Shown here: in pieces, positions 1 through 45,564 of the stretch
How positions within the stretch are numbered: position 1 is the first letter of the stretch
Layout of the letters: each line of letters starts with the position of its first letter
Assembly (NCBI GenBank): GCA_038065395.1
Contig: JBBTRB010000007.1
Span: forward strand, 1-45,564
Direction of reading: 5' to 3'
Length of the DNA: 45,564 bases
Source: Patescibacteria group bacterium
GTDB lineage: Bacteria > Patescibacteriota > Minisyncoccia > Phycocordibacterales > PALSA-1337
Notes under the pieces: generated by a model
Seen by the model: only the letters and a program-made list of their open reading frames with translations
What the model was told of the DNA's origin: nothing
The model's database searches: none
Program-made: the position numbers and the translations under genes

Positions 1-55
1 GGATTACTCCGCACGATTTTGAGTCGTGTGCGTCTACCAATTCCGCCATCCCGGC
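1..55 (-). tRNA. tRNA-Leu(CAA), 3' end truncated by window edge
   Basis: Reverse complement GCCGGGATGGCGGAATTGGTAGACGCACACGACTCAAAATCGTG...; D-arm, anticodon loop CT-CAA-AA, start of a long variable arm. Confidence 0.93.
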
Positions 56-95
56 GATATGCACAGTGTACTTGAATTTGAAGTAAAATCAAATG

Positions 96-127
96 AAAAG
101 CCCTCGGCGTTGCGGAACGACGAGGGC
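96..127 (-). terminator. Intrinsic terminator for the minus-strand ORF 140-400
   Basis: GCCCTCG...CGAGGGC stem, followed by TTTT on the minus strand. Confidence 0.6.
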
Positions 128-139
128 GATTGTGCGGGA

Positions 140-400
140 TTACTTTCTTCGGAGACTCTTGAGAGGAGACTTTTTGCCGGGCACGATTCGGACATAGATT
201 GTCCGAGGTTTTCGAGAGGTTCTCGGAGAGGGCTTTTGTTGATGGTGGCGGTTCGCTAGTGAACCGTGACAACTTCCGATCTCTGTCGACGTGCGCAGAT
301 AGTGCTTCCAGACAAATTGCCTGAATCCTTGTTGAGACCTATATCGTTGAGATAGGTAACGGATCTTTCGTGGAGAGATGCCGAACAATATTCTCGCCAT
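140..400 (-). CDS. Small basic hypothetical protein (86 aa)
   Basis: SD-like GAGGA upstream of ATG and a terminator downstream; no recognisable domain. Confidence 0.5.
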   Translation of the reverse strand: MARILFGISPRKIRYLSQRYRSQQGFRQFVWKHYLRTSTEIGSCHGSLANRHHQQKPSPRTSRKPRTIYVRIVPGKKSPLKSLRRK

Positions 401-413
401 ATGTTCCTCGTGG

Positions 414-524
414 TTAGTGGTTGCTCGAGAGTGAATTCCCTGGTTTCAAGTGACCGTTTACGACTGGAGTTGGTAGGGCACGGACGATGTTGAGTGGGGT
501 TGCCGATGGATGTTTTGTTTTCAT
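414..524 (-). CDS. Possible 36-aa micro-ORF MKTKHPSATPLNIVRALPTPVVNGHLKPGNSLSSNH
   Basis: Open frame that ends just before the SD of ORF 140-400; not in the ORF track. Confidence 0.3.
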   Translation of the reverse strand: MKTKHPSATPLNIVRALPTPVVNGHLKPGNSLSSNH

Positions 525-553
525 AGAGGGTTCAGATCTGGTACAATCCTAGC

Positions 554-1546
554 ATGACAACTGCTTTTGTAAACGATGCCGTCTTCTGGATCGAGGTCGG
601 TAAGATCAACCCCAACCCGTACCAACCTCGCCGTGAGTTCGACGAAGCCAAGCTCAAGGATCTCTCCGAGTCGATCCGCATGTACGGAGTCCTCCAGCCA
701 CTGATCGTCACTCGCAAAGAGGTCTATCACGACGGTGGTGGTATGTCTGTCGAGTACGAGCTCATCTCAGGAGAGCGACGTCTGCGTGCATCGAGGCTCG
801 CGGGACTCGCTCAGGTGCCGGCACTGATCAAGACAGGTGAAGAAGACGGACGTCTCAAGCTCGAACTCGCCATCATCGAAAATTTGCAACGCGAAGATCT
901 CAACCCAGTTGATCGTGCACGTTCGTTCGAACGTCTAGCCAAAGAGTTTGGTCTCAAGCAGGCACAGATCGCGGTCAAGGTTGGCAAGAGTCGCGAGTAT
1001 GTTTCCAACTCTTTGCGTATCTTGGCATTGCCGGGAGAGATGATCACTGCGCTCGAGGAAGGCCGCATCTCCGAAGGTCACACACGACCACTCCTCATGC
1101 TCTCAGACCGTCCCGAGGAGCAACTCGTTCTCTTCAAAGAGATCATGGCCAAGAAGCTCACCGTCCGTGAAGCCGAAGCGCTGTCTCGACGTGTAGCGAC
1201 TGACCGTATCCGCAACAAAGACAAATATCTTGATCCTGCGATCATCGAGATGGAGCGCAATTTTACCGAGTCGCTCGGCACGCGTGTACGTATCGAAAAG
1301 AACAAAGAGGGAGGCACGGTCACAATCGACTTTTTTAGTCCGGATGATTTGCGCGCGTTGTTGGAGAAGATGAATACTCGTGTCATCCCCGCAAACCGAA
1401 GCGAAGCGGAGGTGCAAGCGGGGATCCAGGATCAGGTCACGGAAGGTGGGAATAACGCCGATGCTCCGATCGACGATCGTTCCGCCGAAGAGATCCATAA
1501 AGAAGAAAATGAAGAGATCTATTCGTTGAAGAATTTTAGTCTTTAA
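554..1546 (+). CDS. parB: ParB/Spo0J chromosome partitioning protein
   Basis: PNPYQPRREF, GVLQP, ISGERRLRA, IENLQREDLNP and HTH motifs. Confidence 0.96.
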   Translation: MTTAFVNDAVFWIEVGKINPNPYQPRREFDEAKLKDLSESIRMYGVLQPLIVTRKEVYHDGGGMSVEYELISGERRLRASRLAGLAQVPALIKTGEEDGRLKLELAIIENLQREDLNPVDRARSFERLAKEFGLKQAQIAVKVGKSREYVSNSLRILALPGEMITALEEGRISEGHTRPLLMLSDRPEEQLVLFKEIMAKKLTVREAEALSRRVATDRIRNKDKYLDPAIIEMERNFTESLGTRVRIEKNKEGGTVTIDFFSPDDLRALLEKMNTRVIPANRSEAEVQAGIQDQVTEGGNNADAPIDDRSAEEIHKEENEEIYSLKNFSL

Positions 1547-1580
1547 ATACATCTACAAATAAAAAAGACCCGAGAGGGGT

Positions 1581-1871
1581 CTAGTCGGACTTTGCGCATG
1601 CTCGTGCGCATAGGGCTTTGCTTAGAATGAGGAATATCGTCCCCAGGACTACACACAGGCAGAAGAATGTAGTGGCGCAATAGATACATGTCTGAAACCT
1701 CGTCAGATCTGCATCTGAAATCCCTGTGAGGGTAATGGGAAGATCTTGCACATGAGACCAAGAACGTGTCACGGGTACGATCGCAATATGCATGATGAGC
1801 GAACCGAATATTCCGAGTGCCAATACCCTGCGGGATCTACACCCCAAGGTATCGAGGTCAGGTGTATTCAT
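1581..1871 (-). CDS. Hypothetical 2-TM membrane protein
   Basis: Two hydrophobic segments; ATG at 1871 overlaps the TGA of the upstream ORF (ATGA). Confidence 0.5.
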   Translation of the reverse strand: MNTPDLDTLGCRSRRVLALGIFGSLIMHIAIVPVTRSWSHVQDLPITLTGISDADLTRFQTCIYCATTFFCLCVVLGTIFLILSKALCARACAKSD

Positions 1872-2191
1872 GCGAATTTGGAGCAGATGTGTCTTTTCAG
1901 ACGAATGATCCATGACAGAAAAAACCCAAAGTATCCTAAAACCAAGAGTGCAATAAACAACGTGGCAATGCCAGCAAGAAGAGTATTCGAGAAGTTTATG
2001 AGTCGGAGGAGCGCATCACCTTTTGTGAGAGTATCTTCGTATTTTTGTGTAAACCCAAAATAGATTGGGCATACAACATAAAATAAGATGCCTAGACCGA
2101 TCATTCCTGTGATAGCGAGATACGATGAGACACGAGAGACATTTTTCCAATCAAATAGAGATGGTTTCATGAAGAGCCTTTCTGCTCTCAT
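1868..2191 (-). CDS. Hypothetical 2-TM membrane protein
   Basis: Directly follows topA; two hydrophobic helices. Confidence 0.55.
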   Translation of the reverse strand: MRAERLFMKPSLFDWKNVSRVSSYLAITGMIGLGILFYVVCPIYFGFTQKYEDTLTKGDALLRLINFSNTLLAGIATLFIALLVLGYFGFFLSWIIRLKRHICSKFA

Positions 2192-2198
2192 TTAACAC

Positions 2199-4472
2199 CT
2201 ACTCCTTCTTCTTTGCAAATCTACCTCGGCCTGGTTTCTTGGGGATCGCGAGAAGTTCGAGAGCGCGTTCGAGAGAGATCTCGTAGACATCGTCAGGTAC
2301 TTTGACTGAACGGAAGTTGGTATCAGATACGACGAATGGACCGAAGCGACCGATCGAGGCGGTGACTTCGAGGCCTGTTTTGGGATCGGTACCGAGGAGG
2401 CGGGGAACGGAGAGATATTTGAGAGCGTCAGCGATCGTGACTTTGGATGGATCCATGGTCTTGGGGATCGAGGCCATGCGAGGTTTGATGGGTTTTGGGG
2501 CAGGGATGACAGAAGAAGGGACTTCCGTGACCAGATCCTTTTTCTTTTTACTTCTTACCTTCTTAACCTTCGGTGGTTTGACCCCGAGTTGTACATACGG
2601 ACCAAAGCGTCCATTCAAGACAAAGATCGGGAGACCAGTGGTTGGATCCATACCGATAGGTTCGTCTTTTTTGAATTCAACACCTTCCAGTGTCAGTGCA
2701 CCATCGCAGTCAGGATAACGCATACACGAAAGGAATTTGCCGTTGCGACCCAGCTTGATCTCCATGGGAGTCGTTCCGCATTTTGGACATTTGAACTTTG
2801 GATCGGCTTCGCCCAAGTTGGTGATCTTGGCAATGTTCTCTTTGGCTTTGACTTCTTTGTGAAAAGGCCCGTAAAATTCTTTGAGCGTTGCGGTGTATTG
2901 GCGGGTACCTCCGGCGATATCGTCGAGCTTGTCTTCCATCTCGGCGGTGAATGAGTCACTGATATATGAAGGGAAGTATTCTTCGAGGAAAGAAGACACG
3001 ACGTCACCGGTGTCGGTGGGACGGATGGATTTGTTCTCTTTGGTGACATAGCCACGGTCTTCGATGGTCTTGGTGATCGATGCATAGGTAGAAGGACGAC
3101 CGATGCCACGTTTCTCGAGCTCTTTGATCAGGCCGGCTTCGGTATAGCGTCCTGGTGGCTGGGTTTGCTTTTCTTCGGAGCCGATCGACAGTATCTTGAG
3201 TGGCTCGTCTTTGGCGCATTTAGGTAGATGCATATCTTCACCGACCGAGTCAGGGTCAGCCTTGAGCCAACCGTCAAAGAGGATGCGTGAGCCGGTGGCC
3301 TCGAAGTTCGGTATCGAGTCGCTCGAGACGTTGGCGATGATCTTGGTACGAGCCATGGTGGCGTCGGCCATTTGCGAAGCGACGGTGCGTTGCCAGATCA
3401 GACGATAGAGTCTCTTTTGTTCATCGTTGAGACCGGCGGATTCTTTGGCGAGTTTGGTCGGACGGATGGCCTCGTGAGCTTCTTGGGCATTCTTGCTCTT
3501 TGCGGAGTAGTTATGGAACTCGAGATACTTGTCACCAAAGTTTTTGGTGATGACTGCGGCGATCTGTGCCAAGGCTTGCTTGCCAAGGTTGGTCGAGTCG
3601 GTACGCATATAGGTGATATGACCGGCTTCGTAGAGCTTCTGAGCAATACCCATGGTGCGTGATGGAGAGAAGCCGAGACGAGAACTGGCTGTCTGTTGCA
3701 GGGTCGAGGTGATGAACGGTGCACGAGGTGAACGCTTTTGTTCGGACTCTTCGACGTCGACGACATTCCAAGATTCCTTGTTGGCAACAGCAATGATCTT
3801 TTCTACTTCGGCGAAGCTGCGAGGTTCTTTGGAACAGATGAGTTTGAGTGACTCTTTGTTCTTGGTCTGCCATTCACCGGCGATGACCCAGTAAGTCTCG
3901 GGGATGAATGCACGGATCTCACGCTCGCGTTCCATGATGATACGCAGTGCAGGTGACTGTACGCGACCAGCAGAGAGACCGTAGCGAACTTTCTTCCAGA
4001 TGAGACCAGAGAGATCGTAGCCGACCAGTCGGTCGAGTACACGACGGGCTTCTTGGGCTTCACGGAGATTTTGGTCAATATTGCGTGGATGTTCGAGAGC
4101 CTCATTGATCGCTTCTTTGGTGATCTCGTGGAAGGCGATACGTGACAACTTTTTTGTGACAGAGGCACCGATACGTTCTTTGAGCACCTCGGCGATATGC
4201 CAGGCGATAGCTTCACCTTCGCGGTCCGGGTCAGTTGCGAGGATGATCTCGGTTGCTTTGCGAGCATGAGTGGTGATGTCGGCGAGTACGTCTTCTTTTT
4301 TGGCGACAACTTCGTAATGAGGGATGAAACCTCCTTCTATGTCGACAGCCTTTTTGTTGGACTTGGGCAGATCACGTACATGACCGACAGATGCACGTAC
4401 GACGAACCCATCTCCGAGATATTTGGAGATGGTTTTGGATTTACTTGGGGACTCGACGATCACTAATTTCAT
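2199..4472 (-). CDS. topA: DNA topoisomerase I (type IA)
   Basis: LVIVESPSK TOPRIM, ATDPDREGEAI, SAGRVQS, ITYMRTDS active-site Tyr, zinc ribbon and C-terminal GRFGPY repeats; start placed at MKLVIVES. Confidence 0.97.
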   Translation of the reverse strand: MKLVIVESPSKSKTISKYLGDGFVVRASVGHVRDLPKSNKKAVDIEGGFIPHYEVVAKKEDVLADITTHARKATEIILATDPDREGEAIAWHIAEVLKERIGASVTKKLSRIAFHEITKEAINEALEHPRNIDQNLREAQEARRVLDRLVGYDLSGLIWKKVRYGLSAGRVQSPALRIIMEREREIRAFIPETYWVIAGEWQTKNKESLKLICSKEPRSFAEVEKIIAVANKESWNVVDVEESEQKRSPRAPFITSTLQQTASSRLGFSPSRTMGIAQKLYEAGHITYMRTDSTNLGKQALAQIAAVITKNFGDKYLEFHNYSAKSKNAQEAHEAIRPTKLAKESAGLNDEQKRLYRLIWQRTVASQMADATMARTKIIANVSSDSIPNFEATGSRILFDGWLKADPDSVGEDMHLPKCAKDEPLKILSIGSEEKQTQPPGRYTEAGLIKELEKRGIGRPSTYASITKTIEDRGYVTKENKSIRPTDTGDVVSSFLEEYFPSYISDSFTAEMEDKLDDIAGGTRQYTATLKEFYGPFHKEVKAKENIAKITNLGEADPKFKCPKCGTTPMEIKLGRNGKFLSCMRYPDCDGALTLEGVEFKKDEPIGMDPTTGLPIFVLNGRFGPYVQLGVKPPKVKKVRSKKKKDLVTEVPSSVIPAPKPIKPRMASIPKTMDPSKVTIADALKYLSVPRLLGTDPKTGLEVTASIGRFGPFVVSDTNFRSVKVPDDVYEISLERALELLAIPKKPGRGRFAKKKE

Positions 4473-4588
4473 TTCGCTAAGTATTGCATGCAAAACACAA
4501 AAAGCAAACTAACAGAAGAAAATTTATCCGGATTTGAACCTAAATTCATCGTTTCTTCATACTGATGTCGTATGATCGATGCATACCT

Positions 4589-5500
4589 ATGTATACACCC
4601 AAGAAAATATACAAGAATGACTACCCCGCACTCTTGCAACAGATCACACAACTGCCGCTCTTCATGTATGTGCAGGGAGAGTTGCCACCGGATACTTCTA
4701 TCTATCTCTGCGTCATCGGAGCACGACACCATAGTTCCTATGGCGAAGATGCTTGCAAACATCTCATCCAGGGGTTGGCGGGGTATCCGATCGTGATCGT
4801 TTCGGGACTGGCGATCGGTATCGACTCTATCGCTCACGAGGCGGCACTGGAGGCAGGTCTCTCAACAGTTGCATTCCCTGGGTCGGGACTGTCTCCTGCA
4901 GTCTTGTATCCTCGGAGCAAACAATACCTGGCCGAGCAGATCCTCGAAGCTGGTGGGGCGCTAGTGTCGCCGTTCGATCTGATGCAAACAGGATCTCACT
5001 GGACATTCCCGACGCGCAACAGACTGATGGCTGGTATGTGTCATGCTACGCTCATCATCGAAGGTGAAGAAGGTTCGGGCACACTCCTGACCGCTCGGCA
5101 TGCACTGGAGTTCGGTCGCGATGTGATGATCATTCCTGGGTCTATATTCTCGACCCTTTCCTACGGTCCGCACCTCCTGATGCGTGACGGTGCCTATCCG
5201 GTCACCAACGTCCAGGAAGTACTCGACATCCTCGGGTTCCAGAGGGAGGTGGTCGTACCTGTTGAGACTAGTGAGACACAAGGTCTGCTTTTTGACACAG
5301 TGGATGCCGACATGTCACCTATCCAGAAGTCTATCCTCGAAACCCTGTTCGAACCCCTATCTCGTGACGAACTGATCCGTCGTATGGGGACAGATGCCTC
5401 TGCAGTCAACATCGCTCTGTCGGAGCTTGAGCTCAAGGGGGTGGTCGAGGAGAGGGGAGGGACATGGAAAGCAAATAGGAAAGGCAGAGTTACTGATTAG
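4589..5500 (+). CDS. dprA: DNA-processing protein DprA
   Basis: IVSGLAIGID, FPTRNRLMAG, SGTLLTA, C-terminal winged helix; divergent from topA. Confidence 0.95.
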   Translation: MYTPKKIYKNDYPALLQQITQLPLFMYVQGELPPDTSIYLCVIGARHHSSYGEDACKHLIQGLAGYPIVIVSGLAIGIDSIAHEAALEAGLSTVAFPGSGLSPAVLYPRSKQYLAEQILEAGGALVSPFDLMQTGSHWTFPTRNRLMAGMCHATLIIEGEEGSGTLLTARHALEFGRDVMIIPGSIFSTLSYGPHLLMRDGAYPVTNVQEVLDILGFQREVVVPVETSETQGLLFDTVDADMSPIQKSILETLFEPLSRDELIRRMGTDASAVNIALSELELKGVVEERGGTWKANRKGRVTD

Positions 5501-5554
5501 ACTACAAAAAACCCTACCATCACGAATGACGATAGGGTTGACTAAAGAAGACGT

Positions 5555-6943
5555 TTAATTCTCCTTGAGGCGAAAGAACCTGGTTCCATTTGTGGTCGAC
5601 ATTGAGACGCTGATCACATTGGTAACACTGTTCGTGGTGAAGTCGTTGTACCAATCTGTTAGGTTCGTCGACCATTGCAGGGTATAGGAGACCTGAGGTT
5701 TGCATACAACCTGGAAGGTAGAGACTCCGCTACTTTGTGTTTGGAAGAAGAACTTTGGTTGGAATACCTGCACCACATCAACGAATGAAGTGGTAGAAGA
5801 CATGACGGTCTTGCTGATAGGGGCGCCATTGATGTATATGGCACCTATGCCGCTTTGGATCGTCGAACTGATTTCGTCGGTAGTCCAGAGGAAGCTTCCT
5901 GTCTCAGAATCTGACAATACTTCGCACCACAGAGGAAGCTCCTTCAGCTGACCGTTTGTAATGATCAGGTTGATGGGGAAATCCACCTTGGTGCTGTACT
6001 GACTATTCGAGGAAGGTTTGTAACTGAGGGTGTTGGTTCTCAGTCCTACATTACCATCCTTGAGAGTGAACTTCAGTGAAAGCCAGTTTGTTGAGAAACT
6101 GGTGAGGATGATTGCAATATTGGTCACCTGAACGTTGTTTGTGGCCAGTGTACTATCGAGCACGACCGATCCACATATCGCACTATCACCTCGGGCAATC
6201 GCGAAGGTATTGTTTGCAGCCAGAGACATCCTCAGTGCAGTGGTCACCACATCAATCTCCTCGGTGAATTGGATGATCTGACATCTTTCGTTGAGGAGGA
6301 GGAACAGGTGAGGACCATCGAGGAGAGTGTGCGATGCTGGGGGATACGCAGATGCTAACCCTGCGGGGTAAGGCATTACGAATGCATGAGTCCCACTCGG
6401 GGTCATCAGTGTGAAGTTGGTGACCAAGAAACCGTAATCTCCCATATGTAGTATCGGACTTTCGAAGGTCAGGAGGCATGTATCATTGCTCTGAAATCCA
6501 CTCCACACCAATGTGTTGGTACGACTTTGTCCAGGTAACCAAGGGTCGTATCTATCCAAATGGGCAGATAGTGTCGCAGGGCCTGTAACATGCACAAACC
6601 CACTACTGACGGTGATGTTGGTAGAAGCATTTGTTCCGACCAACCGTACTTTGTACCGATACTCCGAAGGATATCGTGCGGGAGTAGCCAGCACAAAGCT
6701 GTTCGTTCCTGTAGGCAAGACTGCGGTGTACAGAGCGTTATCGCTGACAAACACAACATTGTCCGTGTCATACCAGTCAAAATAAAGCGTGACACCCATG
6801 TTGGCAACGTTGGTCCAGGATATGATGTGCATTCCATTGCCAGGGAAGTCCTCGCCACCTTGAGGGTAAAGCAAAGACAACTGCGCATTGACCGAAACTA
6901 CCTGACTGATCACAAGTCCAACTATCGCTAATAACTTTTTCAT
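5555..6943 (-). CDS. Secreted Thr/Asn/Ser-rich, beta-rich protein
   Basis: Signal peptide MKKLLAIVGLVISQVVSVNA with SD AAAGGA; PxGGE..W Ig-like start; ends YTLQWSTNLTDW...TNGTRFFRL. Confidence 0.75.
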   Translation of the reverse strand: MKKLLAIVGLVISQVVSVNAQLSLLYPQGGEDFPGNGMHIISWTNVANMGVTLYFDWYDTDNVVFVSDNALYTAVLPTGTNSFVLATPARYPSEYRYKVRLVGTNASTNITVSSGFVHVTGPATLSAHLDRYDPWLPGQSRTNTLVWSGFQSNDTCLLTFESPILHMGDYGFLVTNFTLMTPSGTHAFVMPYPAGLASAYPPASHTLLDGPHLFLLLNERCQIIQFTEEIDVVTTALRMSLAANNTFAIARGDSAICGSVVLDSTLATNNVQVTNIAIILTSFSTNWLSLKFTLKDGNVGLRTNTLSYKPSSNSQYSTKVDFPINLIITNGQLKELPLWCEVLSDSETGSFLWTTDEISSTIQSGIGAIYINGAPISKTVMSSTTSFVDVVQVFQPKFFFQTQSSGVSTFQVVCKPQVSYTLQWSTNLTDWYNDFTTNSVTNVISVSMSTTNGTRFFRLKEN

Positions 6944-7052
6944 TGCGTTCCTTTTCTTTTTGATTTTGCATTGAACCGTCTGAAGCTCATGATAACATAA
7001 ATTAGCGAAATACAATATTCACAAAGTGGTATAACTCTGGTATGCTTGTGAT

Positions 7053-7889
7053 ATGTATAAAAAAATTCTTACATTAGTATCTCTGATTATCGTATTGGTT
7101 GTAGTTGTATCTATATTTCATTACAACAGTAATTCTTTGGTCAGAAAATGTGGCATACAACCTAAATCTATTGAATTGAATGAAAGAGACGACACAAGTA
7201 CCTGGGAGGTCGTAGATCAAGGTGGATATGGATACAAACTAAAGATTCCTCAAGAATGGTCAGTGAATCATATTCAGAATGGTCAAAAAAATACAAGTCT
7301 TGTGCGCCAGGACAGTTCGATAGTAATAACTGAAATTGATTCCGCAAGTATTCCTGACTGCGGTATAACAATCACATTAGAAGATAAGATATATAATGTT
7401 ACCTACACACCTTTTAGTGATGCTGGTAAAACTTCAACCAAGTTATGGTTAAAGACCATGAATTCAATCGTAAGTACTATTGAATATTCAGATAAAGAGT
7501 CAGCCGAACTAGATCGAAGTCTTACATATAATCTGAATGGTTACTATTCGACCTACGATAAACTTATGTATCCTCTAGAATATGATCCAGTTCGAGATCC
7601 TTATCCTGCAACCACAACCTGTTCCTCGTTTACTGTACTTGGTGGCGATAATAAATTTATTTCGTATTATAGAAATATCATAAGTATGGGTAATACTTTA
7701 AATAGATTAAATGAGGATGGAAATTTAATGATAAATATTGATCTTAAAGAGTTACAGACGGATATAAAAAATTCTTTGTTAAAATCTAATAAACAAAGTC
7801 AAATATCTTTGAATGTCAAAGTTATGCCGCTGTTAGAGAGAGATGCGGGTTATTGTGAAAGTAGACTTACAATAATCTCCGTACAATAA
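7053..7889 (+). CDS. AT-rich hypothetical protein with N-terminal membrane anchor
   Basis: 278-aa ORF with N-terminal TM; YGYKLKIPQEW motif like PsbP-type surface proteins. Confidence 0.7.
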   Translation: MYKKILTLVSLIIVLVVVVSIFHYNSNSLVRKCGIQPKSIELNERDDTSTWEVVDQGGYGYKLKIPQEWSVNHIQNGQKNTSLVRQDSSIVITEIDSASIPDCGITITLEDKIYNVTYTPFSDAGKTSTKLWLKTMNSIVSTIEYSDKESAELDRSLTYNLNGYYSTYDKLMYPLEYDPVRDPYPATTTCSSFTVLGGDNKFISYYRNIISMGNTLNRLNEDGNLMINIDLKELQTDIKNSLLKSNKQSQISLNVKVMPLLERDAGYCESRLTIISVQ

Positions 7890-7928
7890 AAAACAGGCAC
7901 CGAAGCACCTGTTGCGAATAAAACAGAT

Positions 7929-9113
7929 CTATTGCGTGTTTGTGGATTGGTAATAGATAGGTGTGTATTGACCTTGATTTGAATCCCAGGTGGTATTGAG
8001 ATTGTAATCCTTTAGAAGGCGGTTTTCCATTCGGACAACATTAAGTTCAGGCGAAGCATCGAACCCGTTAGGACTAGTTCCTGCATGGTTCTTGAAGTAA
8101 AAGGTGATATGCAGATGCACATCATCTGTACCAGTTTTTCCCATTGTACCAATAACGTCACCTTGATTGACTCTAGCTCCGACTGCTAAAGGGGATTGTG
8201 ATTCTAGGTGGATACATATACTTTGGAATCCTGTTTCTAACTTCGTATCATAATCGTGATCGATTTTGATAAACCAGCCATTTAGAGCACTTTGACCATT
8301 ACCCACAACAACTCCTCCCGCAACGGCGTAAACAGGTGGATCGATTGCAAGTTGCTCAGGACCCCCTGTCAAAGGTTTCCAGCGAGGGCTAAAATCTAGT
8401 GAGTAATAGGTGTTACCTGTATGAAAAGTGTCATCTATTCCGTCATAAGATTTACCGCCAGTTTCAACAGTTAGTTTCCATGCTTTTCCGCCAGCCAGAG
8501 GCATCTTGAATCTCGGAAGTCTCTCGTAAGACACTTCGATATAAGGACGCACCTCCAGTTTGTTTTCAGAGGATCTGAAGTAGTTGAAGTTGTTGTCAGC
8601 GCTTAGTGGACTCAGGGCTATACCATGGTTTGGCTCTGCGCCTGTAATCCAAGCATAATATTCCTGTGTAATATCGAAGGAGTACAAACTATTGGGCGAT
8701 GGGGCAGCAAGAGTACCTTGCGGGTTAACGGTTGTGCCCCAATGATCGGTCGTGGAACTTTCGGACCAAGGACTTCGTATGAACCACTTACGCATCGCTG
8801 TAGGATTTTCTGAGTCCATAGAATGCAGATTCATTGTGGCTTTGTTCAAGATGATCCTGTCGGTACCCGGCACACGTAAATCCACAGGAATTTTGATGAA
8901 GGAGTAATATATATCACCCCAGCCACCCACCTTGAGTGTATCGTTATTCCGTCCATCGCGTTCATAAATGGTTCCGAACCATTTGTCATGGACAGTATTG
9001 TCACTGGTTATGACTCTAATGATATATTTTTCCTCGAAACCCTCAGTTTTCACAGGGGAGAGGAAAAATCCCAACACCAACATAACAGACCACCAACATT
9101 TTCTAGTTTTCAT
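7929..9113 (-). CDS. Secreted M23-family metallopeptidase with probable N-terminal DNRLRE/CBM96-like domain
   Basis: Signal peptide; H...YSLDF, VYAVAGGVV, GWFIKIDH, GDVIGTMGKTG and VHLH; N-terminal domain has W..G..PNHG and FxSSE..RPY. Confidence 0.8.
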   Translation of the reverse strand: MKTRKCWWSVMLVLGFFLSPVKTEGFEEKYIIRVITSDNTVHDKWFGTIYERDGRNNDTLKVGGWGDIYYSFIKIPVDLRVPGTDRIILNKATMNLHSMDSENPTAMRKWFIRSPWSESSTTDHWGTTVNPQGTLAAPSPNSLYSFDITQEYYAWITGAEPNHGIALSPLSADNNFNYFRSSENKLEVRPYIEVSYERLPRFKMPLAGGKAWKLTVETGGKSYDGIDDTFHTGNTYYSLDFSPRWKPLTGGPEQLAIDPPVYAVAGGVVVGNGQSALNGWFIKIDHDYDTKLETGFQSICIHLESQSPLAVGARVNQGDVIGTMGKTGTDDVHLHITFYFKNHAGTSPNGFDASPELNVVRMENRLLKDYNLNTTWDSNQGQYTPIYYQSTNTQ

Positions 9114-9247
9114 TCTTACCTTTCAGTTTTTGTGTTTGTTTATGTGCTAGCCATCGACAAGAATATCAGATATACCGATAGTTAGCAACTATACATGCGA
9201 TTTTTGCCATTAAATTTCTCCCAAAAAAGTGATATACTGGGCGGACT

Positions 9248-10516
9248 ATGTTGGATATCAAATTTATTAGGGAAAACAAGGACATTGTGGCACTCGCTGC
9301 CAAGAAGAAGCATGTTGCCGTAGATATAGAGGCGCTGATTGCGCTCGATGACACTCGTCGTACACTGCTCACCTCTGTTGAAAAGCTCCGTGCAGAGCAG
9401 AACGCCGCTAGTACCCAGATCGCATCGGCTCCATCTGCTGAGGAGCGTGCGAAACTCATTGAGGCAATGAAAGGGGTCAAGACAACTCTCGAAAAAGAAG
9501 AAGAAACTCTCAAGACTCTGATGGTCGAATGGCAGACCACTATGCTCAAGGTGCCCAATGTTCCCGACATGTCAGTACCCGAAGGTACAACTGATGCAGA
9601 TAACAAAGAGATCAAGACCTGGGGTGACAAGCCGGCATTTGGCTTTGAACCCAAGGATCATATCGAGATCATGAAGACGCTCGGCATGGTCGACTTCGAA
9701 CGTGGGTCCAAGGTGCATGGATTCCGTGGATACTATCTGACAGGTGACGGAGTGCGTCTGTGTTTTGCGATCTGGCAGGCAGCATTGAACTTTTTCTCTC
9801 AGAAGAACTTCGTACCAGTCATGCCTCCGACACTCGTCCGCAAGATATACCTCTATGGTACTGCGCATCTCCCAGGTGATATGGAGGACTTCTATGTCAC
9901 TCAGGACGGTGACGTGCTCGCAGGTACGGCAGAAGTGCCTCTGATGGGACTGCATTCCGAAGAAGTTCTGGACATGGCACAGCTCCCCAAGAGATACCTC
10001 GGCTTTTCTCCATGCTATCGTCGCGAAGCCGGAGCACATGGCAAAGACGTCAATGGCCTCATCCGTGTCCATGAATTCTACAAGTTCGAACAGCTCGTAC
10101 TCTGTGAGGCCAATCACGAAACCTCCGTGGCATATCACGAAGAGCTCAACCGCAATACTGAGGAGTTCATCGAGTCACTCGGTATACCGTATCGCACCGT
10201 CATCAACTGCGGTGGCGACCTCGGTCTCGGCCAAGTCAAGAAATACGACATCGAACTCTGGGTCCCCAAGGAAGAGAAGTATCGCGAGATCTCATCGGCA
10301 TCGTACTTCCATGATTTCCAGAGTCGACGACTCAATATCCGCTACAAGGATGCCGAAGGCAAACTCAAATACGCTCACTCTCTCAACTCGACCGCCATAC
10401 CGTCTCCGCGCATCCTTGTCTCGCTCATAGAAAATTTCCAGAATGCAGACGGTAGTGTCACTGTTCCTCCGATGCTCGTACCGTATATGGGCAAAGACGT
10501 TATCCGTCTGACATAG
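9248..10516 (+). CDS. serS: Serine--tRNA ligase
   Basis: MLDIKFIREN, coiled coil, GTAEV, CYRREAG, GLIRVHEF, EISSAS. Confidence 0.98.
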   Translation: MLDIKFIRENKDIVALAAKKKHVAVDIEALIALDDTRRTLLTSVEKLRAEQNAASTQIASAPSAEERAKLIEAMKGVKTTLEKEEETLKTLMVEWQTTMLKVPNVPDMSVPEGTTDADNKEIKTWGDKPAFGFEPKDHIEIMKTLGMVDFERGSKVHGFRGYYLTGDGVRLCFAIWQAALNFFSQKNFVPVMPPTLVRKIYLYGTAHLPGDMEDFYVTQDGDVLAGTAEVPLMGLHSEEVLDMAQLPKRYLGFSPCYRREAGAHGKDVNGLIRVHEFYKFEQLVLCEANHETSVAYHEELNRNTEEFIESLGIPYRTVINCGGDLGLGQVKKYDIELWVPKEEKYREISSASYFHDFQSRRLNIRYKDAEGKLKYAHSLNSTAIPSPRILVSLIENFQNADGSVTVPPMLVPYMGKDVIRLT

Positions 10517-10535
10517 GTTATCTCCATTCATACAC

Positions 10536-11411
10536 ATGACTCCACGTCGTATCTCTTCACGCCAGTCTGACTCTTTCCTCCGTCGTCGCCGTCACAAGCA
10601 GATCTTGGTCACTGTAGGTACGGTCGTGGGCGTAAGTCTCTTTGTAGTATGTCTGTCGTGGGTGACACGGTGGGATAGTTTCCAGGTCACCGATGTTGCT
10701 GTCTATGGTGCAGATGCAGAGCTCGTCACCGATATCAAAGCCGAAGCAGAAGAACTCCTGTCAGGTGCGTATCTGGGGCTGTTCTCTCGCTCCCATTCTT
10801 GGATATATCCAGAAGACGCACTCGTGGCGCGTATTCCTGCGATCTCTCCACATATAGATACGATCGCGACTGATATCCAAGACGGCAACACGCTCGTCAT
10901 CTCGGTCACCGAGAAGACTCCTGCCGCAGTTGTTTGCAACGGTCTGCCGGATTTCGATGGTGAAGAACTTTCGCAAGAGAAGGAGTGTTATTTCGTAGAT
11001 AGGGGAGGAGTGGCCTTTGGGTCTGCGCCGTCCTTTTCGGGGCCAGTATACAAGAGATATTACGTTTCTCAGACACTCGGTATCGGTACCACGACTCTCC
11101 CTGATTCGTTCGAAATGTTACAATCATTCTACGATGCGATACGAGCCGCAGATATCGATGCTCAGGCTATATTGGCCAAAGAGGACCATGAATACGAGTT
11201 GTATATCAGGACCGCTACGCCCGATGACCTGCTGCATATGACGATCGTGTATTTCAACACGACTCGTGACATAACAGAGCAGCGCGATAACTTCTTGGCC
11301 TTCTGGTCGCATACAGAGAAGGAAGATCGCGAAAAAGGCACCTCGTCGCTTTTTGACTCGATCGATATCCGTTACGGTTCCAATATCTTCTATCGTATAA
11401 CAACACCATGA
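10536..11411 (+). CDS. FtsQ/DivIB-like cell division protein
   Basis: Basic N-terminus, one TM, POTRA-like region, C-terminal IDIRYG motif. Confidence 0.65.
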   Translation: MTPRRISSRQSDSFLRRRRHKQILVTVGTVVGVSLFVVCLSWVTRWDSFQVTDVAVYGADAELVTDIKAEAEELLSGAYLGLFSRSHSWIYPEDALVARIPAISPHIDTIATDIQDGNTLVISVTEKTPAAVVCNGLPDFDGEELSQEKECYFVDRGGVAFGSAPSFSGPVYKRYYVSQTLGIGTTTLPDSFEMLQSFYDAIRAADIDAQAILAKEDHEYELYIRTATPDDLLHMTIVYFNTTRDITEQRDNFLAFWSHTEKEDREKGTSSLFDSIDIRYGSNIFYRITTP

Positions 11412-12352
11412 AGCATTTTTTCTATACAGTTTTCGGGGGCATATTCGCTATCACTACGGGGATAGGGGTTGCCTATGGAGGTGCCTGGGCATGGAACCAG
11501 GGGATGCCTTATCTTGCGAGTGTGGTGACATCGGCTCTTGCGGCGGACGACGGTGAGACTCTGGTAGATGGTCTGCGGCGTACGGTGCGGTTCTCTGCTC
11601 ATGAAGAAGAAGACGACAGTACCATATCGTCAGTGGCACTCCATGCGCCTGATGAGAGTATTACTGCACGTGGATATATCGTCATGGACCTGTCTACCAA
11701 CACGATCGTCTCTGAGAAGAATAGCAACACGTTGATGCCGATCGCTTCAGTCACCAAGCTCGTCACGGCGATCGTTGCCCGTCGACACATGAGTGGTAAC
11801 CAGCGCATCACCATGACCGACAGGATCATCGCCACCTACGGCAACACGGCAGGATTCGAAAAAGGTGAGACGATGCTCGCCGATGATCTCCTCTACCCGC
11901 TCCTCATGGTTTCATCCAATGATGCCGCCGAAGCATTCGCAGGGGAATATGGCAGGAAGAATTTTCTCCGAGAGATGAACTCTGTTGCCCAAGAGATCGG
12001 CGCCTATCGAACATATTTTGCAGATCCGTCTGGACTGTCACCATCCAATGTCTCTACGCCTTCTGATCTGGCACTGATCATCGACTGGATCCGCAAGAAC
12101 GACCCGCGCATCATCGAGCTCACTAGTCTCAAAAGCAAAACTGTCCGTGCACATACCTGGACGAACCCAACACATTTTTTGAGTTGGTCGCAATATATCG
12201 GTGGCAAGAACGGTTACATCCCCGAAGCAGGACGCACGGCCGTGTCGCTCTTCGACATGGGACCAGACAGGAAGATCTACGCGATCGTAGTGCTCGGTAG
12301 TGCTTCGCGAGATACTGACATGCTCAAACTCATCGGTAAGATCGACGAGTGA
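11408..12352 (+). CDS. D-alanyl-D-alanine carboxypeptidase (peptidase S11)
   Basis: SVTK (SxxK), SSN (SxN), DPSGL, KNG in the KTG position. Confidence 0.88.
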   Translation: MKHFFYTVFGGIFAITTGIGVAYGGAWAWNQGMPYLASVVTSALAADDGETLVDGLRRTVRFSAHEEEDDSTISSVALHAPDESITARGYIVMDLSTNTIVSEKNSNTLMPIASVTKLVTAIVARRHMSGNQRITMTDRIIATYGNTAGFEKGETMLADDLLYPLLMVSSNDAAEAFAGEYGRKNFLREMNSVAQEIGAYRTYFADPSGLSPSNVSTPSDLALIIDWIRKNDPRIIELTSLKSKTVRAHTWTNPTHFLSWSQYIGGKNGYIPEAGRTAVSLFDMGPDRKIYAIVVLGSASRDTDMLKLIGKIDE

Positions 12353-12390
12353 TCTGTACAGAACAGACTTTTTGTTGTAGTCTAGCGTCT

Positions 12391-13545
12391 ATGTCAAAGG
12401 GTATGAATAAGAAGGGTACGTCGAAAAATTTCTGGACTTCATTGCCCAGACCTTTTTTCGTACTGGCTCCGATGGCCAATGTTACCGATGCAGCCTTCCG
12501 TAGTGTCATAGCGAAATACGGCAAACCTGACGTGACCTGGACAGAGTTCGTCTCGGCAGATGGCCTCATGTCAGCTGGTCGCGACAAACTCTTGGTTGAT
12601 CTGCGATTCACCAAAGCAGAACGTCCGATCGTGGCACAGCTTTTCACCGGGCATCCAGAGGCGATGCGTGGCGCGGCGTCACTGGTTGCTGAGCTTGGCT
12701 TCGATGGACTCGATATCAACATGGGTTGTCCTGATCGAGCAGTTGAGAAGCAAGGAGGTGGAGCGGGTATGATCAAGACTCCAGAGATGGCAGTGGCGGT
12801 TATCCGTGCGGCGCAGGAGGGAGTAAGACAGGGGCAAGGGAAAAAGGTAACAGGTAAAAAGAAAAAAGAACAAGGGGAAGCGCAGGGAATTCCAGTGACG
12901 GTGAAGACGAGGATTGGATATAACAAGGTCGACATGAAGTGGCTGGAAATGTTGATCTTGTTGAAGTTGCCTGCGTTGACTGTGCATCTGCGTACACGCA
13001 AAGAGATGTCAGATGTACCCGCACACTGGGAACTCATGCCCGAGATCGTGGCATTGCGCGACCGCCTGCAAGCGGATATTCCAGCAGAAGGGAGGACACT
13101 GATCATCGGTAACGGTGATGTGATGTCTGTTGAAGAGGCGCGAGTCAAAGTTGCCGCATCTGGCTGTGATGGCGTGATGATCGGAAGGGGGATCTTTGGT
13201 ACGCCGTGGTTGTTTCGAGACGTTGTCATTCCCGTGAAAACGGGAATTCAGGATCATGCCACGAACAGTAATAATATTCTGGATCCCCACTTTCGTGGGG
13301 ATGACATAGTTACAGGTCTGTCAAAAATTCCCACACCACAAGAACGTCTCCGTGTTTTACTCGAGCACACACTCCTGTTCGAGAAAAAGTTCAAAGGTAT
13401 CAAAAACTTCGCCGTAATGAAAAAGCATTTCAAAGCATATGTCTCTGGTTGGGAAGGTGCCAAGGAACTCCGTGCACACCTCATGGAGACCAATAGTGCC
13501 AAAGAGGTGAAAAAGATCCTCAAGATACATCTCTTGAGTATGTAA
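12391..13545 (+). CDS. dus: tRNA-dihydrouridine synthase with two in-frame insertions
   Basis: LAPMANVTD, DINMGCP, VTVKTRIG, GNGDV, GVMIGRG. Confidence 0.93.
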   Translation: MSKGMNKKGTSKNFWTSLPRPFFVLAPMANVTDAAFRSVIAKYGKPDVTWTEFVSADGLMSAGRDKLLVDLRFTKAERPIVAQLFTGHPEAMRGAASLVAELGFDGLDINMGCPDRAVEKQGGGAGMIKTPEMAVAVIRAAQEGVRQGQGKKVTGKKKKEQGEAQGIPVTVKTRIGYNKVDMKWLEMLILLKLPALTVHLRTRKEMSDVPAHWELMPEIVALRDRLQADIPAEGRTLIIGNGDVMSVEEARVKVAASGCDGVMIGRGIFGTPWLFRDVVIPVKTGIQDHATNSNNILDPHFRGDDIVTGLSKIPTPQERLRVLLEHTLLFEKKFKGIKNFAVMKKHFKAYVSGWEGAKELRAHLMETNSAKEVKKILKIHLLSM

Positions 13546-13551
13546 ATCATT

Positions 13552-13580
13552 TTGACTTCTATACCAGAAGAATATATCCT
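13552..13580 (+). promoter_or_regulatory. Sigma70 promoter
   Basis: TTGACT-17 bp-TATCCT. Confidence 0.5.
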
Positions 13581-13586
13581 TATGTT

Positions 13587-13704
13587 TGGAAAGTGACCGA
13601 TGTCCGGTCACTAAATAACTGCGGTAAATAACCCCACAAAAATAAAAAACGCGTAACAAGTTTGACTAAGCCTACCTCTCTTCGGAGTGGTGGGTCTTTT
13701 CTTT
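13587..13704 (+). ncRNA. Candidate ~115-nt small RNA
   Basis: Promoter upstream, GTGACCG/CGGTCAC hairpin, A-rich linker, UUCG-capped terminator plus T run; no ORF. Confidence 0.4.
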
Positions 13705-13717
13705 CCACCATGAGGAT

Positions 13718-13745
13718 TTGACATGATGAGCGATGGTGCTAATCT
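13718..13745 (+). promoter_or_regulatory. Sigma70 promoter for the large structured RNA
   Basis: TTGACA-16 bp-TAATCT with extended TG. Confidence 0.55.
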
Positions 13746-13751
13746 ACTAGA

Positions 13752-14278
13752 TAGAGAAACTGGTAGGGAATCTGCATCGTGTGATGTGGGCCACTCTCTG
13801 ATAACGGTACACCTGTCCTCATTGGTGAGGAAGAAAGGAATACATGCAACCTGCAACGTTCACTGCTCGTGGCGCACCTGTCGATAAGACCTCCTCGACC
13901 TCCTGCGCATTCTCGACGGCCTATCAGGCCTGAAGCAATCGCCGGCTCAACGTTCTTTATAAACAGTGAAAAGTTTTACCTATTGTCGGAGACTTAGAAA
14001 CGCGCTTGATCCGTGGCGGTTTCTGTCGGCGTGCGGAGTCGATGAATGATAGGTGGAATGCCCGTGTCGCACCATTCCGTGGTGCACGAATGCTCTTTGT
14101 TACACGATAAAAGGGAATACTAATTCCTGGCACTGTGCAATCTGCTAATAAGCCCTGTTACAGAGCAGGTCTGTCACTCGAAATGCTGCTCGTTCTGCGG
14201 AACGAGAAACGCACGTGGTGATGCAGAATAGAGAACTTATTGTCCCGTTGCGCCTCAGTGGTGTAACGGGACTTTTTT
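13752..14278 (+). ncRNA. Candidate large structured ncRNA (~520 nt), family unknown
   Basis: Closing helix TCTGCATC/GATGCAGA, about ten internal helices, own promoter and terminator, no long + strand ORF. Confidence 0.6.
14242..14278 (+). terminator. Intrinsic terminator
   Basis: GTCCCGTTGCGCC/GGTGTAACGGGAC 13-bp stem followed by TTTTTT. Confidence 0.85.
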
Positions 14279-14293
14279 ATGTACACTAGTCTC

Positions 14294-15316
14294 ATGTCCG
14301 TACTCTATCGCACATATCGACCACAAAAATGGGCCGAAGTTATCGGTCAGGATCATATTGTCTCTGTCCTACAGAGTGCTCTAGATAACAACAAGGTCGC
14401 TCATGCATACCTCTTCTCTGGTTCACGGGGTACTGGCAAGACCACCACTGCTCGCATCTTCGCTCGAGCACTCGGCACTGCCGACGAAGACGTCTACGAG
14501 ATCGACGCCGCCTCGAACCGAGGTATCGATGACATCCGTCATCTGCGCGAACATGTCTCCGTTTCGCCTTTCTCTTCGAAATACAAAGTCTACATCATCG
14601 ACGAGGTTCACATGCTTTCCAAAGACGCCTGGAATGCACTACTGAAGACTCTCGAAGAGCCACCGGCTCATGTGATCTTCATCCTGGCTACAACCGAGCT
14701 CGACAAAGTTCCCGAGACGATCATCTCTCGTTGCCAGACCTTCACCTTCCGTCGCCCGACACGCGAGATCCTGGCCAAGCAGATAGCCACTGTCGCCAAG
14801 AAGGAGGGTTACACACTCGATGCTGGTGCCGCAGACCTGGTAGCACTCCTCGGTGACGGATCGTTCCGCGACGCCCTCGGCATATTGCAGAAGGTCATCT
14901 CTACTTCTGCTGACACCAAGATCACTCGCCCCGAAGTTGAAAAGATCACTGGTGCCCCACAGGCAAGTCTCGTCAACTCATTCGTTGCAGCCGTGATCGC
15001 CAAGAATATCGATGAGGCGCTCTCTGTGCTCACTCAAGTCCAAGAAGCCAACACCTCGATCAGTACGTTCACCATGCTCATTCTCGAGAAACTGCGCTAT
15101 ATATTGCTCACTCAACACTCTGTGTCCTCTCACGCTTCTATTCAAGGACGTGTGTCACCTGATGACTGGACTTTCATCTCTACCCAGGCAGGCAAGAAGG
15201 CTCTGACTCCCGCTACTCTCACACTCTTCCTCGAAGCCGCTGAGGCTATAGGTCGTGCAAAGATAGACGTGTTGCCGCTGGAGATGGCGGTGGTGAAGGT
15301 GGGGAGTACTATATAA
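14294..15316 (+). CDS. dnaX: DNA polymerase III subunit gamma/tau (short form)
   Basis: LYRTYRP, GSRGTGKTT, EIDAASNRG, IIDEVHML, LLKTLEEPP, TIISRCQ. Confidence 0.97.
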   Translation: MSVLYRTYRPQKWAEVIGQDHIVSVLQSALDNNKVAHAYLFSGSRGTGKTTTARIFARALGTADEDVYEIDAASNRGIDDIRHLREHVSVSPFSSKYKVYIIDEVHMLSKDAWNALLKTLEEPPAHVIFILATTELDKVPETIISRCQTFTFRRPTREILAKQIATVAKKEGYTLDAGAADLVALLGDGSFRDALGILQKVISTSADTKITRPEVEKITGAPQASLVNSFVAAVIAKNIDEALSVLTQVQEANTSISTFTMLILEKLRYILLTQHSVSSHASIQGRVSPDDWTFISTQAGKKALTPATLTLFLEAAEAIGRAKIDVLPLEMAVVKVGSTI

Positions 15317-15332
15317 TACGTAACACGCTATT

Positions 15333-15881
15333 ATGAATAAAAAACTGAAACTCCTGAGTGTACTTCTCGCGATGATCATCATTGTAGTTGTTGGAATGAT
15401 TGCATATAAGAAATCTGATTCGGATAACATGGATCCTTTGAGAGTGAAGTTTGAAGACGTAACATCCTGGAAGATGTATCAAAATAAGCAGCATGGCTTT
15501 GAATTCAAATATCCGGAAATATACAACGTCCTTTCATATGATTCGGCAACAGGTAAATATAGTTCTACAACATTAGAATCAAATGAGTTCTTCGTGACAA
15601 ACGCGACAGAGCATCAAATCAATACTATTGGCAGGGAATATAGTGGAATATGGATCACTATTTCAGACAAGAAAATAGACGAGCCTGCGAATAGTGTTTC
15701 AGAAAGTGAGATTTATGTTGGCGGAAATAAGGGTGTCAGATATGAAGTACTAAACAGTGCTTTAGATATAAAATACCCGGTTATCATCTTTGAAAATCAT
15801 CACAAGTATTTCTCGATTCTTGAATCTTCTGGTTGGCCTGTGATTGATAGCTTTGTTTCAAGTTTTAAGTTTACTAACTAA
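15333..15881 (+). CDS. AT-rich membrane-anchored hypothetical protein (PsbP-like)
   Basis: N-terminal TM, WKMYQNKQHGFEFKYP, ends SSFKF. Confidence 0.75.
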   Translation: MNKKLKLLSVLLAMIIIVVVGMIAYKKSDSDNMDPLRVKFEDVTSWKMYQNKQHGFEFKYPEIYNVLSYDSATGKYSSTTLESNEFFVTNATEHQINTIGREYSGIWITISDKKIDEPANSVSESEIYVGGNKGVRYEVLNSALDIKYPVIIFENHHKYFSILESSGWPVIDSFVSSFKFTN

Positions 15882-15966
15882 CTTATAAGTAAAAAGGTTT
15901 CTGGTGACATATTTACTTTGAGTTGTAAAGAAGATAAGCTAGATAACGTTCCTTCGCGTGTTATTT

Positions 15967-16040
15967 TGCGGGATCGTCTAATGGTAGGACAGCGGCCTTT
16001 GAAGCCGTTTATCTTGGTTCGAATCCAAGTCCCGCAGCCA
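15967..16040 (+). tRNA. tRNA-Gln(TTG)
   Basis: TGCGGGA/TCCCGCA acceptor stem, CT-TTG-AA loop, GGTTCGAATCC, encoded CCA. Confidence 0.96.
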
Positions 16041-16105
16041 AGTCGTGCGAGGTTATCGCGCACAAGACGCATTTCTTTGCAAAAGCGCAAAAAGCAATTC
16101 AAAAA

Positions 16106-16297
16106 ATGAAACACAGCAAATCCTTCCAAAGAGATATAGCCTTGTTACTTTTAGGAGTAATGCTAGGTGTCTTTGGTAGCATGTTTGGCAACATCCTCGA
16201 AAGGTATTTTTCTGTGTATGGAATTGTATATGAAATATGCGTAACAGTTCTGTTCTTTGGGACGATACACATTTTCATGAATAAATTTGATTTGTAA
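16106..16297 (+). CDS. Small AT-rich 2-TM membrane protein
   Basis: 63 aa, two hydrophobic segments, just after tRNA-Gln. Confidence 0.55.
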   Translation: MKHSKSFQRDIALLLLGVMLGVFGSMFGNILERYFSVYGIVYEICVTVLFFGTIHIFMNKFDL

Positions 16298-16422
16298 TTA
16301 AAAAACTATTTTCATATATTAGTACAATGACTTTGCGCATATCGATCTAATATAATAGAGGTGAACTAATCCAACACTTTTGGCAGCATATGTATTTTCT
16401 ATCCCTATGCTACAATCACTCT

Positions 16423-17346
16423 ATGAAAAAACCATTCATTATCTTAGGCGTTCTCGTTATTGGCCTTATCATAATTCTCCTTATTACAGGCAAGAAGTCA
16501 GACACTACCGGTTCTGTTGCCACATCCACTGCAACATCGACCCAGAGTGCAACCAAACCCACAAAGCCTACAGCAGGTGCAACAGTAAAGCCCGCTTCGT
16601 TATCTACGGTCTTCTTTATGTGTGATGAGGGCAAGTCCGTCTCCATCCTCTTTGGCAAAGACGGAGTGCAAGCAACATTGAGCGACGGCCGTTCGTTGGC
16701 ATTGCCACGTGCAGTCTCTGCGTCAGGAGAACGTTATGCCACCAAAGACGAGGGCGTAGCCTTCTGGACCAAAGGCAACGAGGCTCTGGTTCTCGAACGT
16801 AATTCTCAGAAGACCTATACAGGTTGTGTCCGTGTTGTCGCCAATCCAGGAACATTGCCACAAGTATATTCGAGCATAGGCGAGGCCTTCTCGATACGTC
16901 TCCTTGCAAGTACGACCCCGGTAGAAAATTACACCTACACCATCACTCCTACCAAGGAATCAGAGGGAGTGAAGTTCACCATCCCTCGTTCGTTGACGAC
17001 AGGTACCAACCTCAGTACTGATACCTATCTCAGTGTCGAAACATTCGAATCCCCAGATGAGACCTGTGTGGCCACATTCTTCTTGGATGGTGATCACAAG
17101 CTCTATACCGTCACCGATGCAGGGATCACATATTCTACCGCGTCCTCTACCAATGCTGGGGCCGGCAATAGATATGAAGAATACGTCTATGCACTACCAG
17201 GTACCAGTCCATGTACTGCGGTGCGTTATGTAGTTCACTACAGTGTCTTCGAGAACTATCCGGCAGGTTCGATCAAAGAATTCGACAAGGCAGCGATCCT
17301 GAAGATCCTCGACTCTATCCGTAAGACGTTGGTGCTGGTGAGGTAG
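16423..17346 (+). CDS. Membrane-anchored protein with MliC/PliC lysozyme-inhibitor domain
   Basis: TM plus Thr-rich linker; FMCDEGK, LPRAVSASGERY and FWTKGNEA match MliC motifs; extra C-terminal domain. Confidence 0.8.
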   Translation: MKKPFIILGVLVIGLIIILLITGKKSDTTGSVATSTATSTQSATKPTKPTAGATVKPASLSTVFFMCDEGKSVSILFGKDGVQATLSDGRSLALPRAVSASGERYATKDEGVAFWTKGNEALVLERNSQKTYTGCVRVVANPGTLPQVYSSIGEAFSIRLLASTTPVENYTYTITPTKESEGVKFTIPRSLTTGTNLSTDTYLSVETFESPDETCVATFFLDGDHKLYTVTDAGITYSTASSTNAGAGNRYEEYVYALPGTSPCTAVRYVVHYSVFENYPAGSIKEFDKAAILKILDSIRKTLVLVR

Positions 17347-17356
17347 ATATGCAGGT

Positions 17357-18136
17357 ATGAAATTCTCTTTCAAGAATAGATACGGCCTGAATATTGTTGG
17401 CGATATTTCTGTTGCAGAGGATTCGGTCGGTTGCGCATTCGTACTTCATGGGTTGGGAGGCAAGAGAACTCAGGAACACATACAGACTTTGGCTGAAACT
17501 CTTTTCTCGAACGGCTACACAGTGGTCAATTTTGATGCGACGAACTCTATCGGAGAATCAGAAGGGAAATACGAAGACGTAACCATGCAGCGTCATTATG
17601 AGGACTTGGCAGATGTTATCGAATGGGCACGTTCCCAAGAATGGTTTAAGGAACCTTTTGTTTTGACAGGTCACAGCCTTGGGGGATATGCGGTAGCTCG
17701 ATATGCCGAAGAATACCCAACGAGAGTCAAAGGAGTTTTTCCTTTTGCTCCTGTGGTGTCTGGTAAACTCAATTGGGAAGCAACCGAAAGATTTGAGCCA
17801 GGAAAAATACAGGCATGGAGGGAAACAGGGTGGATGATTCGTACCAGCAAGACTCGGCCTGATCTTGAGTTGCGTCTGCCGTGGTCACATATGGAAGAAC
17901 GCCTGACGCATGATCTGCAAAAGGGTATAGGGAATCTGACAATGCCAATCCTCATTGTGGTAGGCAAATTGGACTGGCCATGTCCTCCTGATCATCAGAA
18001 ACTATTCTTGGACATGATCCCTTCTGTTACTCCGAAGGAATTACATATTATAAAGGGTGCACCACATACGTTCCGTGAAAAGGAACACTTGGATCAACTG
18101 GGAACAATCTTTGGTGAGTGGCTGAAGAAGATATAA
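17357..18136 (+). CDS. Alpha/beta hydrolase
   Basis: LHGLGG, GHSLGG nucleophile elbow, LD, GAPH. Confidence 0.9.
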   Translation: MKFSFKNRYGLNIVGDISVAEDSVGCAFVLHGLGGKRTQEHIQTLAETLFSNGYTVVNFDATNSIGESEGKYEDVTMQRHYEDLADVIEWARSQEWFKEPFVLTGHSLGGYAVARYAEEYPTRVKGVFPFAPVVSGKLNWEATERFEPGKIQAWRETGWMIRTSKTRPDLELRLPWSHMEERLTHDLQKGIGNLTMPILIVVGKLDWPCPPDHQKLFLDMIPSVTPKELHIIKGAPHTFREKEHLDQLGTIFGEWLKKI

Positions 18137-18158
18137 AGGTATATAGTACAGATTACAT

Positions 18159-19142
18159 ATGTCCAAAAACATCCTCATCACTCGCGAAATCCCACAGATC
18201 GGTATCGATATGCTGGAGGCGCAGGGCTACAACGTCACGGTATGTCCCGGTAAGGCTGGTGATGCGCCGTTGCCACAAAAGAAGTTCCTCTCATATCTCA
18301 AGAAGACTCCGTATGATGCAGTCATCTCGCTCCTTACTGACAAGATCGACACAAAGACTCTCGATGTTGCACCGACCGTCAAGATCTTCGCCAACTATGC
18401 AGCAGGCTTCAACAACATTGATCTCGCTGAGACCAAGAAAAGGGGAGTGATCGCTACCAATACTCCAGGAGTCTCGAGTGTGGCAGTGGCCGAGCATGCG
18501 GTGGCATTGATGTTCGCTTTGACGACACGACTGGTTGAGGCAGACCTCTTTACCAAGAAAGGCAAATACAAAGGCTGGTCACCGATGAGCTTCATCGGTT
18601 CAGATATCACAGGTACAACGATCGGTCTGATCGGAGTAGGGAGTATCGGCTATGAGGTGGCTCGGATGCTGGCCCGAGGATTTGGGGTCAAGATCGTGTA
18701 CTATGACGTGGTTGCAAATACCAAACTAGAATCGGAATTTTCTGCGACACGTTCTGATACTGTCGAAGGGGTACTGGCACAGGCAGATATCGTCAGTCTC
18801 CATGTGCCACTCCTGGACTCGACGCACCATCTCATGAATGCCTCACGTTTTGCACAGATGAAGCCGACTGCATTCCTCGTCAATACATCTCGTGGTCCTG
18901 TCGTCGATGAGAAGGCTCTGGTCTCTGCACTCAAGAAGCGACAGATCGCTGGCGCAGGTCTCGATGTCTTCGAATATGAACCAAAGATCACCAGTGGATT
19001 GACGAAATTCCCCAACGTCGTCCTGACACCTCATATTGCCTCTGCCCGCACAAGCGCCCGTAACGATATGGCGCGTATTGCAGTGCAGAATGTGATCGAC
19101 GTATTGGAGGGAAGAGAACCGAAATTCAGAGTAAATAAATAA
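18159..19142 (+). CDS. D-glycerate dehydrogenase / glyoxylate reductase family 2-hydroxyacid dehydrogenase
   Basis: GVGSIG, SLHVP, VNTSRG, LDVFEYEP, TPHIAS. Confidence 0.93.
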   Translation: MSKNILITREIPQIGIDMLEAQGYNVTVCPGKAGDAPLPQKKFLSYLKKTPYDAVISLLTDKIDTKTLDVAPTVKIFANYAAGFNNIDLAETKKRGVIATNTPGVSSVAVAEHAVALMFALTTRLVEADLFTKKGKYKGWSPMSFIGSDITGTTIGLIGVGSIGYEVARMLARGFGVKIVYYDVVANTKLESEFSATRSDTVEGVLAQADIVSLHVPLLDSTHHLMNASRFAQMKPTAFLVNTSRGPVVDEKALVSALKKRQIAGAGLDVFEYEPKITSGLTKFPNVVLTPHIASARTSARNDMARIAVQNVIDVLEGREPKFRVNK

Positions 19143-19209
19143 CTATTGCCGATTCGCCCCTTTTGTATTAAGGTTGCATCAGAAGTTCAACCACATACAC
19201 AAGGATCTT

Positions 19210-19881
19210 ATGCGAACATATAGTCGGGCAGCTTTCAGGAGTCTCAATTCACGATTCCTGCACCAGATCTCTATCACCTCAAATGCGGGCGTCGGAGGTA
19301 CGACGCTCATGAATCTACTCAAGCAAGAGCCGAAGTACTCGAGGTATCGTTTCGTGAGTGCAGGAAGTCTGATGCGCGAACGTGCCGAGTCTCTCGGCTT
19401 TGCCACCATCGAAGAATTCGTCGAACATGCCGGATTACATCCAGAAGAAGAACATGATCTCTGGTGTGACTCGGCCATTGCGACGTGTGGTGAACGGGAT
19501 CGACTCATCTGCGAGTCGCGTCTCTCACATATCTTCATGCCCCATGCATTCAAGGTGAAGTTGACGTGCGGTCCGTTCATCCGTGCACGCCGTCGGATCA
19601 AAAGTCGCGGACTCAACATGTACCGAACTCTCCAGGGGATAGTCGATCGTGATGCAAGCGACTGGGAACGCTACGAGGCTCTGTATCCTGGATGTCGTTG
19701 GTCCAATGAGGACTATGATCTGGTGATCGATACCGGTCTGTGTACCCGCCAAGGGATGCTCGATATCGTCGTACGTTCTCATGAGGTATGGAAAAAAGCT
19801 CTTCCGAAACGCAAAATAATTAGTTCAACCTCTGTCCGAGGTGATCATACCGGGATCGTCCGTCAGTCACTCGCCGCTTAA
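19210..19881 (+). CDS. Cytidylate-kinase-like protein with degenerate P-loop
   Basis: ISITSNAGVGGTT, SAGSLMRERA, ESRLS, RD..D..RY..LY, YDLVIDT; SD AAGGA. Confidence 0.75.
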   Translation: MRTYSRAAFRSLNSRFLHQISITSNAGVGGTTLMNLLKQEPKYSRYRFVSAGSLMRERAESLGFATIEEFVEHAGLHPEEEHDLWCDSAIATCGERDRLICESRLSHIFMPHAFKVKLTCGPFIRARRRIKSRGLNMYRTLQGIVDRDASDWERYEALYPGCRWSNEDYDLVIDTGLCTRQGMLDIVVRSHEVWKKALPKRKIISSTSVRGDHTGIVRQSLAA

Positions 19882-19923
19882 CGAAAAGCTGGCGATTTTT
19901 TGTATACGAGGTATACTTTTTGT

Positions 19924-20187
19924 ATGAATCCACATAAGAAGCTCTATCGGAGCAAGACAAATAGGATGATCTCGGGTATCTGTGGAGGTATTGGCGAATA
20001 CTTCCAGATAGATGCAGTACTGGTGCGCGTAGTCTGGGTACTGGTCGTTCTCTGTAGTGGTATTGTCCCTGGAGTGATCGCGTATATAATATTTGCTTAC
20101 ATCATCCCTGAAGAAAAGATTATTACGACAACTGCTTCAGGATCGACTGCTCAGGAATCAACAACGAATTCTACAGAAGGAAAGTAG
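19924..20187 (+). CDS. PspC domain protein
   Basis: KKLYRSKTNRMISGICGGIGEYF...LVRV...YIIP. Confidence 0.92.
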   Translation: MNPHKKLYRSKTNRMISGICGGIGEYFQIDAVLVRVVWVLVVLCSGIVPGVIAYIIFAYIIPEEKIITTTASGSTAQESTTNSTEGK

Positions 20188-20294
20188 ACTCAGGCTTTTA
20201 ACGTTGGGTAATTAGGTCAAAGTGACAACTTTTGAGATATAAAAATTAGCTCCAGATTGAGCTGAGAAGAAGAGACCTTTCCTTAATTGAAAAT

Positions 20295-20927
20295 TTAATT
20301 CTCACCACGTAACATCCTCTGTAAAACCGGTTCGATCTTTTCAGCAATCTTCGCATACCCTATATCGTTGGGATGGATCGCATCTGACATATATCGCGTG
20401 TCAGTGATCAGACCGTCGAGAATATTCGGAACAAAACCTACCCGTTGCTCCTTTGCGAACTCTGCAAAACGATCGGCATAGGTATCTCGTAGAAGTCCAC
20501 CGCGAACACCGAGAAGCAACACGGCTGATCCAGAGGAGTGAATCTTTTCTATGATCGTTGCCAGATTGGTGAATGTTTCATCTTGAGGGATTTTCTGTAG
20601 ATAGTCATTGCCTCCAAGGAGTAAGATGACGATACGAGGTTTCTGTGCAGTTACTTCATCGATTCTGACCAGACCTTTTCGTGTAGTATCGCCACTAACA
20701 CCGAGATTGATGATCGGTTGGCCGATCTTCGCAGAAAGAAGGGAAATAAAGTCATGTGCGGGTGTCGAACCGACTCCGTATACCAGACTGTCCCCGAAGG
20801 CGATGATGGTCGTATTGGTCGAGTCAATATTGGTGATCGGGGCATCTTGCCGTAACGAGAATATGATCCAGACGATGATCGCCAGGCACAGAATACTTAT
20901 CATGATGAAATACTTGTTCTGTAACAT
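20295..20927 (-). CDS. SGNH/GDSL arylesterase (TesA-like)
   Basis: FGDSL, GVSGDTT, GGND, DAIHPN. Confidence 0.93.
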   Translation of the reverse strand: MLQNKYFIMISILCLAIIVWIIFSLRQDAPITNIDSTNTTIIAFGDSLVYGVGSTPAHDFISLLSAKIGQPIINLGVSGDTTRKGLVRIDEVTAQKPRIVILLLGGNDYLQKIPQDETFTNLATIIEKIHSSGSAVLLLGVRGGLLRDTYADRFAEFAKEQRVGFVPNILDGLITDTRYMSDAIHPNDIGYAKIAEKIEPVLQRMLRGEN

Positions 20928-21001
20928 TTTGGTAAGTATACCGTACTCTTATCCGAAAGGAACATTTTGAATTCGTCTTCATTCGGTATATCATTGTATA
21001 C

Positions 21002-21937
21002 ATGAAAAAAGCTCAATCAGGTGTAGCTACAGTGGCACTTATCGTTATTGTCGGTATCGCGTTCCTCACCGGAGGCACCTATGTCTATACCAAGGTTCGC
21101 CAGCAAGACAAGAGTGCTGATGCGCTCCTAACCTCCGCGCAACGCTCACTCGAGCGCTCCTCGAGACCCGCAGCAGAAGTTGCTATGGAGCTCGCTCAGG
21201 CTCGTGCCTCTCTGCGCATAGAGATCGATAAGCTCGAACTCTTCCGTTCATCGAGTTTCAACCGCGAGTCTTCATATGGATGGGCATTGGCTCTGATCCA
21301 AAAAGAGATTTCCGACTCGGTACTCTCCAAGACCGAAGACATATTCAAGCTTGTTAGTGTCGCGGGTATAGATCCGAGTATCAAGATCACTCTCAGTCAG
21401 GACCGACAGAACCTGGTCACTCTGGTCGAGGCATGGCAAGCTCTCTATACCAACGGCCAAGGAATCTCTCAGGCCACTATCAGTAGTGCTACTCAGGCTG
21501 TGCTCGATGCGGCGCAAGCCTATGTCGATGCGCTGACTACTGCTACCAATAGTTTGACTCCAGAGAATACCGGCACTACTCCCGAGGTGATCGACACTCA
21601 TCAGTCAACCGTTGAGTCTGTATCAGATACCGTAGAAGAAGCTGTCGACACGATCGATGAAGCTGAACCAGATCAGGGTGATGTAGAAGATATCGAAGAA
21701 GATATCGAAGATTTGGAAGAAGAACTCGAGGAGACTACTTCGGGAGATACTGGGGGCACAGGTGATACTACAGGCGGTACGGGAGGGGACACATCGGGAA
21801 CTGGTACGGGCACAGGTACTTCTGGTGGCGATACTTCGACCACGTCTACACCCTATGTCCCTCCACCGTATGTTCCGCCACCAGTCGTAGATACCTCGGG
21901 CAAACCTCAGCTCATTCAAGGATCCAATCCATTCTAG
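21002..21937 (+). CDS. Surface protein with prepilin-like leader, acidic segment and Gly/Thr/Pro-rich tail
   Basis: MKKAQSG-VATVALIVIV; helical body; GDTGGTG repeats; YVPPP x2. Confidence 0.7.
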   Translation: MKKAQSGVATVALIVIVGIAFLTGGTYVYTKVRQQDKSADALLTSAQRSLERSSRPAAEVAMELAQARASLRIEIDKLELFRSSSFNRESSYGWALALIQKEISDSVLSKTEDIFKLVSVAGIDPSIKITLSQDRQNLVTLVEAWQALYTNGQGISQATISSATQAVLDAAQAYVDALTTATNSLTPENTGTTPEVIDTHQSTVESVSDTVEEAVDTIDEAEPDQGDVEDIEEDIEDLEEELEETTSGDTGGTGDTTGGTGGDTSGTGTGTGTSGGDTSTTSTPYVPPPYVPPPVVDTSGKPQLIQGSNPF

Positions 21938-21939
21938 GA

Positions 21940-21988
21940 GAGCTAGTCCAGTATCTTCATTTGCAGCGAGTCGATTGTAATTGGATAC
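21940..21988. repeat. Shortened copy of the 24470-24591 palindromic element
   Basis: GAGCTAGTCCA..ATCTTCAT.TGC left end and TGGATAC right end. Confidence 0.5.
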
Positions 21989-22012
21989 TAACTATGGAAA
22001 GATAGAATACCT

Positions 22013-23788
22013 ATGGAACAAATAACCAAGGAAAATTTGTATACCGGCTTCAAGGTGTTATTCAAATACATCGGCCAATATCGACGCGAGATCGTCACGC
22101 TGAGTATCATGGGCATCTTGTCTGCGATCGGTAACGGCACCATACCTTTTATTGCTGGCAGATTCTTCGATGTTATCAGTAGCCGAGAAACAGTCACTCT
22201 GATCAACTACAGCGTACCTATTTTTTTGGCACTTCTCTCACTCTGGGCTATCGTCCAGCTCATCACCTCTATTCTCGATTGGAAGATCAACATTCTGAGT
22301 GAAAAGTTCTCCAACATCATTTGGCTCGATTATTTGGCGCAAGGATTTAGTTATCTGCTTGTCTTACCAATGTCGTTCCACAAACAGAACAAGGTTGGTG
22401 AGATCGGTAGCAAGATCAATATGGCTGCAAGCTCACTCGAGACCATCGCTGGTCGCATCGTGATCGATCTCTCTCCTCAGATCCTGAGTATCATCATTGC
22501 ATTCGGTATTGCGTATTATCTCAACCCGCTCTTGGCATCACTCCTTGTGGCAGGGGTCATCGTGTATATCTTCACGTTAGTGCGCAAGATCCGTCCACTG
22601 GCTCAGTATCAAAAAGAATACTACGACGTACTCGGATATATCTGGGGTGAGTCATACGATGTCGTCGGTAATGCTCTTGCAGTCAAGCAAGCCACCGCCG
22701 AAGAATACGAACGCGAAAAATTGTCTTCAAAAATGAAAAGTGCCGTACCGCTCTGGATGCGTCTGACCAGTGTATGGGCAACGCTCACGCTCTATCAGAA
22801 ACTGATCATCTTGGTGACTCAGATTGTGATCTTTATTTTGTCGGCATTGTATATCCAAGCTGGTCAGATGACGATCGGTGAGCTCATCGCCTTCAATGCG
22901 TATGCTGCTATGGTGTTCGGACCATTCATCACGATCGGTCGCAATTGGCAAACGATCCAAAACGGCGTTGTTGGTATTCAGGAAACAGAGAAGATCCTGA
23001 GTATGGAACCAGAACCCTATGCACGACCAGGTTCGGTTTCTCTAGATCTTACCGGCGATATTGAGCTCAAGAATGTTCAGTTCAAGTACGAAGAAGGCAA
23101 GCCGATCCTTCAGGATATCTCATTCCATGCGCGAGCAGGTGATGTGATCGCACTTGTCGGAGAGTCAGGTGTAGGCAAGAGCACACTCATCGATCTTATT
23201 TCGGGATACCATTTTGCTTCCGAAGGAGTAGTCAGTATCGATGGTCACGATATCAAGGAGGTCAATCTCCGCACCTTGCGTCAACAGATCGCAGTAGTTC
23301 CTCAAGAAGTCGTATTGTTCAACGATACGATCAAAACCAATATCAAGTATGGCAATTTCAAAGCCACTGACGAAGAAGTACGCGCCGCTGGACACAAAGC
23401 CCATGCACTCGACTTCATCGAAAAGTTCCCTCAGAAATGGGAACAAGTGGTGGGTGAACGTGGAGTCAAACTGTCAGTCGGTCAGAAACAGCGTGTAGCG
23501 ATCGCTCGTGCCATGCTCCGCAATCCACGCATCCTCATCCTCGATGAGCCAACCTCTGCACTCGATGCTGGTTCCGAAAAGATCATCACTGCGTCGCTCG
23601 ATGAACTGATGCGAGGCAAGACGACCTTCATCATCGCACATCGTCTCAGTACCGTCAGGAAGGCAAATCAGATCCTCGTCTTCAAAGAAGGTCGTATCAT
23701 CGAAAAGGGTACTCATGACGAACTTCTGAAGATCGAAGGGGGTGAGTATCGCCGTCTCTACGAATTACAAATCGGTCTGCATGCATAA
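22013..23788 (+). CDS. ABC exporter, fused TMD-NBD (MsbA-like)
   Basis: 6-TM domain, GESGVGKS, LSVGQKQR, ILDEPTSALD. Confidence 0.95.
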   Translation: MEQITKENLYTGFKVLFKYIGQYRREIVTLSIMGILSAIGNGTIPFIAGRFFDVISSRETVTLINYSVPIFLALLSLWAIVQLITSILDWKINILSEKFSNIIWLDYLAQGFSYLLVLPMSFHKQNKVGEIGSKINMAASSLETIAGRIVIDLSPQILSIIIAFGIAYYLNPLLASLLVAGVIVYIFTLVRKIRPLAQYQKEYYDVLGYIWGESYDVVGNALAVKQATAEEYEREKLSSKMKSAVPLWMRLTSVWATLTLYQKLIILVTQIVIFILSALYIQAGQMTIGELIAFNAYAAMVFGPFITIGRNWQTIQNGVVGIQETEKILSMEPEPYARPGSVSLDLTGDIELKNVQFKYEEGKPILQDISFHARAGDVIALVGESGVGKSTLIDLISGYHFASEGVVSIDGHDIKEVNLRTLRQQIAVVPQEVVLFNDTIKTNIKYGNFKATDEEVRAAGHKAHALDFIEKFPQKWEQVVGERGVKLSVGQKQRVAIARAMLRNPRILILDEPTSALDAGSEKIITASLDELMRGKTTFIIAHRLSTVRKANQILVFKEGRIIEKGTHDELLKIEGGEYRRLYELQIGLHA

Positions 23789-23800
23789 CTATCACCACAG

Positions 23801-24469
23801 ATGAAATTCATTTTCTCGAAAGACCCATCACTCGGTATTACAGAGCAAAGTGGTGCGCTGATCTCGCTCCTTAGAGAAGGCAAACGCGTCCTCTGGCTCC
23901 TTGCAGGGGGTTCGAATATTCCGATCGCGGCAGAGATCATCGCAAAAGTCAGAGCGTCCGTATCGAGTGATACCTTGTCACACCTCTCGTTGGCTCTGAC
24001 AGATGAACGTTACGGTCCTGTCGGTCATGCAGATTCCAACTGGTTCCAACTACAACAGACAGGTTATGATCTCTGGGGTATCACTACCTATCCGATACTC
24101 CGTGACCTGTCACTCAAAGAGACGATCGATGCGTATGATAGAGATGCAGAGAAATTTCTCCATTCTGCGGACGTGATCGTTGCTCAGTTCGGTATGGGTG
24201 CCGACGGACATATTGCCGGGCTTTTGCCGCGCTGTTCGGCGTTGCAAAGTTCGCGTCTAGTAGATGGATATGTCGGTGCCCCATTCACGCGCATCTCTCT
24301 GACGGTACCAGCGTTGCATCTTGTGCAGATTGCATACGCCTTCGTCTTCGGTGAATCCAAAAAGAACGCACTCCAAAACCTTCACGACAAGACTCTGTCC
24401 CTCGAAGAACAACCGGCTCAGATATTGAAAGAGATACCGGAGGTGTATGTGTATCAGGATGTGATGTAG
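23801..24469 (+). CDS. pgl: 6-phosphogluconolactonase family protein
   Basis: LAGGS, TDERY, SNW, GMGADGHIA, RISLT. Confidence 0.8.
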   Translation: MKFIFSKDPSLGITEQSGALISLLREGKRVLWLLAGGSNIPIAAEIIAKVRASVSSDTLSHLSLALTDERYGPVGHADSNWFQLQQTGYDLWGITTYPILRDLSLKETIDAYDRDAEKFLHSADVIVAQFGMGADGHIAGLLPRCSALQSSRLVDGYVGAPFTRISLTVPALHLVQIAYAFVFGESKKNALQNLHDKTLSLEEQPAQILKEIPEVYVYQDVM

Positions 24470-24591
24470 GAGCTAGTCCACGATCTTCATCTGCTTCGTT
24501 ATTTTCTACGCTCAAACTCTCACCTTATATCCAATAAGGCTCGAGCTTTCGCTTGAAAATGCCTCGCATATGAAAGATCGTGGATACGCTC
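24470..24591. repeat. Imperfect palindromic MITE-like element
   Basis: GAGCTAGTCCACGATCTTCATCTGC ... GCATATGAAAGATCGTGGATACGCTC inverted ends. Confidence 0.6.
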
Positions 24592-24785
24592 TAATGCAAG
24601 GTAACTATAGAAATGGGTTGACAAGTCACCCAATATAGATTACTATATAGCTAAACCAATATCTCTTGATTTTAAGGCCTCAAAGCGTATCGCTTTCATC
24701 TAAAACTCACGGGACTACTGCCATCGAATTATTACCTAAAGGCAGAAGGTTTGGGGGCTACTATATGCCCTTTAGATAAAGATTT

Positions 24786-26114
24786 ATGCAAAATAGTCAC
24801 TACAAGGGTCCGAAAAGGGCTCAAGGTTCTAGTTCGTCATATCCATCACGAGACACTCGTTTTACCGGTTCTCGTCATGGTTCATCATCTCGCCCTTCTA
24901 CCGGAGGTCGTTCTTTTGGCGCTCGTTCCGGAGGTTTCAAACCTCATGGTGGACGTTCATCATCGTTCGGCGGTTCTCGTGGAGGACGTCGCAATGGTGC
25001 GATGGGTACGTATATCGACCCATCTCGTTTTATCAACAAAGTCACAACCGTGACCGAGGAATCTCCAGTGTACAAAGCAGAACATGCTTTTACGGATTTC
25101 AATATCGATGCACGTCTCAAGGCAACTATCGTCGCCAAGGGTTACAAGGATCCTACTCCGATCCAGGACAAAACCATTCCTCATATCCTCAATGGCTCTG
25201 ACCTCGTAGGTATCGCCAACACCGGTACCGGCAAGACAGCGGCATTCTTGATCCCTCTGATCCAGAAGGTTCTCAAAGATCCCAAGGAAAATATCCTGAT
25301 CATCGTTCCTACTCGTGAACTCGCGATCCAGATCGACACAGAGCTCAAAGCTTTCGTGAAGGGGATGAGTATCTTCTCAGTATGTTGCGTCGGTGGTATG
25401 TCGATCGGTCGTCAGATCTCGGCACTCAAATATCGCAACAACTTCGTTATCGGAACTCCGGGTCGTCTCAAAGACCTGATCGACCGCAAGGTGATCAACC
25501 CAGGTAACTTCAAGTCTATCGTGCTCGATGAAGCAGACCGCATGCTCGACATGGGCTTTATCAACGATATGCGTTTTGTCATGTCACTCATGGCAAAGGA
25601 TCGTCATACGCTGTTCTTCTCAGCGACACTTTCTTCTGAGATCGAACGTCTGATCGGTGAGTTCCTCAAAACTCCTGTACGTATCTCAGTCAAAACAGGT
25701 GAAACTTCGAAAAACATCGAACAAGACGTTGTGAAAACAATTCCTGGCAAAAACAAGCTCGATATGTTGCACGACTTGCTCAACCAGAAGGAGTTCAGTC
25801 GTGTGATCATCTTCGGTCGTACCAAACATGGGGTTGAAAAACTTTCCAAAACCCTGATAGAGCGTGGCTTCAAAGCCGAGTCTATCCACGGTGACAAGAA
25901 CCATTCTCGTCGTCAGCATGCATTGCGTTCCTTCAAGGAAGGTCAAATGCAGATCCTGGTTGCAACCGACGTTGCCGCCCGTGGTCTCGATATCGCTGAC
26001 GTCAGTCACGTCATCAACTACGAGCTTCCTGCAACCTACGATGACTACGTACACCGCATCGGTCGTACAGGTCGTGGTAACAAGAGAGGGAAGGCGTTGA
26101 CGTTCCTCGATTAA
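24786..26114 (+). CDS. DEAD-box RNA helicase with Arg/Gly/Ser-rich N-terminus
   Basis: PTPIQ, TGTGKT, PTRELA, DEAD, SAT, ARGLD, HRIGRTGR. Confidence 0.97.
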   Translation: MQNSHYKGPKRAQGSSSSYPSRDTRFTGSRHGSSSRPSTGGRSFGARSGGFKPHGGRSSSFGGSRGGRRNGAMGTYIDPSRFINKVTTVTEESPVYKAEHAFTDFNIDARLKATIVAKGYKDPTPIQDKTIPHILNGSDLVGIANTGTGKTAAFLIPLIQKVLKDPKENILIIVPTRELAIQIDTELKAFVKGMSIFSVCCVGGMSIGRQISALKYRNNFVIGTPGRLKDLIDRKVINPGNFKSIVLDEADRMLDMGFINDMRFVMSLMAKDRHTLFFSATLSSEIERLIGEFLKTPVRISVKTGETSKNIEQDVVKTIPGKNKLDMLHDLLNQKEFSRVIIFGRTKHGVEKLSKTLIERGFKAESIHGDKNHSRRQHALRSFKEGQMQILVATDVAARGLDIADVSHVINYELPATYDDYVHRIGRTGRGNKRGKALTFLD

Positions 26115-26124
26115 GTCTTAACTT

Positions 26125-26284
26125 AGGCCACACAAGCAAATTCTGTTTTTAGAAACCTGCGGAACTCGCTTCGTGTAATTAAAGGAAAACACCCCAATTA
26201 ATCCGCAATTGGGGTGTTTTCTAATAATTACTACTCGCTCAAACAGTCCTCGGTCTCTAAAAACAGAATTTGCTTGTGTGGCCT
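26125..26284. repeat. 160-bp nested inverted-repeat element
   Basis: Perfect 29-bp outer IR (26125-26153/26256-26284) and 15-bp inner IR (26185-26199/26207-26221). Confidence 0.85.
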
Positions 26285-26321
26285 GATGTCGGAAGCATTA
26301 AGAAAGGGTATAATAGGGTAT

Positions 26322-26885
26322 ATGAAATCAAAAATACTTATTCTTATTGTGCTTGTTTTCTTGCTTGTCACTGCGGTTACGATCCGCGATAGTCTGCGCG
26401 TATCACCGGGCAACCCTGACCAAGAAACCCCATTGCCACCAGGTGGTGAGATGATCGCCTGCACCATGGACGCCATGATGTGTCCCGATGGCTCATATGT
26501 CGGTCGTACTGGTCCCAACTGTCAGTTCGTATGTCCGAGTGGCACAACTACGCCTGCTTCAACAGATACATTCGAGGCACGCCTCAATGCCACCACGACT
26601 TTTGCTGGCAAGACACTCGTTGTCAAAGAAATCCTCGAAGATAGTCGCTGTCCGATCGATGTGGTGTGTATCCAGGCTGGCACGGTTCGAATCAAGGTAT
26701 TAGTGAGTCGTGTTACAAGTGGTCTTTCTGAGCAGACAATGACGCTGAGTGTTTCTTCTGCAGTTGATGACAAGAGTCTAGAACTCATCAACGTCACTCC
26801 TGTGCCTAAAGCGGGTGTTCCTATCACGAAAGCGGACTACCGCTTCACTTTCAAGGTGAGTGAGTCTGTGCCACAGGCGATATAA
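26322..26885 (+). CDS. Membrane-anchored Cys-motif surface protein
   Basis: TM; CTMDAMMCPDGSYVGRTGPNCQFVCP and EDSRCPIDVVCIQAG motifs. Confidence 0.8.
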   Translation: MKSKILILIVLVFLLVTAVTIRDSLRVSPGNPDQETPLPPGGEMIACTMDAMMCPDGSYVGRTGPNCQFVCPSGTTTPASTDTFEARLNATTTFAGKTLVVKEILEDSRCPIDVVCIQAGTVRIKVLVSRVTSGLSEQTMTLSVSSAVDDKSLELINVTPVPKAGVPITKADYRFTFKVSESVPQAI

Positions 26886-26924
26886 AGTGATATAATGGAC
26901 GCCATATCATATAGATAAACAGAT

Positions 26925-26953
26925 CGCAGATCCCCGCCTTCGCGGGGATGACA
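26925..26953. repeat. REP-like palindrome (GTCATCCCCGC family) in the gap leader
   Basis: CGCAGATCCCCGCCTTCGCGGGGATGACA. Confidence 0.85.
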
Positions 26954-26971
26954 TAAGATAAAACCATACAC

Positions 26972-27997
26972 ATGAAAAAAATACGAGTTGCAATCAACGG
27001 TTTCGGACGCATTGGCAGAGCATTTGTCAAAGTGGCTCGTGAGAATCCTGATATCGAGGTAGTTGCCATCAACGATCTCGGCAATATCAACAACTTCGCC
27101 TATCTCCTGAAATATGACACCGCATATGGCGTCAGCCCTTTCGAAGTCTCAGCACAAGGCGACTCACTTGTCGTGGATGGTCATGCGATCAAGTTCATCT
27201 CCGAGAAAGAACCGACCAAGCTTCCATGGAAAGACATGGATATCGATGTAGTCGTAGAGTCTACTGGACTTTTTACTTCCAGCGAAAAAGCCAAGATGCA
27301 TATCGATGCTGGTGCCAAGCGTGTAGTTGTCTCTGCTCCAGTCAAGGATGATCCTGCTTCGGCGGTACAGGGTGTCACCGTGCTCATGGGCATGAATGAA
27401 GACAAGCTCAAAGACAGTCAGATCAGTTCCAATGCTTCGTGCACGACCAACGCTGGCTCACCACTCATCGCCATCCTCGACGAGGCTCTGGGTATCGAAA
27501 AGGCACTGCTCAACACTGTCCACGGTTACACAGCCTCTCAGTCGCTCGTTGACGGCCCAAGCAAGAAAGACCTTCGTGAAGGTCGTGCTGCCGCCATGAA
27601 CATCGTACCGTCCTCGACCGGTGCCGCTATCGCTGTGACCAAAGTCGCTACGCACCTCGCTGGCAAGTTCGATGGTATCTCGATCCGTGTGCCAGTTGTT
27701 ACTGGTTCGATCGTCGATGTGACATTCATCTCCAAGAAGAACACCACTGCCGAAGAGGTCAATGAAATCCTCAAGAAAGCCGCTGCAGACAAACGCTGGA
27801 AGGGGATATTCACCGTCACCGAAGAACCATTGGTCTCACATGATATTGTCGGCAACCCTCATGCTTCTATCGCAGATCTAGAGATGACACGTGTGGTAGA
27901 TGGTAACCTGGTCAAGGTCATGGCGTGGTATGACAACGAGATGGGGTATACGCATACATTGGTGAGACATGTTATTAAAGCAGGACAGTTAATATAA
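26972..27997 (+). CDS. gap: Glyceraldehyde-3-phosphate dehydrogenase (type I)
   Basis: INGFGRIGR, ESTGLF, SNASCTTN, WYDNE. Confidence 0.98.
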   Translation: MKKIRVAINGFGRIGRAFVKVARENPDIEVVAINDLGNINNFAYLLKYDTAYGVSPFEVSAQGDSLVVDGHAIKFISEKEPTKLPWKDMDIDVVVESTGLFTSSEKAKMHIDAGAKRVVVSAPVKDDPASAVQGVTVLMGMNEDKLKDSQISSNASCTTNAGSPLIAILDEALGIEKALLNTVHGYTASQSLVDGPSKKDLREGRAAAMNIVPSSTGAAIAVTKVATHLAGKFDGISIRVPVVTGSIVDVTFISKKNTTAEEVNEILKKAAADKRWKGIFTVTEEPLVSHDIVGNPHASIADLEMTRVVDGNLVKVMAWYDNEMGYTHTLVRHVIKAGQLI

Positions 27998-28010
27998 TTA
28001 AAAAATAAAA

Positions 28011-28439
28011 ATGGCTTTAGCGATAACTTTGATAGCAGTGTTCATAGGATTGCCTGCTTTTTTCCTGTTTGTTTTTGTATATCTACCTAAAACAATTCGT
28101 AGCTATCGCTTAAGGGTACTGGCACGAGAATTTAATCTTGATTTTCAAAATGATATGGAAAAAAGAAAATGGTGGAAGATATGGAATGATAAATCTCTTA
28201 ACGAAGAAGGTATCATGTCTAACCTTTTGAGGGGGAATATTGGAATACATGTGGTAGAAGTATTTGATACATATAAGGAACGTCGTAAGTTCTTTATGGG
28301 TGCAAATAGTTATTATTCAATTAGGTCAACAACGATAAGTGTTGACGGAATTAATAAAAAAATTTCTGACAGAGTACTTTTTTCAGGTTTTGCACCAATT
28401 AGAAAGATAAGAAAAGAGTTAGTTGATTTGACTAATTAG
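28011..28439 (+). CDS. AT-rich hypothetical protein with N-terminal TM (cargo 1 of the gap-tail array)
   Basis: 142-aa ORF between gap and the first gap-tail copy. Confidence 0.7.
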   Translation: MALAITLIAVFIGLPAFFLFVFVYLPKTIRSYRLRVLAREFNLDFQNDMEKRKWWKIWNDKSLNEEGIMSNLLRGNIGIHVVEVFDTYKERRKFFMGANSYYSIRSTTISVDGINKKISDRVLFSGFAPIRKIRKELVDLTN

Positions 28440-28592
28440 GCTTGCTATTAGACAGGAGTTTGCATATGATTGAATCGTCCATTGATAACAAAATAAGAAC
28501 ACCAACACGCCACCTCTTGAGTATCTGAATCATCGGATTTTCAAGAGGTGAGCGCGGGGAGGCTTTTTCTAAGATTGTGATAAAATATGTCC

Positions 28593-28676
28593 ATGAAGCT
28601 GACGTGGTACGATAATGAACTAGGGTATACGCACACTCTAGTCGAACACGTAATCAAAGCTGGCCGCCTAATATAA
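28593..28676 (+). other. Second copy of the gap 3' end, open micro-ORF MKLTWYDNELGYTHTLVEHVIKAGRLI
   Basis: 20/23 aa and 51/72 nt identical to gap 27926-27997. Confidence 0.9.
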
Positions 28677-28680
28677 AATT

Positions 28681-28845
28681 ATGAAAACTCTCATTACTAC
28701 CCTAATTCTAGTAGTCGTAATCTTGGCCGCAACCTTCCTTCCAATTTATAATGGTAAGGTCGGAGGTTGCGGGGTAGCTGGAGGTGGATGCTGGAATTAT
28801 AAGTTGAATCTTATTGAGTACATTAAATATAAGAATCAGCAATGA
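28681..28845 (+). CDS. 54-aa secreted or membrane micro-protein (cargo 2)
   Basis: MKTLITTLILVVVILAATFLPIYNGKVGGCGVAGGGCWNYKLNLIEYIKYKNQQ; hydrophobic leader and a Cys pair. Confidence 0.65.
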   Translation: MKTLITTLILVVVILAATFLPIYNGKVGGCGVAGGGCWNYKLNLIEYIKYKNQQ

Positions 28846-28919
28846 GTTGGTACGATAACGAGATGGGGTATGCGCATACGCTCGTGAGACATGTTATTGA
28901 GGCAGGTAGATTAGTGTAG
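28842..28919 (+). other. Third copy of the gap 3' end, open micro-ORF MSWYDNEMGYAHTLVRHVIEAGRLV
   Basis: 19/23 aa and 57/72 nt identical to the gap tail. Confidence 0.9.
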
Positions 28920-29039
28920 AAACCTCGGTTCACAGCCATCCAATTGATCTGAATCAATCTCCCGGGATCCTTCTATTGACTCTCGTACAAAAATAGTGTA
29001 TGGTGTTTTTGGAACGTTCTCAACAAAACACTGTATCCT

Positions 29040-29591
29040 ATGAAGAAAAAACTGTCTCGTAAGGTCACTCCCGTTACCCCAAGTAACGGCAAGCAGTTCT
29101 CGCAGTCACTCGACGCACTTTTCCGTGCTCGCACTCCGGTAGATGTGCATGATGTGCTCAGGACATGTTTGAATCGGGCGAATACATTGACTCTGATAAG
29201 GGCTCTCTATTCGTGGGTTGTTACGCCACATGGCCTGTCAGTATGTGACCTCAGTCAGTCCGAGTTCGTGCATACTCAGGTCATGAATAGATGGCAGGAC
29301 ATGGTCGAGTGCGAACTGGTTCGCATCAGAAATTCTGACAAACTGATGTCTGATTGGACTGTCTGGCGAGCTCTCCATGAACTCTCTCCGGCGGCAACCG
29401 ATCAGGGCAAATACATCCAGAACATCTGGGACAGTTTCTATTCATCGGGCACTCTATGCGCTCGAGCCCCACGTATCTACTACGACAGGTGCGGTATGGG
29501 GGATCCAGATTTTTACCCGCTGGTTCACGACGAAGTGCTCGCTCATCCGAGCAGATCTCAAGTTATGGAGCAGGTGGGCATTGCTGCGTGA
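29040..29591 (+). CDS. Hypothetical protein ending in -IAA
   Basis: Own TTGACT/TATGGT promoter and a downstream terminator. Confidence 0.65.
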   Translation: MKKKLSRKVTPVTPSNGKQFSQSLDALFRARTPVDVHDVLRTCLNRANTLTLIRALYSWVVTPHGLSVCDLSQSEFVHTQVMNRWQDMVECELVRIRNSDKLMSDWTVWRALHELSPAATDQGKYIQNIWDSFYSSGTLCARAPRIYYDRCGMGDPDFYPLVHDEVLAHPSRSQVMEQVGIAA

Positions 29592-29607
29592 TGTCCTCAT
29601 TATTTCA

Positions 29608-29639
29608 CCCCGGTGCGTCGATCGCATCGGGGCTTTTTT
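29608..29639 (+). terminator. Intrinsic terminator
   Basis: CCCGGTGCG/CGCATCGGG stem followed by a T run. Confidence 0.7.
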
Positions 29640-29720
29640 ATACCACGCTAGACAACTACTTTTAGTTAGCTATACTTATGACACCTGCCAGAACAATTAT
29701 TTAGTTAATTATTCCTCACT

Positions 29721-30038
29721 ATGTCCACAATAACCCTAAAAAATGTTCCAACCAATCAAAGAATCGATGAGCTTACCGAGATCATGCTACGCGAGTTCGA
29801 TAAGGTATATGACAAATTTACTGATATAGACAGGAGGTTCGATCGTTTGGAGACGAGATTTGATGCTCTAGAAAAGAAGATAGACAAAAAATTTGATCTT
29901 ATTGATAAAAAGTTCGACCTCATAGACAAAAAGTTCGAGCTCATTGATAAAAAGTTTGATAGTATGGACAAGAAATTCGATCTGATTGCAGAGAACCTCG
30001 GATTAGTTCTCAACCACCTCAACATACAGCCAAAATAG
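29721..30038 (+). CDS. Small coiled-coil protein with DKKFDLI heptad repeats
   Basis: About 5 tandem (I/M)DKKF(D/E)x heptads. Confidence 0.75.
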   Translation: MSTITLKNVPTNQRIDELTEIMLREFDKVYDKFTDIDRRFDRLETRFDALEKKIDKKFDLIDKKFDLIDKKFELIDKKFDSMDKKFDLIAENLGLVLNHLNIQPK

Positions 30039-30052
30039 GGTATAATGTTCCC

Positions 30053-30514
30053 ATGAACACACAGACGATCATCCTCGCTTCCGACCATGCCGGGTTCAAG
30101 CTCAAAGAATCCATCAAATCTTTTTTGGAAAATAAGGGACTGAGTGTTATCGATGTTGGCGCACATACCCTCGTCGAAGGGGACGACTATCCTACCTATA
30201 TGGCAGATGCAGCCATGAAAGTGGCTCGTGACATCGCAGGGAATACTCGTGCCATCATCTTTGGTGGTTCGGGACAAGGTGAGGCCATGGTCGCCAATCG
30301 TTTCCCGGGAGTACGTGCAACCGTCTGGTATGGAGGGACAGATGAGATTATCAAACTCTCTCGCGAACACAACAACGCCAACATCCTCTCTATCGGTGCG
30401 CGGTTCGTGGACGAAAAGCAGGCAACTGAAGCTGTCGAACTGTGGCTCAGTACACCTTTTAGTGGAGATGAGCGTCATGAGAGGAGGAATAGTCAGATAG
30501 ATAGTATTGAGTAA
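30053..30514 (+). CDS. rpiB: Ribose-5-phosphate isomerase B
   Basis: ASDHAG, DDYP, GGSGQGE, REHNNAN, RHERR. Confidence 0.95.
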   Translation: MNTQTIILASDHAGFKLKESIKSFLENKGLSVIDVGAHTLVEGDDYPTYMADAAMKVARDIAGNTRAIIFGGSGQGEAMVANRFPGVRATVWYGGTDEIIKLSREHNNANILSIGARFVDEKQATEAVELWLSTPFSGDERHERRNSQIDSIE

Positions 30515-30515
30515 T

Positions 30516-31196
30516 ATGAAAATCGAAATAATACCCGCAGTACTACCGAAAGACTTCTTCGAACTCAAAGACAAACTTGAGCTCATCAAAGATGTTGCAA
30601 AGACAGCACAGATAGATGTCTGTGATGGACAGTTCGTCCCGACCGCAACCTGGCCATACAAAAGACAGGATGATAGTTATGAGAAGATCCTCCGTGAAGA
30701 AGACGGCTTGCCAGGATGGGAGAAGCTCCTGTTCGAGATCGACCTCATGGTCAACTACCCGGAGCGCATCGTCGAAGAATGGGTGACCGCTGGTGCGACT
30801 CGCATCATCATTCATGTGGAGGCAAAAGGTGACGTGGCCGAGGCTATACGTATCCTCAAAGACCGCGTAGAGATAGGACTTGCACTCGGTATGCAGACAC
30901 CGATCGAGGCGATCGTACCATATATCGGCGACATCGCCTCTGTACAGCTCATGGGTATAGACCATATCGGACTCCAGGGACAAGCTTTCGATATCAAGGT
31001 TGTGGACAAGGTGAGAGCCATAAGGGCGGCGTACCCAGATCTCATGATATCTGTTGATGGGGGAGTATCACTCGAGACGGCTGCACTGCTCGTAGAGGCT
31101 GGAGTGAACCGTTTGGTCGTGGGCTCGGCTATTTTCAATAGTGACAACCCAATAGAAGCAGTTGCAAAGTTCAAGAAGCTGAATAGACAAGATTAA
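30516..31196 (+). CDS. rpe: Ribulose-phosphate 3-epimerase family protein
   Basis: IDVCDGQFVP, IIHVE, SVDGG, VVGSAIF; gene context. Confidence 0.85.
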   Translation: MKIEIIPAVLPKDFFELKDKLELIKDVAKTAQIDVCDGQFVPTATWPYKRQDDSYEKILREEDGLPGWEKLLFEIDLMVNYPERIVEEWVTAGATRIIIHVEAKGDVAEAIRILKDRVEIGLALGMQTPIEAIVPYIGDIASVQLMGIDHIGLQGQAFDIKVVDKVRAIRAAYPDLMISVDGGVSLETAALLVEAGVNRLVVGSAIFNSDNPIEAVAKFKKLNRQD

Positions 31197-31202
31197 TTAA
31201 CA

Positions 31203-31252
31203 CGCAGATCCCCGCCGGAGCCTGTCCCCGGTCTGAGGGGGCGGGGATGACA
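31203..31252. repeat. Expanded REP-like palindrome
   Basis: CGCAGATCCCCGCC-GGAGCCTGTCCCCGGTCTGAGGG-GGCGGGGATGACA; 45/49 identical to the reverse complement of 37364-37412. Confidence 0.85.
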
Positions 31253-31278
31253 TGAAGAGGGTGTGTTATAATTTCTAC

Positions 31279-32160
31279 ATGTCTCTCACTGATGCAAAAG
31301 TATCACTCCTCGAAAAGAAAGCCCTCGACATACGACGTTCGATCATCGAATCTCTGATCGAAGCCAAGAGTGGTCACACTGCAGGGCCACTCGGTATGAC
31401 GGATATTTTCACCTACCTCTATTTCCATGCCATGAAGCATGATCCACAGAAGCCAGGCTGGGAGTATCGCGATCGCATCATCCTCTCCAACGGTCATATC
31501 TGTCCGGTCTTGTATGCCACTATGGCGCATGCAGGATATTTCCCTGTTGAGAAACTACAGACTCTGCGCAAATTCGGTTCAATACTCCAAGGTCATCCAC
31601 ATCGAGACTTCTTGCCGGCACTGGAGACTTCTTCGGGGCCACTGGGCTCGGGACTTTCTCAGACCGTAGGTATGGCACTTGCCGATCGTATCGACAACGG
31701 TCGCACCTCGGGCAAGCAGTTCTTCTGCATGATGAGTGATGGTGAGCTCGATGCAGGCAACAGTTGGGAAGGTGCGATGCTTGCCGGCAAAGAGAAGCTT
31801 CAGAATCTCACTGCCATCATCGACCGCAATAATATCCAGATCGACGGATTCACCGAAGATATCATGCCACTCAATCCACTCGTCGACAAATGGCGAGCGT
31901 GGAATTGGCATGTGGTCGAGTGTGACGGACACAATTTCCAGGATATCGACCGTGCAGTCGGAGAAGCGCGAGCGGTCTTCGACAAGCCGTCAGTCATCAT
32001 CGCCTACACGATCCCGTCCAAAGGAATTCCTGAATTCGAACGTCAGTTCGAATGGCATGGCAAACCACCGACTACGCCACAAGAGATCGAGACTGCGCGC
32101 AATGCACTCAAGAATGTCAGGACGATGGGTGGCAAAGTCGAGGCGGGGCATTCAAATTAA
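31279..32160 (+). CDS. Transketolase, N-terminal (TPP-binding) subunit
   Basis: SGH, DRIILSNGH, LQGHP, SSGPLGSG, SDGELDAG. Confidence 0.95.
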   Translation: MSLTDAKVSLLEKKALDIRRSIIESLIEAKSGHTAGPLGMTDIFTYLYFHAMKHDPQKPGWEYRDRIILSNGHICPVLYATMAHAGYFPVEKLQTLRKFGSILQGHPHRDFLPALETSSGPLGSGLSQTVGMALADRIDNGRTSGKQFFCMMSDGELDAGNSWEGAMLAGKEKLQNLTAIIDRNNIQIDGFTEDIMPLNPLVDKWRAWNWHVVECDGHNFQDIDRAVGEARAVFDKPSVIIAYTIPSKGIPEFERQFEWHGKPPTTPQEIETARNALKNVRTMGGKVEAGHSN

Positions 32161-32195
32161 AGCAAAAGTTAAAAAGCAATAAGCAAAAATAAAAC

Positions 32196-32474
32196 ATGCG
32201 ATACTTCGAAATATTTCTCAAAATTGCATTCGTCGGACAGATCATCACCTTTTTCAAACCTCTGTTCTACGAAAACACCGCATTTCTCTTTTTCATTGAG
32301 ACCTCATTTATGCTCGGCATTGTATTGTTGCTCAACAAAAAACAGAGTTATGGATACCGCCTTACCCAAAGAGATCTCGTTATCAGGAGGATCGAAGGGG
32401 TGTTGCTGGTCATCTTTGCGGTACTGATGGTTTTTACGTTGAATCAGCTTACGAATAATTTAATATCTAATTAA
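32196..32474 (+). CDS. Small 3-TM hypothetical protein
   Basis: 92 aa, hydrophobic, between the transketolase halves. Confidence 0.6.
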   Translation: MRYFEIFLKIAFVGQIITFFKPLFYENTAFLFFIETSFMLGIVLLLNKKQSYGYRLTQRDLVIRRIEGVLLVIFAVLMVFTLNQLTNNLISN

Positions 32475-32478
32475 ACAT

Positions 32479-32757
32479 ATGCCTACATATAGAAAATATA
32501 GGTACATCTTGACTGCTCTCCTTATTCTAGTTACCCCTCCTTTTTTGCCGTATGTGATCGAATTTAATCCTCGTAATAATGCAGAAATCTTTGGAATATT
32601 ATGGCTCTGGATCGTGGGTCTCCTGATTTCAATTTTTCTCACTGTCCGTAGTTTTAAAACCCATACGGCCAAGGTCATCTCAATAATTATCGGTGTACTC
32701 GACGTTATGTTAATTTGTTGGATTCTATTTGGAATGTTGATTGCGTCATCTATTTAA
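32479..32757 (+). CDS. Small 3-TM hypothetical protein (AT-rich)
   Basis: 92 aa, hydrophobic. Confidence 0.6.
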   Translation: MPTYRKYRYILTALLILVTPPFLPYVIEFNPRNNAEIFGILWLWIVGLLISIFLTVRSFKTHTAKVISIIIGVLDVMLICWILFGMLIASSI

Positions 32758-32764
32758 AAACTAT

Positions 32765-33829
32765 ATGCTCAATCCCTCACTAAAACTTAACGAAAAAATG
32801 TTTGACGCTGATGTCGAGCAGGTGCCGATCCGCAAAGGGTTCGGTGAAGGATTTCTCAAGGCTGCCGAGGCCGACAAAAATGTAGTGGGGCTATGCGCAG
32901 ACCTGACCGAGTCGACACAGATGCTCAAGTTCAAAGAGAAATTCCCTGAGCGATTCATCGAGATCGGTGTAGCAGAACAAAATCTAGCAACAGTTGCATC
33001 TGGTATGGCGGCCATGGGCAAAATCCCTTTCATGACGTCGTATGCCATGTTTAGTCCAGGACGCAACTGGGAACAGATCCGCACGACCATTTGTTACAAC
33101 AATAGACCGGTCAAGATCGTCGGTTCACACGCAGGTATCTCTGTAGGACCAGATGGAGGCACACATCAGGCTATCGAAGACATCGCTATTATGCGCGTGA
33201 TACCACGTATGGTTGTGATCTGTCCGTGTGATGCGATCGAAGCCAAGAAGGCAACTCTGGCTGCAGCGAAGACCGATCAGCCGACCTATATCCGTCTGGC
33301 TCGCGAAAAGACGCCGATCATGACAACAGAGGATACACCGTTTGAGATAGGGAAAGCGCAGATGATATTCGATTCCCGCCTTCGCCAAGGCTACGACGGG
33401 CAAGCAAGATCAAGAGTGGGGACAAGGGACAAGGAGCAAGGAAAAAAAGAGACGCCACTCGATGTTGGGATCATTGCTTCGGGTGCGTTGCTCCACAAGG
33501 CTCTCAAGGTGGCACATGAACTCGATAGTCATGGCAAGAAGGTTGCAGTGCTCAACTTGGCGACGATCAAGCCACTCGACGAACATGCCATCATCAAACT
33601 CGCTCATGAAGCCGGTGCGATCGTCACGGTAGAAGAGCATCAGGTCGCAGGTGGTGTGGGTTCGGCTGTGGCAGAATGTCTGGCATCGCACTACGCAGTA
33701 CCGATAGAGTTCGTCGGAGTACAAGACCAGTTCGGCCAGTCAGGCAAACCAGATGAGCTCATCGAACACTATGGTATGGGGGAGAAGCATATCAAAGAGG
33801 CGGTACATAAGGTGCTATTGAGGAAATAA
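32765..33829 (+). CDS. Transketolase, C-terminal subunit, with in-frame repeat insertion
   Basis: ADLTES, GVAEQN, GPDGGTHQ, TIKPLD, VEEH. Confidence 0.95.
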   Translation: MLNPSLKLNEKMFDADVEQVPIRKGFGEGFLKAAEADKNVVGLCADLTESTQMLKFKEKFPERFIEIGVAEQNLATVASGMAAMGKIPFMTSYAMFSPGRNWEQIRTTICYNNRPVKIVGSHAGISVGPDGGTHQAIEDIAIMRVIPRMVVICPCDAIEAKKATLAAAKTDQPTYIRLAREKTPIMTTEDTPFEIGKAQMIFDSRLRQGYDGQARSRVGTRDKEQGKKETPLDVGIIASGALLHKALKVAHELDSHGKKVAVLNLATIKPLDEHAIIKLAHEAGAIVTVEEHQVAGGVGSAVAECLASHYAVPIEFVGVQDQFGQSGKPDELIEHYGMGEKHIKEAVHKVLLRK

Positions 33830-33867
33830 AAAACTCCTTGACCGCCGCTGGGCTTTGGTCAAGGAGT
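33828..33867. terminator. Hairpin terminator between convergent genes
   Basis: ACTCCTTGACC/GGTCAAGGAGT with an A run on the left. Confidence 0.7.
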
Positions 33868-33875
33868 GGTGGTTG

Positions 33876-34445
33876 CTAACTTTGTGCAGCTGCGATCGCT
33901 TGATCTACAATGTTCATGGCATCATGGAGAGATCCTGGAAAAGAAGAATCTTTTGTATCCAGGCGTACCTCGTGTACTTGGGGGAGTACCAAGCCCTCAT
34001 TCCACCATACGTAGTGGCTCAAGGGTAACAGTTTTGAGTCACCCCCTTGTCTCACTGCGTCTTCTTCTAGTTGTCTCCGAGCCTCCTTCTCGACTGCTTC
34101 CTGAGCACTTTCGATGGAGATATGCGCCTCGGTGTTCTTGTGCCGAAGTACTGCATCCCAAGGAAGCTCGAATGATTCGCAATCCCGTCCGCCGGTGAAA
34201 TACGAAGACACCGAATGGTTGGCGATAATGAGTGCATCTCGCATATTGCTTTCAAAGAAGGCCTCGTAGCCTCTTTCGAATAGTTTGGAGACTACGACGA
34301 TTACGTATCCGGCCACTCTTCCTCCTTGGAATCGAAAAGCGAAGACAAGGGCATCCTGCTCCTCGTCGAAGGGGTCATGTGAACGTTTGGTAATACTGCG
34401 AAAGTAACCAACGTCACAGGGTTTCGTTACTGTCAGCTCTTCCAT
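33876..34445 (-). CDS. Hypothetical protein
   Basis: Long ORF with a TTGACT-18-TATAAT promoter; start placed at MEELT. Confidence 0.65.
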   Translation of the reverse strand: MEELTVTKPCDVGYFRSITKRSHDPFDEEQDALVFAFRFQGGRVAGYVIVVVSKLFERGYEAFFESNMRDALIIANHSVSSYFTGGRDCESFELPWDAVLRHKNTEAHISIESAQEAVEKEARRQLEEDAVRQGGDSKLLPLSHYVWWNEGLVLPQVHEVRLDTKDSSFPGSLHDAMNIVDQAIAAAQS

Positions 34446-34512
34446 AGAATGTGTGGTGTGTTGAGGTTTTAGTTTGAAAACGGCGTAAGTCAACTGAATA
34501 GATGACATACTC

Positions 34513-34550
34513 TGGTGTATATTATACACCATAACACGGTACTTAGTCAA
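34513..34550 (-). promoter_or_regulatory. Sigma70 promoter with a palindromic operator over the -10 box
   Basis: TTGACT (34550-34545), TATAAT (34526-34521); palindrome TGGTGTATA-T-TATACACCA. Confidence 0.6.
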
Positions 34551-34558
34551 TGGCATAT

Positions 34559-34589
34559 AAAAAAGCGCACCTATGGGGATAGGTGCGCT
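34559..34589 (-). terminator. Intrinsic terminator
   Basis: AGCGCACCT/AGGTGCGCT stem with a T run on the minus strand. Confidence 0.7.
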
Positions 34590-34608
34590 CCTGACGAACG
34601 TGTACTGA

Positions 34609-35160
34609 TCAAGCTGCTTGGAGGCTCGGGATACCCTTGGTCAGTTCAGGATGATCTCGTAAGAAGCGTCCAGCTTTCTTCCAGAGTCGATTATAAAGAG
34701 TAGTCCAACTGGCATCCATAAGACACTTCTGATTGCCTGTGTGCACAACATGACAACAACCAAAGCCAGCGGCCTCTTTGTAGGTTAGCTCGAAAATCTT
34801 GAGCGCCTCATCAAAATCTCTTTCTGGCACAGCTCTTGCAAAGAGACATCCGCATGAAGAGCTGATATGGAAGCTGGATGATAACAAAGAAGAAGTCACA
34901 GGTTTTTTCCTTTTGATAAGGAACCTAATACCTACAATGATTTCGTCGCATGCCTGTAGAATCAATGCGGGTTTTTCTTCCGATGTTATCCATCTTAATA
35001 ACATGAAATTCTTCATCCAGTAGAGGGTTTCTGGTACCCTTACACCAGATAGATGTCTTCGCAAAGGAGCTTCCCATTTTGGTCTCCGCTGCTTGGTTTT
35101 GACAGAGGCTTTCTTGACCTGTATGTGAGCACTAGACCGACCTTTTCCAATTGTTTTCAT
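34609..35160 (-). CDS. Basic hypothetical protein ending in -QAA
   Basis: 183-aa ORF with a terminator downstream. Confidence 0.6.
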   Translation of the reverse strand: MKTIGKGRSSAHIQVKKASVKTKQRRPKWEAPLRRHLSGVRVPETLYWMKNFMLLRWITSEEKPALILQACDEIIVGIRFLIKRKKPVTSSLLSSSFHISSSCGCLFARAVPERDFDEALKIFELTYKEAAGFGCCHVVHTGNQKCLMDASWTTLYNRLWKKAGRFLRDHPELTKGIPSLQAA

Positions 35161-35233
35161 CGAACATTCTTTCGTTAGAAGTTGAATTTTCTGTAAAAGA
35201 AGGTATCATGGTAATTCACTCGCGTCAAGATAT

Positions 35234-37351
35234 ATGCCCAACCCATCTCCTTTCAAAATAGCCACTACGTTGACCCCGGCAGGTGACCAGCCCAAGGCCA
35301 TCCAGACGCTCGTCGATGGTCTCAAAAAGGGCGATACGCGACAGACACTGCTAGGTGTTACCGGCTCGGGCAAGACATTTACCGCTGCCAACGTCATCGC
35401 CGCATATGGCAAGCCGACACTGGTGATCGCTCATAACAAGACACTTGCGGCACAACTGGCTCAGGAGTATCGAGAATTTTTCCCTAACAACGCCGTGCAC
35501 TACTTCGTCTCGTATTACGACTACTATCAGCCAGAGGCGTACGTGCCGTCTTCGGATACCTATATAGAGAAGGAGGCCATGATCAACGAAGAGATCGAAC
35601 GTCTCCGACACGCATCGACCCAGGCACTCCTGACCCGCAAGGATGTCATCATCGTAGCATCGGTATCGTGTATATATGGCTTGGGAAGTCCCGAAGAATA
35701 CGAGAAGGTCAATATGAAGGTCAGTGTCGGTATGGAGCTTTCGCGTGCAGAGCTCATCCGCAAACTGATCGATATACATTTCGAGCGCACGACTGCCGAC
35801 ATCAACCCTGGTCAGTTCCGTGCACTCGGCAATATGCTCGAAGTCATGCCGGTCAACGAGAAGACTGTCTATCGTATTGAATACAACGACACCAAAGTTG
35901 CGGACATTATCGAACTCGACCCCGTCAGTCGCGCAGTCAGAGCAACACATCGGTCAGTATTCATATTCCCGGCCAAACACTTCATCTCATCTGACGAACA
36001 AAGTGCTCGTGCGGTTGAGACCATAAAGGCTGAGCTCGAAGACCGACTCAAAGTATTGGAAAAGTCAGGCAAACTCCTCGAAGCCGAACGTCTCAAGCGT
36101 CGTGTCAAATACGACCTGTCGATGATCAAAGAGATAGGGTATACCAACGGCATCGAGAACTACTCGCGACATTTCTCCGGTAAGATGCCTGGAGAGGCTC
36201 CGGACTCCTTACTCGCATATTTCCCTCATAAGGCCGACGGTAGTCCGGATTTCCTGACGATCGTCGACGAGTCTCATGTCACCATCCCTCAGCTCAACGG
36301 TATGTATGCCGCCGACGCTTCGCGCAAAGAGACATTGGTTGAGTTCGGCTTCCGATTGCCTTCGGCCAAAGACAACCGACCTCTGAAGTTCGCCGAATTC
36401 CTGGAACGTATCGGACCGATGATATATACCTCGGCCACGCCAGGTAACTATGAACGTGAGACCAGCACCCAGGTCGCAGAGCAGGTCATCCGTCCAACAG
36501 GACTTGTCGATCCGCTCATAGAGATCCGACCGGTAGTGGAGAAAGTGAAGACAGGAATACGTCGTGAGAAAGACAGCGAGAGCGCAGATCCCCGCCTGCG
36601 CGGGGATGACGCCCACTACAAAGGCCAAGTCCACGACTTCATCGACGAGGCGCTCCTGACGATCAAGAAAGGCGACCGTGTATTGGCAACTACTCTGACC
36701 AAGAAGATGGCCGAAGATCTGTCAGAATTCCTCAAAGAAAAGGGGATCAAGACGAGCTATCTCCACTCTGATATCAAGACCATGGAGCGCATCACGATCC
36801 TGACGGATTTCCGTAAGGGTATCTATGACTGTATCGTCGGTGTGAACTTGCTCCGTGAAGGTCTCGACCTACCCGAAGTCTCGCTGATCGGCGTACTCGA
36901 TGCAGACAAAGAAGGCTTCCTCCGATCCGAGACCGCACTCATCCAGACGATCGGTCGTGCCGCGCGTAACTCCGAGGGCAAAGTCATCTTGTATGCAGAT
37001 ACGGTGACTGGCTCGATGCAACGTGCGATCGCCGAGACCAACCGTCGTCGAGATATACAGATCGCGCATAACACGAAACATGGCATTACTCCGAAGACCA
37101 TCAAGAAACTCATCCACGATATCACCGACCATCTCAAGAGCGACCATGAAAAGGCGGTCAGCGAACTAGTGAAGATCGACGAAGAACTTGCGCGTACCGA
37201 CCCCAAGAAACTCCTCAAGCAAAAAGAGGCAAGTATGGCCGAAGCTGTGCAAAACCTCGATTTCGAAACGGCAGCGCTTATCCGTGATGAGCTATTTGTG
37301 TTGCAGGAAAAGTTGGGGATTGGTGGGAAAGGTAAGAAAAAGAAGAATTAA
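35234..37351 (+). CDS. uvrB: Excinuclease ABC subunit B, with in-frame REP insertion
   Basis: GDQPKAI, GVTGSGKT, YYDYYQPEAY, DESH, NLLREGLD, QTIGRAARN, UVR domain. Confidence 0.98.
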   Translation: MPNPSPFKIATTLTPAGDQPKAIQTLVDGLKKGDTRQTLLGVTGSGKTFTAANVIAAYGKPTLVIAHNKTLAAQLAQEYREFFPNNAVHYFVSYYDYYQPEAYVPSSDTYIEKEAMINEEIERLRHASTQALLTRKDVIIVASVSCIYGLGSPEEYEKVNMKVSVGMELSRAELIRKLIDIHFERTTADINPGQFRALGNMLEVMPVNEKTVYRIEYNDTKVADIIELDPVSRAVRATHRSVFIFPAKHFISSDEQSARAVETIKAELEDRLKVLEKSGKLLEAERLKRRVKYDLSMIKEIGYTNGIENYSRHFSGKMPGEAPDSLLAYFPHKADGSPDFLTIVDESHVTIPQLNGMYAADASRKETLVEFGFRLPSAKDNRPLKFAEFLERIGPMIYTSATPGNYERETSTQVAEQVIRPTGLVDPLIEIRPVVEKVKTGIRREKDSESADPRLRGDDAHYKGQVHDFIDEALLTIKKGDRVLATTLTKKMAEDLSEFLKEKGIKTSYLHSDIKTMERITILTDFRKGIYDCIVGVNLLREGLDLPEVSLIGVLDADKEGFLRSETALIQTIGRAARNSEGKVILYADTVTGSMQRAIAETNRRRDIQIAHNTKHGITPKTIKKLIHDITDHLKSDHEKAVSELVKIDEELARTDPKKLLKQKEASMAEAVQNLDFETAALIRDELFVLQEKLGIGGKGKKKKN

Positions 37352-37363
37352 TATTTCATTTCC

Positions 37364-37412
37364 GTCATCCCCGTCCCTTCAGGCCAGGGACAGGCTCCGG
37401 CGGGGATCTGCG
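37364..37412. repeat. Expanded REP-like palindrome after uvrB
   Basis: GTCATCCCCGTCCCTTCAGGCCAGGGACAGGCTCCGGCGGGGATCTGCG. Confidence 0.85.
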
Positions 37413-37465
37413 CGTTAGTATGTAGTTCATTGTTGAATTGTGTTAGGTTTTGCTATACTTAACCC

Positions 37466-38287
37466 ATGAATCCAACTAAAAACGAGAAGATCCTTATTAT
37501 CGAAAGTGATATTACCTATGGTCAGGGTATTGCCGATGCTCTCAAGAAAGAAGGCTATGCAGTGACGCTGGTCAAGAATGGCACCGACGGTATAAAGAGT
37601 ATCATGGACACTATGCCGCACCTGATCCTACTCGATGTGGTGTTGCCAGGAACTGACGGCTACGAAGTCTTGGCTCAGAAACACGCCGAACCAGTCTTGG
37701 CACGTATCCCTGTATTTCTCATGTCAGCGCAAAACGTCCCGATCAATATGCAACGTGTACCACAGGGTAGTGTCCAGGAATTCCTGATGGCAATCGACGT
37801 AGACTCTGCCGGTGCAGTAGCCAAGGTCAACCGTCAGTTCGGACATGAGTCCATGGCTGTGCCCGAGTCGATCTCCGAGTCCATCAAGAACCCTGCAGCT
37901 GCTACCACTAGCAACAAAAAGAAGGTTCTCTGGGTCGAAGATGACAAACTCATCGGTACGATCCTGGCGCGCAAGCTGGTCTCCTCAGGACTTGACCTTT
38001 TTCATGCCAAGAACAGCGAAGAGGCGATGGTCGCTCTCAAACAAGTCATACCGGACATCATCGTCCTCGACCTCCTTCTCCCTGGAATGAGTGGCTTCGA
38101 CATCCTCCAACAGATCCGTATGGACCAAGGTCTCAAGAACATCCCGGTACTGATCCTCTCCAACCTCAGCAAACCCAGTGACATCGAAAAAGCCAAGATC
38201 CTCGGTGCCCAAAAGTTCCTCGTCAAAGCCGCTGCATCTCTCGATCAGATCGTCGCTGAGGTCAAAAGTATGACAGGGTCGGTGTAG
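37466..38287 (+). CDS. Response regulator with two receiver domains and no output domain
   Basis: LILLDVVLPGTDG and VEDD...IIVLDLLLPGMSG...FLVK. Confidence 0.88.
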   Translation: MNPTKNEKILIIESDITYGQGIADALKKEGYAVTLVKNGTDGIKSIMDTMPHLILLDVVLPGTDGYEVLAQKHAEPVLARIPVFLMSAQNVPINMQRVPQGSVQEFLMAIDVDSAGAVAKVNRQFGHESMAVPESISESIKNPAAATTSNKKKVLWVEDDKLIGTILARKLVSSGLDLFHAKNSEEAMVALKQVIPDIIVLDLLLPGMSGFDILQQIRMDQGLKNIPVLILSNLSKPSDIEKAKILGAQKFLVKAAASLDQIVAEVKSMTGSV

Positions 38288-38334
38288 TCTCTCGGATTGC
38301 TCTTCTCCCCAAAACGTGTTACTATCGCGCAATC

Positions 38335-40956
38335 ATGTCATCGACATCCTCATCTTCACGTTCGTCACGAACCAAAAAACCTCATGGGGAAGAAAAGATC
38401 GTAGTGAAAGGTGCACGTACCCACAACCTCAAGAACATCACCGTAGAGATGCCGCGCAATACCATGATCGCCGTCACCGGTCTGTCAGGGTCAGGCAAGT
38501 CGTCATTGGCATTCGATACTATTTTTGCGGAAGGTCAGCGTCGCTATGTCGAGTCGTTGTCAGCATATGCCCGGCAATTCTTGCACAAGATGCAGAAGCC
38601 GGATGTCGACGAGATCCAGGGTCTCTCACCAGCGATCGCGATCGACCAGAAGTCTCGCTCCAACAACCCTCGTTCAACCGTTGCGACCATCACCGAGATA
38701 TATGACTACGTACGTATCCTTTTTGCACGTGTCGGCAAGCCGCATTGTCTGGTTTGCAACCGTCCGATCCACCGTATTTCCAAAGAAGAGATCCTTGATA
38801 TTGTCCTCAAGACCATCACCACCCGCACCGACCGTGCCCAAAAAGTCTTCGGAGTGGACATCACCCAGGCCAAGATCGCTATCTACGCTCCCGTAGTAGT
38901 GGGACGCAAAGGCGAGTACTACCAGATGCTCTATGATTTCCTGAGCAAAGGCTACGAACGTGTCCGTATCGACGGAGTACCACACAAACTCCGCGACCAG
39001 ATCGTGCTCGAGAAGAACAAGAAGCATGACATCGACCTTCTGATCGACGAGATTTTCATTAGTGAATTCAAAGAAGGCAAACAGGCCGAGAATGCTCGCG
39101 AGCGTCTATCCGAATCTCTGGAGCGCGCTATCCAAGAAGCCGAGGGGCTCATCAAGATCGTGTATCCAGGTGAGACTGACAACGAACAACTGATGTCAGT
39201 GAAGTTCATGTGTCCGTATGACGGATTCTCATATCCAGAGATCGAGCCAAGACTTTTTTCATTCAACTCCCCATACGGTGCATGTCCGACCTGTAACGGT
39301 CTCGGTACCGAGAATATTTTCAGTGATGCTCCGTGTACTGCCTGCAAAGGTGCGCGTCTGCGTGAAGAAGCACTCCATGTATTCATCGGAGGCAAGAATA
39401 TCATCGAGACAGTGTCACTTTCGATAGAAAAAGCCGCGGAATACTTCAAGGATATAACTCTGACTGATGTCGAAAAAGAGATCGCACGAGTGGTTCTCAA
39501 GGAGATCGGTGCACGACTGTCGTTCATGATCGATGTCGGCATCGAATATATGACACTCGATCGTCGTGCCAACACACTCTCGGGTGGAGAGGCACAACGT
39601 ATACGTCTGGCTTCGCAGCTCGGGTCGGGTCTCGTCGGCGCGCTCTATGTACTCGACGAACCGACGATCGGTCTGCATCAACGTGACAATGACCGCCTGA
39701 TCAAGACTCTTCTCCATCTGCGAGATCTGGGCAATACGATCCTGGTCGTAGAACATGACGAAGACACGATGTTCGCGTCTGACTACATCGTCGACATCGG
39801 CCCAGGTGCGGGAGTGCATGGTGGCGAAGTTGTGGTATCGGGCTATCTTGACGAACTCCTGACCGCAAAAAAGAATACTTCTGGATCTCTGACGCTCGCC
39901 TATCTACGAGGAGAGAAGAAAGTCGACGTGCCGCGCAGTCGTCGTCAGTCCAAAGGCAAGATCATGATCCGTGGAGGCAATGTCTTCAATATCAAAAACA
40001 TGAATGTTGATATCCCACTCGGAGTGCTCAACGTCGTTACCGGAGTGTCAGGTTCGGGCAAGTCGTCTTTTATGTATGAGATCGTGCATCGCAACCTCGT
40101 TGCTCGATACGAAGCTCGCAAAAGTGTCCCCGAGAATATCAACTGTACTTCCTTCGAAGGTACCGAGTACAGCGGACGTGCCATCCTGATCGACCAAAGT
40201 CCGATCGGCCGTACACCACGTTCCAACCCGATGACATACACGGGCGCATGGACACATGTCCGTGATCTCTTTGCAGCTGAGCCAGAGTCGCGTGCGCGCG
40301 GATGGGGACCAGGAAGATTCTCCTTCAACCGTCCGGGTGGGCGATGTGAAGCCTGCGAAGGTAACGGCGAAATCGCGGTTGAGATGCATTTCCTACCGAC
40401 GGTCTATGTGCTCTGTGATGTCTGCAACGGCACACGGTTCATGAAAGAAACTCTCGAGATCCTGTATCGCAAAAAGAACATTCATCAAATATTGGAAATG
40501 ACGATCGAAGAAGCCACGGAATTCTTCCAGGATATACCAGCGGTTTCGGATCGTCTAGGTACGCTCTGCGAAGTCGGTCTCGGCTATATCAAACTCGGTC
40601 AGTCAGCGACGACACTCTCTGGTGGAGAAGCACAACGCGTCAAGATCGCCTCCGAACTCTATCGAGCTCATATCCAAAAGACGATCTATCTCCTCGACGA
40701 ACCAACAGTCGGTCTGCACTATGAAGACGTCAAGAAACTCATAGAGATCTTGCAAAGACTCGTCGACAAGGGCAACACGGTGATGGTGATCGAACACAAC
40801 CTCGATCTGATCAAATGTGCCGACTATGTCATCGACATCGGCCCTGAAGGTGGTGAACGTGGTGGCAAGGTGGTTGCAAAGGGAACTCCCGAGGATGTTG
40901 CTGCCAACACGGCTTCGTATACTGGCTCGTATCTCAAGAAGTTGCTGAAGAAATAG
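38335..40956 (+). CDS. uvrA: Excinuclease ABC subunit A
   Basis: Two GxSGSGKSS Walker A motifs, two LSGGEAQR, zinc fingers. Confidence 0.98.
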
Positions 40957-41009
40957 GGACAAGAAAAACCGATCACTGTAAAGCGATCGGGTGAGAGGCG
41001 AGAGAGGGT

Positions 41010-41249
41010 TCATTCTGAGAAGTTTCCGACCAAGAACCAGATGAACAGGAACACGGTGCTTCCTATGCATAGTGTCCCTAGTACAAAGACGGCGATCAGT
41101 GTGCCAGGCAAACCATATTGCCAGGCATGAATCTCGGTTTCTTTGGAGTTGCCCGGTACATAATCATCAGTGGCTACATGAGGAAGTATTGTGTTCGTGT
41201 CTGATGATGGACTCGGTGCCACACGGGGTGATGGTTTAGTCGTCATCAT
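41010..41249 (-). CDS. Small protein with C-terminal TM
   Basis: 79 aa; overlaps the upstream ORF; terminator hairpin at about 40964-40992. Confidence 0.5.
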   Translation of the reverse strand: MMTTKPSPRVAPSPSSDTNTILPHVATDDYVPGNSKETEIHAWQYGLPGTLIAVFVLGTLCIGSTVFLFIWFLVGNFSE

Positions 41250-41490
41250 AATGATTTATCTTTGAGGCAAAAGCCCGAGTGAGCAATACCCACGACAACC
41301 ACAGTGCAAGAAAGATTATCACTGACACTAACGTTTTCCAGAAGACCTCTGGTGCATTGAAGTATGCATACACCAGGAATCCTGTTACAGCAAACCCGAG
41401 CCATATCAAAGTCCCGTTGAGGATGCAGGTGAGGGCTTTCGGAGGAAGTACCAAGTCTTTTTCTTCAGGGCGAGGTTTCGGATGATTCAC
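41236..41490 (-). CDS. Small 2-TM protein
   Basis: 84 aa; SD AAGGA before GTG. Confidence 0.55.
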   Translation of the reverse strand: MNHPKPRPEEKDLVLPPKALTCILNGTLIWLGFAVTGFLVYAYFNAPEVFWKTLVSVIIFLALWLSWVLLTRAFASKINHYDDD

Positions 41491-41545
41491 GTCGATCCTT
41501 TTGTTAAGGTTGCAAACAGTCTGACTTTACAATACTCTTATTTCG

Positions 41546-42793
41546 ATGACCAGTCAAACACTGTCAAAACTCAAACTACCCGATACTCCAGGGGTATACG
41601 TCTTCCGAGATCGCAACAAACGACCTCTCTATATTGGGCGTGCAACTTCTCTGGCTGATCGAGTCAAAAGCTATTTTGCCGCTGATATCATCGTCACTCG
41701 TGGACCACGGATCGTCGATATGGTGACCAAGGCAGTCACCGTCACCTGGGAACCTACGGACTCTGTTCTCGAGGCGATCATCCTCGAGAGTAACCTGATC
41801 AAGAAATACCAGCCTCACTACAATGTCGATGAACGCGATGACAAGAGTTCACAATACGTGGTGATCACCGACGAGACATGGCCGCGCGTGTTCTTGGTGC
41901 GCGCACGTGACCTCGACACACAGCAGAAAGAGGGAACACTACCCTATACGATCCAGGCACTCTTCGGTCCATATCCCCATGGAGGTCTGATCAAAGAAGC
42001 TCTCAAGATCCTTCGCAAGATGTTTCCTTTCCGGGACAAAAAGTCCTTCGATGAACGACATAACTTGTTCTACCAGTCATTGGGACGTTCGCCACGTTCG
42101 GATGATACCGAGGCGCATACACGCTATCTCCGGACGATCCGCTATCTCATCCTTTTCTTCCAGGGCAAGAAACAGCTCATCAGGAAGCAGATCGAAAAAG
42201 AGATGAATGCGTATGCACGCAATCTAGAGTTCGAAGAGGCCTCTCGTCTCAAGAAGTTCCTCTATGCACTCGACCATATTCATGACATTGCACTGATCAA
42301 GAATACCAACGATCTTGCCATAGGTGACACTGCTCATGCGGGACATTTCCGTATCGAAGCCTATGACGTCGCGCATCTCTCGGGCATGGAGACGGTCGGG
42401 ACGATGGTGGTATCGGAAAATGGACACCTGACTCCTGCAGAGTATCGCAAGTTCAAGATGGCCAAGAATACGAACGATGACCTGCGTAACCTCGAGGAGA
42501 CCCTGGCGCGTCGGCTCAACCACAGCGAATGGACCTATCCAGATCTGATCGTGGTCGACGGCAACGCGATGCATGTCGAACGCGCCGAGAAGGTTCTCAA
42601 GGTCAGACGGATCAACATCCCTGTTGTTGGTGTTACCAAGAATGACAAACACGTGGCTGACTCTTTCGTCGGGCATCCAGATATTATCGCTCGGTACAAA
42701 GACCATATCGTGACACTGAACGCCGAGGCACACAGATACACTCTAGCTTATCATCGCAAACGCAGGTCTATGGTTCATATTCCACGAGAGTAA
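41546..42793 (+). CDS. uvrC: Short UvrC (GIY-YIG, UVR and RNase H-like domains; no HhH)
   Basis: LPDTPGVY, YIGRA, ILESNLIKKYQPHYN, RIEAYDVAH, PDLIVVDG, EAHRY. Confidence 0.9.
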   Translation: MTSQTLSKLKLPDTPGVYVFRDRNKRPLYIGRATSLADRVKSYFAADIIVTRGPRIVDMVTKAVTVTWEPTDSVLEAIILESNLIKKYQPHYNVDERDDKSSQYVVITDETWPRVFLVRARDLDTQQKEGTLPYTIQALFGPYPHGGLIKEALKILRKMFPFRDKKSFDERHNLFYQSLGRSPRSDDTEAHTRYLRTIRYLILFFQGKKQLIRKQIEKEMNAYARNLEFEEASRLKKFLYALDHIHDIALIKNTNDLAIGDTAHAGHFRIEAYDVAHLSGMETVGTMVVSENGHLTPAEYRKFKMAKNTNDDLRNLEETLARRLNHSEWTYPDLIVVDGNAMHVERAEKVLKVRRINIPVVGVTKNDKHVADSFVGHPDIIARYKDHIVTLNAEAHRYTLAYHRKRRSMVHIPRE

Positions 42794-42842
42794 GTATTTC
42801 TGTATCACATTTTCTTCCTAACAAAATTTCTCCTTCGAAGCC

Positions 42843-42936
42843 GCCCGTATCACATCATACTTTTTCTTCGAAGCCTTCGAGCGCTTCGCTGGCTACATCT
42901 ACGGCTTCTCAGAAAAGCGTATGGTGTGATATGGGC
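42843..42936. repeat. 94-bp palindromic element
   Basis: GCCCGTATCACATCATAC/GTATGGTGTGATATGGGC arms plus inner helices. Confidence 0.7.
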
Positions 42937-42979
42937 TATCAACTGAGGAATACTATTCTACAAATGATATACTATACCC

Positions 42980-43945
42980 ATGTTGAGTCATCATCTACGC
43001 GTAGGAGTTATCCGTGGCGGGCTGTCTGACTACGAAGCCTCGCTTCAGAGTGGCGCAGATATCCTCTCGTCACTGCGAGAACATCATGGAGACACCTATC
43101 ATCCTCACGACATCTTCATCGACCGAGAAGGGCAGTGGCATATGCAAGGCAGGGCAGTGCGTCCCGAACAGGCACTGTCGATGATCGACGTGGCCTTCAA
43201 CGCACTCCAGGGTACCTATGGCGAAGACGGCAAGGTGCAACATCTCCTCGAGATGCACGGCATACCTTTTACCGGTACTGGTGCGCTCGGTTCGGCTGTC
43301 GGCACACACAAAATCCTCAAGAAGGGTGTTTTGTCCTCTCATGGCATCGCCGTGCCTCGGCATCTCGAGATCCGAGCAGAGGATATCCAGGGAGACTCAT
43401 CCAAGGTCGCTCAAGACCTATTTCGTTCGTGGCATTTGCCACTGGTGCTCAAGCCACTACGCGACACTTCTGCACACAAAATGTCTTACATCCGTTCGTA
43501 CGGCGAACTCCCTGAGGCGCTCCTTGCAGTCAGTCAGCATGGCGATGTGCTTGTAGAAGAATATATTCCCGGTATCGAAGCTATCGGTCATGTCGTAGAA
43601 GGATTCCGTGGCCATGAGCTCTATGCCTTGCCTGCGGTTGAGATCCATATCACTCCGACTGGCGAACAGAGGGAAGTCGTCCCAGCAGGGTTCTCGCCTG
43701 AACTCAAAAAACAGGTCGAAGAGACTTCACGTCTGGTGCACCAGCTTCTGGGTCTCAAACACTACTCCCAGACCCGCATGATCATCCATCCTCGCCGCGG
43801 GATCTATGTTCTCGAAGCTCGCACCCTGCCGCATATCGCCAAAACTTCACTCTTCTCTCGGGCCCTCGAAAGTGTCGGTGCCTCGATCCATGAATTGGCT
43901 GGTCACGTCGTCTCACTTGCGAATAAAGCAAAAAACAGGGTATGA
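42980..43945 (+). CDS. D-Ala-D-Ala ligase-like protein, catalytic residues altered
   Basis: VGVIRGG..YEASL, GTYGEDG.VQ, IPFTG, VLVEEYIPG; see findings. Confidence 0.85.
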   Translation: MLSHHLRVGVIRGGLSDYEASLQSGADILSSLREHHGDTYHPHDIFIDREGQWHMQGRAVRPEQALSMIDVAFNALQGTYGEDGKVQHLLEMHGIPFTGTGALGSAVGTHKILKKGVLSSHGIAVPRHLEIRAEDIQGDSSKVAQDLFRSWHLPLVLKPLRDTSAHKMSYIRSYGELPEALLAVSQHGDVLVEEYIPGIEAIGHVVEGFRGHELYALPAVEIHITPTGEQREVVPAGFSPELKKQVEETSRLVHQLLGLKHYSQTRMIIHPRRGIYVLEARTLPHIAKTSLFSRALESVGASIHELAGHVVSLANKAKNRV

Positions 43946-43995
43946 TGTCGTCTGGGCAATATATTGTAAGTAGCACCTTGGTTGAATAGTATTTT

Positions 43996-44068
43996 GGGCC
44001 TGTAGCTCATCTGGTAGAGCGCCTCATTTGCAATGAGGAGGCACGCGGTTCGAGTCCGCGCAGGTCCA
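43996..44068 (+). tRNA. tRNA-Ala(TGC)
   Basis: GGGCCTG/CAGGTCC acceptor with G3:U70, TT-TGC-AA loop, GGTTCGAGTCC. Confidence 0.96.
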
Positions 44069-44081
44069 CAAACAAGGTTCT

Positions 44082-44369
44082 GTGTTATTATTAATTAATG
44101 AAAAAATACTAACCATTATCGTGCTCCTGGTAATTGTAGGTTCACTATATTACATCTTTTTTGTATTTAATTTTGCAGGATTTAAAAATGGAAAAATAAT
44201 AGTGAATAGAAACCTGTGTGAGGACAATTGTACTCAATCTGTAATCGATAAAAGCTGGGAAAAAATCTATTACGGTATTGAAAATATTGATGAGTGTAAT
44301 GCAGTCGGTGGAATTGTGATTCCAAGTTATGCATGGAGTATTCCATTTCGAGCTTGTGGAGTGAAATAA
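44082..44369 (+). CDS. AT-rich membrane-anchored 4-Cys small protein
   Basis: 95 aa with TM; start uncertain; follows tRNA-Ala. Confidence 0.55.
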   Translation: MLLLINEKILTIIVLLVIVGSLYYIFFVFNFAGFKNGKIIVNRNLCEDNCTQSVIDKSWEKIYYGIENIDECNAVGGIVIPSYAWSIPFRACGVK

Positions 44370-44470
44370 ATTATTTATCCTGTTTCAAAATCATCCTTAA
44401 ATACTCCACCTCTTTAATAAATTGGTTCAGAAATGTTAAACTAAAGTCCACCAAATAAGAAGTTTTCAAT

Positions 44471-44875
44471 ATGCTCAGCGAATTCAAACAATTCATCCTC
44501 AGAGGCAATGTCATCGATCTTGCAGTCGGTGTCGTGATCGGAGCTTCATTTGGTACCATCGTCACGGCTTTTGTATCTGATATCCTGATGCCGTTCATCG
44601 GAGCATTCGGCAAGGTGCCGGACTTTGCCATGCTGTCATTCGTGATCAACGGCAGCACATTCATGTACGGTCATTTCCTCAATACTCTGATCTCATTCCT
44701 CCTGGTAGCGACCGCAGTCTTCTTTGGGGTAGTAAAACCGATCAATATGCTCGTGGCACGTTCTCGTAAGGCACCACCGGCAGATCCGACTACCAAAAAG
44801 TGCCCAGAATGCCTCAGTGTTATTCCTTTAGACGCAAAACGCTGTGCACATTGTACCCAGGTCTTGTCCTCTTAG
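44471..44875 (+). CDS. mscL: Large-conductance mechanosensitive channel with C-terminal zinc ribbon
   Basis: EFKQFILRGNVIDLAVGVVIG; ends CPEC...CAHC. Confidence 0.95.
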   Translation: MLSEFKQFILRGNVIDLAVGVVIGASFGTIVTAFVSDILMPFIGAFGKVPDFAMLSFVINGSTFMYGHFLNTLISFLLVATAVFFGVVKPINMLVARSRKAPPADPTTKKCPECLSVIPLDAKRCAHCTQVLSS

Positions 44876-44938
44876 TCTGGTATGCATGGTAAAATACGTA
44901 TGTGGTCGGTTTATCAATATTAAGTCTGATACATACTT

Positions 44939-45025
44939 ATGAGTGAACCAACAACGTGTGCAAGTTGCGGTCATGCCCATACACAACCTAACGGTTCATG
45001 TGACTGTGGATGTTCGACAAAATAG
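44939..45025 (+). CDS. 28-aa Cys/His-rich micro-protein MSEPTTCASCGHAHTQPNGSCDCGCSTK
   Basis: 5 Cys and 2 His; terminator directly downstream; not in the ORF track. Confidence 0.6.
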   Translation: MSEPTTCASCGHAHTQPNGSCDCGCSTK

Positions 45026-45036
45026 ATAGCCATACC

Positions 45037-45071
45037 AAAACACCCTCCGATGTAACATCGGAGGGTGTTTT
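45037..45071. terminator. Bidirectional terminator
   Basis: AAAACACCCTCCGATG/CATCGGAGGGTGTTTT. Confidence 0.85.
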
Positions 45072-45091
45072 GCTTAGAGAACGTCTTGAAG

Positions 45092-45310
45092 TTACATTGA
45101 ACTTGGAGAAGCCGAGGTACCGCAGCACTTGCAATCCTTCTTGTGAGTGAAGAGGAGATAGATAGCTGAGAGACCGACGAGGATATAAATGATCTTGGCG
45201 ATACTCATACCTACGAGGTCTGCAACACCCCAATCCAAGAGGCCAACGAGGAGCCAGTTGAGACCTCCGACAACAAGAAGAATAAACGCAACGGTGTGTA
45301 ATGCTTTCAT
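45092..45310 (-). CDS. DUF378 family small membrane protein
   Basis: LLVVGGLNWLLVG...IIYILVGLSAIY. Confidence 0.85.
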   Translation of the reverse strand: MKALHTVAFILLVVGGLNWLLVGLLDWGVADLVGMSIAKIIYILVGLSAIYLLFTHKKDCKCCGTSASPSSM

Positions 45311-45509
45311 GATATTGAAATTATATGGTTAATAAATAAGCTCTGACGTCATTATATCACTCCTCGGTAGTGGATGGTGAAGGGTTATGCACAGGGGACC
45401 CGGTAATAAAATATCCCAATTGGAGAATTGTATTTCCTGTGGTACATTGATTCTCGATCTGGGCCATTAGCTCATCTGTAGCGCCCCAGTGCAGAAGGCA
45501 TAATCATTA

Positions 45510-45564
45510 GGGCCATTAGCTCATCTGGTAGAGCGCACCCATGGCATGGGTGAGGTGAGCGGTT
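45510..45564 (+). tRNA. tRNA-Ala(GGC), truncated by window end
   Basis: GGGCCATTAGCTCATCTGGTAGAGCG, anticodon arm CACCCAT-GGC-ATGGGTG. Confidence 0.92.

Follow-up and report, generated by a model that had tools for sequence, protein, structure and literature searches.

Introduction

In Bacillus and the Firmicutes, the gene encoding the SRP RNA (ffs/scr) lies upstream of dnaX. Because of this arrangement, the SRP RNA is the natural suspect for an ORF-free unit located directly upstream of dnaX. More generally, long GC-rich spacers are used as a signature for finding structured RNAs, as set out in the cited part of PMC8632094, and the cited part of PMC8250186 describes single-sequence folds of random sequence that look just as ornate. 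In the cited section of Nelson and Stegen (2015; PMC4508563), ffh and ffs are given as undetected in any Parcubacteria genome.

Here, we describe the spacer between dus and dnaX in a Patescibacteria genome (671 kb in 8 contigs, 94.7% complete; G000), located in a 45,564-nt stretch of DNA that was analysed as a whole and is referred to as the window. A first-pass annotation had proposed that the spacer encodes a highly structured, multi-domain large non-coding RNA, possibly a new class or a highly diverged known one. The reading we favour, at roughly even odds (about 50%), is that of a unit of about 0.58 kb, running from promoter to terminator, which is young and specific to its lineage and lies in a dus-dnaX junction that is hypervariable. 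The unit is most likely non-coding, or at most encodes a tiny peptide, and is without a demonstrable conserved fold or function.

Results

Layout of the dus-dnaX Spacer

The spacer is flanked on the + strand by dus, encoding a tRNA dihydrouridine synthase (12349-13545; Pfam PF01207 (Dus), E 2.4e-51), and by dnaX (14294-15316; Pfam DNA_pol3_delta2 and others), with the alignments of the relatives starting at the ATG at 14294. From the end of dus at 13545 to this ATG, the spacer measures 748 nt, and no + strand ORF within it exceeds 54 aa. Directly 3' of dnaX, a 182-aa ORF (window 15333-15881) has a GC content of ~0.35, far under that of its neighbours, and no Pfam domain.

Two + strand hairpins precede the unit. 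An 8-bp hairpin without a T-run lies just 3' of dus (13592-13612; -13 kcal/mol, z -3.67), followed at 13671-13706 by a hairpin that resembles a terminator and has a U-rich tail (CCUACC.CUC-UUCG-GAG.GGUGGG; -16 kcal/mol, z -2.68, with 3 of 200 shuffles as good). The latter is missing from the list of the consensus scanner and is the probable end of the dus transcript.

The promoter and strong terminator reported in the first-pass annotation, enclosing a stretch without a long + strand ORF, were both confirmed. The promoter (13718-13745, + strand) is of the sigma-70 type, with a -35 TTGACA, a 16-nt spacer and an extended -10 TGcTAATCT. Sites of the form TTGACA-N16-18-TANNNT number two in the 45.5-kb window, against 1.17 expected, and this is one of them; it also resembles the TTGTCA-17-TATAAT ahead of the RNase P RNA gene of the same genome. 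It was left unlisted by the consensus scanner because its -10 matches at only 3/6 positions. The intrinsic terminator (14242-14278, + strand) comprises a 13-bp stem, a loop of 5 and TTTTTT (-25 kcal/mol, z -7.16 for the stem at 14242-14272 plus the T-run). From the positions of these signals, a + strand transcript of ~525 nt is predicted (13752-14278), with no coding signal and a core fold z of -0.87. The core is about 490 nt long with a GC content of ~0.50, which equals that of the genes and the RNase P and tmRNA loci and exceeds the 0.29-0.40 of ordinary spacers.

Several smaller + strand elements were recognised within the unit. A small hairpin in the fold, CCUCA-UUGG-UGAGG (13817-13830), stands 5' of an A/G-rich tract and has a counterpart in the related species G041, CCUCUC-GCU-GAGAGG, at the matching place. 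A two-tier hairpin with the 10-nt loop UAAGACCUCC follows (13872-13908; -12.5 kcal/mol, z -2.13, equalled by 8 of 200 shuffles), and the 3' region (14103-14227) shows modest local structure in the form of three hairpins, seen in this genome only (z -2.42, 1 of 200 shuffles as good). The second copy of CCUCCU in the unit lies at 13899-13904. An anti-Shine-Dalgarno small RNA was considered on account of the two CCUCCU motifs, one of them in a hairpin loop, and was rejected, as the genome has no Shine-Dalgarno enrichment. An antisense regulator of dnaX was likewise rejected; when 13820-13912 was paired with the dnaX mRNA of the same genome, 68 of 100 shuffles gave a duplex of equal strength.

Between the terminator and dnaX, a -10-like TACACT (14282-14287, + strand) lies 6 nt 5' of the ATG. 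The first-pass annotation had assigned dnaX its own -10 box after the terminator, in agreement with a box kept 6-7 nt 5' of the dnaX ATG in four related genomes (TACACT in G000 and G041, TAAACT in G102, TATGCT in G052). At many gene starts genome-wide, a TATAAT-like box stands 6-8 nt 5' of the ATG in an ...ACC-ATG context, and there was no Shine-Dalgarno enrichment at 411 long-ORF starts or at 189 operon-internal starts. The box ahead of dnaX fits both observations, which suggests that leaderless mRNAs may be widespread in this genome, dnaX included.

Comparison with Known RNA Families

Rfam 15 returned two tRNAs and nothing else for the whole window at the gathering threshold. The Rfam check advocated in the first-pass annotation gave no family match in the region 13550-14320 even at E <= 10 (0 matches, including introns, riboswitches, OLE, GOLLD, ROOL, HEARO and raiA). 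The absence of intact tmRNA, RNase P and SRP hallmarks noted there was also borne out: the models were blank in the region, and the genes for the RNase P RNA (RF00010; C6:63095-63462, 82.5 bits, E 4.8e-26, under the 100-bit cut-off) and the tmRNA (RF00023; C2:34475-34842, 118.5 bits) are located elsewhere. ARAGORN identified no tmRNA in the window, and 6S RNA (RF00013) had no match in the region or the genome.

The SRP RNA models RF00169 and RF01854 had no match in 13550-14320 at E <= 10 and none in the genome, and RF00169 was found in 0/41 genomes (G000 and 40 relatives). The Ffh M domain (PF02978) was found in 0/41 of the same genomes and in 0/201 (G000 and 200 of the phylum); no SRP54-type GTPase (PF00448) was above the cut-off in the genome or in 21 genomes (G000 and 20 relatives). 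The ffh and ftsY NCBIfam models TIGR00959 and TIGR00064 had no match in the genome, and a six-frame scan revealed no protein combining the GTPase boxes. Ffh, FtsY and SRP RNA are absent from G000, in agreement with the loss described for Parcubacteria in the cited section of PMC4508563. As to the proposal of a new class or a highly diverged known one, no Rfam family matched; the core shows no excess folding, and the unit is not a diverged RNase P, tmRNA, SRP or 6S RNA.

Folding Compared with Shuffled Sequences

Every helix named in the first-pass annotation is present in its place; that these helices exceed chance was not upheld by comparison with dinucleotide shuffles. With the terminator included, the unit had a z of -2.64 on the + strand and -2.02 on the - strand. 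Without it, the 487-nt core (13752-14238) had a z of -0.87 on the + strand (22 of 100 shuffles folded equally well) and -0.99 on the - strand (20 of 100), and shuffled sequence of like composition yields similar helices. In the same genome, the positive controls reached -7.59 (RNase P RNA) and -3.71 (tmRNA). The folding check that the first-pass annotation itself had suggested thus placed the core no better than its shuffles, and a highly structured multi-domain large RNA found no support.

In 120-nt sliding windows, z was near 0 across 13690-14050 on both strands, and only 14050-14229 on the + strand fell to between -2.0 and -2.6. The last ~140 nt (14100-14240) had a z of -2.42, and the 3' region reached -2.6 on the + strand versus -1.05 on the - strand. 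The 8-bp helix that had been held to close the structure does not occur in the + strand minimum-energy fold. A preference for the + strand had also been claimed; the energy advantage of the + over the - strand was equalled by shuffles and therefore reflects composition. As modelled, robust structure in this RNA is limited to a few local hairpins and the terminator. The unit shows that a spacer may be long, rich in GC and full of helices visible by eye and yet fail when compared with shuffles.

Conservation and the dus-dnaX Junction

BLAST of 13700-14290 gave no homologue in 40 relatives, and the unit was found in 0/92 congeneric species, with only two matches of 24-29 nt. The same search with the genome's tmRNA was positive in 83/92 congeners and is therefore able to detect conserved RNAs at such divergence. 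No homologue was found among 400 genomes of the same order (four chance-type matches of 24-38 nt) or 400 of the same phylum (one 32-nt match). The short genus and order matches were rejected as homologues, as they are located in unrelated genes (rpsD, gyrB and a radical-SAM-like ORF). The unit was not found in phage and plasmid collections, and exact 21-mer scans of genome and viral contig collections had no match. The homology check across relatives and phages that had been put forward to support the structured RNA thus yielded no alignable set. In a metagenome scan with DnaX, from which records near this genome may have been withheld, the best match among the 80 loci listed had 70% identity, and therefore no close strain was found; the closest species by tmRNA identity were G041 (91%), G102 (86%) and G052 (79%).

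A second orphan spacer in the same genome (C3:39260-39941, locus L133) was tried as a paralogue of the unit and rejected, as the two are not similar. This spacer comprises 682 nt, is ORF-free with a GC content of 0.496 and several GC-rich hairpins, and has no coding signal and no Rfam match at E <= 0.1.

The junction was surveyed in 39 congeners with dus upstream of dnaX among the loci listed; 9/92 had no DnaX match. The gap was <= 143 nt in 24/39, with several pairs overlapping by a few bases, and 191-1234 nt in the remaining 15. The gaps of eight relatives had no blastn or tblastx match to that of G000 or to each other. Unrelated-looking promoter/terminator units occupy the site in these 15/39 congeners; the inserts are heterogeneous, and several finish with a terminator just 5' of dnaX. 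In G041, G102 and G052, the gaps measure 370, 541 and 548 nt and differ in sequence from that of G000, with a mean column identity of 46% in the four-way alignment. In this lineage, the junction between dus and dnaX is a hot spot of turnover.

Individual inserts varied in character. In the 808-nt insert of G013 (L024), positions ~360-480 of the gap form a long palindrome that is nearly perfect and looks MITE-like (z about -11 on either strand in a 120-nt window). The 853-nt gap of G029 (L036, of another family) is comprised of three successive mini-units, each ending in a GC-rich terminator and two starting with TTGACA-16-TATACT/TATAAT promoters; these may be small-RNA genes. In G011 (L019), the 640-nt gap holds an insert with a GC content of 0.52, consistently negative + strand folding z (to -5.0) and a terminator at dnaX, and this insert was present in none of the 92 other genus genomes.

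Coding Potential and Translated Similarity

Codon-usage log-odds, trained on 191 long ORFs, were positive for dus and dnaX and negative for all six frames of 13550-14290. Pfam and PHROGs at E <= 0.1 gave no match for 11 stop-free frames of 36-81 aa. A HMMER search of 1.84 billion representatives with a 77-aa minus-strand frame gave a single match, to a tandem-repeat ORF of 52 residues; BLASTP did not align the two, and the match was rejected as spurious; a word-index search with a 70-aa plus-strand frame returned nothing. A decayed protein gene had been named as the outcome that would count against an RNA, and neither tblastx against 30 relatives' loci nor tblastn with Dus and DnaX gave anything significant. 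Recurrent weak tblastx matches to the 3' ends of relatives' dus were considered as a decayed dus copy and rejected, as tblastn with Dus failed to recover them (best E 1.2). Blastn and tblastn of the unit against dnaX gave nothing significant, and a direct duplication of the dnaX 5' end was discarded, the score of the collinear repeats D1, D2 and D4 being equalled by 42 of 500 shuffles. Neither terminal inverted repeats nor a second genomic copy of the unit was found.

A block at 13834-13882 (+ strand; AAAGGAATACAT ... CGTGGCGCACCTGTC) is weakly shared with the sister species G102. The shared block spans 57 nt (AAAGGAATACAT...CGTGGSGCRCCTGTC), with a local score reached by 2 of 300 shuffles; the local alignments of G000 with G041 (51 of 300) and of G041 with G102 (46 of 300) were not significant. 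The start of a putative 29-codon ORF (13844-13933, + strand; MQPATFTARGAPV...), whose frame has codon log-odds of -30.8 and -20.3, lies inside this block. Frames of 20 codons in G102 and 37 codons in G041 occupy the matching place, and over 13 residues the N-termini of the three peptides can be aligned gap-free, as M-x3-T-x3-[RH][GP][AP][PA]V. The promoter-to-motif distance is 118 vs. 116 nt when G041 is compared with G000.

The 22-mer coding for RGAPV is similar to the antisense strand at the conserved ITGAPRA site in relatives' dnaX. The genus DnaX profile scored about 0 bits on the shared block, and a second dnaX look-alike (HAYLFSG site) was confined to G015 and not collinear, with G000's own dnaX unmatched. 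The resemblance to an inverted scrap of dnaX was treated as probably coincidental. Opposite ITGAPRA, the antisense strand of relatives' dnaX (e.g., L013, L016, L021 and L164) holds open M..LT..ARGAPV..STS frames of 18-198 codons; these frames follow from conservation of the sense strand and could be misleading when small ORFs are sought.

Discussion

The signals at this locus suggest a simple course of events. RNA polymerase would start near 13752 from the TTGACA and extended -10 and would stop at 14242-14278, giving a ~525-nt non-coding RNA whose fold is neither stable overall nor conserved. Between them, the insert and the terminator-like hairpin 3' of dus would separate dnaX from the transcription of dus, two genes that abut or overlap in many congeners, and a leaderless-type promoter of its own (TACACT, 6 nt 5' of the ATG) would then serve dnaX. 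From sequence, we infer that the unit is transcribed from this start point and that its RNA has little or no conserved function. As for a stand-alone orphan transcript, the unit carries sequence signals for its own promoter and a Rho-independent terminator and shows no protein-coding potential, with a 29-codon ORF possible. The self-contained non-coding RNA unit of the first-pass annotation is therefore plausible as a non-coding transcription unit, given its promoter, its terminator and the lack of a coding signal, and not as a large structured RNA.

A young orphan unit, to which we give about a 50% probability, is favoured by the promoter and terminator signals, by the absence of a coding signal and of any protein family in any frame, by a core that folds at z -0.87/-0.99 where the genome's RNase P RNA and tmRNA reach -7.59/-3.71, by the BLAST result of 0/92 congeners against 83/92 for the tmRNA, and by a variable site at which the three closest species have a different sequence. 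Several points argue against it: the core has a gene-like GC content, above that of ordinary spacers; a 671-kb genome is expected to shed DNA that serves no purpose; G102 weakly shares a 57-nt block; the similar promoter-to-motif distance in G041 hints at some constraint; and the + strand has mild structure in its 3' 140 nt.

The same genome-specific occurrence, at a site where 15/39 congeners hold unrelated inserts, could also be explained by a non-functional remnant, i.e., decayed foreign or rearranged scrap such as a dead gene or a mobile-element relic, with incidental or leftover promoter- and terminator-like sites. The gene-like GC, the lack of excess folding and the ~120-nt palindrome (z -10.9) in the insert of one congener are consistent with such an origin, which we consider unlikely while giving it some weight. 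There was, however, no translated similarity (Pfam and PHROGs on 11 frames, HMMER, word index, tblastx, tblastn), no terminal inverted repeat and no second copy in the genome, and it is improbable that chance set a strong terminator 520 nt downstream of a perfect -35 and its extended -10. The shared block raises the further question of a small-protein gene, in which the unit would be the mRNA for a 29-residue peptide (13844-13933) with counterparts of 20 residues in G102 and 37 in G041, and the rest would be untranslated. An ATG that in both G000 and G041 comes after an A/G-rich tract and is similarly spaced from the promoter, the gap-free 13-residue N-terminal alignment of the three peptides, six identical post-start residues between G000 and G102 (T, R, G, A, P, V) with three synonymous third-position changes, and the single occurrence of the N-terminal pattern in the genome's six-frame translation all point in this direction. 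The reading is nonetheless doubtful. The codon log-odds of the frame are negative (-30.8 and -20.3), the lengths of 20, 29 and 37 residues go with unrelated C-terminal parts, the G000-G041 and G041-G102 alignments are not significant, and the pattern was derived post hoc from the same three sequences and so does not test the reading independently. Moreover, the same motif arises by accident antisense to the conserved ITGAPRA site of dnaX in many relatives, and the A/G-rich tract carries little weight because the genome has no Shine-Dalgarno enrichment. It is similarly doubtful that the junction in this clade is home to a family of short, strongly promoted transcripts that evolves fast but keeps its position, and of which the unit is an expanded member with a shared 5' module and 3' turnover. 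That module would consist of the promoter, about 115 nt, the A/G-rich tract and a short frame that starts with M-x3-T-x3-RGAPV.

The first-pass view of a new class of large, multi-domain structured RNA draws on the length and GC-richness of the spacer, on the promoter and terminator that it carries within a reduced genome, on a 3' region with a z of about -2.4, and on the lack of an Rfam family match, so that the RNA would be new. We regard it as very unlikely. The core z of -0.87 and the values near 0 across 13690-14050 contrast with -7.59 and -3.71 for the controls, the unit is absent from 92 congeners while the tmRNA is detectable in 83, sister species differ in both sequence and length at the site, and random sequence folds equally ornately in the account cited from PMC8250186. 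Were that view correct, a genome of 671 kb would have retained a structured RNA of ~500 nt, and this RNA would rank as a strong candidate for a new ribozyme or ribonucleoprotein; the evidence goes the opposite way. Little more can be said for a cis-acting leader or attenuator, in which dnaX would be read from the 13718 promoter with the terminator as a regulated switch. The terminator does end 16 nt 5' of the dnaX ATG, and the inserts of several relatives also close with a terminator before dnaX. This arrangement is highly improbable, however, given that no antiterminator is evident (upstream pairing to the terminator arms was equalled in 206 and 21 of 300 shuffles), that four related genomes conserve a -10-like box 6-7 nt 5' of the dnaX ATG, that 24/39 congeners are without such a leader and that no riboswitch or leader family matched. 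A diverged SRP RNA (ffs/scr) is suggested by position and by nothing else, and we attach almost no credence to it: RF00169 and RF01854 are blank, there is no Ffh or FtsY, and Parcubacteria are reported without ffh and ffs in the cited section of PMC4508563. The evidence points to an ordinary orphan, and the junction would illustrate how dnaX may be uncoupled from dus and placed on its own leaderless-type promoter.

Set beside known systems, the unit shares with the SRP RNA (RF00169, RF01854) a GC-rich, ORF-free position directly upstream of dnaX; it differs in matching neither model, in belonging to a genome and lineage without Ffh/FtsY, and in being ~5x longer than the 97-position small SRP model. 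The large ornate Rfam RNAs (OLE, GOLLD, ROOL, HEARO and raiA) are likewise stand-alone and of ~500 nt, whereas the unit has no Rfam match at E <= 10, no excess folding energy and no conservation. The RNase P RNA and tmRNA of the genome, both housekeeping RNAs, are similar to the unit in GC and size, but are located elsewhere and fold far better than their shuffles, and the tmRNA is conserved genus-wide. A further comparison is with lineage-specific orphan small-RNA or short-transcript genes in variable junctions. At a predicted ~525 nt the unit is long for a small RNA and has no nameable target, seed or Hfq-type features; like these genes, it has its own sigma-70 promoter and an intrinsic terminator, no coding signal and no family, is restricted to one or a few sister species, and is sited where relatives differ.

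Follow-up and report, generated by a model that had tools for sequence, protein, structure and literature searches.

Displaced gap tails and integrase-less cassettes at the 3′ end of the GAPDH gene in Candidatus Taylorbacteria: a candidate att-site accretion array

To our knowledge, the tiny genomes of CPR/Patescibacteria contain few recognised mobile elements, and their routes of gene acquisition are largely unknown. In Streptococcus thermophilus, the conjugative elements ICESt1 and ICESt3, together with the integrase-less CIMEs, occupy the 3′ end of fda and accrete there in tandem. Integrons collect promoterless and co-oriented cassettes with a single ORF and one site each, and a CALIN is a cluster of attC sites without an integrase. 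Integrase-less modules with short Xer-type sites that accumulate in tandem are represented by IMEX at dif and by the pdif modules of Acinetobacter plasmids. According to excerpts of the report on the tycheposons of Prochlorococcus, repeated integration pushes older elements inward, leaving partial target copies, remnants and cargo; elements bearing a tyrosine recombinase are rare in comparison with the islands, and the targets are seven tRNA genes (10.1101/2020.12.28.424599).

Here we describe an array located downstream of gap in a Patescibacteria genome (G000; 671,122 bases), which we regard as att-site accretion with an integron-like architecture and for which no published description was found. 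A literature search confined to main texts returned no description of gap as attB or of cassette arrays in CPR/Patescibacteria, and the main texts of PMC12455944 and PMC12911398 mention neither integrase, nor glyceraldehyde, nor integration site. The window, that is, the whole stretch of DNA analysed, comprises 45,564 nucleotides. It was compared with 101 genomes of the family, groundwater bacteria labelled Candidatus Taylorbacteria (CPR); all genomes compared are metagenome-assembled.

Gap tails and cassettes in the window

The gap gene (26972..27997, on the + strand as are all features given here) encodes a GAPDH of 341 amino acids (Pfam Gp_dh_N, 2.6e-37; Gp_dh_C, 6.7e-56) and is 90% identical to the gap of the closest relative. 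Its reading frame is unbroken and its end is AT-rich and foreign-looking. The last 72 nt of the gene (tail 1, 27926..27997) recur as two displaced copies, tail 2 (28605..28676) and tail 3 (28848..28919). The repeat finder placed the three in one family (27921-27997, 28600-28676 and 28843-28919; 71% and 77% identity; spacing 679 and 243), and a DNA search of the whole genome (671,122 bases) returned these three copies only, with E values of 3.7e-35, 1.4e-14 and 2.3e-5, so that chance is excluded. The tails are identical at 51/72 nt (1 and 2), 57/72 nt (1 and 3) and 48/72 nt (2 and 3), and the peptides of tails 2 and 3 differ from that of tail 1 at 3 and 4 of 23 residues, respectively. The initial annotation had given the positions of the tails, their likeness to tail 1 and the small ORFs following tails 1 and 2; the sequence, the ORF list and the repeat finder agree with it. 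Its view of the tails as alleles from elsewhere also stands, the right parts of tails 2 and 3 differing at 19/46 nt. A nearest-neighbour search among 85 tails gave no close donor for the G000 tails, the best right-part matches reaching 35-39/46 nt. As to internal symmetry, the tail holds a short partial palindrome only (GGGGTATAC/GTATACCCC in some copies).

Tail 1 is an attL-type copy. Its left arm (27926-27943) is host-type, with TGGTAT and GC-rich codons; GGGTA at 27944-27948 would be its exchange block, and the AT-rich remainder appears to have been imported with cassette 1, which would supply the last ~46 nt of gap. The GC content drops at this tail from 0.51 (27850-27949) to 0.31 (27950-28049) and stays near 0.3 up to ~28450. 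Tail 2 carries GGGTA at 28623-28627; its left arm (TGGTAC...GAACTAGGG) would be the right end of cassette 1, and the rest would come from cassette 2. Tail 3, whose core reads TATGC instead of TATAC, is probably the oldest displaced copy in this genome. The core change hits the nearly invariant position 25, where 98% of gap-attached and 95% of displaced tails have an A, and the right part of tail 3 is the likest of all to the relatives' own gap tails, with 83-86% identity to L005, L006 and L030.

With these limits cassette 1 would extend over ~27949-28627, an AT-rich unit composed of a 142-aa membrane-type ORF and a 170-nt module, and cassette 2, with a 54-aa ORF, over ~28628-28870, leaving the ancestral tail after both cassettes. 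Each is bounded by tails, holds one ORF and is devoid of recombination or transfer genes. The ORF of cassette 1 (cargo 1, 28011..28439) starts 13 nt past the gap stop and has, by eye, a hydrophobic N-terminus; no homologue was found in the fetched loci of relatives or in JGI metagenome contigs, and an Atlas search returned its own record and hypothetical proteins. The ORF of cassette 2 (cargo 2, 28681..28845), also with a hydrophobic N-terminus, starts 4 nt past the stop of tail 2, ends 3 nt short of tail 3 and has weak likeness only (E 0.039) to a 63-aa cassette ORF of G059. Since neither has detectable relatives in the fetched loci and JGI contigs, their status as expressed genes is putative. 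Between tail 3 and a coiled-coil gene lies a 183-aa ORF (29040..29591) of host-like GC, which is missing in the closest relative; no detectable tail bounds it, and it may be older cargo. Pfam assigned no family to the two cargo ORFs, the 183-aa ORF or an upstream 223-aa ORF. The next landmark, rpiB (30053..30514; Pfam LacAB_rpiB, 1.8e-39), is the ancestral gene downstream of gap and delimits the insertion hotspot on its distal side. Both tRNAs of the window, at 15967 and 43996, are far off the array.

The right end of cassette 1 is a conserved non-coding module of ~170 nt (28432..28604; nhmmer E 8.7e-53) that occurs once in the genome according to nhmmer. It contains a promoter-like TTGCTA-17-TATGAT (28442-28470) and a long hairpin (28511-28528 / 28533-28550); further 3′ come GCGCGGGGAGGC, a T run, an extended -10-like TTGTGATAAAAT (28575-28586) and an ATG (28587) in frame with tail 2. 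Six pairs of the hairpin show compensatory changes across 14 sequences. An Rfam scan of 27900-29100 with E up to 10 yielded chance-level matches only, none of them for the module, and a terminator scan gave no site. Elsewhere, seven other genomes have the module in single-gene units, and five large inserts have it between int and attR. It is kept in nine single-gene units with unrelated cargo and in five prophages, its left boundary being identical throughout; in 4/9 module-bearing units the longest ORF is on the opposite strand.

A tail-cargo-tail layout of the same kind is found at a second housekeeping gene of this genome (site G000:C1), and hence the principle may apply widely among these tiny genomes.

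The gap-rpiB interval and its integrase in relatives

Extra gap tails are present in 29/101 genomes of the family (30 counting one doubtful match). In a second family of the order they were found at two of the four loci checked (G127 and G239), G221 and G251 having two matches each in the search and one tail only in the fetched stretches. Throughout the family, the gap-rpiB interval is a hotspot of integration. Ancestrally the genes run gap-rpiB-rpe-tkt, with rpiB beginning ~10-30 nt past gap in L017 and L026; in L035, L042 and L043 the distal tails are followed by rpiB-rpe-tkt, and therefore the 23-47 kb stretches are true inserts. Serial insertion of units of tail plus cargo at the gap 3′ end, as initially proposed, is supported. 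The variable cargo that had been expected is also there, 66 of the 77 unit ORFs among those listed being singletons. None of the three observations named at the outset as refuting the proposal was made: arrays do occur in relatives, contigs run across the array, and the layout varies within the clade.

Arrays hold up to 7 tails per site and units of 226-1827 bp, usually with one ORF. Among 27 units lacking the module, the longest ORF is co-oriented with gap in 26 and fills at least 60% of the unit in 21. These 21 ORFs are tightly fitted between the tails: 19 start 3-24 nt past the tail stop and 17 end -18 to +11 nt from the next tail. Toxin-antitoxin cassettes make up 5 (AbiEii) and 1 (PemK) of 47. 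A tail-bounded AbiEii cassette shows 84.6% identity over 990 nt between G033 and G071, where its neighbours differ; it is the one type of cargo recurring between genomes, so the case for transfer at the level of cassettes comes mainly from one example. In G033, cassettes inserted later displaced the attL tail of the prophage. Internal stops occur in 8/42 displaced tails and some are truncated (L032, L047 and L050), a decay that fits erosion as well as a working system.

A Xer-like tyrosine integrase (at least 82% identity) adjoins a displaced gap tail in 6/101 genomes. It sits inside the 23-47 kb insert, at its far end, and in 5/5 genomes with distal tails the PF00589 integrase gene is 400-500 bp upstream of the distal tail. 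The protein consists of a SAM-like and a catalytic domain only, and its closest models are XerA, XerC and XerD, a type that acts on short core sites; against integron models it scores 42.5 bits (TIGR02249, cut-off 265) and 24.2 bits (NF011946, cut-off 435), and it is nearer to the Xer models. A 63%-identical integrase in a genome labelled Nomurabacteria and a 60%-identical one on IMG/VR contig L071 are each followed by a gap tail and rpiB. The integrase as a single-protein query had no match in IMG/VR; an alignment query gave 29 loci, with a gap tail after the integrase in L071 only. When the C-terminal 30-mers of all G000 ORFs were compared with the DNA downstream of integrases, the 54-56% integrase class and the other IMG/VR integrases yielded no target beyond L071.

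The 46-kb insert of G052 encodes a terminase large subunit, portal, protease, major head protein and tape-measure protein, and is a tailed prophage. The 23-kb insert of G059 has both ends in common with it, and no structural genes are apparent in its unannotated ORF list. The initial statement that no integrase-bearing element occupies this site is hence wrong at the family level, where six genomes have the integrase and one of them a tailed prophage. For G000 itself it was right that a matching integrase is lacking: no integrase of the gap clade was found there, the sole PF00589 (Xer-like) gene is distinct and on another contig, and a 528-aa serine recombinase gene, whose product could conceivably play a part, is likewise on another contig. 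Both cassettes are therefore orphans. The integrase of this clade was not found in 23/29 extra-tail genomes, so that any action in trans must lie in the past or in other cells.

Comparison of the prophage ends locates the exchange. In 5/5 prophages attL has a host-type left part followed by the phage tail (TACAC...), and attR a phage-type left part followed by the host tail (TATAC...). The block of identity between attL and attR, TGARATGGGGTA, shrinks to GGGTA once the G000 tails are added, and strand exchange most likely takes place in GGGTA, ~19-23 nt into the tail and within the G-Y codons. Four attL copies have the tail signature TLVNHVIAAGRLV in common. WYDNE is intact in 43/43 gap-attached tails versus 14/42 displaced ones; the loss of conservation is limited to nt 1-21, and the profile of the 42 displaced tails shifts sharply at nt 21/22. 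Codon 2 of the tail is TAT in 40/43 gap-attached copies and TAC in 21/42 displaced copies. The breakpoint had been put at WYDNE; similarity does start at the W codon, but the exchange would lie ~19-23 nt further in, at GGGTA.

A proposed attachment-site model and alternative origins of the array

We propose that the gap 3′ end is the attB of a CPR integrative-element lineage and that G000 holds two integrase-less units of it, and this full explanation, the best we can offer, is probably correct. The comparisons themselves establish the site and its duplicated tails, the relatives' integrase and prophage, the exchange block as read from sequence, and the tight packing of units with one co-oriented ORF. 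In the model, an incoming element brings its own copy of the last ~23 gap codons. The Xer-like tyrosine integrase would exchange strands in TGARATGGGGTA, most likely at GGGTA, whereupon the tail of the element would re-complete gap and the previous tail would come to lie downstream of the element. As insertions at the intact gap recur, an array would progressively build up with the newest unit beside the gene. The small units could travel as circles moved in trans by a phage-type integrase, or be carried along by phage accretion, and transcription of the cassettes may be part of that of the gap operon or start at the outward promoter-like sites of the module. In G000 they appear to be stranded, because the integrase is absent and the core of tail 3 is mutated. 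The model initially put forward thus keeps its serial insertion and variable cargo; its recombinase is phage-borne in the relatives, and the movement of cassettes in trans is something we infer.

Could the small units be what is left of full-size prophages or integrase elements, internal deletions having spared the attL-side gene with or without the int-proximal module, so that they were never mobile by themselves? The module of cassette 1 belongs to the sequence class found between int and attR in five prophages, the 23-kb G059 insert that shares both G052 ends and has no apparent structural genes would be a reduction in progress, the tails decay, and in G060, the closest relative, a degenerate module survives that no tail follows. 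However, random deletions would not leave the module with one and the same left boundary in nine units, nor would they yield ORFs that are co-oriented in 26/27 cases, start 3-24 nt past a tail and stop near the next one. Moreover, cargo ORFs match neither G000 proteins nor other cargo, the toxin-antitoxin pair excepted, units lacking the module have no recognisable phage sequence, and the first residues of the attL-side ORFs in G052 and G059, judged by eye only, look unlike cargo. We consider such an origin unlikely.

Homologous recombination after DNA uptake, which the initial annotation had also allowed, is disfavoured by the fixed position of the switch. Campbell-type, RecA-type recombination of circularised and transformed gap-tail fragments, without any site-specific recombinase, could draw on the dprA gene that is indeed in the window, on the absence of the gap-clade integrase from G000 and on the 72 nt of 70-85% homology that the tails offer. 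Nevertheless, host and element sequences switch in the same short block in the attL/attR pairs of 5/5 prophages and also in the tails of G000, conservation changes sharply at nt 21/22 in 42 displaced tails, six genomes have the integrase physically linked to the site, and 72 nt at ~75% identity is a poor RecA substrate; duplication of the tails by this route is highly improbable. It is scarcely credible that the three-tail array is an artefact, produced either by an assembly that merged strains or by local duplication of the end of gap in tandem. The genome was assembled from a metagenome, and the Logan contigs of runs X1 and X3 break within tail 1 (27922-27950), but one contig of 8687 nt from run X1, possibly the source sample, runs over 27922-30100 with 0 differences, and contigs of run X5, from another study, bridge 27536-28129 and cover 28317-28776 and 28828-29021, again with 0 differences. 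The junctions, for which a chimeric assembly had been considered from the start, are therefore covered by contigs of both runs. The tails, in addition, differ at 15-24/72 nt with unrelated ORFs between them, and the same architecture recurs across dozens of assemblies made independently. The Logan contigs showed neither an excised circle nor a junction at an empty site. Logan joints such as 27957>28780 and 27972>28605, among others, have sides of 23-35 nt with several other letters and were read as gap tails of other organisms, so that they speak neither for excision nor against it.

The hotspot offers a sequence-defined route of gene gain, with an attB, an exchange block, an integrase and a prophage carrier. 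Its compact cassettes number in the dozens and encode mostly small membrane proteins and toxin-antitoxin pairs, which could influence interactions at the cell surface or between phage and host, and the gap integrase with its site would be a natural recombinase/site pair for organisms without genetic tools. A wider proposal, which we advance tentatively as a possibility, is an order-wide, integron-like capture system in which a phage-borne Xer-like integrase uses the gap 3′ end both as docking and as cassette site; single-ORF cassettes, each with a replacement gap tail, would insert and pile up there, pass from one genus to another and share the expression of the glycolytic operon, most arrays being stores without an integrase.

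Relation to described systems

The gap site resembles that of ICESt1/ICESt3 and the CIMEs in that a glycolytic gene is targeted at its 3′ end, the gene end is restored and the att sites form direct repeats; a short identity core is suggested by the alignment of the tails. The integrase gene beside an att copy is found in the relatives and not in G000. As with CIMEs, att-flanked units without an integrase lie beside or instead of an integrase element, and some share its att-proximal arm. Cassettes 1 and 2 are units of this type, flanked by att copies and free of recombination and transfer genes, and cassette 1 shares the int-proximal module. In contrast to ICESt1/ICESt3 and the CIMEs, the gap units are co-oriented and closely packed, with a much smaller size (226-1827 bp) and far higher numbers at a single site (up to 7 tails); besides, the integrase partner at the gap site is a tailed phage rather than a conjugative element, and the hosts are CPR.

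Stacked partial target copies in a streamlined genome, with recombinase carriers being rare, are shared with the tycheposon islands as far as excerpts of their description go (10.1101/2020.12.28.424599). Tycheposons extend over kilobases and come with modules for integration and replication, and those excerpts describe no single-ORF units packed between target copies (10.1101/2020.12.28.424599). The gap array departs from their definition by a tRNA target and by these modules, since its target is protein-coding and its units are single small ORFs. With IMEX and pdif modules it has in common small integrase-less modules, short sites of Xer-type recombinases and a tandem arrangement; it differs in that the recombinase is phage-encoded and distinct from the single Xer-like gene of the host, and in that the site is in gap and not dif.

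The likeness to integrons and CALINs is one of architecture: co-oriented, mostly promoterless single-ORF units with one site each (26/27 co-oriented, 21/27 filled by one ORF), entry at the proximal, expressed end, toxin-antitoxin cassettes and the frequency of integrase-less arrays. The site, unlike a folded attC, is a coding gene end that keeps 23 residues, and the integrase is on a phage and not at the side of the array, where no IntI is found. The term integron-like, used from the beginning for this locus, is hence a fair analogy of architecture and not an assignment to integrons. If the cassettes were mobilised in trans, the gap array would represent an integron-like system with an origin separate from that of IntI and attC.

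The gap tails and the gap-rpiB site

The gap gene (26972-27997, plus strand), whose 3′ end encodes WYDNEMGYTHTLVRHVIKAGQLI before the stop, is followed on the same strand by two repeats of its last 24 codons, tail 2 (28605-28676) and tail 3 (28848-28919), the gene end itself being tail 1 (27926-27997). A 142-aa ORF, cargo 1 (28011-28439), lies after tail 1 and a 54-aa ORF, cargo 2 (28681-28845), after tail 2, both on the plus strand. Pairwise, the tails agree at 51/72 (1 and 2), 57/72 (1 and 3) and 48/72 nucleotides (2 and 3); GC content falls from about 0.5 to about 0.3 within tail 1 and remains low until about 28450. The window is the complete contig C7 of a 671-kb genome (8 contigs, 94.7% complete), and a search of the whole genome found these three copies only. 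The layout described in the initial annotation, three tails with a different ORF behind each of the first two, was confirmed by sequence, ORFs and repeats.

Other features lie near the array. A short GC-rich palindromic repeat, reading CHPRAGGDLRS in one frame, is found at 26921-26959, directly upstream of gap, at 36576-36623 and at many sites on other contigs, a genome-wide scatter that resembles REP-type elements. Nested inverted repeats at 26125-26284 (33-nt arms 97% complementary, 25-nt arms 88% complementary) sit between a DEAD-box helicase gene and a 223-aa ORF upstream of gap. Between tail 3 and a 105-aa coiled-coil ORF built of five 21-nt tandem repeats (KKFDLID units, 29721-30038) there is a 183-aa ORF of host-like GC (29040-29591), with no Pfam family, no homologue in the fetched loci and no counterpart in the closest relative. 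A gene similar to the coiled-coil ORF is kept in relatives behind tail arrays, immediately upstream of rpiB.

A family set of 101 genomes, labelled Candidatus Taylorbacteria or Tayloriibacteriota and in some cases uncultured Saccharibacteria, was searched with the gap protein. Extra matches restricted to the C-terminus occur in 29 of them (30 counting one doubtful match), reaching up to seven tails in G043. Synteny gives gap-rpiB-rpe-tkt as the ancestral gene order, with rpiB directly after gap at loci L017 and L026, and every extra tail is located between gap and rpiB. The closest relative (G060, gap 90% identical) carries a different small membrane ORF behind gap, followed by a degenerate copy of the module that precedes some displaced tails. 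No tail comes after this copy. The site thus turns over quickly. The gap-rpiB site is an insertion hotspot across the whole family. Across the order, sampled with 201 genomes at roughly two per family, 11 of the 198 outside this family have at least two gap matches; among four such genomes checked, extra tails are located in the gap-rpiB interval of G127 and G239, and the fetched stretches of G221 and G251 contain none.

The integrase, its prophage carrier and the probable point of strand exchange

Five genomes have tails on the gap strand at a distance of 23-47 kb downstream, and in each of them a PF00589 tyrosine recombinase gene precedes the first distal tail by 400-500 bp. Since rpiB-rpe-tkt comes after the distal tails in all three loci extending that far, these stretches are insertions into the 3′ end of gap that carry the integrase at their right end. 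The 46-kb insert of G052, which encodes a terminase large subunit, portal, protease, major head protein and tape-measure protein, is a tailed prophage. At the right ends of the large inserts (L035, L038, L039, L042, L043) a four-gene block is conserved before attR, the tail copy behind the integrase: a minus-strand 100-aa ORF, a YerC/YecD TrpR-like protein, an ORF of 332-338 aa that belongs to no known family, and the integrase.

The integrase comprises SAM-like core-binding and catalytic domains only. Its closest matches are the XerA, XerC and XerD models, with scores under their cut-offs, and the solved XerA and XerD structures. At an identity of at least 82% it is present in 6/101 family genomes, and its 98% identity between two different genera points to recent transfer. 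A gap tail and rpiB also lie behind a 63%-identical integrase in a genome labelled Nomurabacteria and a 60%-identical one on the IMG/VR contig L071; neither follows more distant relatives (54-58% and below), which presumably use other sites. A sister clade (36-58% identical; L060 at G074:C1:181090-182016, G045, G058 and 27 IMG/VR loci, L072-L097), in many cases with the same 338-aa ORF ahead of it, lacks a downstream gap tail and presumably acts at other targets. The phage integrase gave no match in the genome studied here, G000. Its one PF00589 gene (contig C3, 143.8 bits) belongs to a class found in every genome, and the only other recombinase found is a 528-aa serine recombinase (G000:C3:75237-76823), unlinked to gap and beside a P-type ATPase and metal-regulator cluster.

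The left part of attL, the gap-attached copy, is host-type in all five prophages (TGGTATGA.AATGAGATGGGG), and its right part is TACAC plus a phage-specific tail, TLVNHVIAAGRLV in four of the five. The left part of attR is phage-type in all five (TGGTACCGATGTGA.ATGGGG and variants), and its right part is TATAC plus a host-specific tail. Both sites have the block TGARATGGGGTA in common. In tail 2 of the window the left part is element-type, GAACTAGGG, and GGGTATACGCA is common to tails 1 and 2. Provided that all exchanges take place at the same point, the block would narrow to GGGTA, placed on the plus strand at 27944-27948, 28623-28627 and 28866-28870 in tails 1, 2 and 3; the core of tail 3 shows an A to G change at a nearly invariant position (TATGC).

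When conservation was profiled along 43 gap-attached and 42 displaced tails, WYDNE was intact in 43/43 of the former versus 14/42 of the latter. Conservation of displaced tails is low at nt 1-21 and gap-like again from nt 22, so the left 21 nt correspond to the incoming element's right end. To judge from this profile, these 21 nt were never translated as GAPDH, and the right 46-50 nt were formerly a real gene end. The initial annotation had proposed serial cassette insertion at the gap end with a breakpoint fixed at WYDNE. This model holds in part: serial insertion is supported and homology does start at WYDNE, but attL, attR and the tail profile move the breakpoint inside the G-Y codons. In G033 the tail with the phage signature is the fourth, with three further units ahead of it; later insertions therefore enter at the intact gene.

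Cargo and the module before displaced tails

Thirty-six units, the stretches between successive tails, were examined from the fetched loci; they measure 226-1827 bp and 27 are without the module. The longest ORF lies on the gap strand in 26 of these 27 and fills at least 60% of the space in 21. Such space-filling ORFs start 3-24 nt past the tail stop in 19/21 cases, and in 17/21 their end falls -18 to +11 nt from the next tail. Cargo is diverse (66/77 listed ORFs are singletons). Most of 47 main ORFs have no Pfam family and many, read by eye, start with a hydrophobic stretch; the Pfam matches are five AbiEii toxins with four DUF6922 partners, one PemK/MazF, one ASCH and a few others. Only the AbiEii pair recurs as a cassette, its G033 and G071 copies being 84.6% identical across 990 nt. 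It spans one tail to the next, with different neighbours in the two genomes.

The module (28432-28604, plus strand), a conserved 170 nt before tail 2, is present in nine single-gene units of eight genomes with unrelated cargo, and in diverged form between the integrase terminator and attR in the five prophages, its left boundary being identical in all occurrences. A pattern search retrieved four metagenome contigs, three of them known arrays and one new (L107), with the module unit in second position. It contains a promoter-like TTGCTA-17-TATGAT and a long hairpin, in which six pairs show compensatory changes and G-U pairs occur on this strand only, followed by a GC-rich stretch with a T run and an extended -10-like TGTGATAAAAT; no Rfam match was obtained. 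The same promoter-like site stands ahead of a real ORF in G053. The module would be a terminator or small RNA with an outward promoter, allowing rpiB-rpe-tkt and the cassettes further downstream to stay expressed once an element has inserted, and it may contain recombinase accessory sites.

An ATG after TGTGATAAAAT starts a short reading frame that runs on through the displaced tail. Each element class has such an in-frame ATG a few codons upstream of its displaced tail, right behind a promoter-like -10 (28587-28676 in the window, with equivalents in L030, L034, L036, L038, L039, L042 and L043). The displaced tail could be translated as a 29-35-aa peptide, whose role may be to couple translation to that of the next cassette.

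Origin of the array and comparison with known systems

What is robust is that the tails are att copies, which serial site-specific insertion has left behind at an attB for phage within gap. Cassette 1 (about 27949-28627) is the newest insertion and cassette 2 (about 28628-28870) an older one, tail 3 representing the ancestral gap end or an older one. The fixed switch point argues against an origin of the tails by homologous recombination. Contigs of runs X1 and X3 end within tail 1, as expected because gap ends of other organisms share words there, and an assembly artefact is disfavoured since contigs of other assemblies support the layout: Logan contigs of X1 span 27922-30100 with 0 differences, and those of X5, from a second study, link gap to cargo 1 (27536-28129), cargo 1 to cargo 2 (28317-28776) and cargo 2 to downstream DNA (28828-29021).

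The small units may be eroded remnants, in line with the decay of the tails, the failure to find an integrase of the gap clade in 23/29 genomes with extra tails, and the absence of observed circles; Logan contigs over the array gave no informative excision joint. The reading we prefer is that the units may be mobile cassettes on which the phage integrase acts in trans. In its favour are the tight, co-oriented packing of single ORFs, a module boundary that does not vary, the occurrence of the toxin-antitoxin cassette in two contexts, and the simplicity of the Xer-type integrase.

When the whole G000 genome was scanned for C-terminal 30-mers that occur more than once, a second tail-cargo-tail site came to light (G000:C1:1221-1985, minus strand), where the last ~17 codons of a 278-aa ORF (...LLKAVLSINEAIRSRGKK, then the stop) recur ~660 bp downstream, ~90% identical over 50 nt, with a ~170-aa ORF of membrane-protein appearance filling the gap between the copies. 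On contig C4, a 36-nt repeat at the 3′ end of a 316-aa ORF (...IDPMVFVGFWEE...) recurs 2.1 kb downstream beyond intervening ORFs (~43022-43058 and 45151-45187, 35/36 identical) and may be another att duplication. The principle may therefore reach beyond gap.

By mechanism the gap arrays fall into a known class, in which an element integrates at the 3′ end of a gene and restores it, further elements accrete in tandem, and derivatives lacking the integrase occur. ICESt/CIME at fda is one example. Tycheposon islands are another (10.1101/2020.12.28.424599). A literature search, supplements excluded, found no published description of a gap-tail cassette system. Unusual features are an integron-like layout without IntI and apparently without attC, a coding gene end as the cassette site, a phage as integrase carrier and CPR hosts.
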